Made by a program: the position numbers and the translations under genes. 64,000 bases of DNA from positions 2,480,001 through 2,544,000 of the forward strand of contig NEEC01000010.1 of the NCBI GenBank assembly GCA_002189035.1. The letters are read 5' to 3'. This document shows positions 1 through 64,000 of the stretch, in pieces (positions within the stretch are counted from its first letter, which is position 1; each line of letters begins with the position of its first letter). The DNA comes from Utricularia gibba (Eukaryota; Plantae; Magnoliophyta). The notes under the pieces are model-generated. The model saw only the letters and a list, made by a program, of their open reading frames with translations. It searched no databases and was not told where the DNA came from.

Positions 1-74
1 AAAGCAGGATTGCTAATCAACGAGATGTTAACTTGTATATGTTCATTCAGGAAAATTTCTCTAAAGAAAAACAC

Positions 75-2059
75 TCACCACATGCCTCTCCTTGAATTCA
101 GCTCTCCCTCCCAGACGTTGGCCAGTCTAGACTTCAAGTCAGTGGATTGGTGATATGTGTTACTCAGGTGCTCGTTATTTTTGAACCCTGTTGCAACTTT
201 GCGCCTCAGTGAATTATCCGTATGGCTTCTTCTTGGGGGTTTGTGCATAGAATCTACAAAATTTTGTACATTCATACCATCTCCTTGGTTCATCTGATGA
301 TTCCCCAATTCAACTACATCTGATATACTCCTTTGAAGAGGTTTGGCTCTCCAAGAAACCTGGCTAGATTCAGAGTTTCTAGCTTTGGACTCACCCTCTC
401 CATTGGCATCGGCTCTCCCCTTTTAACATCATTAGATTTAAGTTCAACTGAATGAATGTCACTTCCAGCAACATGCCCTTTGAAATCTGTAGGATCTGCC
501 TCCCGGGCATCATAATGGTGTTTGTTTTGAGAGGACCTACCGTGAGGCCTACTCAACGGTGCAGGTTTGTCTGAATCTTTGTCACGTTTAACTCCTAGGA
601 AGACTTCAAGTTGTTTCCTCAGCTTGCCAATGGCAGAGTTTTTCTCCTCAAATCTGGTTCTAGTTTGAGATTTTGACCATTGCTTCTCATCACACAATGT
701 GTCGACTGAATTCTGCATTTCCTTTTCAGCATCTTCATGAGATCCAACCGCACCGATCTGCTTTTCTACACCAGGCCTATCTTCATCAACATTTCTTGCT
801 AACACATCACACATCTGTTCTGTTATCTCTCTTGTCCTCTTCTCACTCTCCAGTTCCTTAACAGTCTCAACAAATGCATGCTTCATTTCTGCAAGCTCAC
901 TCCCTAGTTTCTTGTTCAAGCTCTCAAGCCTGTGTCTCAGCTTCCGCTCCAACTCCAATTCACTAGACACAGCCCGCACAGCTGCTTCAATAGAATGATG
1001 TTCTTTACTTTTCCAAGATGCCTTTTCCTCAGCAAAATGTTTCATCAAATATGTGATCTCATTCTGATGCTTGCGCTGTTCCTGAACAAGATGGTTAACC
1101 TGCAGGCGTGCCCTCTCAAGCTCCGCATGCAGAGCCGAGATGACAGACAAACCAGATAACGATTGATCTGCACGAGCAGAAAGGTTGCTGATGATCTTCA
1201 ACAGCTCTTTTGAGGTAGTCAAAGCATTGCTTATGTCCTTTAGCCTGCTCTTGCCGCCATCACAAACAGATCCATTGGATGTCATGGAGTATGATCCGCG
1301 TTCAACCTGTGATGCAGTTTGTAAGAAATACAGATTGCAAGAAACACAAAAATATTAACTTTTAATCATATGGATACTGTCAGTCCTTACCTCCATGAAA
1401 CTGCTGCGGCTAAGAGAATCAAACGTTGCACCACCTTGCTCAGCCAATCGGAGCCTCTCAGAGATTGATCGAACCCTGCCATGACTGCCTTTTGCAGATA
1501 TTTCTATCCTCTGTAAAATAAAAAGCCTAGTTGAATCTAAGATGCGCAACTGCTCACAAAGGCGATGTGATTTGAAATGAACACAGTACAGCAAATAAAA
1601 AACAAGTAAAAACATATTAACAGATGGCCAAGTCAACCTCTGATGCTGAGGGGCTTTGTGAATGATCCAAAAGAGAGTTAGATCCTGAATGCAGATCAAA
1701 TCCGAAAGATGGTTTACCCCCTTTACGACCTTTTCTACTCCTATTCCGCTTCTCACTCATTCTAGGAGAAGGGATCTCATTCATTTCCCACAGAGTAGCA
1801 GCAAGCCTGCGAGCTGAAATGGGGCGAGTTGATTTCCCACTCTGTGCATGTTTCGGTGAATCAATTGCATTTTTCACATGGGTGGTCCTCCAAAGAGACG
1901 CCGGAGTAGCAGATCGAGAACCCGAGATCCTGGAGCGACTCTTGCCAGCCAAAATGGCTCGCTTACTAAACCTGAAGCTCACAACTTTTGATGAAGCAGA
2001 TGATGAAGATGAACACCCCTTTTCCTGTTCTTTCTAGGCAATCTTACACCTTCCACCAT
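75..2059 (-). CDS. At3g11590/BRANCHLESS TRICHOME-like coiled-coil protein; 3 exons (2059-1638, 1510-1391, 1306-75) with two apparent 1-nt frameshifts
   Basis: Family motifs: RKRG[C]SSSSS..RFSKRAILAGK, SARRLAATLWEM, LKDISNALTTSKELLKI, long coiled coil, LQRSISD, LKSRL. GT-AG junctions found. Exon 1 is 422 nt but needs 423; frame breaks at AAAAGGGG near 2016-2019 and 417-420. Confidence 0.85.
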
Positions 2060-3942
2060 TGCTACACCATGCGCTTGCCTTAGCATTGACGCTAATTCAC
2101 TTCAGATACTACACTCCCCAAAAGATTCAAATCCGAAAGCAAAACACTACACGCTGCAAGAAAAAAAGAAGCATATGTTACAGGGGCGGATATTCAAAAT
2201 CGTGGTTTCACCCCAAAAAAGTAAATCGAAAGATCATACTTTTGCACTGAGAAGCCGACCTGGGCTTTCAAGATCTCACAATTTTGAAGCACCCAAGTCC
2301 AGTAAACCAAGAAAGGAGCAAAAAAAGTGTTTCAGGAAAAAGAATTACGAGCCATAAAACGTGGTTTCAATCCAGACCAATTCTAAATGATAAGGACAAG
2401 GGCGTGATGACTCTGATAGGTTGCTTTTCTCTTGGCGATGGGATGAGGGGAAAAAAGCGTAAAAACCTTGACTTCATTATGCTGGAATTCAAATCCCCAG
2501 AGTGGCCACCGCCGTGGCAAGTGATGGCCGGATTTTTATCCACATTACCATCTGCCTGCAAATATCATATTCTTTTTTGTTTCATTCGCATACTTCTCAA
2601 ATTACATGACGAATCTTCCCTTCGTCCGCTAGTGCATCCTCTGAAAGTGTCAATTTTCACCCCTCTGGGAAACTATTCAAATCCACTGCCCCTCTTAAAT
2701 GAGACAAACTTCAGTAACTCGTAGCTTTCTCTGGTTTTTTTACCCAAACAAAACAGTCTTTTGTCTCTCCCTTCCATAAAACATCATATTACCCCCGCAG
2801 TAAAAAAAAAAAAAAAGAAGAACCCCACGTGTACTCTCATGAATTAGTTGGTGTAATAATAATAAAAAAATCCTCATACATCACTCTATTTGGAAAAAAA
2901 TATTTTAAAATTAATTTATTATTAAATTTGATTACTTTTTAATTCAAAAAAATAGAAACGCTGTAAAACTATTTTTTAGATGTTTTTATCTTCCAATATT
3001 TGAATAATGATTATAAATTAGTCTTTAACTATTCAAAAAACTAGGTACAATTAACTTATATTAATTTAAATAATTGATCATTACCTCTACTAATTATTTC
3101 AAAATATTATATAGATCAATTTTATTAATGTTTTAAAATAATAAAAACTTACGTCAAATTATTAAATGATAAAAACTATTTTATAATTTGATAGAGACGG
3201 ATGACGTCAAAATCCCGAACCAATTCCTTGAATTTCAACATTGGGGAGGGGATTTACTCATGTAGCATTTCGGTTCCTAGTGCATGGCATGTGCATATCA
3301 TGAATTTAAAATAATAATAATAAAAAATATGACATAATAACGGAACACTTGCCCACTCGTCCACATCGAAATAAAAGACAACGGCTACTTGGTAAAAAGA
3401 GGAGCTGCTCATCAAGAGTGGTGCCCATGGAGTCAATGCCTGCGTTTATTATTTGAGTAACATGTTTGGATAAAAATAACTCACAACTTTTAATTTATTA
3501 ATTTATTGAATTGATTCTGTTTAATTTTTAAAGACTTTAATTTTTAGTTGTTTTGTAGTAAAATTATAAATTCAGAATATGTAATTAAATTTAGAAGTGA
3601 TTGAATTTTTTAAATCTATGTTTCAAAGATTAAATATGAGATTAATTAAAAAAACCTATATTATTTATTTAAAAAATACATTTGTAATATAATATTAAAT
3701 TATACAATAAATTAATATGTTATATTTTTAATATATCTTTTATTTTTTAATTATTTTATTTAAATAATTTAAAATTGATTCTATTCAATATAATATTAAG
3801 TACAATTTCAAATTACAGAATAGCCCCTATTTATCCAATTTAATTAAAATAATTTTTTAACGTACAAATCGCATTCACATTTTCTAGCGAAATGGGCGGG
3901 AGCGGGATGATAGGGATGACATCATGGACGGATGGGGCTTTC

Positions 3943-4087
3943 TGGGCTTTATATATGGGCCTAATTATGGGCCTGTGGCCCATGTTTTGGGCCATCTGGA
4001 GTTAGGAGTGGAGCAGGAAACGGGGAGATTGATGAAATAATAGATGTTTTAGGGCCGGAGCGGTGTATATAATTTGCATAACCCTAG
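3943..4087 (+). promoter_or_regulatory. RPS17 promoter: five site II elements plus a telo-box-like AACCCTAG
   Basis: TGGGCT 3943; TGGGCC 3956, 3968, 3988; GGCCCA 3977; AACCCTAG 4080-4087. Site II plus telo-box is the established module of plant ribosomal protein promoters. Confidence 0.75.
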
Positions 4088-4131
4088 AAGACGAGGAATT
4101 CCAGCATCCGCGTTCTGCTGCCGGCGTGACA

Positions 4132-4560
4132 ATGGGCCGTGTACGAACGAAGACGGTGAAGAAGTCGTCTCGGCAGCTGATCGAGCGCTACTACTCGAAG
4201 ATGTCTCTGGATTTTGATACCAACAAGAAGATTCTCGATGAGGTCGCCATCATCGCTTCGAAGCGTCTCCGGAACAAGATAGCTGGATTTTCCACTCACC
4301 TGATGAAGCGAATTCAAAAGGGTCCTGTTCGCGGTATCTCTCTGAAGCTACAGGAGGAGGAACGTGAAAGGCGAATGGATTTCGTGCCGGATGAGTCCGC
4401 TATTAAAGTTGATCACATCGAGGTGGATCAGGAGACGCTCGATTTGCTTGATTCGCTGGGTATGAAAGATCTTCCTGGAGTTGGTCTTAAGGAGGATCAG
4501 GGACCTGTCAGCATTGCGCCACCGATTAACTACGGACGTGGAGGCCCCAGGCGCTACTAA
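4132..4560 (+). CDS. RPS17: 40S ribosomal protein S17, intronless CDS
   Basis: [21 protein letters not shown]...[43 protein letters not shown], the eS17 signature. ATG at 4132. Confidence 0.99.
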
Positions 4561-4752
4561 AAAAGTTTGTGCCTATGTTTTATGTTTTCAGGTCGTCTTT
4601 GCAGTTTCCTGTTTTGAAGCCACTGAAGTTTAAGCATTTTGAGACCATGAATCAGCTTATACTGTTTCTGAGACGTTGAACATTGATGTTGGTAGAATTT
4701 TTGCACTTTGATTGGTTTAGCGCTTGATCCTGATTTTTTGCAAATGCAATGT

Positions 4753-5085
4753 GGGTTTCATCTCTGCTGCTATGAAGCCCTAGAAAGATAACTTCTTTAC
4801 CGTAGCTTCACTGCATGATAGCGTGATCAAGGATATGGGTCTATTGGGTTTCATCTCGGCTGCTCTTTATTACTAGAAAGATGGCTTATTGGGCATAGCT
4901 TCATATATGTGATACCGTGATAAAGCATCCAATATGTTTGGCTTCATCTCTTCTGCTATGAAACGCTAGAAAGATGACTTCTTCCATGGTATGCTTAGCT
5001 TCATTTGTGCTGCTATGAAATCCCAGAAGGATAGGTTTTTTTACTGTAGCTTCAATTCGATAGAGTGTGATTCAGAATGACAACC
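4753..5085. repeat. Four degenerate tandem copies of a ~93-nt unit between the RPS17 and MRS2 stop codons
   Basis: Copies begin at 4753, 4846, 4940 (truncated) and 4997. They share a GGGTTTCATCTC.GCTGCTATGAA..CTAGAAAGAT core; the three full copies also carry TAGCTTCA...GTGAT. Confidence 0.85.
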
Positions 5086-5153
5086 ATGGTGTTTATCATT
5101 TCGATGTTGGCCTGAATTAACATGGAAAAAGAGACTGAGTAACAGAAGCTTAC

Positions 5154-7070
5154 TCACTCAAGCAGGCCCTTGTGCTTGAACCAGAAGTAGAACATGGCGT
5201 ATGACACAAAACAGGCCACTGTAGAAACCACAACCAGCAGAGTCACGTTCCTGTTTCCACTAGCAGTGTCGTGGTAAAGAGGGTTCCCGATATTCTCAGC
5301 CATGATGCCCGTGAGAGCCATGAAGCCTTCCATCAGCATGGCAGCTGTGACCACCATGATCCCCAAACGCAGCATTTGGTTTTGCATGTCGTCGAGCATC
5401 ATGTTGAGATAATCTTCAGTATCGTCTACGTACTCCCTCAGCTTTGATCACAAACATGAGTGTTTTATAAAGATGTAACACCCCAATTCATGAACATTTT
5501 GAAAGATAATGAGCCATTTTCTTTGGATTAGAAGCCTCCAATCTCATTCTATCTTTTTCTAGCAAGTAAAAGCAGTGAAAAAAAAGCTAGTAAAAGCAAT
5601 GAGGGAAGATGACATACTGTTGATAACATATCAAGAGTGCCACCAACTTGGACAAAATAAGGCTCCAGCAGCCTTTCAAGCTCCTCCACATTGATCTGTT
5701 TGCTAAAGTGACTGAACCTGCTAGAAGTGATCGAAGCTCCGAAAGTTTGCTCAGTTCGTCTGTCGATTCCCCAGAGATCTATCCCCGGAGCAATGGAGTT
5801 GCTGCTAGTTTTTGACAGTAGTTTCTCATCAGCTGTGCTGAACATTCATTCGGTTTTATTGAAGTCAAACAAATTTTTCTAGCGCAAGCTACTTGAGCAA
5901 GTAAGTGGACTGAAATCTCAAACATACCAATCAGCAAAATCTTGAAGTTTTTGTGTCAGAAACATATCCGCCATATCCTGATCATCATCAAGCAGATTGT
6001 GCAACTCATCTCTTACCTAATCAGCCATGTGACATGAACTTATGCTCACAACCAAGTGACATAGGAGCCTTTTTCTACTACTGTTTCACTGTAAATTCAA
6101 CTTCTTGTATGGAAAATGTATACGAACAAGGCTAAGGAAAGATGATGCAAACCTTTTGAACACGCCCCGTGATCGAAACAAGACGGCTTTTAATCTGGCG
6201 AACACGTTCCAAATTGAGAGTACTGATTTCTGAGGTTAGCTTATCCAGGGCAGGAAGAGCTTCAAGCTCTAGTGTCTTCGCCTAGTTTAAGGGAGTTCAG
6301 AAACATTAAAAGTGAATGATTTTTCTTCAATTCTAGGCTTCAGAGCTTCTTACTTCATTCTCCAAGCATCCACAAGCAGCTTCAAGGCATGCCTCCAATG
6401 CTACAAACTCGAAAGGGAGTAACTTTGCACCATCTCTGGCTACTTCCTCCTCCTCCACATCCTCCTTACTGGAAAACGAGCCGGGGTCATTCTCCGGCCC
6501 TCCGATAGTGTTCATATCTATCCCATTCGTCCCTTCGCCATCTCCGGTGGCCTGTAACAGATCAAATTATGCATTGTTACAATAAACGCCTATCTCGTGT
6601 TGGATTTGAAAAACAAAAAATGGATTTGTGAAAAGTAATGATGCATATGTGCCAACCTGCGGCCTCACTGCATGATAATGGCGCAAAATCCTGGTTTGAA
6701 TCTGATCAACAAAAGGGATGACTGAAGGGTCTTGATAATCAAACAGGAGAACTTCTCGTGCCATGATTATCGCTTTGATATGCTCTAGTCTTATGACAAC
6801 GGCACGATCCCGACCGACAATCGTGGAAGGATACGACAATAACGGGTCAAGCATCCGGATGTCGCGACCCGGCAACCCGGTTCTTCGCATGATGACATGT
6901 TTTCCAGCCTCCAGCTGATGAACTCTCCCTGCCACGTCTACCACCAGCCACGCCCTCACCTCCTGCGCCTTCTTCCTAATCCCGCCGCCGTCTACTTCCC
7001 GTGGAAACACCTCCCCGGAGGCGTCATCTTCCACCTCCCTGGCCGGAGAATCGCCAGCCCATGTACTCAT
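5154..7070 (-). CDS. MRS2: MRS2/CorA-family magnesium transporter (MRS2-3-like), divergent; 6 exons (7070-6657, 6551-6354, 6281-6153, 6016-5928, 5837-5618, 5441-5154)
   Basis: GKHVIMRRTGLPGRDIRMLDPLLSYPSTIVGR, LPFEFVALEACLE, LERVRQIKSRL, VRDELHNLLDDDQDMADMFLT, LREYVDDTEDYLN, and two C-terminal hydrophobic helices. The GMN motif reads AEN. Confidence 0.93.
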
Positions 7071-8262
7071 AGTTAAACGCAACACTTCTAAAAGCTAAAG
7101 ACAAAAGGGTAGCTTTTATTGAAATAACTAACAAGAGAGGAGGTATGGTAAAATTATTTTCTTTTTATAATTTATTGAATTGTATTCTAAAAAAATTATA
7201 TGAAATAAAATAAATTATTTAAATTTAATATTTTCACTTTTTATAAAAATAATAATATTATTATTATTCAATATAAAAAATCATGAATTGGATTTTAAAA
7301 TAATAGATAGGATAGTGACACTAGGGGAAGGGAGCATCCCTTTCTCAAGTCTACCTAATTGTGTGTCACACCCCATGGACATTTAATTGCTAACTTAGAG
7401 TAGGAGAGGACTTTAGTGTTGCTGTTGCATATATATGTGATTCAATCCAAACTTGCATACACCCTCATCATATGAAAGTTGATGAAATATTTTGATACGT
7501 TGATTCGAAAGCTCGAATTCAAAGTTATATGCGTATTGTATAAATCACGTTTTTGTGTTACAAACTACATAGAGATAGGGCACAAATTTGTCTTTCAGAA
7601 ATTGGAAGTCAAATTGCACAACAACTATGTGTAGACTTTAGATCACTACCTATCCCACTATTACAATGAAGGAACTAGGGTTGAGTCCATTTGAATCAAG
7701 TTATTATGTCTTTTTTATTTTTTTATCGAAAAAATAATTATATTATAAAAAATATAGATAATTAATATTTGGATATAGTTTCGTCGAATACAAGTATTTG
7801 GATATGCTTGAAACTATTTAAAAATTAATATAACATATGAATGTGATCATCGAAAAATGTTTCGAAAGTCAAAAAAACGTTATAAAATTCATTTCATATA
7901 AATGGCAATGGGTTCGGATAAATTACGTGTTTATTTATTAAAATTACTGAATAAAGTACAATTAATCGGCCTTTTTTATATTTAATTTTTATAAAATTAT
8001 AATAAATGCATCGCGATTAGCCATCATGATGTGTACTTATAAATTTGCGTTGGCTGCATTTAAAAAAAAAAACGAAATATTCCAAACAATTTTTTTTATT
8101 GTATTTCATATTCACCTTCAAAAGACTTTCATCGTTTCAGTACAAAACCAATAAATGAGTATACCGACTAACGGACTAAAAAGAAAAACTGAGACATTTT
8201 CCGGGCGTGTCGCGGCGGCAGTTTATCCATAATTCTATTGGAGAAAACGCAGATCGGATTCA

Positions 8263-9033
8263 TCAAGCTGCAGTACCGGAAAACCCAAACGGATTAGCGA
8301 GGAGATTAGAGGTGGAACTAATCGAAATATAATGAGTTCTTACCACTAACTCCAAATCATCAAGGTTAAGCATCTCCGGATCGGATGCATTTGTCTGAAG
8401 CGAAGCCGACGTTGCTGGATCTGAATGACAGATATCTGAGCTGTTCGTCTGAATTGGATCCCAACATACAGTAGAATTGAAATCGTCCATTAGGAGATCA
8501 TCCATAATCGTCCATGGGGTAGCGGAGGGAGCCATCTCTGCGGCAACCAAAGGGGGAGGAGAGGGGCAAGCCGCATTTGATTTCTGAATCTGTGCAGACA
8601 CACGGTTTTTGAAATCTACCAATGTGGCTGTGAATTCCTGCAACTCTTGCAAATCATGAATATCGTTGATATTACGCTCCCACCAACGGGGTCCCTCTGT
8701 GATATTGTTCTTCGCCTTTCGGGATTCAATATTCTGTGCGCTCGCGGCGTGGGCGACCCGGTTTTCAATGCATGAAGGCTTCACTCTGCCGAAAATGGAT
8801 CGGAAAACCGGGTGGCGTGGCGGAGTGGCAGAGGAGAATGTGAAGAGTTTCCCGCCGGGGGACTTAGCCAAAATAGTTATCCCCACGCCGCAGAGAACGC
8901 TGCACTCCGCAGCTTTCTTGAAAAGCCCCTGGTGCCGCTTGGTAAACGTCACCTGCCGGCGCGCTCTGTCCACGATCTTCTTCATCTGGATCTTCCGTCG
9001 CCCCCCAGTTTTCTTAGGAACGCCGGATTCCAT
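8263..9033 (-). CDS. Type I (M-alpha, AGL61/62-like) MADS-box transcription factor, intronless
   Basis: GRRKIQMKKIVDRARRQVTFTKRHQGLFKKAAECSVLCG...SPGGKLFTF MADS domain; single exon of 256 aa from ATG 9033. Confidence 0.92.
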   Translation of the reverse strand: MESGVPKKTGGRRKIQMKKIVDRARRQVTFTKRHQGLFKKAAECSVLCGVGITILAKSPGGKLFTFSSATPPRHPVFRSIFGRVKPSCIENRVAHAASAQNIESRKAKNNITEGPRWWERNINDIHDLQELQEFTATLVDFKNRVSAQIQKSNAACPSPPPLVAAEMAPSATPWTIMDDLLMDDFNSTVCWDPIQTNSSDICHSDPATSASLQTNASDPEMLNLDDLELVVRTHYISISSTSNLLANPFGFSGTAA

Positions 9034-9349
9034 TGCAAAGCAGAGGGAAAACGAGACTCCCAGCGGCAAAAAGTGGCGCTTGAATTATTACAACGTCGAA
9101 TTTAATGCAGAAGTGGACTTCCCCACGGGCCCACGGCCCATGTATCCCCTTGAGTAAATAAGGTACAAATCCATTTTTTATTTAAAATAATAGTAGTAAT
9201 AATGCCAGTAAATCAAGAAAAAAAAAACAAAAAAATAAAAATAAAATAATAAAAGCTCCAATCGTTCATCTCCCTCAACGATCAATTATTTTATTTCAAT
9301 CAGAATCTTCAATTTACAGAATTTTCAAGAATTGCATAAAAAAAAAAAT

Positions 9350-9634
9350 TCAGCAAGTGTTGGACATCCTGATTCTCGCGGGATTCGTTCTCTTGCATTC
9401 CTGCATCAAAGCCCTTCTGGCCAGCGCAATTCTCCCGCTCTCAAACGCCGCATCGAACGCCTTGGAATCCACCCAGTTCTTCAGCAACTCCTCCTGCCCC
9501 CAGATCTCCGGTATCACGACCCGACCCGCCACCTCCATTCGGTGCCGCTTCAGCCTCTCCCGCCCGCTCCTCTCCTCCGGATCCTCCCGACCCGTCTTCC
9601 GAACTCCCGGCTCCGAAAATAACTGCGCCTCCAT
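9350..9634 (-). CDS. BIC1: Blue-light inhibitor of cryptochromes (BIC1-like), 94 aa
   Basis: GRERLKRHRMEVAGRVVIPEIWGQEELLKNWVD...ARRALM matches the recalled BIC CRY-interacting domain. Confidence 0.88.
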   Translation of the reverse strand: MEAQLFSEPGVRKTGREDPEERSGRERLKRHRMEVAGRVVIPEIWGQEELLKNWVDSKAFDAAFESGRIALARRALMQECKRTNPARIRMSNTC

Positions 9635-9647
9635 GGAAGACACCTCT

Positions 9648-9683
9648 GAAGAAGAAGAAGAAGAAGAAGAAGAAGAAGAAGAA
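9648..9683. repeat. (GAA)12 microsatellite, which is (TTC)12 in the BIC1 leader
   Basis: Directly visible, 14 nt upstream of the BIC1 ATG. Confidence 0.97.
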
Positions 9684-10567
9684 GGGTTTGCGATGAATAA
9701 TGAAAGGGGGGCGAGAGGGAGGGGGCGTCAACAAGTATATGCTTGAAGCGAATGGTGGAGGATGCAGATACGTGTCGTGAGATATTGCAGATTCTGTGGT
9801 TTGGTGGCCACACAAAGGGGAAGAGGGTGTGTGGTAGTCTACCACTGGTAGACAGGGTAGGGGTACGGAGTCTGTGGGTGGGAAAGATGATTTCCGGGAA
9901 TCTGTGGGTTATATTTGTATTTCTCGGAAGTTTAAATTTCGATTTTCGATTTTTTTTATTTTCGAAATTCCCTGAAGTTCACACGACGTTTCAAATCTGA
10001 AAATTCAAAATATGATTAAATAATCGGAGTATTTAATTTCTTTTGTCGATTATCTAAAATATCTTCTACTAAAAACAAATCAAATGGGGGGGGGGGGGGG
10101 TGCTCCATAATCATTTTTAATTATTCATGATTATAATTAGAATATTTTAATTTAATGTACCCCAATTATTATCCTTCCTAATTGATTTATTTCGACTATC
10201 TTTTTTCATAAATAAATATTTAAAAACACAGAATTTGAGGGGGGCTCATACCTTTGGTATCGAGGATAATATAATGGGCCGCATGATTTGGGCTTTTATT
10301 GATCAAGCTCAAGCCCATTTATCTTCGCCTTTGCCCAAATATCTCTTTTTACAAATAAAATAACTCAAAAAATGTCTATAGGTAGAACAAGCAAATCAGT
10401 CTTTTAATTCTGTTTTTCTAATTTTCCATATTTGTATGATATAAAAATATTTTATTTTTATTTGGTTAGAAAAGGATTGTCGTTGACGGGATGACTTGCA
10501 CGGCAAACTACCCTCTTTGGAAAATACAGAAAAATAATAAAAAATATGCCTTATTTATGGGATACTC

Positions 10568-10673
10568 TCCACGTGTCGCTCACCGGTATATAGCTTATCA
10601 TGGGGAGTGTCAGAAGGGCCCCACCCCTAATTTTCGTTCCCACGAATGAGAACCCTAATTTTCGTTGGTCGGT
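10568..10673. promoter_or_regulatory. G-box, duplicated CCCTAATTTTCGTT motif and DRE/CRT core upstream of HSFA3
   Basis: CACGTG near 10570; direct repeat CCCTAATTTTCGTT at 10625 and 10653; GTCGGT (ACCGAC on the minus strand) at 10668-10673. Confidence 0.55.
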
Positions 10674-11054
10674 GGATGTAAAATACGGCAGGAAGGAAAC
10701 CTGGGCGACGTTGCGCAGAGATCAAATCACTGAAAAAAGAAATTTTCAGTGACTCTTTTCAAAATAGTGTTTTGGAGCCCACTTTGAACACCCGTGTAGT
10801 TTCTTCTTTCTGTGGATTTGTGCTGTTCCAAAGGGGGGTTGAATAGTAGTCCGATGATGAGTGACTTGGAGGAAAAGCAGAGACAGCACAGGCTTGCACC
10901 GCCTTTTTTGCTGTGCTTGATATTTTTTGTGGTGGGTTTCAGTTGGCAATGCTTAATTCTATATATATCTTCTATGGGCTCTTATATAGTTGTGCTCTTC
11001 ACATTTTCATGAAGAACCCAATTTGGGTGTTCGATTTCTGCTGACAGAAGATTA

Positions 11055-12563
11055 ATGGATTCTGATGATTCCAAATACCCATTTTTTGAGCCTTTTTTTG
11101 GTTACCCGGCATTCGAACATGTTGAGCACCAGTTTGAGACGAAGCCCGGCTTCGAGGAAGAACAGGGGAGTGGCATGGAGGGGTCATTAGTCGCACCTAG
11201 GCCAATGGAAGCATTGTTTGTGAACCCAATTCCGCCGTTTTTGTCGAAGACTTTTGATTTGATCAGTGATTCTTCATTGGATGCTATAATTTCATGGGGT
11301 CCTCTTGGCCAAAGCTTTGTTGTATGGGATCCAGTGGAATTTGCGAGGACGATTCTGCCAAGGAATTTCAAGCATAATAACTTCTCGAGCTTCGTTCGTC
11401 AGCTGAACACTTATGTGGGTACCGTAGTTTCTTTCTTTGTTTACTGGCTTCTCTGTGTTTTTGAAATTCATCTTATACTCGTGATATGAAGTTATGTGTT
11501 GTTTTGAGGCTTGCAATGGGAAACTACATGGATATGATAGTTTCTTCACTTTCAGCTCCAGAGACCTTTGTACTGTGGTGTGAAGTTCAACTTCTGATAG
11601 CCAAAAGGGGAACATATTCCCCTGACTATGCTGTGTCTTTTCATCATCCTTTTAATATGAGCTTTCTTCTTCTTGCTGTCTTTGCTGAAAATTGTTTCAA
11701 GAATCTTTCAGGGATTTCGGAAGATCGATGCAGATAAATGGGAGTTTGCAAATGAAAGATTTATACGAGGACAGAAGCATCTACTTAGAGCAATACAAAG
11801 GCGAAGATCATCATCCCTGCCTCTGCAAATTGGTCCGCTGAATGAAACAGGGAGACATGAGATGGAGAGTGAGATTGAGCGTTTAAAGGAAGAGAAAACC
11901 CTGATGATGATGGAGCTGACTAAGCTTCAGGAACAGCAACAAGGAGCAGCTCAGCACATAGAGCGTGTGAAAGAGAGGCTCCACAAAGCAGAAGTTAAGC
12001 AAAAGCAAATGGTCTCCTTCATAGGGAAGTTTCAGAATCCAGAATTCATTTCATATCTCCAACAGTTATCAGATAACAAATCCATTGAATCACCTAAACA
12101 GACGCGGAAGTTCCTGAAACAGCATGCTCATACAACAGTTGCCACAGATTACACTTCCTCTGGACAGATTGTGAAGTGTGAACAAGAGGATCCATTCACT
12201 TTGGAGCATCTGGTTGGCTACCATCATCCAATACATCCTGCTGAGTTTGAAGACAAATTCAAGACAGTGCAGCAATCTCTCAGCACCCCAAATCATGATG
12301 AAGTCGGAGCACCATCCGGTGAGCTTGGAAACTACAGGCCGCACTCCGAGCAAAGCTTTCCAGCCATTCCATATACTCAGAGCACGCTCCAAGGAGAGGG
12401 CGTTTGGAACATCCAAAGCTCGATACTGGAGTTACCAAGGAACGTCGACAGCTTCTATTTTAGGGGAGGAGACGATTCATCAAATACTTGGAACTATGAC
12501 TCATTTTTGCAGACACAAAGTTTCAGGGTAGATGAAGAGGAGACTTGGCATTGGGATCCATAA
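11055..12563 (+). CDS. HSFA3: Class A heat stress transcription factor (HsfA3-like); exons 11055-11414 and 11712-12563
   Basis: [12 protein letters not shown]...[31 protein letters not shown]|[18 protein letters not shown]-binding domain with the conserved intron; HR-A/B heptads; Trp/acidic C-terminus. Confidence 0.9.
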
Positions 12564-12705
12564 TACATATATATTCTTCTTATATCCATCTGGGACCCCA
12601 AAATATAGCCGTTGTAGCTGCGCAATGTTCACACTTCACAGGCGATTTGAAATATTGTTTTCCACGTGCGTCAATCTTTTTTTTAAAAAAACCGTAACTC
12701 ATTCA

Positions 12706-12731
<26 letters not shown>
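12706..12731. repeat. (AT)n microsatellite
   Basis: Directly visible AT dinucleotide run between HSFA3 and the HD2 gene. Confidence 0.9.
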
Positions 12732-12736
<5 letters not shown>

Positions 12737-13010
12737 TCTATAAAATAAATCGATTATAGGAGTTAATTTTTATAACTATAAAGCTAATTATTAAATTTGG
12801 AGAAAAATAAAATAAATCAATAATTATCAAAAGTGCTCCTTCCAATAAAAACTGGACAGCTCACAACAGGCCCAAAATTGGAAAGCCGGAACGGCCGGCC
12901 CACTTTCGTCTTGCCTCTTTTTAAACCCTAGAGAGTTCCTCTCCCTGCTGCATCGATTTTCTTGCTGCTCATTTTGGTAAAACCCTACAGAAGGTTGTGA
13001 GTACTTCGAT

Positions 13011-15441
13011 ATGGAATTTTGGGGTAAGTGTGTTGTTGCTTTTATATCTGCATTAGCGGCCGTCCAATCTTACGCAAGCAATTGCATTTTTCGTTTTCGA
13101 GGGCTACGTCGTGTATCCTAGGGCCGCATTTGTTGTGCTTTTTACTTGTTTCTGGTTGAAATGTTTGTTTTGCGTTGTTTGTTTTACTTGGAAGCCCATG
13201 TTTGGAGGGGTAGGTTTTTCCTTTTGGAACGTGTATGAATATTTTCTGTGTAAATGCTCTTTGATTTCCTTCATCCTGGACTTGAAGTTAGATTTTGATT
13301 GTTATTATACAAAGGTGCATTTTTTCGTTCTTTATAGAGAAGCAAGATTTTCATTGTAAGTTCTCCATTCCCGTATCGTCTCTAGCTTTGTGGATTGAGT
13401 TGTGCTGTGAAATATTTATCACTGATTCTACCTGTCACTGAGTATTAAATTTTATATTACGACAATTTAGAGTTGTGGCTTGTGGATAGATGACTATAAT
13501 TGTGTTTATAAAAATTTATAGTTATAATTTTCTTAAAGTAATATATGCAAGATTTCCTAAATAATCTAATAGATTTGACTTTCAGGAATTGAGGTAAAAA
13601 GTGGAGAGACTTTTAAGGTATCACCTGGGGATGGCATGGTTTTGCACCTTTCACAGGTATGTCAATTCAATGAATTATGATCGTGGAATTGAAGTTCCTA
13701 GAGACTCAAGTAAAAATTTGAGATCCATTTTCCATGTAAGTTGGTATGTTATTTTTTCCCTTTTAGGCTTCTATTGGTGAAACCAAGCATGATAAGGACT
13801 CCAGCGTCCACTTGTTTATGAATGTTGATGGCAAGAAACTTGTTCTGGGGACTCTCTTCTCCCAAAGGTTACCTCAGCAACAGTTTGACCTAGTTTTTGA
13901 ACGTGACTTTGAGCTATCTCACAACCTCAAAAATGGGAGTGTTTACTTCTTTGGATACAAGGCCACAAACCCTGTGGAAGATGAATATCCTTTTTTCAAA
14001 ATTACATCACAGTAAATTCTTGAAGGCTCTTTGGTATTTTTATTCACTAAACATTTCCTTGACTTTTAGTCTATTGTTTCTTTCACTGAGTTTCCTGAGG
14101 GAGATTCTGGTAAATTTCTCCTTTTGGTCTTGTTTTTTGTCTTTGCCCCACATCTCATCCTCATAGAATTTTTCCAACTTATTTATATTGGATCTGCATT
14201 GCAGATGAAATTGACACAGATGAGGAGAATCCTTTGAACCTTGAACATAATGGTATCCTGTAATTACTTTCCTCTTATTTTGCCAAGCATTTTGAGGGGT
14301 CTTCTAAATATTCAGTTGATATTAAAATTGCAGGTAGACTTGAAACCAAAGGCAAACAAGATAAACCCGCTGAAGTTCAGACGGCAAAGGCTGCCAAGGA
14401 AAAACAGCCCGATGCTGGAAGAAAGGTTAAGATTGTTGAACCTAATAAGGAAGCTGCTCATCAAGATGATGATGACGATAGTGATGATATGATGTCTGAT
14501 GATGAAGATGATTCTGAGGTACACGTTATTTTGAAACCAGGAAACATGATTTAATTCTACTAGAGAAAATGTTTTAATTCTGCAAATTCTTTCTGATTCT
14601 TCAAATTCCTTATTCTTGGTTGCTCACAATATTTCGATTATTATAGAATGAGTTAGTTTAAATTTAGCGTTGCTATGGTTTGTAATTTTTTTCGATTATT
14701 ATGGATGACAATTGTAAGCTGAACCCATTGGTCTTTGTTATGACATTGTAGGATGGCAATGGCTTGGGCGACTCCGATGATGATGACGACTCAGATGAGG
14801 ATGAGGAGGATGATGATGAAGATAATGAAGAGACTCCTCCAAGGAAGGTTTGTGACTCTTCTGGTGTTTTATTTGTACTGGGTATGATGACATTGACATC
14901 TAGCAGGAAAAGGCTTGTAGAACCTATGTTTTACCCTATGTTTCTTCCTTTATCAGGTTGAATCTAGCAAGAAGAGAGTTGTAGAGTCTGCTTCAAAAAC
15001 ACCTGTTCCTAATAAAAAGGCGAAAGTGAACCCTCAGGGAACTGGTAAGATTTCTTTCGTGTTGCTGATATTTTTGCCACTTAACAGTTTTGTTTCGTTG
15101 CAAGGGTATGTTGCTTACAGTTTCAATAAAGATGTACTGTATTATCTTAATTCCTTCACCATTTGCAGATGGGAAAAAGGTCGGAGGTCATGTCTCTACC
15201 CCATACCCATCTAAGCAAGCTGGGAAGGTAGCTGCAAAAGGCACAAACGAGAAAACCCCAAAATCAGCTGGAGCACATGAGTGCAAGAGCTGCTCGAGGT
15301 AATTGCTTACGATTATAGATGAAAGTTACCAACGGGTGAATAGCTTGTGAAGGATGAACTCTGATAGACTATTCGTTTTACAGGTTATTTGGCTCTGAGC
15401 AAGCTCTTGATAGCCACAATAAAGCTAAGCACGGGAAGTAA
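13011..15441 (+). CDS. HDT: HD2-type (HD-tuin) histone deacetylase with C-terminal C2H2 finger; 10 exons (13011-13023, 13586-13656, 13767-13984, 14087-14109, 14205-14252, 14334-14518, 14752-14847, 14957-15044, 15169-15298, 15384-15441)
   Basis: MEFWG pentapeptide, LHLSQ, KLVLGTL, QQFDLVFERDFELSHN, acidic D/E tracts, KRVVESASKTPVPNKKAK, CKSCSR..H...KH zinc finger. Intron 3 is AT-AC. Confidence 0.96.
13985..14086 (+). other. U12-type (minor spliceosome) AT-AC intron
   Basis: 5' site ATATCCTTT at 13985, branch TTTCCTTGAC at 14054-14063, terminal AC at 14085-14086. Splicing restores the frame (..VEDD EFPEGDS..). Confidence 0.85.
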
Positions 15442-15857
15442 GTAGTAACATGAAGTCAATGCATTTTTGGGACAATTTCAACATCCAGTGTAAAGCCCCA
15501 AGGACGGTTCTAGTAGACCACTATGTTATTTGTGAGACTAATGCTCATTTCTTTTCTGTTGATTGACAAGGGAATTGCCCAACCTCTTAATTCATCTCTC
15601 CAGCACTGCTTTTTCTTAGTGTGAAGTCTGAAACCTGGACAATCCTACAGATTCACTTATAAAGTAGATTTGATGAACTGAAAAAGGTCAACTCAACTCA
15701 ACCTCATAACTGAAACACCAGTACATTACAACACCTAAAGGTGAACAAAGTTACAATGGAGCATCAGATACATCAGGAATCAGCACGCAAAAGACATCAA
15801 TCAGCAATTAGTCTTGAAAATGGTTTACTCAGTTCTTTGTGAATGTTGAGAGAGAGA

Positions 15858-17387
15858 TTAATCCTCTGTTGGCATAGGGATGTTGATGTCCGGATGCGGA
15901 TGCCAGATGATGGAAGCTGGGTAGCCGGAGCCATTCTGGTTGCCGTTGCCGGAGTGCAAATCCCTTTTGCTGAAACTCTGATCAGCTTCTCCCTGGCTCC
16001 GTGAGATGTCAAGGGATTGAATTGGGGTGCTTTCTGGCGCTTCTTGTGATATCGGTGTAGCAGACACAACCGTGGCCAGAGGCGCAGCGACTGCTGGTGA
16101 TGGCCTATGTTTCTGCATCTTGAATCCATTTGGAACGAAGGTTCCAACCACAATCTGGATATCATGATGGTACACTTAGCCTTATTACATCATGGAAAAA
16201 TGAACTTACTGATAAGAAGAGGATGCAAGGAGCCCTCATGCCTGAATCAGGCTTGCAGCAGTGAGCATTCCGGCCACCCCACCGCCGATGACACGGCCAC
16301 TCTGGCTGGCCAACGAGATGCTCAACCCGCCGGTACGGCTCTTGATTCCGGCATCATCTGACACAGTGTATGATCCACTGAGAGTCAAGATATCAAACAG
16401 CCCCTGCATTCATCACAAAGTTTTAACACGTTTCCTGCTTTCAACGAAGAAGAGAAATTCACAGGCCTCATATGTCATTAAGCCGCCAGATGAACCAGGG
16501 TGCCTGAGGGTAGCACTGGAGACAGGGCCATTGGCTGAGAGCACACATATCCCTTGATTCCCCTTTTGAGCAAAGGTGAGTATCTTACCTGCAACATCCT
16601 GGAAGCATGGAGTAAAATCAATGGAAATCATGAAGATTGGAACTTTTCTAAAGGCTTGCAGTTGCAGATAGTGAATATGAAGTTCTCATTACCTCCCCAG
16701 CTTCCACAGTGATAACATGGGGAGTAAAGTCTCCACATGCTGTCATTTCACCTACAGAAACAGTGGGACAGAATCATATCTCACGAACATAGACAGAGAA
16801 AACCAAAAGGAAGCTTCATTACGGTGTACGGAAGGTTAGATCTGGATGAACACTCGCAAGAAATGGAGAGAAAGAAGATGAGTGCACACGCAATACAAAG
16901 TTTGACCATGGATCTTAGTGGGGAATGGGTTGAGAACCAGAGTAGCATGAAGAAGAGGTTAAGTGAGATGGAAATTACCCATAGCAGCAAGAGTTTTCAA
17001 GTTCTTTGAACCAGGCGGCCGGCCACGACCGCGCTTTGCGCCAGAAGAGAGCTCATACGACGGCGGAGATGGTAGATTAAAGCCCTCAGACAGCGGCGGA
17101 GGAGAAGGCTTTATGTACGACGGATTAAGATTACCCTCGGCGTCGTACTTCCTCGGCCTACCCCTTTTCTTCTTCCCCAACGTCGAGAAGAAGTCTCCGT
17201 TTCGACTGCTCCCACCTGCAGCCACCGCGTTTGTGGTCACCACCTCCCCGCTAATGTTCATGGTGAGTGCACCCGGAACCCCACCACCGCCTCGGCCGAA
17301 GGACTCCCCGCCGGTGGACGGCGACTCCAGCTCCATATTACCATTCAAGGACCCAGAATCAGTGGGTTCTCTGTCCTCAATCTCCAT
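15858..17387 (-). CDS. AHL: AT-hook motif nuclear-localized protein, clade B (two AT-hooks plus PPC domain); 5 exons (17387-16979, 16751-16693, 16598-16467, 16403-16242, 16154-15858)
   Basis: KKKRGRPRKY and KRGRGRPPGS AT-hooks; FTPHVITVEAGE|DVAGKIL..ICVLSANG..TYE|GLFDILTLSGS..GGLSISLA..RVIGGGVAGMLTAA..Q|IVVGTF. Introns 3 and 4 need GC donors. Confidence 0.95.
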
Positions 17388-18166
17388 GACTATCACAAAA
17401 ATCCACCCAAACAAAGATTTCAAATTTTCAAAACACAAAAAAAGACGCAGGTGAAGAAATGGCGGGCGAAACTTGCAGCAGAAAACCCCAGATTTGGCTT
17501 CGTCTGCTAAGTTATGGGAAATGTGCAGAGAGCTGAGTTCCCTCCCTCCATTAATGCCGTTGAAAGAAGGAAATAAAAAAAACAATAAAATAAAATAATT
17601 AGCAAAAAACGCCGGCTATAAACATTTAATTTTTTTAATCTTAAAAAAGAAAAAAAATGCAAAACGCAAATATTTTTTTAGGATAAAGAATCTCCATTAA
17701 TTAATATTGAGCGTAAAAATCGAATTATTTAATGCTGAATTAATTTCCTTAATAATGTGAAGATTACAATGTTCATCATGTCCGTGTGAATAAATGTCCA
17801 TTAAATTTCGTTATTATTGTGTTATTCCTGCCTTATTACATAGACTAATTATGTTTAGAGCCTGGAGCAATGATTCATTACAATAAATAGGGTATTTACA
17901 TAGAATAGGGAGGAGCACTCAATCCCAAAAATCATGTACAAAATACAGAAATAATAAGAAATCTCAAACCAAATACTATATTCCTATTTCAATGGCCTTT
18001 AATTTCCTCACATTATTTTAAAATTGGAAACACAAACCCAACTCATGGGTTAATACAACTAACCATGGTTAGCAATGCCAACTTATAGATGGTATGTTCA
18101 TGCTCACAAGCTGCCAATACGCTAAGAATGCAAACAAAAAAGATTAGCAATTAGCAGCACCTCTAG

Positions 18167-20842
18167 TTACAAAAATATGAGCACAAAGAATACCAGCAGC
18201 AGGAGGCTGCAGTTAGCATATGTTTCATGGGGAGCGGTTCGAGATGAGCTTCGGCTCACACTCAGCTGCCCGGAATTCATGAATTCATCTCTCCCGTAGG
18301 TTATGGATACATTCACAGAAGAGGAGCCTGAAAAGGGAGAAGGAAGAACAGATTAAAGTGGAGTTGAAAAGGCAAGATTGAAGTGTAGGGGGGAATGGAG
18401 GAAGGAGCAGCCTACAATCAAAATCAGTCCATCCGATCCTCTGCCGAGCTAAGTCGTAGACGAAAATCTTATCCTTGAGAACAAGATCTGGGGGAGAATC
18501 AGCTGTTAGCATACTTTCAAGTAGTTGTTAGCATACTTTCAAGAGGGGTGTCTTGGATATGCAACCCACCTCCTAATATTGTCATTCCTTGATTCTGAAC
18601 CTTCACGAACCCTATGCACCAAACTGTGGCGCCATCCTGTTAAAGGGGAAGGAGAAGTGGTGAAAATTGCGTTTGAGTGATGATTGTTGGCGTTTAAGGT
18701 TAAAGCTGTGCCCTGATGAAGGACTCACAAGGAATCCAGAGTGCAGAAGGTAGTCTGCTGGTCTTAACAACAGTGATGCACCTCCAGTGAAAATGAAAGC
18801 TACCGCAGGGAATACATCGGATACACTAGAAATAAACCAGAAGTATTAAGTGTTTGTGAGGAGGCTAAACACACCAGTTAGATGGGCAGGAGAAAAGAAA
18901 AAAAAACCTTGTGGAGAGCACATAGCATTGATTTCCCTTAGACGTAATTGATCTGACGGATTGAGATACAACAGAAGTTATCTGCAGAACAGTAGGAGAA
19001 CGTAAGCCAACTTCACGGCAGATTAAAAATGTTCGAGGAGCCATAAGATCAAATGAGTTTTTTTTCAGATAGAGACCAGGATTCAGAAGGACCAATTACT
19101 ACAAAGAAACATTCTAGCTCTGACTATGATAATACAGGAGGAAGAAGGTAGGGATTACATACAGCAGCGACAAGTGGATCATATGCTGCTTCTACTAGGT
19201 ATGCTAAAGTTGTTCCCGAATCAACAATAGTTCCTTGGTTTCCAGAGGTCATAAACACTGCTTCATCAATGGGCAAAGACTGCCCATTGACCGCAATGCT
19301 CTGCAGATACAAATTATAATGAGGCCTGAAAAATCAGAAAGAAAAAATCAAAATGTGTATGTAAGAATGATCCCATGCACGGGTCTTAAAATTTTCCTGA
19401 TCAACACAAGAACTGAAAAACTGGGAACCCAGACTCAGGCTTGTGATCATCATTTCATTCTTTTACGATGAAATAAGCAGCAACAGGTGAAATGTTAATT
19501 TACAGTTGCACTTTGTAAAGTACGTACTGTGATGGAACAAGGGGTGTATAAACGATACTTGGATCCAATATCTCACCAAGAACAAGTATACCCCCACCAT
19601 TGCCCTCGCCTTTCAGACAGTGAGAGAATACTCTAGGTGTTAACCCAAGAGAAGACAACTGTGATATCACTGAAAGACCATGCTGGCCAAATCCAAATAT
19701 CCCATCAACTGCTCTATCTGATTTAGTCAAATCCCCGTATACAGAGGTGCTGCACCTGGCCATATATTCAATTCAACTCTTCAACACACTCAAACACAAT
19801 GTTAGAAGGTAAAGGAACAAAAGGTGCCACGAGATACAACACATCGAAAGCAGCCACCATAGATACCCAGGGGCCTGATGAAGGTAAAAGTGTGCATCAA
19901 TACAGTACAGTCAACAGACGAACAAGAAAAAAAGGGAACAGAAGATGCATACCCAAAAACAATAGACGCAGAGGAGTTGGCTTCTAACGAGTTACCCAAA
20001 ATTGAATCGAAATGGAATCTGTCGTATAAATACGATCCAGAAGCCCCACTTCCATCTCCATATTGGAATGAGAAATCACATCTGTTGCTGTCAGTGGAAC
20101 ATTCGGCAGAAGAAATTTGAATAATGGAACTGCATACGCTTTCAGAACATGAAATTGGCGCAACAGTCGAAGATGCAGCAGGATCAAACAAGTTGACTGG
20201 AATCTGTGAGTAAATAGAATTGAATGACATTGACCAAGAAATTGAAGGTACAAAAGAATTACAAACGTTAAGAGTTTTTACCCCCAGTCCGCTATTATGG
20301 GGGCAATTGCTACAGGAACTGCAAGCCACCCACAAAATATCACTCCCAGTATCAATCTGAACATTGAACTCCTGTGGCGGAGATCCCAATCTTACTTTTG
20401 TGTAATACAGCCTACAGAAACATAAAAAATGCAGATGAACATCATAGCAAATGTATCTGGATCAGTGAATATTACGCGGGTGCAAGAAACAAACAAACAG
20501 AATGAAAATGGCTACGACCATTCACCAACCAAACTAAGCTGAACATCAGATTGCACAAAAAATTCAGAAAGGCGATTCATAATTTTACCCCACGGCGTAA
20601 GGATCGGAGGAACCCCCGACAGGAAAATTCACAATTCCACCGGAGAATCCCTGCAGCATCCGTGCATGCCTCGCACGATCCCTAGCCTTAATCTCCTCCA
20701 ACTCCATCGTCTCCCCAATCGGAGAAACCCTCTCCAGACGCAAAATCTGCTGAAAACCACCACCGCCCCCGAAAGCAGCCACCACATCAGCGGCCGTAAG
20801 CAGGACGACTGCCGCCATCAGAAACAAACCCCCGGCAGCCAT
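18167..20842 (-). CDS. A1-family aspartic proteinase (aspartic proteinase 36/39-like), signal peptide and probable GPI tail; 10 exons
   Basis: Both catalytic motifs ([22 protein letters not shown]), [44 protein letters not shown], and a hydrophobic C-terminus. GT-AG junctions traced for all exons. Confidence 0.95.
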
Positions 20843-21823
20843 CGCTTCCCCCAATGGTGACGAATGAGCTAGTTTCCGAGTGGGTATCAGGGGTCCATGA
20901 AAAAGGGGAAACGATCACACAGCATCCCAGGGTTCTGCAAGGATTTCCTCCAACTTGGACTGATTCCACGAAGACCACCCAAAGAAGTGACCTCAACACA
21001 CAGGTACACGCATGGATGTCTGTGTGCGTGACCAGAAGATAGCCGTAATTTTCGACGACGCTTTATTTAGGCAAATTCGAATTTGAATTGCTCAACACTG
21101 CTTTAAGGAAGCATACCCACGGTGCCAAATCCACGAAACTGGTCGACACGATGCAAGAAATCACTAGGGTTTACCTCCTCCGGCAATTCATTTGATTCAG
21201 AAACATGATCCCGCCGGATCTTCTTGTGCATTGCAGAAGGGATAGCTCATGCCTTCAACTCGTTCTAAACAAACCCCCTTCTTTTTATCAAACCTAAATA
21301 TGATGAAAAATAAATATATTTTACAATATACAAGCAATTTATAAAATAATTATACAATTTTTCTAAAAATATTTATCAAATATAAAGATGATAAGAGGGA
21401 TTTTTTAATCATTTTAATTTTGTTTATTAATTATTATTATTATTTATTTAAATACAAATAATTTAAATATATTATTAATTAAAGCATTCCAGTTTCACAA
21501 AAAGGAGCATTGAGGTAACTGGAGTGCCGAACAAGAACAGATGATGACACTCAATCCGATGCCTGATAATCCTGTCTTAAATGCCAGTTCCCTGTCGGGC
21601 ATGAAGGATGCAATTCAACACGTTTTTACCAGGGCCAGATTGCCAGTATATTTACGGGAATCAGCAATAAGATTACAGAAAGGGGAACTAGATCATGCTA
21701 TGTCTCACACATTGCAAATGTCTCCAAAGTTCCATTCTCCGGGTTTACTAACTAACCTACAAAAGAATCAAAGGGGAAGGTTGGGGTCATGCTCATGCCA
21801 CCACTGTAACTCTGGGAAAATTC

Positions 21824-23013
21824 TCAGGATATAGAACCAGCGGCTTCTTCTAGTATTGTACGTGCTTCAGTTCCAGGATCAGCAAGTTCACAAGGGGTCT
21901 GGAAATGCAGAGAAATTCAGGTAACAGTTGAAAACGGACGTTGGCTGAGATGTAAGTCACATACCTTCCCATATACGTTTGTTAAAAGGGGGGATGCACC
22001 GTATGTGAGTAATAATCTGATGACATCTGCATATTCACCTCTTGCAGCATGGTGAAGAGGCTAAAAGATGAAGAACAGGAAGTGATAAGTACATAGCCGG
22101 TTATGGTTTGGTTGATTTTTCTCTGATGTGGGAACGAAGGTCAGATGGTGAATGAACAGAAGATGTCAAACTCACAGTGTCCCCTTCGGTGTCATCAGTA
22201 TCCAACATCCTCTTCACACGCTCAGGATTATTAGCATGGCTGATAAGAAGTTGGGCAATCTCTGTATAACCTGAAGAGTAGTTTCCACCAACGAAAGATA
22301 GATTGTCAACAGCATTTGTGATGAATAATTAGTCCATTCATGTACAAGATAACCAAAAAACACCTCCGGCACATGCGTCATGCAATGGAATCCCACCATC
22401 TTCATCCTTAGCCTCCAGGTTAGCCCCTCTTTCCAACAAAAACTGCAACAATTTTAAAGATTTTGGGTACTGGAATTGGCAATCTTAACTGCACGTAATC
22501 ATTGAATAAATTGCCTGACCTGAACACAATCCAAATGACCATAAAGGCAAGTCAGATGAAGAAGCGTGTCACCATCTTCCATTGGATCATCGATGTTTCC
22601 ATCATAATCGTCTGACAATTTCATAATAACATTCAAAACACAAGCACTCTGCAATCTAACAAAGCTTCTTTGTTCATACACGCGAACAAAGGAAGCCGCA
22701 ACGGAAGAGGAAAAAGGGCCAAATTACATGCATAAATCACAAATTTAAGCGCTGCAGAGGGCGCGTACATATAATAACGAGCCAAAGAAATTGAAATAGT
22801 TCAAGCGCACATACACCAGTATCAGTTACCTAAACAACGACGGAGCGCGTCCACGTCACCGGACTCGGCAGCCTCGACGATGGGCCGGAGATGGACAGGA
22901 ATTTCAGCGTGGTCAATGTCTTCATCATGTTCGGCGAACTCCAGGCCTCCATCATCGAATAGAGCATCGGCTTCCTCATCGCCGCCATCCCGTCTGCCGT
23001 TCGGCACCGCCAT
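21824..23013 (-). CDS. Ankyrin repeat protein (At3g09890-like); 6 exons (23013-22830, 22611-22520, 22442-22364, 22271-22176, 22060-21965, 21898-21824)
   Basis: GDTLLHLTCLYGHLDCVQ, GGIPLHDACAGGY and GDTPLHHAARGE ankyrin repeats with consistent splice phases. Confidence 0.92.
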
Positions 23014-23465
23014 CTTGGATAGGTGCTCGCGTCTTTCCGGTGGCGGTATGTACACTGAACCACCCACCAACGCCTCCCTGAAACCCGTACCACAGAAACA
23101 CTTTCTCCAGACCTAATCTCGCCGGGCCCAAATACAAATATGTGGGCCTATGCCCAACATGAAAAGACGAACTAAAATAGTCCAAGTTGGACCTTAGTGG
23201 GTAGTATTTTAAGAGGCCCATGAATCGCCATTTCCCCTTTATATCGACAAATTATTATTTGCTATTAATACAAATAAAATAAAGGTTATTTAATTAATGG
23301 TATACTTATATTGTTTATATTTAAATAATATGAATTATAATTAAAATTAAAAATATATATTTAATATATAAATTTGCATGGTTTACTTTTCTGTATTTAT
23401 CGGTATATTAGCAGCGCAGGGTGAGGTGAAACACACCTGAAGAAGAAGAACAAGGCTTACATAGC

Positions 23466-24551
23466 TCAAAGCATGGAAGGAAACAGATGAAGGAAGGAAA
23501 GCTCTGGCACCTCCTTGCCCTCCTGAAAGCTAGTAGCTGCTGCGTCTGTGAGCTTGAGCCACAATACTTCTCTTTGCTCTTTCAGATTGCTGAGTCTGGC
23601 CAGATTCTTGGGATGCTGATTCTGGCACTCCTCGAACAGCTCTGGATCCATGTCGGACAGCAACCTTCGCACGTTGACAGTTAGGAACAGCCTGTGCTCC
23701 TCTTTCATGGGTAATGTAAATCCATTGATTATGCTTCCCAGTATTTCCAAAAGTTCTCCAATCCCATTATGCCTTCCTGTTTCATATACGAACCTATAGA
23801 AGATATTGTTGATACTTCTCCTGATAAAGGGTCTATGAATCATGAATCTCCCATATATTCTGTGAAGAATGGTCTTCAAATACTCCCTCTCCCTCGGATC
23901 CTCGGAATCAAACAAATCAAGGAGCTTAGAGACAAATGAGTTGTCTATGTATCTCTTAGCTATCTTCGTGTCTGTGTAAGTAGAAACCACATACCGCAAG
24001 AGAAGCTCATAAACAAGCTGCAAATGTGGCCATGTGGGAACAAAGTATTGCTCCTCCTCATCAGGGTCCAAACTCTCTGACCCCGTGTTTTCGTATGAAG
24101 CAGGGGGCAAGCATCTGAATATATTCAGCGAAATCATCTGAACCATTTCGTTCTGATCCAATTCAGTGATCTTCTCAGAACCAGATTGAATGAAATCCAC
24201 AAGCTCAACCAATGTCAGCCTTTTAATCTCCTTTTCCCTCGCCATTTTCAAAAAATCCGAAAAATCACACACATTGCAACAGATTTTCACCTTCCTTCGA
24301 AACAATCCCTGCCTCTCCATAGCCAAAACATCTCGAAACCTAGGAAGATTTTCAAATGCTTCAGGCACCGATTCGGAATCGGTGTCCTCATGTTGCGACA
24401 ATTCCGGCGGCCCCCTACACCGAGATACATGATTAACCACAATATCCGAATCCAAGATTCCGCTGGAGCTCCGTCCATGCGTAACGGCGGCCAAATCGAC
24501 GTCGGATTTGGCCATCTTGCGATGGCTTCTCTTTATTATCTTGTTGAGCAT
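23466..24551 (-). CDS. PP2A regulatory B' (B56, alpha/beta-like) subunit with an in-frame internal deletion of roughly 140 aa; single open exon of 361 aa (functional variant or young pseudogene)
   Basis: [66 protein letters not shown] then jumps directly to TVNVRRLL. The LLKYWP and HFQVAERAL segments are absent. Confidence 0.9.
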
Positions 24552-24966
24552 GTCTCCCCGCACACCAATTCAGGAATCCATAATACAAAAAGTCACGAAG
24601 ATCATCCGGATAGACTAAACCGATCGTTAAAAAGATTGCTAACCTGAGAAATCCACCATGGATCGCCGGCGATCGGAGTGCTCCGGCGATCGAATGGATG
24701 CTTAAATGATGTAGAATAGAAACGGGTACAATTCAAGCCAATGATCACTCCAAATTCAAAAAATATGCGAATTTAATAGACATTATAATTTTAAGATAAA
24801 TTGTGAACAATTTTTTGTAGACATTTTATTTAAAAAAAATTATTTGATTTCCAATTTATTCGTAGATTTATATTATTTTAATTTTTAATTGTAGAAAAAT
24901 AATTTTAATCCTAAAAGGTTGATGATTAAAACGTGGCCAACAAGTATAAAGTCCCATTTGGAAACA

Positions 24967-26666
24967 TCACGGGGCCTCTTCGGGTTGAGGTTCGGGTTCG
25001 GGTTCCTTTGCATTGTTATAAATGATTGTGCTATAAAACTTCCTTGTCCTAATCACCAGCACGAGGGAGAAGATCGACCCCACCAGAGTCGCCGCCGTTA
25101 TGATCAGAAACGCCGCCTTGTAACACTCCACGCCGTCGCACGTCAAGTCTTCTCCGGGAAGCCTCGTTAACCCCTTCGCCGCCATCTGCCTCCGTGCCAC
25201 TCTATCGTAGAGACCTCCTGAGACCTTCACATTGAGAATGTAATTCCCAACGGGGCTAGCACCAGCCCCGAAGTTGTACAACGTGGAGTAGTATTTGAGG
25301 CCGAAGATCTCCGATATGATGGCGAAGATTAGTGGCCACTGAGCTCCGAAGCAGAAGCCGGTTATAATCGAAGCCAAGTAGAGGGAATTCTCGATCCCGA
25401 AAGCGATCAGGAGGTGGCCGGAGCAAGAGAGGAGGAGGATGAGAGTAAGCATCAAGGGCCGGGGAAATTTGTACTTTGTTAAGAGAATTTCCGATGCAAA
25501 ACCTGCAACAACTCTCCCCAGATAGTTCCATATGCTTACCAATGAGATGAATGTGGATATGCTCCTTGCTGGGTATCCCAAGGCATTTCCGATCTGTCCG
25601 AGATTATCGATCGCCGTCAGGGTTCCTCCGACTCCGAATGTCGTCACGGCGAAGAGGATGATCATGTCTAAGCTGAAAAGGGCTTGCAGAATTGTGTAGT
25701 CTACGCCTCTTGGAGGTGGATTGAAAATGTTTCTCCAACAAGAATCACCAGTGGTTGTTTCTGAAGAAGTCCTTTCCTGTTGTTGGTCTTGAAGCTCAAC
25801 TGGAAAATGGTTCTGTTTTGTGCTTTCAGTTTGAAATGGGGTTGCTTCTGTTCTCATTTCCTCTCTGAACACGATCACCAGTGGTGAAAAGAGAAGAACC
25901 AGCACAACCACTGCACTGATTATGTACTCCGTTTGAGAGAAAACAGCTCTGTTTTGCACAATGATGATGATCATCAGAAACCCAGCAAGCCCAAGTGAGA
26001 TGTAGAGCAGCTCGTAGAAGATTCTGAGGTCGTTTCGACCGCGACCGCTTCTCATTATCCGAACAGTCCCCACGAAGGCCAATGAAACAACTGCAGGCAG
26101 CCAAGCAATCAGTAGAATCAAGAAATCAGTGTTGTTCCCATAGAGAGCATGGTATAGCTGAGTCAAAATGGCTCCACTCAGCCCCACAAATCCCTTCAGA
26201 AGGCCCAAAACGACGCCGCGGCTCGCCGGAAAATTCTTCACACAGGTGACCAATGCGCCGGTGTTAGCGAAGGACTGCGAGTTCGCCCCCACGCAAATCG
26301 ACGTACACATCTGCCATAACTGGGGACGCGATATACGCTTAGTCACGGCGAGCCAAATCACGAAGTAGCCAGAGAAATTCATGACGGCTCCGATCGAGAG
26401 CACCACCCACGGCGGAGTGATTTCATTGATTAACCCCGAGATTATGCCTATATTCCCCCCAAGTCTTTGAAGAAGCTCAGTAAGTTGATTGTCGTCTGAT
26501 CATAACCCAGAGACGACTTGATCTGGCCCGAATAGAGACCAAACATGTAGGTCGCACCCGCCATCGCCATTATAAGAAGCGAAGCAAAGATCATAAACCA
26601 TCGGGCGGCGATTGCACGCCCGATAACCGCCGTAAAACCGCGACTGAAGCCCAGCGCCACCTCCAT
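24967..26666 (-). CDS. Nodulin-like/NFD4-like major facilitator superfamily transporter; intronless, with one apparent frameshift at 26455-26460
   Basis: RWFMIFASLLIMAMAGATYMFGLYS..LGYDQTTINLLSFFKDLG[G]NIGIISGLINE, GANSQSFANTGALVTCVKNFP.SRG, TLTAIDNLGQIG, GAQWPLIFAIISEIFGLKYYSTLYN. Confidence 0.93.
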
Positions 26667-28736
26667 TTTGAGTCAACTCCGGAAGAACCCAAGATTCCTG
26701 TGCTGATCTGCGCGACAAGGAATTCATTTATAAAATGGAGAGCGACCCCACCCTCATGTGTGAACAAAATACAATGAAATAATCACAATATTAAATTGAA
26801 TACCTTTTTTAAAAACTGCACCACAAAAAAAATGAAAAATCAAATCAAATCTAAATAAACCTAGGTTTAAGAACCCTCTTTTTTAATAGTCATATACTAT
26901 CAAAGATTAATTAATGCATGTGTGATTAAAAACTAATTAAAAATGTGAGATTAGGGATAGCTCATTAAATCAATCATAGTTTGTTTGACAGTAATTGCTA
27001 TTAGGATAACTATAGTAATTCTAGTGCTAATAAATGCATATTTTGCACATATTTCCAAAATAAACTGATAAAAAGAAATTAACTCTCGAAATAAATGTTC
27101 AAAAAATGAGAAAAAATGACATTATTAGAAAAAAAATTGTTAGAATGAAAAACAAGAAATCATTCGGCATTTATATGTTATTTTTTAAATGGGAATTGAT
27201 ATTTTAATTATGGAAAATAAGAAATAATTGCGCTCTATGGAACTATTAATTGTTGATTTTGAAAATAAAATATGATAGGTTGAGTTTTTATTTGGAACAA
27301 TTTCTGTTTAGGATGAGTATCATAAAAATAATTTTAATATCAAATATAATATAAATGAATGTTCTGAAAATTTTTTAAAATCTATTTATATTTTTCCGAA
27401 GTAAAAATAATTTTATTCTAAAACAATTTTAATTGTAAAAATAATTCTATTAAAAATACTTTTAAAATTATAACTATAAAAATTATTTTTGGAAAAATAA
27501 TGAGCCATTTATTTTTACTTTTTACTTTTACTTTTCAAAATTATTTTTAAAAAGTAAAAATAATTTTCAAAAATTTTTCACTCCTTAAATCATGTTGTAA
27601 TAAATTAAGTCATGTTGTAATAAATTCCCACATGAGTAGGGTAGCATAGGGAAAGAGCCAAAAAGTGTGAGCTTTGTTCTGGGAGATTCTACTGTGGCTG
27701 GGAGGCAGATGGGATGAGATGAGATGAGATGAAAGGCAGTGCGAGGGATGCGTTTTGGGCGGTATTGTCCTGTCCCTCTCCACTACCAGACGCCCAAGCA
27801 ATCAAAGCTGCAGCACGTGGGAGGGAATCTTGTGGGTGGCGATTGCCTGAGTTTATTCTCCCATGTTTTCATTCATTGCAACATCTGAGGTGAGTAGAAG
27901 TGTGCACACTTCCACACCACAAAAACCTTCCAAAAACAAGAGTTTGGAACACATTATTGGCTACTCACCTGCACTCTTATAAAAGAAGAGTGTTGGTTGT
28001 AAATCAAACACGAAGAAGAGAAAATGTCAAAAAACCTTAATCACGTATAATTAAAGGATTTCTCAATTTTCAAAGATTTAAAAGTTTTTTGAAAATTGAT
28101 ACACACACAAAAGACTTTTTGGATTGGTTTTGCACCCTCCCCTCTATGGGTTTCAAGATCTTATGTAAATCTTATTCGATCGAATAAATTAAAACACTAC
28201 ATACGTAGGAGGCTTAACTCTTTCTCAAATTCATAAAAACTAATGGATTGATATATCATATAAATTAATTAAAAACCATTTTTAATATCGATGTGGAATA
28301 CCTACAATTTCTCCAATATCATTATTACAACAGAGTATTGCTTGTAAGATCAGAGATCAATATCACATACTAGTTACCGACTAAGAATAAGATGTTATTA
28401 ATTGTATGTTTGAAACGAATAATAAAAAATAATTAGATCGTCTTGTCGTGTGTTGGGGAATGGGTGGTGAGGGGGTTCCGAGGGGCATGGAGGGATAAGA
28501 TGAATGACGGGTAAGTGGGTGGGCGGGTGTAAGGAGAGAACAGCGTTGCTTGGACGGTGGGATGCCTCTTCTCCCGCACCATCTCTTTCAATGCACTCCA
28601 AAAGTTGATCACCTTTTGGCGACCCAAACAAACTTAACAGTTGGGTGGGATTCCGCCAAACCCAATCCTTTGGCAATCTATGTTCTAAGGTCCACTACAG
28701 TGCCCTATCTTTTCGCAAAAAATGTAGAAAAAAGAT

Positions 28737-28820
28737 TCCGACCTGCCGGATTCGAACCAGCGACCTAAGGATTACAGCACCTACTACAGTCCTCCGCTCT
28801 ACCAACTGAGCTAAGGTCGG
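28737..28820 (-). tRNA. trnY-GTA: tRNA-Tyr(GTA) with an 11-nt intron (28773-28783) and an adjacent T-run Pol III terminator
   Basis: CCGACCTTAGCTCAGTTGGTAGAGCGGAGGACTGTAG-[TAGGTGCTGTA]-ATCCTTAGGTCGCTGGTTCGAATCCGGCAGGTCGGA gives a 73-nt mature plant tRNA-Tyr, followed by TCTTTTTT. Confidence 0.98.
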
Positions 28821-28922
28821 ATTGATGTTAGTCGAGCTTAGATAAAAAAAAAAATCGATATCGCATACCACGCATTGAAATAGAAATAGTGACAAGTTCA
28901 TGAACTAACAAGCTCTATAGCT

Positions 28923-29809
28923 CTAGGACAGTGATGCTTTGGTCTTTCCAATCCTCAAGTAAACAGGGTAAGTGACAGTCTTTTGCAGCTGTCCATCTTC
29001 ATTCCAGGCCTTGGTGAATTCCTTGATCATATGGTCTCCCAAAAGCTCCACACCCTTTTGTTTAGCAGTTTGGATGCAAGACCATGACCTCAAATATGTT
29101 AAGTACCCTCAATATCCATCACTTTTTCCGAATTGAAGCGGAAGGGACCAGTATGCTCTAGCCCTTCCACTGGCTCAAATGGGAAATCAATGGTTTCATA
29201 CTTGGCATCAACTAGTTTCCTTGCTGAATCCCAGTAGGGGTCGCAGTCAACACTGTAGAATCTTAGGAGCACAGAATCAACTGCAGCGTTAATCTCTGGC
29301 AAAGTATAGCACCAAGCTGCAATCACCCCATTTGGTTTCTTCAGCACATACTTGACTCGCTGATAGAACACTGGAAGATCAAACCAATGCAGAGCCTGGG
29401 CTATGGTCACCAAGTCAAAACTTGATTCAGATCCAATAGCTTCTTCGAGTTCTGCCACTGACATACTCTTTGAAGTGCATTTATATGTGATGTTGGGTAA
29501 CTTGGCCGCGTATTCCAGCTGCTTTGGGCTCGTGTCTGTGGCGATTACATTCTTGTATATCTCTGCAAGCTGCATCACATTCATAAAGGAGTTTATCCCA
29601 GTGAAATTCCATTCAGGCAATAGGGATTCAAAATCCCGATTGTGTACCAAAAAACTCACCGATCTGGCGGCCTGGCCGGTACCCGTCCCAACATCCCAGG
29701 CAAGATCGTGCGACGGTGTTGCGGAAGCAATGAAACGGAAGAGTTGCTCGGGGTAACCCGGCCTGCCCTCCGAATACTCCTTGGCTTGTGCGATGAACAA
29801 ATCCGCCAT
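28923..29809 (-). CDS. Class I SAM-dependent methyltransferase (embryo-abundant/DDB_G0268948-like); exons 29809-29660 and 29569-28923, apparent frameshift at 29106-29108
   Basis: MADLF..QAKEYSEGRPGYP, AWDVGTGTGQA motif I, DLVTIAQALHWFD, GVIAAWCY. The C-terminal YLTYLRSWS..TAKQKGVELL..PVYLRIGK lies in the shifted frame. Confidence 0.92.
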
Positions 29810-30402
29810 TTCTGCTTTCAGATGCCTCCGAGTGGAAAACAAAAGCCAGATGGAGATTACAAATTGGCTTCCTCTCAAATTTTTCACCCTTCATTTTGTA
29901 ATAATAATAATAATAAGGGGTATTTTGGTCAAATCGTGATGCAGCGCCTGCGTCTTAAAGTATCAGGCTTTCGTCGTCTCGTTCCCAATCGGAGTTCCTA
30001 TTTTCCGAATTGGTTGTAGGGTTCGTGATTCTTCTTTGAAAGACTCTGCTCCTCTGTTCTAAGAACCCTAGGGAAGTGGTTGACATCGCTCTCTGAGTTT
30101 TACGTGCGTCCCTATCGAACAATTTTTATTTTCCTTTTTCGTCGGAGTTGTGGATTCGGAGCATCTGAATGAATTTGTCGGTTGTCAGTGACCGTTATTC
30201 TGTGTAGAGCTTGGTTATTTGGTTCTTGATTTTTGTGACATTACAGTAGGGAGTTAGTGGATCTCTTCTATTTGAGGCGAAACCCTTGGGGTTTCCGGTT
30301 GTATCGATGTCCTGATATTAATTTATAAGTTGTTTCGTTTAGACTCGGAAAGTTGTGATTTTTTTGCACCTGAATTGATGTAAATAGTTTTGGAATTTGA
30401 AC

Positions 30403-31311
30403 ATGAACGGCGAAATGAAAGGGGAGAAAGATGAGCAGGATAAACGAATTACTCGACCTGGTGGTGGTGGTGATTTTGCCCGAGAGATAGCAAAAATTGC
30501 TGTTTCGCAAGTTTGTCAGAGCACTGGCTTTGAGACGTCTTACGGATGCGCTCTTGACTTGTTGGCTGACATTGCCATTAGATACATAGGTGAATTGGGG
30601 AAGAGCTCAATGTTTTATGCAAGTTTATCTCGAAGGACTGAATGCAATGTGTTTGATGTTATTCACGCTTTGGAGGACTTGGTTCAGTTTCAGGGCACTC
30701 CGAAGGTTCCTTCTCATTGTGCAGTTAACAGTGGTGCGGTATTGGAGCTCAAGAAGTATGTAATCAGTGCAGACGAGATACCTTTTGCGCGATCCTTGCC
30801 AAGGTTTCCGGCCATAAGAGATCGTAAGCGGATACCGAAATCCCCGGTGGTGGGAGAAGCACCGAGGTCTAATCACATACCAGCATGGTTGCCACCGTTT
30901 CCTGATCCTGATACATACATCCGTACCCCTGTTTTGAATGACAGAGTTACTGATCCTCCTGATGATGAGATTGTGCTAGCAAGGCAGCATAGAAAGGTAG
31001 AAGAGCCATCAAACGGATTGCAACACGAAGAAAATGCCCCGGATGCCAGAAATACCAAAAACCCAGTAAGCACGCCTCCAAAACACTCTGTCAAGAAGCC
31101 TGAAGCAGAAGTATCCACGCTTCTGCTGCAAACATTCTCACCAGCAATGGAAGCAATGAGGGATAGGCTAGATTCCGGATCTCATGAGGGGAAGGTTGTT
31201 CCTAGCAAGAGGCCTCATGTAATCTTAGAATTCAGACGTAGTAAAAAGCTGTTGGCCGAACCGGTGGACATGATGATCCAAAGCGTGGCCTTTGGAGAGG
31301 GGGAGTTATAG
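30403..31311 (+). CDS. TAF8: TFIID subunit 8-like (histone fold/bromodomain-associated plus TAF8_C), intronless CDS
   Basis: FAREIAKIAVSQVC..GF..ALDLLADIAIRYIGELGK..RRTECNVFDVIHALED; HIPAWLPPFPDPDTY. Confidence 0.88.
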   Translation: MNGEMKGEKDEQDKRITRPGGGGDFAREIAKIAVSQVCQSTGFETSYGCALDLLADIAIRYIGELGKSSMFYASLSRRTECNVFDVIHALEDLVQFQGTPKVPSHCAVNSGAVLELKKYVISADEIPFARSLPRFPAIRDRKRIPKSPVVGEAPRSNHIPAWLPPFPDPDTYIRTPVLNDRVTDPPDDEIVLARQHRKVEEPSNGLQHEENAPDARNTKNPVSTPPKHSVKKPEAEVSTLLLQTFSPAMEAMRDRLDSGSHEGKVVPSKRPHVILEFRRSKKLLAEPVDMMIQSVAFGEGEL

Positions 31312-31543
31312 TTTGGCAATGATGTTGTAAAGGACGATAAGACAAGGAGTTGCCATCCGGTTTTACCTTAGTTTTTTTTGGTTTAATTAGTGTTAAATTG
31401 CATTGTCAGTTTCAACTGTCTTGAGATAAAAATGCCATATCCGATCATATAAGGCAAACAAAAGCACGTCCATCAGAATAAGGTTTCACAAAATCCTAAT
31501 CCAGATTCTTCCATTTATCAGCTTACAACTTAACTCAATGCAA

Positions 31544-32794
31544 CTAGTGCAAGTTACCAGAATATTTGCTGAGGTTCGAGGCATCCAGGGGAAATGCTTT
31601 GCCTCGGTGATTGAAGATCATGAAATCCAGATTCGCGGGCAGAGACACCACCCTGATATCATACAAGGATAAAAGAGTTTATCAATACTCATCTCATAAT
31701 GAGATAAAAATGTGAAATGTTCATATTGGCTCGTGTTCATGTTGCCCAGATGATCCTAAACACCCTTAAATCCATATAATGAAGCCCCAAGAACGGACTT
31801 GTTACGATTTATGAGCTTACAAAACAAGTTGTGGTAACATTCAAAGCGTAAAGCCAAGCTAACATCAGAATCCCACTAAAGAAGAAGCAGAGAGCTTTTC
31901 CATAGGCAAAAACATCACAGGAGAATACCTCCACCTTGTCAATAATCAGAGAAGATGTCTCGTATGAGACGTTCTATTTTCTCAACAATCTTTCCCTTTG
32001 ACAGGGGAACCTCTCATCCTTGGTGAAATTCGAAGTTTCGGATTAAAGATAATGTAGTCGACTGGTACCAAAATCCCAGAGATCCTTGGAGAGGGAAAAG
32101 AAGTGTGGTAAAGACCATTTTTCACCTCTGATCGTCTGTGGATTCAGCTATTTCCCATTCTTAGACAAAGGAATTAAAACCCAAAACCTAAAATTCTAAT
32201 TCTAAGAACACACACATCTTGAGTATAATTGAATCAACTATTTCCCACTCCTGTACAGAAAAGATCACATAATTCGCATAAAAGCTCAACAGCCCACACT
32301 CAACCAGTTTCACCAAATATCCTATACCCTTGGTGATTCTGTCATTGTATGAAAAACGAAAGCAGAAGAAGAGATCAAAAACCTATTTTCATCGTCCTGG
32401 GGGCGTATGGACAAGAATTTTCCAGGTACGGTCAAAGCAGCCCACAGGCAAAAACTCAAACCTGCCAACAGCTCCAAAACCACCTACAAAATTTGCTCCG
32501 TCACAGAAAGAAAAAACTAGCAAATCTAAGAACTAATCAAATACGACAGGGTATTCACAATTATTATCAATTATTCATACGGTGAATGGAGGCCCCGAGA
32601 ACTCGTCTCCTGTAATTTTGAGCAAAGATCGATCTGTCAACAACAAATGAATCGAGCAATAAATCAGGATTCGCGGTCTCCTCGAGTTCAGAGAAGTTGA
32701 AAACAGAAGTATCGATCTTACACTGAATAGTGGCGTGAGCAGCGTGCGCGAGAACGACGATTCCGAGAGCGCCGACGGCGAAATTGAAGCCCAT
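31544..32794 (-). CDS. MMGT: Membrane magnesium transporter / ER membrane complex subunit 5; 4 exons (32794-32722, 32634-32581, 32483-32383, 31652-31544)
   Basis: Spliced product MGFNFAVGALGIVVLAHAAHATIQYRSLLKITGDEFSGPPFTVVLELLAG..WAALTVPGKFLSI..ENRVVSLPANLDFMIFNHRGK matches the recalled EMC5/MMgT family. Confidence 0.92.
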
Positions 32795-34091
32795 TGCTCC
32801 CAATTGAACTACCGAACAGATTCACCGGCCGCTAAAATCTAGAGCTGTATTGTTAAATGGGCTCGCTCGGTTGCTCCACGAAAATGAAGTGGCCAAATTT
32901 TGTTTTTTATATTATATTTCTGACTTTATTAAAATAAGAAATTATATTAAAAAAGAAAAATTATATTAAAATCTAGGGATTATTTGTCAAACTAGAATGT
33001 GAGTGCAATTAAGTTCAATTTCTCGAAAATAAATTTGACCCAAAATAGAATAAATTATATTATTTTTTTTTAAAATTGAAAATATTTAAGATTCTAGGGC
33101 TAAGATTTTGTAGTAGTTATTACAGTAAAATATAGTAATTACAAATATCACCCACAAAAAAAAATTAATTTTTTTTGCGTTACAATTAATAATAATGTGT
33201 AATCTTGTTTTACAAAAACGCCCCAAAATTTTGATATTTCCTCTTTAACACCTAAAGATATTTGCTCTCGAGTGATAATTTTGATAAATGGGCATAGGAA
33301 ACATTACCGCCGGACAGTTGAGGAATTTCACCTAAAATTGTGCCCTTTTTTTTAATTTCCGTTTCTTGTTCCCCGTAGCGCTTTCGTCTTCCGCCGTGTG
33401 ATTTTGGTACGGAATCCTTTGTCTGCATCTTTCGTTTACTTTGAAAACGTTAGGACACAAGGGTTCTCCACTTTTAGTTTAGAACTCCTAGAGAGGGCGT
33501 TTGGGGTTTTGTTTTTGTTTGAATTCTCGTAAGCTTCTTCGCTGGATCAAGGGAAACTTATTTTTGAAATTTTAGTGGGATTTTTGTCTTATAGACTGTA
33601 TGAAGTTTTGGATTGTAGTAATACCATGCATGATAATTTCAGATCTTGTAATGCTGTTAGTATGCCGAAACGGGTTTCTTTTCCCAGATGCTATTTGCCC
33701 CTGATTAGGGTTAAGAGTTGTAGTTCTGATAATTTTGGACTCTGCAGAACCGTGAAGTACATGAATTGATGGAATTGATGTTTAGATTTATCGTTTTAAT
33801 GGCGATGTGGAAAATGAAAGTGCTGTTTAATGGGCGTAACCAGGATAATTGTATGATTCTCCTTTTTTTCCCAAACTGTTGCACGGACGAGGCCATTGTG
33901 GCTCATATGAATGTGTATTTTTGTTGATTTCAGTTATAATTAGGTAAACTTCATGAGATTTCCGTCAGTTTTATTAATATGATTTTTGGTCTTTCTTCAG
34001 GATATTTCTCTCTCTTTCTGTTTGAAGTGTCATCACAAACATGATTCTTAGGAAAGTTGCAGCGCGTAATGCACATTTTTTGTGAAAAATC

Positions 34092-37000
34092 ATGGAGATC
34101 GTTCCACAAATTTCACAGGAGTGTATTCCCCAAGATAAGGTTTCACCAGACTCCGGGCTTTTGTCTAACTCCAAGATTTCAGAAAATAGGCCTGAGGAAT
34201 CTAGTTTGTTGTCAACACCACAGGGCCATGTTTCTACTCGTATTCAGGGTAATTTTAGGCATTTCTAACTTTGTAATGTGTATTCTTACTATTTTTTGTA
34301 GGTCTATTTTCTTGGTTAAGGAAAAGGTTTTATCTTGCTATTTTGTGTTTTTGCTAGCTAAAAAACAAACTAGACAATGGGCTGCTTGGACACGCCAGGA
34401 GGAAGAAAGTTTTTTTTCTGCTCTCCGGCAAGTTGGCAAGGCAAGGACATTTCCCATTTTGCACCACCAACATAAAAGTAATGAAACCAAACATTGATGC
34501 TGAATCCTATGTTTGAGCAGAACTTTGAAAAAATCACTAGCCGTGTCCAGAGCAAGAACAAGGACCAGGTTTTTTTTTGGGGGAAATGCATATCAAATTC
34601 TAGTCCAGAAATATTTCTTTATAATACAACTGTTTCTTCATTTTGTGTCATGATTCAGGTCAGGCATTACTACTACAGGCTTGTAAGGCGAATGAACAAG
34701 TTACTGGGCCCGGAGCTTTCTCTTGATGCCAAAAACTCAAAGGACACAAATGCTGCAATGCTTCGATGGTATCTAATTCGCATTCACTTTTTCTTTTTTT
34801 CTTTTTTTTTTTTTGCAATGTTTTGATGCTTGCATTTTTGTGAATTTTCTGCTACAAATATGTCAAAGATGTGTGGATGGATATATTGTATAAACCTGTG
34901 GCAAGACCAAAAAACCAGACAATGTTTTTTTCTTTATATCAGGTTATTATTTAATGTAAAGAAATTTGTTGCCATGTAGTCAGACCTTATAATATAACCA
35001 TCAGTTGTGGCACCTATGTTCTTCTAGTTAGTGTTTCTGCCTATCTTGCCTTCTACATATGACTTTTTATCCGCTTTTTATTAATGCAAATGGCTAATGA
35101 ACCCATCACGTAATTAGATAATTATAGATTTATTTTTAGAGTTATAACTCGCTTTGATATTCAATGATGTTTGCAGGTGGTCTTTGCTGGAGAAGTATAG
35201 TTGTAAAGCCTCTAAACTTCACTTAAAACCCCGGAGGTTTAAGATATTTGTAGAGACTCTGGTTAGTTGCAACTTAATGAACTTAACCACTTCTTGCTGA
35301 ATAAGATACATATGGACTTGCATTGTATATATATACTTTTTTCCCAATGAAGGAGAACCAGCTCTTGAGAGATCGGAAAAAGAGCATAAAAAGAAGGCTT
35401 CCAACAGGAGAAAATGATTCCTCTTCCCCGGATCACATTAGGTCCATAAGCCATGAAAACCGAGCAGTAAAAATGCTCCTCGTTGATAGCCAAAACATTC
35501 AAAAGGTTGGTTCTGGGAAAGGAGCACTGTTAAGACGCCCTGTATCTATTGGAGCTGGGCGAACAAACTACAAACCAGAAACAGCTACTGTGAGAACGTC
35601 AAATCATCGGCACAAAACAGGTAATCTTGATCATGTTTATTGTCATTCCAGCCAATTTGTTTTGCTTGTTCCCACGGTTCCTGATCTTGGTACATTAGGA
35701 TTACTGTCATCAATTTTGCTCGAATATTCATTTTGTCGGCATACATGTGTCTATCATCTTCAGCTGCATATAAAAGATGGGAGAAGGCTGCAATTGCTGG
35801 GGTTTCATTGGTTGCAGATGCAGCTGAACACTTGGAACGTGTGACTGTGGACACTGATAAAGACTTTGAAAATTTCAGCGAAGCATTTGGTAGGCATTTT
35901 AGAAGTTCGTTTTATACCAAAGAGGTGATGTGTGAGGAGGTATTATAGCATCGGCAATTTATCCTTTGATGAATTCAGGTCTTGATGTTCCTCAACTTGC
36001 TGGGGAAGTGGGCCGTGCTTCATCATCTCCTCCTGAGAACATGTTGAAAGAGAACAGTATGTGTAACCACGCCAAGATTAAACTCCAGTTGTTCCCTCTT
36101 GATGAATCTACTCGAAGAGTCTTGGAAAAGGTAGCTTCAAAAAAAAAAAAAAAAGCTGATGCCTCAGCTGATCTTCATTATTGTGTGGATGCTTTGGATG
36201 ATATTGCGCTGCATACAACATTATCTAAGGCTGTACAATTATTTTTTTGCTTTGCAGGAGAATCACAATCCACACTTGGAACTCACACTGAGTACGAAGA
36301 AGAAAATGTCATCTGTGCTGGACCATTTAAACCACAAATGGAGGAACTCGTGCTCTTCTGTGAAAGAGTTGGTTCTTTTTCCTTTTTGGGCACAGGGAGA
36401 GAATCTCATGGGGTATCAGAGGTGGACTAAAAACTCTCCTCTTTGTGCTGGGGATGTTTATTTTTTAATCGGAAGCCCTCCTGTTTTCCGCCTCAGGTTA
36501 AAATTCCATACTCTTTTTTTCCCCTATTTATAAGCAGGTGGATTATGACTTACGTCATTTTGTTGTTTGTTTTAGATATGGATGGTTTTCAAGAGATGAC
36601 ATCGTATTTGCCCCTTGTCAACCGGTGCCCCATACCAAAATTGGTGAGAACAGTTTGACTGTTAGCATGCAAAATGAGCAGAATACTGAAACTTTGGGTC
36701 CAGTGGGTTTGTGTAATAACCAGCTTGTTGCATCAAAACAAGATATTAATACCGTTCCCTTAGCTACTTCAGTGCCATGTAAAGTAGTTGATCGTAGTCC
36801 ACTTGTCTCTGTCACCAACTCTCCTGGATGCAATGCTGGAACTGAACTTCCATTACCAGAGAACGATGATAAAGTTGTCATACCCACTGATCGACAGGTT
36901 GAAAATATGGTAAGTGTTACCCTTTTGTCAATCGATCTGTCGTTACCAGTTCTAATTATCAAGATTCTTTTATGAAGGGTATGGAGTTGTCTGCTGGTGA

Positions 37001-37827
37001 GTGGGCTGATAGTTTGACCAACATAAGTATGGGGGACTTGCTCTCTGACATCGAGCGCCCTGGTTACCCAATTCCAGCTGTTTCAAATAGCATTTTGCAA
37101 ATGCCCTTTAGTTGCGACTCTTTTGATGCTGCTATTGCTGCTCACATTTACAAACATCAGAATAGAACTGGAGAACATGTATCCCATGGGGCAGCTATCT
37201 GGGAAGCTGAAGACACGTGTGATGGCTTTGGTTTCCAAAAGGCAGTTCCTCTCAGTATTAAAGAGAAGACTGCATCTCCCTCTTCAAAACTTGGGGTTTC
37301 TAGATTTTTCACTCCTGAAAGTTCTCCAGCATCTCATGACGATGAAATCAAGGTTTGACTAGATATATGCGTTATACACATCACCTGCACCATTGCTTTG
37401 TACAAAAAAATCACTGTGGATACCTCTTGTAACAGGAATCCCCTGACGCATACAAGGAAGCAGACATGGATGATGTTTGTATGACCGGCTCCAGCCCTGA
37501 TCATGATCATCAGTTGGGTGAACCCAGCAAAGACGCTTGTGGACTCACTGATATGTATTGGGTAAGTCTGCCCTTCGCTTCCATCTTTTACACATGTGAA
37601 GTACAGGGCAGGATACTGAGTTTGGTGTTTCACTGATGCAGCCGGACTCTTTGGGACCTCTAGATCTGGACATACCATCATCATGTAGATATAGCACAGA
37701 CCTGATCCTGAGCGATAGCCTCTCGGGGTTCAGCCGGTTGTTAGCCAACAGTTTAGATGGCTTTCAAGTTGCAGCTGAGCCTCAAAATCCGGAGCGAGAT
37801 ATGAACCTGTGTTGTTCGGAGCTGTAA
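34092..37827 (+). CDS. TKI1: TSL-kinase interacting protein 1 (SANT/Myb domain), multi-exon
   Basis: TRQWAAWTRQEEESFFSALRQVGK|NFEKITSRVQSKNKDQ|VRHYYYRLVRRMNKLL, AYKRWEKAAIAGVSLVADAAEHLER, KIKLQLFP, NPHLELTL, GEWADSLTNISMGDLL, PDSLGPLDLDIPS. Start ATG 34092 is inferred. Confidence 0.93.
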
Positions 37828-38147
37828 AAGGTATTGCGCCATTCATCAAGAAGCACGCAGTATCCAATGTACTTCACCACACATACTAACCAGATTGGAG
37901 AGGTGTATGTAGTCTCTGAAATGTGAATATAATGATATCTGATCGAGTTCGTGTTGTCCGAGAAATAGTGTAACAGACAAGGTACTTAATTCGAAAGTGC
38001 CTTTGCTTTTCCTTTTCTGGTTGTCTTCAACCCCATTTGAGTATCAGATGCATGAACACGTTCGTGTTTTTATTACATGAAGTCGCTAAATTCACATACC
38101 ACAACCAAAATGGGGGGATTTCACTCTGGATTGGCATCTTCTTTACT

Positions 38148-39123
38148 TCACTTTCCTAATCTTGACACCATGTTCTCTGTTTTCTGCTCCATGGAAACGA
38201 AAAGGAAGATTGAACACAAACAGTATGGCAGTCTTTTTAAGGTGAAACTAAGATGGAAACTCACATGCTCAGTGTGTGCCAGGTACTTCCCATCGAACGT
38301 CACAACAACACGCTGGTTTCCATCCACACCCTTCACTTTGTCAACAGAGCAGTAGAAGTCTACGGTGGACATTCTACAGACTCATCAAATTAGGGAAGAA
38401 ACAGATGGATATCAAACAATGGCGAACCAGAATGAATGAGAAAAATGTAGATACATCAAAAAGAAAGTGTATGAACTCAAAAAAAGATGGGAAGCAAGAG
38501 GCATACATGCCATCACCAAATTCTTCATTAACAATTTCCTTGATGCTCTCCCCAAAATGCATAATCGCTTCATTCAATCTGCGGCCAACAGAAAAAGAGA
38601 TTCAGGAGTTTCATAACCAGAGCAGAATCGATAAGAGCACATGATCACAAATGTAAACTATGTGTGGAGTAGGCTAAAACAGGATTATCATGGGCCATTT
38701 TGTCAAAAGCAAGTCTTTGGCAGAATTTTTGACACCACGGTTAGAATCAGAATACGTTATCTCCATATTTGAGTGCACACATCACTGACGTAATTCCATA
38801 AAAAGCAATCAGTGACGAACAGAGGATCGAGCAAGTAATAACCTGTATACCGTAGGATCCTGAATTATCTGCGGATTGTAGGAACGTAAAGGGGGCAATA
38901 ACATCTCATCGATGAGTTCATCGGTGAGATCCGGCAGTGAAGCCCGGAGCAGGGGGACGGTTGAGGGCTTGAGTTGCGCTTGGCGCTTGAGGAGCTGGGC
39001 CACGTAAACATTCGTCAATCCCGTCTCCGCAGCTATCTCCCCATAAGTCTTGCAAGATTTTGCCTTCACGGATTGAAGCCGCGCCACAGTCTCAGCTTTC
39101 GTGCTCGCCATTTCTGTGTCCAT
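38148..39123 (-). CDS. CYN: Cyanate hydratase (cyanase); 4 exons (39123-38843, 38578-38507, 38373-38265, 38183-38148)
   Basis: [23 protein letters not shown]|[24 protein letters not shown]|[25 protein letters not shown]. Confidence 0.96.
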
Positions 39124-39163
39124 CTCCCATCTCGAATGTATCAAAAAAAGTACACAGCCTCCA

Positions 39164-39267
39164 GGCCCATTCCCTAATTGCACAATGGGCCCAATTCATC
39201 GACCTTGTCAGCTCATCAATCCTTTGGATTGGGCATTCAGGCCCATAGAGTACTAATAAATGGCCCA
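39164..39267 (-). promoter_or_regulatory. Site II element cluster upstream of CYN
   Basis: GGCCCA at 39164, 39240 and 39262; TGGGCC at 39186. Confidence 0.55.
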
Positions 39268-40142
39268 TATGCCAATTGGTTTGCATAGAATGTCTCCTTG
39301 CCATCTCTCATCACATCTTTGTTTCGAAAAAAAATTTGTATTGAGCATTCGTCAATTCAAAGAGAATGTTTACTGGTTAGCATGGTTAAAAATGATATTA
39401 TTAAAATGATATTTTAAAATCTTTTTCTACATTCAATTTTTACTAGTTTTTTTATAATATTAAGATTTATTATAATTAAAATCTTATTTACAACACAAGC
39501 GGACAAATTTTGTATTTAAATATTTGGATGTGATGAGGTGAGCCACTTCAGTCCCCGCAAAACAAGGGAGAAAGCAGCTTTGCACGTGGCACCTTGACCA
39601 TGACTGCAGTCTAAAGCAATGTCAAATTCCCACTTTTCAAATATTTTACATATTATATTTTATATACAATAAGGATAATCATTTTTCAAATATCACTCGT
39701 TAAAGTTGCCATCTTCCAAGTTTCAATGCCACTTGAAGTGATACTCAAATCAAATCGATGTGTTAATAATATAATAAAGTTATTTGAACAAATAATTTCA
39801 TATCATGATTGAAAATTAAAATAATCAAATATATAACAAAATCTAAATTGTCTAATTTTTTTATCACGTGTATTTACTGGTCTCATGAATTCTAAATTTC
39901 AACACTCATCTTTGTCCTAAACCTACATCTACTTCTTACAAAATCGGTCTCCGGTGAGTCTGTCTGCATCTTCTTTATGAACTTGTAGGAAAAAGGTATG
40001 TAGTGTTGTACTAACCAAGTTATTGTTCCAATAGCATCTGTGCAGCAACAATGAATCAGGCCTGGTGTTTGTTTTTTTTTCATAGGAATTGGAATTGACT
40101 CACAGTTTGGGGTGTTGTTTCTGGAGAGTGGTCGGTTCCATC

Positions 40143-40319
40143 TCAGTCCCTGGACTCGTTCTTCTCCTTCCAGCAGACGAGCATCGCGATGCAGCGGCGG
40201 ACGATGTAGAATTTCGTCCTCTGCTTCTTCGCCAACTCGCTGCATTTCTCCCCGAAGGATCGCCCTCCTCCGCCGCCGCCGCCGGAAGGATTCTCCCTTT
40301 GCCTTTCTCCTCTCTCCAT
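40143..40319 (-). CDS. DVL: DEVIL/ROTUNDIFOLIA-like (RTFL) small peptide, 58 aa
   Basis: KCSELAKKQRTKFYIVRRCIAMLVCWKE is the RTF domain consensus (K.QR.R.YI.RRC..ML.CW). Confidence 0.92.
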   Translation of the reverse strand: MERGERQRENPSGGGGGGGRSFGEKCSELAKKQRTKFYIVRRCIAMLVCWKEKNESRD

Positions 40320-42499
40320 GGCTGTGAAACAGGGTAGTGTACTGCGGAGAGGCAATGAGTGCAGGTGTGTGCGGTTTTATGAAGAGAGAAGGCGACGAGG
40401 ATTGAGACAAAAGGTGAATGAGTAAGGGCACCCAACTTTTCTTTTTGTTTTCGTGTCCTTTTCTGGCTTCTCGACTCACACCTTATTCAAATCTAACATC
40501 ACATGAATCGAATCAGATATTTACAATGATAGTATTTAATAAAGATTTAGACCATATTATGTTAAATTAATATTTATTTAAAATATAAATCACATTCAAT
40601 CATAATTGATTGTGATTTACAATTAATTCTTTTGAATTATAAATTCACATTTTTTTGAATTCTGATTACTTAAAACATTTGAATGAATTATTGCAATGAT
40701 GAACTGAACTCGTCATTGCAAGGATTCATCAAATCACGTAAAAAACTTGATGAGTCGAAATAAAAAATACAATTCATCCAGTCATAAGTCAATGAGTTGA
40801 ATAACTTCGACTCATAGATCTTGTTTGATTGATGTGTTTTAAGTATTAGTGGGTTTAGATTATTTGGATTTAGTTAAATCCAAATATGTGAATATAAAAA
40901 TATCCAACCTTATACCATCATATCAAACAAGCCCATAGAGTTAATCTGGACTAAATATTTAAAGTGCAAGCACCATGTGTGCTTCAATTGGTGTTTATCA
41001 TAACTTTAGAATGAAAACATAGTCACAACTCACATAACATAGTGTTTGTGTTAAATGATATTTGTCATATATTCTATATATTAAAAACATACAAGTTAAT
41101 ATATATCAAACTTGAATAAAAAATATTTAACTAAACTCATACTCGTATATATCCATAACTTACTTGAGTCAACTCGTATTCATGCCTAATACTAGGCTGA
41201 AGGTGAAGTATTTCACTTGGGTATCCAATACCACATTAATTTGTGTATTATTTTGGTATTGGATAATATTATTAAACTATTTACATCAAATTAAACTTTT
41301 TATACTCTATGCAACTTCATCAAATCAGATCAAATTTTAGGGTCCATTAAACAAAATTATTATAAAATATTAGCCTTTTTACATCAATGTTATCCTGCCA
41401 ACACAAACCCATCCTTAATTCAACAGTTTCATTTGCCACCCCCATCCATGAATAGCTGTACATTGGAGAAATCGTTCTTTTAAAAAATATAATATAATAA
41501 TCATTATAACTTGGGTAATTTGGGAAATTAATCATATTGAGATTCTGATATTACAAAATGGTCCCTATTGTTAAAAAATTGACATCTCAGAAATAATTGT
41601 GCAGGATGAAATTTCCGAAAGCGGTATCCAAGGAGCCCTTTTCTTAGGTTACTTATTCCGGACAATTCTTGGCGATGTCGGCCATAAGTGATACGTTGAC
41701 TGAAAAGCACGTTCCTTACTAAATCTGGGCTTTCCTGGGGCCCACTGTCTCCTTCTAGCCCAACTTTTTTTATTGTGTGTTTTTATGTTATTAAAATAAA
41801 TATGGGTTATGATATGATAAAATAAATAGTTAAATTAAATGGTTTTTGTGAAAAATTTTTGTTATACCATTAAAATTCTCAAATGACTAATGCCATGTAA
41901 TCTCCAAAAATATCATATTATTAAAATGATTTATATGTTGATTTGTGTTTTTTTTTCAAGAAAAATATCTAGTACAAATTAATATATTTATTCTATTTAT
42001 TTTATTTTGATATTTCCTCCACAATTGTGAAATTCACTTATATTACATATTCATCACATCTGATAGAAATGTATTATAATTACAGATAATTGTTGTAAAA
42101 TGATTTTTTTATTCAGTATTATTGAGTTATACTTCAAATAAATTTTACTTTTAAATAATTACATAAAAATTATGCAATTAATATTTTTTTAAAATAATAT
42201 CTGATTATCTGAACTCTTGAAATTGTCCACAAATTGTGAGATTTAAAAATTATGAAATTAATATTTTAATCCAACTTGTATTGGCGTTACGTGAACGCGA
42301 TTAGTTAGCCACTGATGTACTTGCGTTGGTCATCTCCGCCGCTAGTCTATAGCTGCGGGAACCTTTATTTCGCCGTGGACCTTATCGACGGCAGATTTTT
42401 TTTTTTTTCGGGATACCCGTTTCGTGGAAAGCGGAGAAAAGCGTCTAACCGGGTGATTGATGAAACAGGGGGGCTTGAGTTTTTCCGGTGATCGGAGAA

Positions 42500-45207
42500 A
42501 TGGGTTATCTTGATAGTATTCTGCAAGTCTTGGGGTTCGGAATAGGGATTCAGATTGGTATTATTTTGGGATTTCTCTTTTTCATTCGTTTCCGGTTGAG
42601 AGATGTGGATAAGGTTGGTTTGCTGGATATCCGAGCTCTCCGTGGGGATTTCGGTCCTGCATGGATTTTTTCGTTGTTCGGATTCTTGTTTGTTGGTGAA
42701 ATGTTCATTTGTAATCGAGGTGTCTTTTTTGTGTCATCTTGCAATATGAAGTGTTCGTGATTACAATATTGTAGGAACCCAATAAGAAGGCATTGGAGAA
42801 GCTTGACTCAAGGCGCATAGTTGATATCATCCATGAGCTTCCTCCCTGGGTGATGAGTCCAGACTATGAAAGGGTGCGATTTTTCGAAAAATCTACTCTT
42901 GGGATAATCTTATGTGAGAATTTCAGCTCTGCAATGATTTATGTGTGGTTTTCCTCTGGGATATGCAGGTTGATTGGTTGAACAAATATGTTGAGGATTT
43001 GTGGCCATTCTTTGATAAGGTCATAGTATCAGCGAATTGCTTGTTGAGGTTCGTATTCATCTGATCGTAACACTACTCTTTGTCTAATGCTCTCAGGCGG
43101 CGAGCAAGATTGTTAGAGAGTCTTTGGAACCTACATTTGCTGAATATGTTGGAAAATATAAGATAAGGTCCATTGATATGAAGAGGTTCACTCTTGGATC
43201 GTTCCCTCCTAAAGTTCATGGTGAGCTAGGACGCAATTTTCACAACTAGTTTACTGATCTTGGGCCTCAAAATGTTTCATGTTCTTGATTTTTTTATTCA
43301 GGGCTGAAAGCTCAAGAATCCAAAGAGAACGAACTAGTTGTTGATCTAGCTTTTAGGTGGGCTGGGAATTCAGATATTGTTGTGGAAATCGATATTCTAT
43401 CTCTAAAACTCCAAGTCCAGGTTGAGTTCAGCTTCTTTGACTTTACATTTTGGCACAAACATAATCCTGCATCAGCAAAGTATATTTGATCTAGTGTTTT
43501 CCTTCTGGATTCCAGATAGTCGACATCCAAATGTCAGCTTCGATGAGGGTTGTCTTGAAACCATTCGTACCCACATTCCCCTGTTTTTCTTGCCTTGCAG
43601 CTTCTTTGCTGGAGAAGGTAAGAGGCTGTGGTTCCCTCTTCAGTTTCCATAGCCATTTTTTTTTGTTTCCAAACTCTCAAGAAGATGAGAGCCTTCGCTC
43701 TGGCAGCCGGAAATAGACTTTGGACTAAACCTTCTTGGTGCTGACGTTATGTCCATACCAGGTCTTTACCATCTTGCTCAGGTATGCAAATGAAACACCT
43801 CTGCAAATACACTCTGGCTGTGTTACGAGCTTCCACTTGTGTTGCAGGAGATCATCCAAAGACAAGTGATTAAGCTCTATCACTGGCCTCAATCCTTTGA
43901 TGTAAATATCCTGGATGATACAACGTAAGTTGTTGGAGTTTTATTAACTTGAGCGTCTCATGTTGACAGAAAAAGTGTGTCCTGTACAGGGAAATCACCT
44001 TAAAATAAGTTGGCCTCAGTCTGTAGTTGCTTTTTTCAACTGAAATTTTTAAGGCAAGTTACCAACGCAATTTCTATTTGACAGAGGAGCCATGAGGAAG
44101 CCAGTGGGAATATTGAATGTGAAGATTGTTAGAGCACGGAATCTCTTGAACATGGATTTCTTAAGTACATCGGATCCGTATGTTAAACTCAGCATAACTG
44201 GAGATCGTCTTCTTGCAAAGAAAACTACTGTAAAGATGAACAATCTGAACCCAGAATGGAACGAGGATTTTAAGCTGATTGTTAAGCAGCCCGAGTCCCA
44301 AGTTCTTCAACTGCAACTCTATGACTGGGAGAAGGTATACAATCACTCCACACTATACAAAGTTTTTGTCAATTTGTTGCATCAATTTTCAAGGCCTCCT
44401 TTTGTAGGTTGGGGCTCATGACTACCTTGGTATGCAAGTTGCTCCTCTGAGTTCACTCACTCCATATGTGAAGAAAGAGCTGACACTTGATCTGGTGAAC
44501 AGTTTGGATCCAGATGATCGTCAAAACAGGAAGCGCCGCGGACAGATCACGTTTGAGCTTACCTTCGTCCCCTTTATGGAAGACAGCAAGAAGTTCAGTT
44601 CAAAGTCGTTGAATCCCTCAGAAAACGACAACGATGTCTCCCCGGAGACAAACGAAACATCATCACTATCCGGGTCAGGTCTGCTTCAAGTCACCGTCGT
44701 AGAAGCGGAAAACGTTGAAGGCAAGTGGAATCACAGCAACCCGTATGCAGTAGTTCTCTTCCGGGGAGACAGGAAGAAAACCAAGGTAATTCAGCGACCT
44801 CAAATCCTTCTGCTGTGGTGTATATTCATTTTCTCCATTTGTATGCCACTGCATTGCAGACGATAAAGCGATGCCGGAACCCGCACTGGAACGAGGAGTT
44901 CCAGTTCTTGCAAGACGAGCCTCCTGTCAAGGATCAGATTCACATACAGGTCTTGAGCAAGAAGAGGAGGATGGGTTCACGACCAAGGTAACTATTTTTC
45001 GAAGAAGCAAAGCAACAAGATCATCTGCTCTGGAAGACGAGCATTCACCCTTCAGACACACACTGCCTTCTGATGCAGGAATCACTGGGGTATGTCGACA
45101 TCAACCTGGGAGACGTAGTGTACAACGGGCACATCAATGAGAAGTTTCATCTCATAGATTCAAGCGCTGGAACCATACACCTGGACTTGAGATGGAAAGT
45201 AACCTGA
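42500..45207 (+). CDS. SYT3: Synaptotagmin-3-like (N-terminal TM, SMP domain, two C2 domains); 12 exons, apparent frameshift at 44973-44975
   Basis: LPPWVMSPDYER|VDWLNK, FRWAGNSDI, FPCFS, KPVGILNVKIVRA..DFLSTSDPYVKL, NLNPEWNEDF, HSNPYAVV, RNPHWNEEFQF, ESLGYVDINL. Confidence 0.93.
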
Positions 45208-46142
45208 ATCCACATCTCCCTGTTTCTTGTGTTTTTTCTCAAACATTTCTCTTGTAAATGGTTTCTTTTTTTTTTTTTTTTTTTAAAAAAGGAAAACACA
45301 ATTATCTACTAGTGAGAAGGTGGCATGATTTTTGTTTTGAGTATAATTATATAAAAATAATAAGTATTTCTAAATTTCTATTTTTCAAAATACAAATAAT
45401 TAATATTTAATAATAAGATTATTTTTAAATTATTTTTTAAAAAAATAAATTATAAACACACTTCAAATTTTTTAAAAATAATTATTTTTTCTTAATTATA
45501 ATTGATATCTAATATTTGGTACGTAATATTTTGGCATAGAACTACCACCCTAACCTCAAGTTTAAGGTCTAGATCAATTGTCACATAATTCCGGTATAAT
45601 AATAATAATATGCGTCAAATTTCAATCCTTATCCACAAATGTCAATTTTATTATTAAAAAGAAAAATAAATACGAGAATTATCAAAGCCTAGAAAGTAGA
45701 AGTTTTCTTTTCTTCTCTTCTACCTAAAGAGTCAATACTCACTTCACACCTGTTTCGAGACATTCCTACAAAGATGAAAACTCATACTTGCAACTTATCT
45801 TGTAATAAGGAGTTTCTTTCTTATGTCTGAATAAATTATATAAATTCAAAAAAAAACATTGCTATATTTAAAAATATCAAGAAAAACCTTTTGAAACGTG
45901 AATTATCTCGAAGTGGAATGGTGGGGAAAATATTAATTTATTCGTTGCCTAAGTTTTATTTATTTATAAATAGCAATATTTTGTGATTAAAATTTCAAAA
46001 GTTGAATGCGTCAAATTTCCTAAAAATAGCAAATTTGACGACCATAAAAGTGACGACGCTGTTTGTGTTTTTCTTCTTCGTTTTCTTCTTCCTCGGTCTA
46101 TTTTAGAACTTTGTTGGTTTGTGGACGAAGCGTAAACTACGC

Positions 46143-47279
46143 ATGATGAGTATGAGAAATGAAGCTGAGAGATCAGATGTGGAGATCGAGGTGAAAGAGT
46201 CGAAGTTCAAGAGAATATGCGTCTTTTGCGGCAGCAGTGAGGGCAACAAAACCAGCTACCAAGAAGCCGCCGTTGAGCTCGGAAACGTTTTGGTATGTCG
46301 ATTTTCTTAGTATCCAAATCCCCCGGTGTTTTTTGCTTCTCTTGTGTTGGATCTTGTCGAAAATGGGTGTTTACAGAAGCCCCGTTCCCCTGTTTCTTTC
46401 TACGCAAATGTGGGCTTTTTTTACTGTTTATATCGCAGTAATTCCTGATGCGTTTAGGCGAAAATCTTCAGATTCTTGCCCAAACACTCATCAGCGGATG
46501 AAAGCTCTGATTTTGGGTTTTCTAAACAGGTCTCCCGAAACATTGATTTAGTGTACGGAGGAGGCAGCATCGGCCTCATGGGCCTGGTTTCTCAAGCTGT
46601 TCATGATGGGGGCGTCATGTTATTGGGTAAAATGCCTCTAATCACTCCTTCCCACTGAAATCAAACTGATATCTGTAGTAACTCACAGGGTGATTCCCAA
46701 GATGCTCATGTTCCAAGAGGTATACTTATAAGCGTCTTCTATTCACAATTGCGGGTGTATTTAAGCTCAGAAGTGAATCTGATTGCAGTTAACAGGAGTA
46801 ACAGTGGGAGAAGTGAAGGCTGTGGCAGATATGCACCAGAGGAAAGCAGAGATGGCTAAGCATTCCGATGCCTTCATCGCTCTGCCAGGTTTCCCCAAGC
46901 TCTCCCCCACACCTTGAACCCAAGCCGTCTGTAACACTGCCCGATTCTTGATTCCTGATCAGGCGGGTACGGGACTTTGGAGGAGCTGCTGGAAGTCATA
47001 ACATGGGCGCAGCTCGGAATACATGATAAGCCCGTAGGACTACTGAACGTGGATGGATACTACAACTCCTTTCTCTCCTTCATAGATAAAGCCGTCGAGG
47101 AAGGCTTCATCCGTCCCAACGCCCGCAGAATCATCGTCTCCGCTCCGACGGCCGGAGAACTTCTCCGGCAACTCGAGGTACCACATCTCCCATCTGTCTT
47201 CTGTACAAGATGGACACGATACGTCGCTCACGCTGTGCTGTGTTCCTTGTAGGAAGACATTCCTCACTACCTCAGCTGA
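46143..47279 (+). CDS. LOG: LONELY GUY cytokinin riboside 5'-monophosphate phosphoribohydrolase; 6 exons (46143-46292, 46530-46626, 46689-46719, 46789-46888, 46963-47177, 47253-47279), apparent frameshift at 46608-46612
   Basis: [66 protein letters not shown]. Confidence 0.95.
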
Positions 47280-47402
47280 GGTAGATGAAACAAGAAAGTA
47301 GACCCTAGGATTCAAAATAATCATTTTTTTTTCTTTCTTTTTTTTGTAGCCGAGGAAAACCATGTTGCGGGTCCAATTTTTGGAGCCTGTTGAATAATGA
47401 AG

Positions 47403-47436
47403 AAACCCTAAATCCTAAAAAACCCTAAACCCTAAA
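47403..47436. repeat. Short interstitial telomere-like (AAACCCT) cluster
   Basis: AAACCCTAAATCCTAAAAAACCCTAAACCCTAAA. Confidence 0.8.
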
Positions 47437-48500
47437 TTTTCGCATTTGGATACAAATTGGTTAGCGACACGGTTTGTCTTTATGACCCCTCTAGTCTTAA
47501 CCATTAATTCCACTAATTAATTGCTAAACGAAATTTGTAAACAACATTTAATGGGAAATAATTAATGCCAACGTGGAGACAACTAGATCCCTGTTCCTGG
47601 AGTTGACGTAAAAACTGAAATGTGTCTTATTTTTTTAATTATTTAAAAAAAATTAGTATGAATTATTACAAATGATTCGTGACTAGACATTTTGTAATTA
47701 GTAATAAAATCATTATTCATTTTTTATCATGATAATTAGAGATTGTATTTTTTTCATATATTTTAAATATAATATTATTTTAAAAACAAATTCGTAAAAT
47801 TTATAAACAAAAGCTATTTTCAATTTTTTATTTTGGGTTCATTTTTATGTATTTTAAGATTTTTTCTATTTCGTTATAACTAATATCAAATATTAAGTTT
47901 TTTTAATCAGGGTATTAAAATGAGATTAAGATTGTCTAACCACTTACCTAGTCTTGACATGATATTATTCATTTAAGTCATTCAATTCTTATGATTTTTA
48001 CGTTCTTTACTTTAATGTAAAATAAAAATTTTATTTTATAAAACTGCCATTTTACCTTATTGGCTTAAGGTTGTTACAGTATTATTTGGCAACCCTCACT
48101 AATATTAGTTATTAAATGTTAATAATGTGTGAAGAACAATTATTAAACTAAATTCGTGTAGGAGCACGCGATCCGTAACCAACCAATCATTAAATATTTC
48201 TTGTAGTGTGTTCCTAAAACGATAAAATAAAGAAAAAAAAGATTTTTAATTTTTGAATTAAAAACTGTAAACGACGCGGACTTCAAAAAATTATTAGATT
48301 CCTCGCCCACTTTCTTTCCTCTCTCTCTCTTTCTTCTTTAGCTCCCCCACCCACAACGTCTCCTTTTCCGACGCTCCTCTACTCTTCTTTCGGCTTCGTC
48401 GGCAACACCTGTGCTTCATTGATTCTTTGTCTTTAAAACCGGCATCGGATATTTGGTTCTTCGTTGTGATCGAGGCTAAGACCGCGTGATTTTTCAGAAA

Positions 48501-50381
48501 ATGGGTAATATGGGGAGTAGCGGTGTTCAGGGTCGGAGACGCCACTCTACGGGCCGGTCACACCCGGATACACATCCGCCTCAACCGGAGATTGAGATTA
48601 TTTCCAATCGGTATGTTTATGCGAGGGCAACGCGTTATCCTCCGCCGCCCTACCCCAGTCCGGGGCCTAACCCTCCGCCGTATTATCAGTACCCCAGCTA
48701 TTATCCGCCTCCAGCACACTCTCCGCTGCCGACCTTTCCGGCGGCGTACGATCACCACCGTAGGGGATGGATTGCTGGGCGTTATCCTTATGGGCCGATG
48801 ATGCAGCATGGGCCTCCGCCCCCGCCCCCGCCTCCGCCTCCACCTTATGTGATGCATCAGAAGGCAGTAACGATTCGGAATGATGTTAATTTGAAAAAGG
48901 AAACGTTGAGGATCGAGCCTGACGAGGAGTTTCCTGGGAAGTATCTGGTTTCGTTCACGTTTGATGCCACAGTAGCGGGAAGGTACAAGATGGTGTCCTC
49001 GGCCATGTTTTTTCCTTCACCTATGGAAACATTTTATCTTTTTCTTTCTGATCTTGGATTAATCACCATATACTTCCCTTTCCTGGTATATCTTCGTAAT
49101 GTGTATTTGGAAGCTGTTCTTTTTCAGATTAGTTGTTCTTATAGCCGATCTTGTACCATTTTAAGCTTATTCTATGCATCTTGAAAACACATCAAATTGG
49201 TAAATTTCTCTGCTATAGGCGTACTCAGTGTTGCCTTAAGGGTTCGTTTCACGTAGCGGATGTTGTTGTAAATGTTCATATTGCATGTCTTCAGTTTAGC
49301 AGTATTCTTGTCATGATCCCTTAAGTTTTATGCGCTTGAATAAATTGCTGTTTTCACAGTTGGATACCTTATGAGTCTGCATGATGTTTCTTTGAATTGC
49401 AGCATCCAATTTCTAATTAACTGAAGGTACCCGTAAAGCTTAAGGTCTTTGCAGTAAAGAACAATTCTATGTCTATGAACTTGTTGTTTTGAGAGTTTGA
49501 TACTTTCTGGATCATCAGACGTTATTGGTTTAGTACTTCTTGCCATGTGCAGTATGAACTGGCTACTTTTATAGCTTGTGGAATAATTTCTTTGTGTTTT
49601 TCAGTTTTGTTATCATTTCCAGTGTAGTTCAGATCATGCTTGTGAATTAGCCAAGCAATCTTATATGAGACATCCATGTTGTGCAGCATCACTGTAATGT
49701 TCTTCGCAAAGGAGGGTAAAGACTGCCACTTAATCCCTATGTCAGAAAGCGCACACCCACCAATCACCGTGCATTTCAATGAAGGTTTAGGTCAGAGGTT
49801 CAGACAACCACCCAGAACAGGAATCGATCTTTCGAAGTATGAAGAGTCAGAGTTATCAAAATACCAGGACATGGATATGTACCCTCTTGCAATCAAGGCA
49901 GAGGCTTGTCCAGATAACGAAAGTGGGAAGTCAGACACCCCCAGTTCGACAAACTCCCAGATAACTCAGGCAGTATTTGAGAAGGAGAAAGGGGAATATC
50001 ATGTCCGGGTAGTAAAGCAAATATTGTGGGTGAATGGCATGAGGTATGAACTACAAGAGATATACGGCATTGGAAACTTAGTTGAAGGTGAAGAATACGA
50101 AGAAAATGATCCTGGCAAAGAGTGTGTGATCTGCCTCTCGGAGCCTCGGGACACAACAGTCCTCCCCTGTCGACACATGGTATGACTGATCACCTTATCA
50201 CAAGACTTTTGCTTTCCTGATTTCAGCTCATGAGGGAAGTTTCGCTTGTTTCTTTGTTGAACAGTGTCTGTGCAGTGAGTGTGCCAAAGTGTTGAGATTC
50301 CAAACAGACAGGTGCCCCATTTGCAGGCAGCCCGTTGAGCGCCTTTTGGAGATCAGAGTCAACAGTGGGAACGATGAGTGA
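48501..50381 (+). CDS. LOG2: RING E3 ubiquitin ligase LOG2/LUL family; exons 48501-48982, 49687-50179, 50265-50381
   Basis: MGNMGSS myristoylation-type start, Pro-rich tract, [57 protein letters not shown]|[21 protein letters not shown]. Confidence 0.95.
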
Positions 50382-51165
50382 AGGTAACCTTCAAGATTCC
50401 TCCTTCTGGATTAAATAATGGAAACTAGAGGCGTCTGTAGGTGTGGATATCTGCGTGTGACCTACCATGTTTTGCCTTCTTCATATTACAAAGATGTGAT
50501 AGGATGGATCCTGATTGCCAATGTATACAGTTGCAAATATCTGAATAACAGAGTTCCTTTTCCCAAATGCTGTCATTTGAGGGGAACCACGAACCTGGCT
50601 TCCACTGTTGCTAAACCCTCATGTGTGCCAGGGTTTTGCTACCCTATTAGAGAGGCTGTTGTCAAGCTAACGCTATTTTTCAAAACGCATTCTGATTGAT
50701 TGAATACTGAGGAGCTTTCTCACAGTAAACAAGCTACTGACTGTTCAGCGGTAGCCCGACCGGAGTTGAAGCATGATTCCGCGGCGGAGATGATGCGCCA
50801 GTGGGTCCCACTTCAACCCGGCTAAAAAGGCGTGTGTCGGCACCGTGCAGTCCGTAAATACGGCCCGGGTCAGGCGGTCCAGCTCTAAATATGGGTCCGG
50901 AGCGAATCGGCACGGGCCAATCCTGGGCCTAGTAGAACGTTGAGATTTTCGGAATATTTAAATGTGAAAATAATTTTTTTTTGGTTATTTTTTATGGAAT
51001 TTTGCCATTAAAAAATTGCATTTTAATTTCTGCTTTTATGAAGGAAGAAGGCAAGAATCACAATAAAATGCAATATTCTTTGATTCTTTTTGTTGATAAT
51101 GAAATATATTCCTTTCTGACAATTAAAATCTCCCCCATTCCCCAAAATGGGAAAGTCTCCGAGCC

Positions 51166-52881
51166 ATGGGAAATCGCCACGTGCGTAGTTCGAGCTTGAA
51201 CAACGGCAATCGGGAAGCATTTAGGCCTCCGCACAACTCTGATCGTACCCAGGGTTCCACGATGGAACTGCGCCTCCCTTACTCGGACGTCGATACCAAG
51301 TTGAGGAGTTTGGCCGGTCGGGCGGAGGGCTTCGGCCGATTTGCCATCGGCGGTCTTGACGGCGCTCTTTACCGTGTCACCACTCTCGCGGGTAAATGAG
51401 ATTCATGGATTTTGTGGTTAGGTAATTATGTACTGGTGAAGGGGAATGCACTTTGGTGTAGCGCGATGCGTTGAGCGATGTTTTGGTTGTTAGATGCTAG
51501 AAGTTTTGAGTGTTACATTGTAATTTGGGTTAAATAGATCGAGGACGATGATGTCTAAATATGGCATACAGGGTGGCATATGAGATTGTAGATTTGGGAT
51601 TGCAGTTGCTTGTTTCCCAGTTATGTTTTCTTTTCCACGAAGGTGGGTTCTTCGTCCGATAGCAGAATGCCCTTTTTACCCATTGAACAAATACTTTCGT
51701 TTTGAAAGTATATCTACATCCTACCCTGGTCGCCAGTTTTTTGGTTATTTGTTAGTTGCTTATTGCTGTGCTTGTGTTTTCAGATGATGGGCCAGGTTCT
51801 CTGCGGGATGGATGTCGTAGAAAAGATCCTTTGTGGATCATATTTGAAGTTTCAGGGACCATTGAACTTTCATCTTATGTGAATGTCACCTCTTATAAAA
51901 CCATAGATGGACGTGGCCAAAGGGTTAAGCTGGTTGGAAAGGGTTTGAGGTTGAAGGAGTGTGAACATGTGATTATCTGCAATCTGATTTTTGAAGGGGG
52001 AGAGGGCATGATATTGATGGGATTCAGATAAAACCAAAGGCACAGCACATCTGGATAGATCGTTGCAGCCTAAGTGATTATGACGATGGTCTCATTGATA
52101 TTACCAGAGAAAGCACGGATATTACGATTTCACGGTGAGCAGTGAATAGAATTTGTATTTTGAACGTTATCTCCTTATTCGTTGCACTCTTTGTTCTGCA
52201 TTAGGTGCCACTTCAAGAATCATGACAAGACGATGCTCATTGGTGCTGATGCTTCCCACACCTTCGACAGATGCATTCGAGTTACGATCCACCATTGTTT
52301 CTTTGATGGTACTCGACAGCGCCATCCACGTGTTAGATTTGGAAAAGTGCATTTATATAATAATTACACCAGAAACTGGGGAATCTATGCCGTCTGTGCT
52401 AGTGTTGAGGCACAGGTCGTTTTTCCTCTTTTAAATTTTGTTATTGGCATTTTCATATACAATTTCATAGCTAACATAGCTGTAGCCACAAATACAGATA
52501 TTTTCCCAGTGCAACATATACGAAGCTGGCCAGAAAGCTGTGGCTTTCAAGTACTACACTGAAAAGGTGTAAACGCAGTATGAATGCAGAATACTTCCTT
52601 CTTGGTATAGTATTATTCACCCTTTTCTAAATTTGCATACTCAACAGGCAGCTGATAAGGCTCAGGAAGCTTCAGGCTTCATTAGGTCAGAAGGTGACAT
52701 GTTTGTCGATAGAACTAAGCATGGCTTATTGGGGCAATCATCTGAGACCTGTGTCTTCCATCCATCTGAGTACTATGAGACCTGGACTGTTGAACCACCA
52801 TCTGAAAACTTGAAGCATTTTCTGCACCACTGCGTAGGATGGCAAAACATACCTTGCCCTGCTGATATACCAACTTGTTGA
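51166..52881 (+). CDS. Pectate lyase-like protein without a signal peptide (At3g09540/At3g55140-like); 5 exons (51166-51391, 51784-52134, 52205-52415, 52498-52566, 52648-52881), apparent frameshift at 51996-52000
   Basis: AEGFGRFAIGG, DDGPGSLR, PLWIIFEVSGTI, KTIDGRGQ, WIDRCSL.DYDDGLIDI, HDKTMLIG, TIHHCFF.GTRQRHPRVRFGKVHLYNN. Confidence 0.93.
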
Positions 52882-53795
52882 CCTAATTATTTTGTGTTAG
52901 ATACGTACTCATCTCGAACTTGGTATCTCCCTTTAACTTGCATGATGATATCTAGATTATGACTGATACTTCTGGTGTATGACTCTTTCTGTATGTATGT
53001 TTACACTAGATACTTGGAATGCTACGTACATACATAAAATGGGATTTGAAATCCTTTGAAGCATGAGATGTGCGGTGTGCTTCAATAGCAAGAGGAGAAT
53101 GAGTTTGTTTTTTGAGTATAGATTTTAAAGGTTATGGTACAGATCTTCCGCATGTGAGCTATATGGGTATCAGATGGTGGATCCAAAAACATGGCCACTG
53201 GGTCATTGATGATGCCTTCTTTCTTGTTCTCTTTTCCCCATTTTGAGTAATAAAGATGGCATTATATATGCCAATGCCCATTTCGGTATATGCCACGAGT
53301 TCATGCATTTTGGAACACAACTCAGTTTCCTGTATGTGCCCCTGGGAATTTACATATAACTTTGTGTGCGTAAAAGTTGGCAACGAGCTAAAGCAGCTGA
53401 GAAGCATCTGATTCACTGACATTGATTTTTGCAAAGAAAGTTGCTTTTCTCTTTTGGTTACATTGAAAATAGGATTCCCTTCTCCAGCTGTATGATATTC
53501 CTCTACTTTTATCTCTCTTGGGAGTTTTGATTTGGTCAGGTTTGTTATGATTTGGTACTCCCCAGAGTTTTGTTCAATAATAGAGCTGAGACATTGTCCT
53601 CTACTTTTATTTCTAACCCTGCATATCCAGCTTTTCTTGTCTCAGTCCCATTCAACTATGGCTGTTGCCTCTTGATTATCCACACATTGGCTTGCATTTT
53701 TTTTGACAAAGTAACAATATTCTATCAACACCTTTTTATGAAACAAGTTTGGATCCTTATATTCTCCATCATCAATCACATGGTGCTGCAATAGG

Positions 53796-54592
53796 ATGGA
53801 TGAAATCTCCTCATCTCCTCCTCCGTTCTCCCCCTCAACTCCTCCCATCACTACCGGAGGTCCGGCAATCGACCGTCACAATCCCATAATCAGAGATCCC
53901 AAAAGGATATCAAAGTTACTCGCTAAGCCACCGGCTGGCAGCAGGAAAACCAGGAAGAACGATGAAACTGGAGATGGTTTCACTACAGCTAATGACAGGA
54001 GCTACGAGGAAAGGACCCGGAGCCGCTCTGATGACTTCATCAGCCCCCCTGGTTCTCCAGATGTTTTCTCAACCCCTCTTGCAGATATTCATCTTGCAGG
54101 AGAAGATCACGAGGATGCAACGATACACCAACAGCCTCCTTCCAGTCCTCCGCCCCCTGAGATGCAGGTTCGGTTTCTTCGTTCTTTTGATCAATGAACC
54201 TAATTGTACAACAGAGAAACAAGCAAGAAGCATTCCTTGTGTTCTCTCTACAGGTAGTCGTTATGAGAGTCTCACTGCACTGCAGAGGATGCGAAAGAAA
54301 GATGAGGAAGCATATCTCCAAGATGGAAGGTCTGGTTCTTCTGATGCATAATCTGTACTGTACATGATCTGTTGTAGTAAACTAACAACCGCAAGCGTGA
54401 TGTGATGCAGGAGTGTCGTCCTTCGACATAGATTTCGCAGCCAAGAGCGTGATCATCACAGGGCACGTCACCCCGTTAAGTGTCGTCGCAAGCATATCAA
54501 AGATGAAGAAGGCTCATCTTTCCATTGAACAGGTCTGCTCCTCCACACAAGGAGCTCAGTCGCAGGGAGACCGAATTGCTGCTAAACGCTGA
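53796..54592 (+). CDS. SODIUM POTASSIUM ROOT DEFECTIVE-like heavy-metal-associated (HMA) protein; exons 53796-54167, 54254-54329, 54411-54592
   Basis: AIDRHNPIIRD and ISPPGS (NaKR-family motifs); VVVMRVSLHCRGCERKMRKHISKME|GVSSFDID HMA domain with CxxC. True start is uncertain. Confidence 0.85.
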
Positions 54593-55209
54593 AGACGATG
54601 ACGCATTTTTCCTTTCCTAGGCCCAAGTCATACCATCCTATGAGCCGGCCCATGTACATTGAAACTGGGCCGGATTCCAAGCATGCTCATCGACCCGAAC
54701 GCGAGGCCCGAAATGCTCCTTTTAAATTTATTATTCTCTAGTGGATATACAATTAAAAAATTAATAACAAGGTAACAAAATAATAATGAAGAAAGGGACA
54801 CGCAGCGATCACGAAAAGACTTTCCAACTAATAGCGCATTCTTAGCGGGAAAATACACCCAATAATTGTATAGACAAGAAAATTATGATTCGACAATGAC
54901 TATTAAAAAAATAATTATTAGCAACAAAAAAATTTATTTTATTTTTGAATATCCATGCCAAAGCGTGAATAGGTACCCTTTACAAACGTTTCCGAGTTTA
55001 GAACCTTCGTGAGTTTGCGTGTGGACTGTGGTGTCGTTTAGGGTAAAACATGAGCAGCAAGTTTCAGTATAAACAAATTTGTGTATTGAGCGAAGCTTTT
55101 GAAAGCAGCTCCTGAAACCCCAAATAATCTGACCTCTCGCAGGGGCGACCCCCCTGCCGACACACATGCATACCCAGGAGGTGATCGGCATCCGCCTGAG
55201 TCCGCCGCT

Positions 55210-55437
55210 CTAAGCCGGGAACCCGAATCCCCGGCGATCATACGAGCTGCCGTTGCTGCGGCTCTCCATGCCGGAAACCCAGGAGAAGCGGAGGTCGTCG
55301 GAGTCGATCCCGTCGGTGTGGGGATGGCGGAGGAGGAGGGAGCATAGGAGGATCAGAAAAGCAGCTCCGCCGGCCAGGGCCAGCAGAAGAAGCCGGGTGC
55401 AGATGGCTCCGCCGTGGTATACCAACGGAATTGCCAT
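55210..55437 (-). CDS. Unassigned 75-aa ORF with one predicted hydrophobic helix (orphan small protein or gene fragment)
   Basis: ATG start, LLLLALAGGAAFLILLCSLLL segment, GC-rich island in AT-rich surroundings. No family recognised. Confidence 0.4.
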   Translation of the reverse strand: MAIPLVYHGGAICTRLLLLALAGGAAFLILLCSLLLRHPHTDGIDSDDLRFSWVSGMESRSNGSSYDRRGFGFPA

Positions 55438-56472
55438 CTGATCAAGTAGTTGACCCCCGAGCTGGATATAACTACAAATGAATATAATATAATATAATAT
55501 AAGATGTCGTTGGGGAGATGGGGAATCAGGGAAGACAACATGATCGATGTTACCTTTTAATTAAGAAAAGATTACATGGCTGAGTTTTGTGTAATAGAAA
55601 TAATAAATTCTCTTGATTTCAAATTTAGGATGTTTTTTTAATGCAAAATAATAATAATAATAATGATGGAAATAATCAATTTTCTTTTACATATTTTTGT
55701 CAACCACGGAATAGTTAGGTGGTACGGCAACTTGAATGGGTGTTTCTTTGGATTGTAAAATTACGAAAAGCTCCTTAGATTCATATCCTAATATGATTGC
55801 TTTTTGTGGAATTATTAAATCAAATTCAATAATTTTCAATTTTATTATGAAAAATAAGAAATGAATTTATTTTTCGATTTAGAAATTAAAGTCTTCGTTG
55901 CGGATTGTGGGAGTGTCTATTTACCAACTTGTAGGGTGCTACTACTAGATGATGTTTTGACAAAAGGGTAGTGTAGGGGACGACTCCGACTGCCCGCCCG
56001 GGCAGACGACTTTGCCTAATCAATTCTGTTCTTCCTGCCCTAATTTTCCATTTAGTGAATACCTCGCTTTTCAACTTTTAGATTTAGGTAGGATTTTGGA
56101 TTAATTATCCTTCAAATTAATTTAGAAAATAATATCCAATCTCGAATTTTAAAATAATATCCTTGACTTTATTATTTTATTTTATTTTATTTTTATTTTA
56201 TTTTAAAATAATATCCTTGTTGTAAATCCGAATATATTATTTCTTTTTATTTTATTTTTGTTTTCTGTTAGAGAAAACCGGTTCTATGAACATCCTGTGA
56301 CGTTGAATGGAATTGGAATTGGAACCGCGGTTTAAAACAAAACACGTTCGGTTTCAAATTGCAAAAACCTTCACCCCAAAAAGCAACAAGCGTCGCTAGG
56401 GTAGCCGTTGTCCGCCGCTGAACCGATGTTGGGGGCGGTGCCGCCGGCTTGGGGCATCCCGTCGGTGAACTA

Positions 56473-59146
56473 ATGTCGGAGGAGCATCGGGAAATGGATT
56501 CTGCGCCCGAAACCTCGGCTGAAAGGGATGATGATCCTCAGAGGCTGCGGGCTAGGTGGCCGGGTTGGCCGGGAATCACCGTGTTTAGGGTGGTGGTGCC
56601 GGTGCTGAAAGTTGGAGGTATTATTGGACGGAAGGGGGATCTTATCAAGAAGCTGGTCGAGGAAACGAGGGCTAGGGTTCGGGTCCTTGATGGTCCTGCG
56701 ACTTCGCCAGATCGCATTGTAATTTTCCAATTTTCGGTTTTTTTGCTCGACGTTGTTGGGATCGTCTGGTTTTGCTCTGTGCTGACGTTGTTTCTGAGAT
56801 TCTGTGTTTCGACCTTTGCAAATGGTTGCGTTTTGGATTTAAGATTAGATGCAGGTGAATGCCAACCGTGGCTTGTTTTTTTTTTTTTTTCAGTGGCTTT
56901 TTATGTGTCGTGTCCAAGGTCAAAGGGGATCATCTTGTGGTTTCTAACCCTAAGCATTAGAATCTCCACGCCTTAACATTCCAAAGATTGGGAAGTCCAA
57001 GAGGACTAATCCGATGGGTATAAAAGAAAATGGATATCAGTTTGGTCATTGAAAAAGTATCCCTTGTAGGTTGCTTGATTTGCGATCTTTTCCATCTTGA
57101 GGGAAAAATGATTTTTTGCCACGATGGGGTGTATCTTGTCGATGAGAACCTCGGCCGACACTCGATCTTATCTAGTGGGTGTCATCAGATTAGTGATTGC
57201 ATGCTTTTTACTTCCAATGTTTGGATAGTTCTAGCTGTAACAGATGTGCCATTCAATTAATTATGAGAAGAGACGTGAGGGGCTTAAGCATACTATAGGA
57301 GAATAGGAATCCCTTTTCTTGATTTGTTCAAAGCATTTCTTAAAGGCCTTTAATTAGATTAGTGAGTTGGCTTCACCTATTCGGTATTTTCTATGGGAAT
57401 ATTTATATTTTTTGAGAAATCTATTGCAAAATCCTGTGTTTACTTTCCTATTAAATGTTTTCCACACTAAAATCTACCTCCATTCTGCATGTTGATAGTA
57501 TGCGATGCTCCTTGATTTTTTTTTTTTTTTTCTTGGAATTTGATGTTTTTGTTTCTACTAAGCTTTTTGCGATTTTCCATGTCAGGTGTTGATATCTGCG
57601 AAGGAAGAACCTGATGTTGAGTTAGCTCCTGCCATGGAAGCCACATTTAGAATTTTTAAATGTATCAATGGTTTACCTGAGGACGTAGATATTAAAGCAG
57701 GTGATGCTGCTGCCGTTTCGTTTTGTTTGATCCGGTTGTTGGTGCCATCAACACAAGCAATAAGTTTAATAGGAAAGCAGGGAGCTGTAATCAAGGTTAT
57801 TCAGGAAAGCTCTGGGGCTTCTGTCCGTGTCCTCTCTAATGGTATCCATAATGTGCAATTCATTAAATTTAAATTGTTTCTCTGTTTGTCGATGTTCATA
57901 AGGAATCTTACCTGCTAGGGTTATTATAATTTGCAATGTTGCTCGTATGAGTTCCACATTCTTAAATATGTTATCACATTCTTAAATATTTTATTGCCTG
58001 CTAATGTGCATATACAATGAATAAAATGATCATTGATGATGTTGACTGCAGAGGAATTGCCCGTCTATGCTGACCCTGATGAAAGAATTGTGGAACTACA
58101 AGGGGAGGCTGTAAAGGTGATTCCAGCACTGGAAGCAGTGCTTGGGCACTTGAGAAAGTTCTTGATGGATCATAGTGTTCTGCCCTTGTTTGAGAAGACC
58201 GTAAGTTTATATGAAACTTTATGTTTAATAGTCTATGAGGAGCTCCTGATCTTCCAATGCTCTTTATCCTTCACAGTATACTACACCAGTGCCTCAAGAG
58301 AGGCCAGCCGATGCATGGTCTGAACAAACATTGCTGCATGCCATTCCACAAACCTCATTGGGGCCCGATTTTCCTGTTTCCCTCCAGAGAGATCCACTTT
58401 ATTTTGGACGTGAATTCCAGTTAGAATCTCACATACAACCTTCACGACTCTCATTATACAGCGACCATGGACTTGGAAGTCATACTTCGACCTTGGAAAT
58501 TGGAAGTCGCTCTTCAGCCTTGGCACGTTTTGGGGGCCTGTAGTAACGCAGGTTTGTGCGCCTGATAATATATTCAGGTGAAAAACCTGTTGTTTCATTA
58601 TTCTAGAACTCAAGTTTTGCATCTAAACTGTGGGATTCTGGTATGTTGCATGCACAGATTGCACAGACTTTGCAAATTCCTCTTGCTTATGCTGAGGATA
58701 TCATCGGAGTTCAGGGCTCAAATATTGACTACATCAGACGCGCAAGTGGTGCTATTCTCACGGTGCAGGAGAGCGTTGGGCTGCCAGATGAAATAACTGT
58801 AGAAATAAAAGGCACCTCATCACAAGTCCAAATCGCTCAACAACTTATCCAGGTGAGCTTTCTGAATAATGTCTTTCAATAGTTCTATCAGGGCCTTGTG
58901 TAGGTTCCATTACTAGGAGAAAGAAATGAATGATGATGACCAAGACTGGACTTTTTTGTCCAGGAGTTCATTAGTGGGCGCCAAGAACCGCTCCCAGGCA
59001 GCTACTCCAAGCTGGAGTCTGGACTTCGGACTTCCAATCCGCAGCTCCTTGGCAGCACCGCATACTTGCCGTCCTTGCTGTCGACGCATCGTTACAATGG
59101 GTATAGCTCACCAGGTGCAGGGGGACATAACAGCTTCAGGTCCTGA
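56473..59146 (+). CDS. PEP: Triple-KH RNA-binding protein, PEPPER/FLK family (PEP-like); 6 exons (56473-56718, 57586-57841, 58052-58200, 58277-58551, 58658-58852, 58964-59146), apparent frameshift at 58532-58536
   Basis: WPGWPG..VFR..VP..KVGGIIGRKGDLIKK..EETRAR, PDRI|VLISAKEEP, SLIGKQGAVIK, IPLAYAEDIIGVQGSNIDYIRRASGA (three GxxG KH loops). Confidence 0.92.
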
Positions 59147-59286
59147 TCTTCAGTTTCAGGGCGATTCTGTGTAGAGCTGAGAATCGAGTGCCCACATGGA
59201 ACTGGAAGATGATTTGTTGTAAATGCTTCTTTTTTGTGTTCATAAGTTAGTTTCTTTTAAGTATCAGACTTGACAGATAACATAAA

Positions 59287-59304
59287 CACACACACACACA
59301 CACA
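59287..59304. repeat. (CA)n microsatellite in the KH gene 3' region
   Basis: Directly visible AC dinucleotide run. Confidence 0.85.
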
Positions 59305-60002
59305 TCAGTTCTAGCTGTTGATTGTCTCAACAGAATGATATGGAATGAAGTGAAGCGAATATTAAAGATTTATTAATACTGATACGATTCAGGGTTTTTT
59401 GCAACAGGCTCTCAGATGCCTTCTGACAGGCAATGGAGACACAAGTACTAAAGATGAAGATTCCTACAGTCTCACACTAGGAACAGCATCTCCATCTGGA
59501 CACAAAAAACAAGTTACAGAGAACTGAAATGGACGCAACTACTCGGTATGGTGCTGTATTGGTGCAAAAAATGAGGGAGTACCCAACATAAACAAGTAAA
59601 AAATGGAGGCATGAGTAACATTCCTGATTCCAAATGCTGTAGTATAGGTGTGCATGGAGTCATCTGAGAATTCAATACTTCTGCATCACTCTTGACCCAA
59701 ATGAAGGATCTATTTTCCCCGAGTCCTGCATGAGTTTCAAATGCAGTAATCGACAAATTGTATGGGAGTTCTGAAAAAAGAAACTAGGACATATGAAATG
59801 ATAACTACCTACCTCTCTCTGTCCTTCTCTTTGCCCATAACATTCTTGGTCCAATCATTTCTCATCTTGCATCGGGTTTGGACAGACTTAATAGGCTCAA
59901 GTCAAATCCAACACCAGACTCTATACAACTCAATTCTGTAAATGCTTCCCACTGACTAAAAAGAAGGATTAAGCAATCTTCAAATATACTTCAGGGAAAT
60001 TC

Positions 60003-62106
60003 TCAGGTCTGGCAAACGACAATAGACGAAAGCTCCTGATCAGCGGCTCCGATGATGCAGCCACAGGTCTGGCTTTTGACAGAGAACAAGTACTCGAGTG
60101 CTGTTTCAGTGATAACTTCTCCAGGGATGAGTACTGGGATCCCAGGAGGGTAAGGGCAAATGAGCTCCCCACAGATCTTTCCAATGCTGTCCTCTACGGC
60201 CAGTCTCCTCTTCTTCGCAAAAAACGCAACTCTTGGACTCAAATCCACTTGGAAATGATCAAAAGGCGAGAGTTTTGCAGTATGGCTGATTGAGTGATGA
60301 AGGGAAGTCTGAGACAGATGCTGCAGCCCAGAGACAAGTCTCAAAACATGCTCCCTCTTCGTCCCGAGTGTGAACACGAGCGTAAAAGATTGAGTTCCGA
60401 GGAGTTCACAGACAATCCCGAACTCCCTGGATAAGATATCATCAGCAGCAAAGCCAGAAAGACCAAGCTGAAAAGTACCAACTGTGAGTCGTAGAGGATC
60501 AATGGCAGGAAACTTGGGGAAGTCCGTAATGTTGATGAGTGAGATTCCGGGGATTTTGGAGATCATGCTCCTTGCTTCTTCAGCTAACGCCAACGCCTCA
60601 CCAAAGATGGTCTCTGATTTTTCGCTCAAATGCGCTCGAGCAGCATCGAGTGATGCTAGCAACAAATAGCTTGGGCTGCTGCTTTGGAGCATTTGAAGGG
60701 ACCTACAAATCCTCTCCCTGTCGACAAGATCACCAGAGAGATGCAACATTGAAGATTGAGTGAGGGAGCACAGCGTTTTGTGAGATGACTGCACAACAAT
60801 ATCAGCACCTTGAGCAAGAGCAGAAACTGGCAGCTGTGGGTGGAAGCCAAAGTGGGCACCATGTGCCTCATCGACTATCAATGGGACGTTATTATCATGA
60901 CAGAGCTTTGATATCTCACCAATGTCACTGCAAATGCCGTGATAGCTAGGTGAAACAACCAAAACAGCAGCTGCCTTTTTCCCTTCCATCTTTAAATCCT
61001 TCAATGCTTCCTCTACCTGTGAAACAATTGAGCTGAGTTACCAAAAGAAAGAATCCTCCAGCCAAAAGTTACGTCGACAGCAGGCATGAGAACAAGATTC
61101 TACTTGCCTGCAACGGCGTGATGCCAGCAGCTACATCCCACTTAGAATCATATTCAGGAACAATATACCTCGGCACCACTCCTGTTAGTACCATGGCAGA
61201 TATGGCAGACACATGAGCATTTCTTGGAAGAATAAGGGTATCTCCAGGAGAACAAGTGGACATAATTGCTGCCTGGATCCCACAGGTACTCCCACCTACA
61301 AGAAACCATGTTTCCGATGCTCCAAAAAGCTCTGCTGCGTATTTTTGTGCTTCGAGTATAGGACCTTCCGGAGCAAATAGATTGTCGAGCTCAGGAAGTT
61401 CAGGTAAGTCGTGCATAAAGGCTCGACCCCCAATAAGCTTTGTAAGTGAGGAAGGAGCTGCTTGGCCCCTGTTGTGTCCTGGGAAGTGAAAACTAGCTGC
61501 ATATTCTTCTGCAGAAGCTTTTAAAGCACCAACTAGTGGAGGAGGCCTACACTTTCTTCCAATGGAAGAATCATTCGGGATCAATCCTCCAGCTGTTCCT
61601 ATCTCCGATGACTTATCAGACACCTTCTGTTCTTGATTCCTTGATGCCGCTAACTCGACGTTCCCCTGTAAGTTCAACAACTGCCTCCAGTTACTCTTTT
61701 AAATTCAGCCCAAATTTATCTCCAAGCTCGCGATCATGTTTCTCGGCATAAAAAAAAAAAAAAAAAAACCTTCACAAGCTACGAATTTCAGCATTCTATT
61801 CACACAAAATCCATCCGAAACTACAACGAAATCTTCACCACAATACAGAGTCTAATGACGAACCTCATCCAGAAATAAGTTCTAGTGCAACCCAAATATT
61901 ACTAAAGAATATCCTCTTTACCGGTTTGCACCAACCAAAATCTTCACATACAGTAAGAAAACCAAAACCCACCTGGGAAATGCAAGCTTTTATGGGATTT
62001 CTCAGCATGATGCAGCTACCGCATACACTCAAGGCCACATTCTGCAAAACTCAAGCTCACTAGGTGAAATGAAATCAAAACAACACGAACAGAGAAGGCC
62101 TACCAT
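60003..62106 (-). CDS. PLP-dependent class I Orn/Lys/Arg decarboxylase-like protein (YaaO-like); exons approximately 62106-62104, 62041-61973, 61665-61108, 61016-60003
   Basis: SFHFPGHNRG, DLPELPELDNL, WFLVGGSTCGI, LPRNAHVS, SPSYHGI, VDEAHGAH, QSSHKT (PLP lysine), SSSPSYLLLASLD, YPPGIPVLIPGE. 5' end is uncertain. Confidence 0.9.
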
Positions 62107-62233
62107 ATCGAGATTAGCGGTTAACGACGTCGCTAATGATGAGTAAATCCGCGGCAGACAACCGTGGAGCAGAGGAAGTTCTTGATCGGCTCAAGTATTG
62201 CCCTCCATTTAAAAACGAGCACAGTTTGTTATG

Positions 62234-62282
62234 TGGGCCAATGAAGAAATTCTTGGCAGGCCCATATTTTTAATAAAGCCCA
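62234..62282. promoter_or_regulatory. Site II cluster in the short bidirectional promoter between the decarboxylase gene and PBA1
   Basis: TGGGCC 62234, GGCCCA 62259, AGCCCA 62277; the divergent ATGs are about 310 bp apart. Confidence 0.6.
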
Positions 62283-62414
62283 ATAAAACGGTGAGCTTTA
62301 GGAATTTTTAAAAGTTATGGGGGTTGATTGCAATTAAATTCCTGCTTCCGCTGCACGACACACCCGTATAAGCTACCTCCTCTTTCTCCCAAATTCTGCA
62401 GAAGAGTTTCAGCG

Positions 62415-63926
62415 ATGGACGAGGGTTATGGCCATCTCAGCGCCCCGCACTCCATGGGTACCACCATCATCGGCGTCACTTACGACGGCGGTGTTGTTCT
62501 CGGGGCCGACTCTCGTACAAGCACTGGTAAATTGAGATTCTGCATTTCAGTTTTCTCTACGCCAGGTTTCTCTCTGCCAGATCTGAATGTGAGTTTTTAG
62601 GGGTGTACGTGGCGAATAGGGCGTCTGATAAGATCACGGAGTTGACTGATAATGTCTACGTTTGTCGCTCTGGCTCGGTATGTTTCGATGGCAAAATCGT
62701 GTATTGGGCTGCTTCTGAAATTATCGAAAATTAGCTGTAATACGGGGGATTTTTAATTTATGGTTCTAGTAAGGATTTTTGCTTTTTCGCTACTCGCGTT
62801 TACAGCAGCTGTTGAGGGGTATTTGTGTTCATTGTCCTTAATCAGGCAGCCGACTCTCAAATTGTTTCCGACTATGTACGGTACTACCTCCATCAACACA
62901 CGTAAGTCAAAAAAGCATTTGTGTTTAATGCATATGTTTGTTTTCATGAGATGAAAGGGATTTTTCATCTCTTGGCCGTGTATGTCTTATAATTGCCCAG
63001 AATTATGGCACCCAGAATACTCTTCGCAGTAAAGCAAAGCCTTTCTGCACTGAATCGTTGTATCTTTACTTTGACATGTTGTGCAGAATACAGCTTGGCC
63101 AGCCTTCGACTGTCAAAGTCGCTGCCAATATTGTAAGATTGTTATCTTATAATAACAAGGTTAGTATACTTGGTTTTTCGCCTTTTTGTTTAAAACATTA
63201 GGCGCTCAGAAACTATACTTAAAGATGGTACTCCCCTGAACTGCAAAGCTTTCTAATTGATATTTCAGAACAATTTGCAAACTGGCCTTATTGTGGGTGG
63301 ATGGGATAAGTATGAAGGGGGTAAAATCTATGGCATACCCCTGGGAGGAACAATCATAGAACAGCCATTTGCTATTGGAGGTCCAGTTTTATTACTCTCG
63401 ATCCAGTTGCTTTTTTTTTTCTTGATTTTCCATTATTTCTGAAGTATCCCGTTAGTGGTGTGGTAATTGTTCCCTGTTATGAGAGCTGGTCGCATATCAT
63501 ATTGTAGACGCAAGACATGGAGATTGTGTTGCTCTTGCCAAGCTTCCTTACCTCCTAGATATATTCTCTATTGCATGTTTTCTTATAGTTATATGTTGAA
63601 GAAGTTGGTGATGGTGTTTTGAAAGTGTCTATAATGCAACTTTAAGGCAACGCTCAAGAAGTATTTCTTTTCACTTCCAGGGTCTGGTTCTAGCTATCTG
63701 TATGGCTTTTTTGACCAAGCATGGAAGGAAGGGATGACTCGAGAAGAAGCCGAGGTATCTGATAGTCATCAAGTCTCTCTACCGTCTTTAGGTTATTCTA
63801 TTTGTGAAGGCTGCCTCTCCACCTGGCTTCTCCTTGTCTTTTTGCCCTCAGGAACTAGTTGTGAAGGCAGTCTCCCTTGCCATTGCCCGGGATGGTGCCA
63901 GTGGTGGCGTTGTCCGAACCGTGACT
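62415..63926 (+). CDS. PBA1: 20S proteasome beta-1 subunit, partial (3' end beyond the window); 7 exons seen
   Basis: PHSMG|[22 protein letters not shown] (propeptide and catalytic Thr), [42 protein letters not shown]. Confidence 0.97.
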
Positions 63927-64000
63927 GTACGTTACCTTCTTACCTTTGACCCCTTTCACTTAAAATGCCTTGCTCCGGACAGGAAAATGTTATTCTAAGA

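Follow-up and report, generated by a model that had tools for sequence, protein, structure and literature searches.

A B56/B'-type regulatory subunit gene of protein phosphatase 2A (PP2A) in Utricularia gibba has lost 142 residues from the middle of its pseudo-HEAT solenoid through what appears to be a single, exactly in-frame genomic deletion. The gene lies in a 64,000-nucleotide stretch of contig NEEC01000010.1, which we refer to as the window. The explanation that we favour, at somewhat better than even chances, is that a recent deletion in a deletion-prone genome left a young and as yet undecayed loss-of-function copy or allele of B'β. The remaining protein keeps the groove that reads LxxIxE motifs, and the main alternative is that the shortened protein has been retained for a function of its own.

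A B'β gene with an internal deletion

The B56/B' open reading frame occupies positions 23466–24551 on the minus strand and runs, intronless and uninterrupted, for 361 codons followed by a stop. The Pfam B56 profile (PF01603) matches the 361-residue protein with an E value of 2e-94 (317 bits) in two stretches, the main one aligning residues 69–291 with profile positions 1–224 of 413 and the second, a short one, lying at the end. Alignment with human B56γ gives the same picture: residues 70–291 correspond to B56γ residues 28–248 and residues 290–340 to B56γ 389–439, with about 140 residues, equivalent to B56γ 249–388, skipped in between. These matches amount to strong homology interrupted by a single clean gap, and a chance origin is out of the question.

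We compared the gene with orthologous B'β loci from a Logan contig (L001), Erythranthe, Sesamum, Paulownia and Arabidopsis. By tblastn and alignment, codons 1–290 (23682–24551, minus strand) are homologous to the first 290–297 exon-1 codons of the B'β orthologues and encode the disordered N terminus, pseudo-HEAT repeats 1–4 and the first helix of repeat 5. Codons 291–361 and the stop (23466–23681, minus strand) are homologous to the last ~50 exon-2 codons, which encode the C-terminal helix, and then continue into an 18-residue extension. When aligned with Lamiales B'β proteins, KEEHRLFL runs straight into TVNVRR, and the absent block comprises VRALIPLHKPK ... HFQ / VAERAL ... HWNQAVHGL. The deletion thus takes in the last 94 exon-1 codons, the family's only intron and the first 48 exon-2 codons; every orthologous B'β locus compared has a single phase-0 intron after HFQ, and the span corresponding to the deletion measures 547–2835 bp in these loci. 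In structural terms, the loss begins with the second helix of pseudo-HEAT repeat 5 and extends over the greater part of repeat 8 (5B–8A), and the truncated B'β lacks the full core of eight pseudo-HEAT repeats. A preliminary description, made from the sequence alone, had proposed an unbroken frame of 361 residues with a KEEHRLFL–TVNVRRLL joint near 23681, and some 140 residues missing together with the usual intron position. The alignments bear this out, placing the joint between 23682 and 23681 and the phase-0 intron within the missing 142 residues. The tail beyond the usual stop (..AAAQGG-stop) consists of 18 lineage-specific residues, encoded at 23466–23522 on the minus strand.

Gene order and a conserved 5' element

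Two synteny anchors flank the B' gene on the same strand. Upstream lies an NFD4/Nodulin-like MFS gene (24967–26618, minus strand), and downstream an ankyrin-repeat gene (21962–22618, minus strand) whose four matching exons are collinear with those of the Arabidopsis neighbour. The NFD4-like gene is also found upstream of B'β in Paulownia (Pfo_004213 and Pfo_004212, respectively) and in L001. In Arabidopsis the ankyrin gene lies next to B'β on the same strand, an adjacency (At3g09880/At3g09890) that the preliminary description had given correctly. A third marker is a conserved 5' element of ~40 nt (24654–24697, minus strand), identified by tblastx and alignment of the orthologous loci. It stands ~105–150 nt before the B' start codon, has the sequence TTCGATCGCCGG..CCGATC.CCGGCGATCCATG and terminates in an upstream ATG. 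All B'β orthologous loci examined have this element in common, the window copy being identical to the consensus at 34 of 39 positions.

By these comparisons the gene order NFD4-like, B'β, ankyrin is old, and the locus is the syntenic B'β orthologue, B'β also being the subunit to which the sequence is closest in similarity. No second B56-like sequence was found within the window. Since the NFD4-like gene, the ankyrin gene and the 5' element still stand where they do in relatives, the deletion occurred at the ancestral locus.

Two smaller observations concern these markers. The start of the upstream reading frame in the 5' element is conserved and its peptide is not. Locus tags place an NFD4-like gene and B'β near each other in Citrus, Escallonia and Solanum.

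The LxxIxE groove is retained

In B56γ pseudo-HEAT repeats 3 and 4 enclose the LxxIxE groove, which is remote from the surfaces that face A and C and is formed by S173, T184, H187, R188, Y190, R197 and R201 together with E226, I227, S230, I231, A236 (through its main chain), K240 and H243 (PMC4930772). We mapped these residues onto the window protein by the alignment offset to B56γ. They fall within codons 216–286 (23694–23906, minus strand), as S216, T227, H230, R231, Y233, R240 and R244, and E269, I270, S273, I274, T279, K283 and H286. Thirteen of the 14 are identical to human B56γ; the exception is A236, a main-chain contact position, which is replaced by threonine (T279). The LxxIxE pocket is therefore retained, as the preliminary description had supposed.

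That description had also characterized the lost part as the repeats that contact the holoenzyme. This label is only partly right, because residues involved in binding the AC core are scattered and some of them are retained. B56 engages scaffold repeats 2–8 through its convex face, and its concave side leans toward the catalytic subunit (PMC6406801). Mutations that abolish binding to the AC core are spread along the protein (C39R, E164K, Q256R and L257R; PMC4986044); Q256 and L257 fall inside the deleted block and the other AC-binding residues in the retained half. A similar division is seen for the contact points in PMC4687035, which we renumbered to B56γ and whose positions are approximate: those near residues 256 (to A and C) and 339 (to C) are deleted and that at ~192 (to A) is retained. 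Because repeats 5B–8A hold residues needed for binding the A–C core, no normal holoenzyme would be expected from the truncated subunit. Normal holoenzyme formation has likely been lost, with part of the A-facing surface staying in place. The suggestion that the protein might dock BZR1-type clients through the groove fares less well, since a review leaves BZR1 out of its list of LxxIxE proteins and reports that it has no such motif and binds B' through its PEST domain (PMC10418862).

We built an AlphaFold2 model of the 361-residue protein with a 71-sequence alignment. The mean pLDDT is 70, with confident helices for repeats 1–5A (pLDDT 70–94). Helices are confined to residues 62–301 and a long C-terminal helix (residues 303–343, pLDDT ~80), and pLDDT dips to 55–66 around the joint (residues 281–300). 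In a Foldseek comparison the N-terminal half superposes on B56 chains over ~240 columns (E 1e-11). As both breakpoints fall within helices, a continuous chimeric helix running across the joint, as predicted by the model, is plausible.

Purifying selection on the retained codons

Codons 1–290 are 75–76% identical to each of five orthologues, which are 86–92% identical to one another; over the core (codons 67–290) identity to the B'β orthologues is 81%. Selection was estimated with a branch model by maximum likelihood (GY94, F3x4, 6 taxa; own script). For the exon-1 part, ω is 0.112 on the window branch and 0.113 in the background, with likelihood ratio statistics (LRT) of 0.0 for equal ω and 135 against ω=1. 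For both parts, that is, the two codon alignments concatenated column-wise, the corresponding values are 0.136 and 0.157, with statistics of 0.5 and 138; the outcome is unchanged when the exon-1 part is taken by itself. On the window branch ω has an upper 95% bound of ~0.19, with dS ~1.1 and dN 0.12–0.15. Pairwise NG86 ratios range from 0.06 to 0.13 at dS≥1.2, a level near saturation that can only inflate ω.

ω was also estimated by segment. In the N terminus ω is 0.24 on the window branch against 0.34 in the background, in repeats 1–2 0.117 against 0.104 and in repeats 3–5A 0.042 against 0.025. In the tail (residues 291–343) it is 0.16 against 0.62 (LRT 5.1, 53 codons), a weak hint that constraint on the tail may be stronger than in relatives. 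Each of the segments rejects neutrality, the post-junction tail among them, so that the neutral evolution raised in the preliminary description as an argument against a functional protein is not what the retained codons display. The low identity to orthologues was considered as a possible effect of relaxed selection, and the branch model together with calibration on the neighbouring gene rules this out: the excess on the window branch is ~2.3-fold for the NFD4-like neighbour and ~3.2-fold for the B56 core. The ~75% identity is accounted for by a fast lineage (dS ~1.1) and not by relaxed constraint.

How long the frame could have stayed open without selection can also be estimated. By full enumeration, 3.9% of all single substitutions in the reading frame introduce a stop codon. 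If 0.05–0.2 indels are allowed per substitution, the probability of an intact frame falls to 0.05 or below after 0.015–0.036 neutral substitutions per site, or ~1.5–3% of the branch. On this estimate any neutral phase must have been shorter than ~0.015–0.04 substitutions per site, and a pseudogene younger than that may be compatible with both the intact frame and the low ω. The reading frame contains none of the marks of a decaying pseudogene that we looked for (a stop, a frameshift or ω relaxed toward 1). The branch estimates show that the retained codons have experienced normal purifying selection along almost all of the branch, and at the least up to a very recent point.

A recent deletion is the favoured explanation

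We read the deletion as recent because the retained codons are under purifying selection like that of the orthologues, with no detectable neutral phase. In this scenario the B'β gene of a fast-evolving, compact and deletion-prone Lamiales genome would have been hit by one genomic deletion. Its product would retain pseudo-HEAT repeats 1–5A together with the C-terminal helix and, deprived of repeats 5B–8A, would most likely form no normal holoenzyme. The gene would then stand at an early stage of loss by fractionation, in which stops and frameshifts are yet to be acquired. Large deletions are common in deletion-biased, repeatedly duplicated genomes, and the loss of 3.5 of the eight repeats of a solenoid is usually disabling. 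U. gibba is documented to have gone through three whole-genome duplications and massive fractionation, and to have many microdeletions (PMC4972453). Redundancy is plausible as well, since B'α/β-type paralogues are present in other Lamiales. It is the frequency of deletions, the extent of the loss, the unshifted constraint in the retained half and the paralogues that could cover for the gene that lead us to favour a young loss.

Several observations sit less comfortably with a young loss. The deletion is the sole disabling lesion, the start codon and the 5' element being intact; neutrality is rejected in each segment, with the tail at 0.16 against 0.62; and an in-frame outcome had a prior chance of merely 1/3. 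Moreover, recency is itself deduced from the lack of decay, and an older deletion followed by continued selection would fit equally. Either the event took place very recently or selection has continued to act on the shortened gene, two possibilities that are inseparable because there is no deletion-bearing relative by which to date the event.

Retention of a functional truncated B' is less likely, but a serious alternative. The protein would be a free-standing LxxIxE module, with repeats 1–5A capped by the C-terminal helix, that docks short-motif clients and delivers no phosphatase to them. It would serve as a decoy or competitor of PP2A–B' holoenzymes, or else take on a new adapter function. 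In its favour, 13 of the 14 groove residues are identical, in a groove that lies between repeats 3 and 4 at a distance from the surfaces facing A and C (PMC4930772), and ω on the window branch is 0.04 in repeats 3–5A and 0.16 in the tail with neutrality rejected everywhere. It is also consistent with the intact reading frame, start codon and 5' element, with the superposition of the N-terminal half on B56 structures and with breakpoints inside helices, across which AlphaFold2 draws a continuous helix ahead of a confident C-terminal one. The selection signal is not datable to the time after the deletion, however, and a recent deletion explains it equally well. Nor is there a shift in the constraint pattern of the retained half, as the loss of holoenzyme contacts might bring. 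Model confidence is low at the joint (pLDDT 55–66), and sequencing runs that we guess to be RNA hold 0.09–0.24 of the sampled words from 23300–24800. The literature searched offers no precedent for folding and motif binding by half of a B56 solenoid, and the deletion was seen in no relative found. We hold slightly less likely the fuller version, in which the truncated B'β would be an expressed and selected LxxIxE reader that competes with holoenzymes and protects client phosphorylation, a single deletion of the kind that shrinks the genome having brought it into being. The data are matched by a young pseudogene no less well than by the decoy or dominant-negative form put forward in the preliminary description.

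Relatives that share the deletion, which that description had suggested looking for, did not come to light. A word-index search with the whole protein and with residues 262–361 returned no protein with the same deletion among 5.8 billion, in a collection apparently without Lentibulariaceae proteins, which makes the absence weak evidence; the NFD4-like neighbour likewise has no close match there. The sole contiguous-looking match, a Populus protein, proved to be merely N-terminally truncated. An exact-protein look-up has no record of the 361-residue protein, and all sampled Lamiales B'β genes are full length.

The junction points to a single genomic event

The deletion junction (23679–23684, minus strand) was placed by comparison with the flanks in orthologues. 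The window reads TTC CTA / ACT GTC across the joint, with Leu290 (CTA) followed by Thr291 (ACT). In relatives the 5' flank ends in ...TTT CTY and the 3' flank in ...GGC CTA, a leucine codon in both cases, and the breakpoints fall at CTY/GYC and at CTA/ACT or TTG/AGT. The two breakpoints share 2–3 nt of microhomology (CTN). Neither a GT..AG pair nor an AG acceptor is present at either breakpoint in the orthologue sequences checked, and the breakpoints are not splice sites. One genomic deletion probably joined the ends at this microhomology, by end-joining or illegitimate recombination, with the frame kept by chance. A 32-mer spanning the junction has no match in JGI metagenome contigs.

It is very improbable that the full-length gene is real and that ~1 kb was dropped in assembly. 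A neighbouring gene carries a 1-nt homopolymer shift that may be an assembly error, which would suit such an origin, but the breakpoints of the deletion share merely 2–3 nt and present no repeat to collapse, and for this reason we consider an artefact unlikely. The loss is in addition exactly in frame and scarless. Of the sampled 31-mers from 23300–24800, a share of 0.70–0.71 is present in DNA runs of two independent studies, dated 2013 and 2019. This is approximately the fraction of that stretch taken up by the reading frame and does not cover the junction itself.

The neighbour's shift lies in a G6A2 run (26452–26461, minus strand) of the NFD4-like gene and is apparent by comparison with the single 650-residue reading frame of Paulownia; its source is an error of homopolymer assembly or else a genuine frameshift. 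In L001 (positions 420–1790) the Nodulin-like gene matches the window copy in pieces and in several frames; the gene may be broken in that contig, or the contig itself may contain many errors.

A retrocopy processed from a mis-spliced B' mRNA and integrated elsewhere in the genome would account for an intronless frame whose missing part spans the intron, yet it has next to no chance of being correct: both ancestral neighbours and the 5' element mark the original locus, in keeping with the in-situ deletion advocated in the preliminary description, the breakpoints in orthologues have no AG acceptor, and synteny and breakpoint sequences together rule out a retrocopy or mis-splicing origin.

Relation to known B56 proteins and to gene loss

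By its sequence the gene belongs to the B56 family, but its architecture is unusual. With plant B'β genes of the At3g09880 type (Paulownia Pfo_004212, Sesamum and Erythranthe) it has in common the neighbouring genes, the 5' element and an LxxIxE groove that is fully conserved; it differs in the absence of 142 residues (5B–8A) and of the intron, in its 18-residue C-terminal extension and in a branch that is 2–3-fold longer. We know of no demonstration that a B56 half-solenoid of this kind is stable. The human B56γ1 core (residues 30–380) crystallized with LxxIxE peptides (PDB 5JJA and 5K6S, among others) shares the fold over repeats 1–5A and the groove. Whereas that core has seven and a half repeats, the window protein is predicted to have four and a half and a terminal helix.

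Ito and colleagues reportedly described, in 2000, a naturally arisen truncated B56γ isoform in mouse melanoma cells that was proposed to disturb PP2A targeting. That isoform is said to lack the N terminus and not an internal block, and to stem from a somatic insertion in a tumour line, whereas in the window gene an internal block is missing. Should the truncated protein prove to be produced and retained, it would be, as far as we know, the first natural B56 reduced to its motif-binding half, and a ready tool and test case for splitting substrate docking from phosphatase recruitment. It would also mean that deletion-driven genome shrinkage can create regulators.

Gene loss after polyploidy is said to proceed by short deletions (fractionation), as Woodhouse and colleagues reportedly showed in 2010. 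The window gene resembles fractionation, and the microdeletions of U. gibba (PMC4972453), in its loss of ~1 kb, in the tiny homology at the flanks and in the deletion-biased, duplicated genome in which it lies. It differs in being in frame, undecayed and without relaxed selection, so that it may not be dead. If it is a young dead copy, it would be a commonplace case, though a clean one, of a gene caught in the course of its loss, through one deletion between short stretches of microhomology in a compact genome. It would also caution against taking an uninterrupted frame and a low dN/dS across the branch as proof of function.

Two further features lie 3' of the B' gene. An AT-rich stretch (23321–23376) lies shortly beyond the reading frame, where the transcript's 3' end and polyadenylation region would be expected, and downstream of the ankyrin gene a minus-strand reading frame (19802–20389) encodes TAXi_N and aspartyl-protease domains, resembling a xylanase inhibitor.
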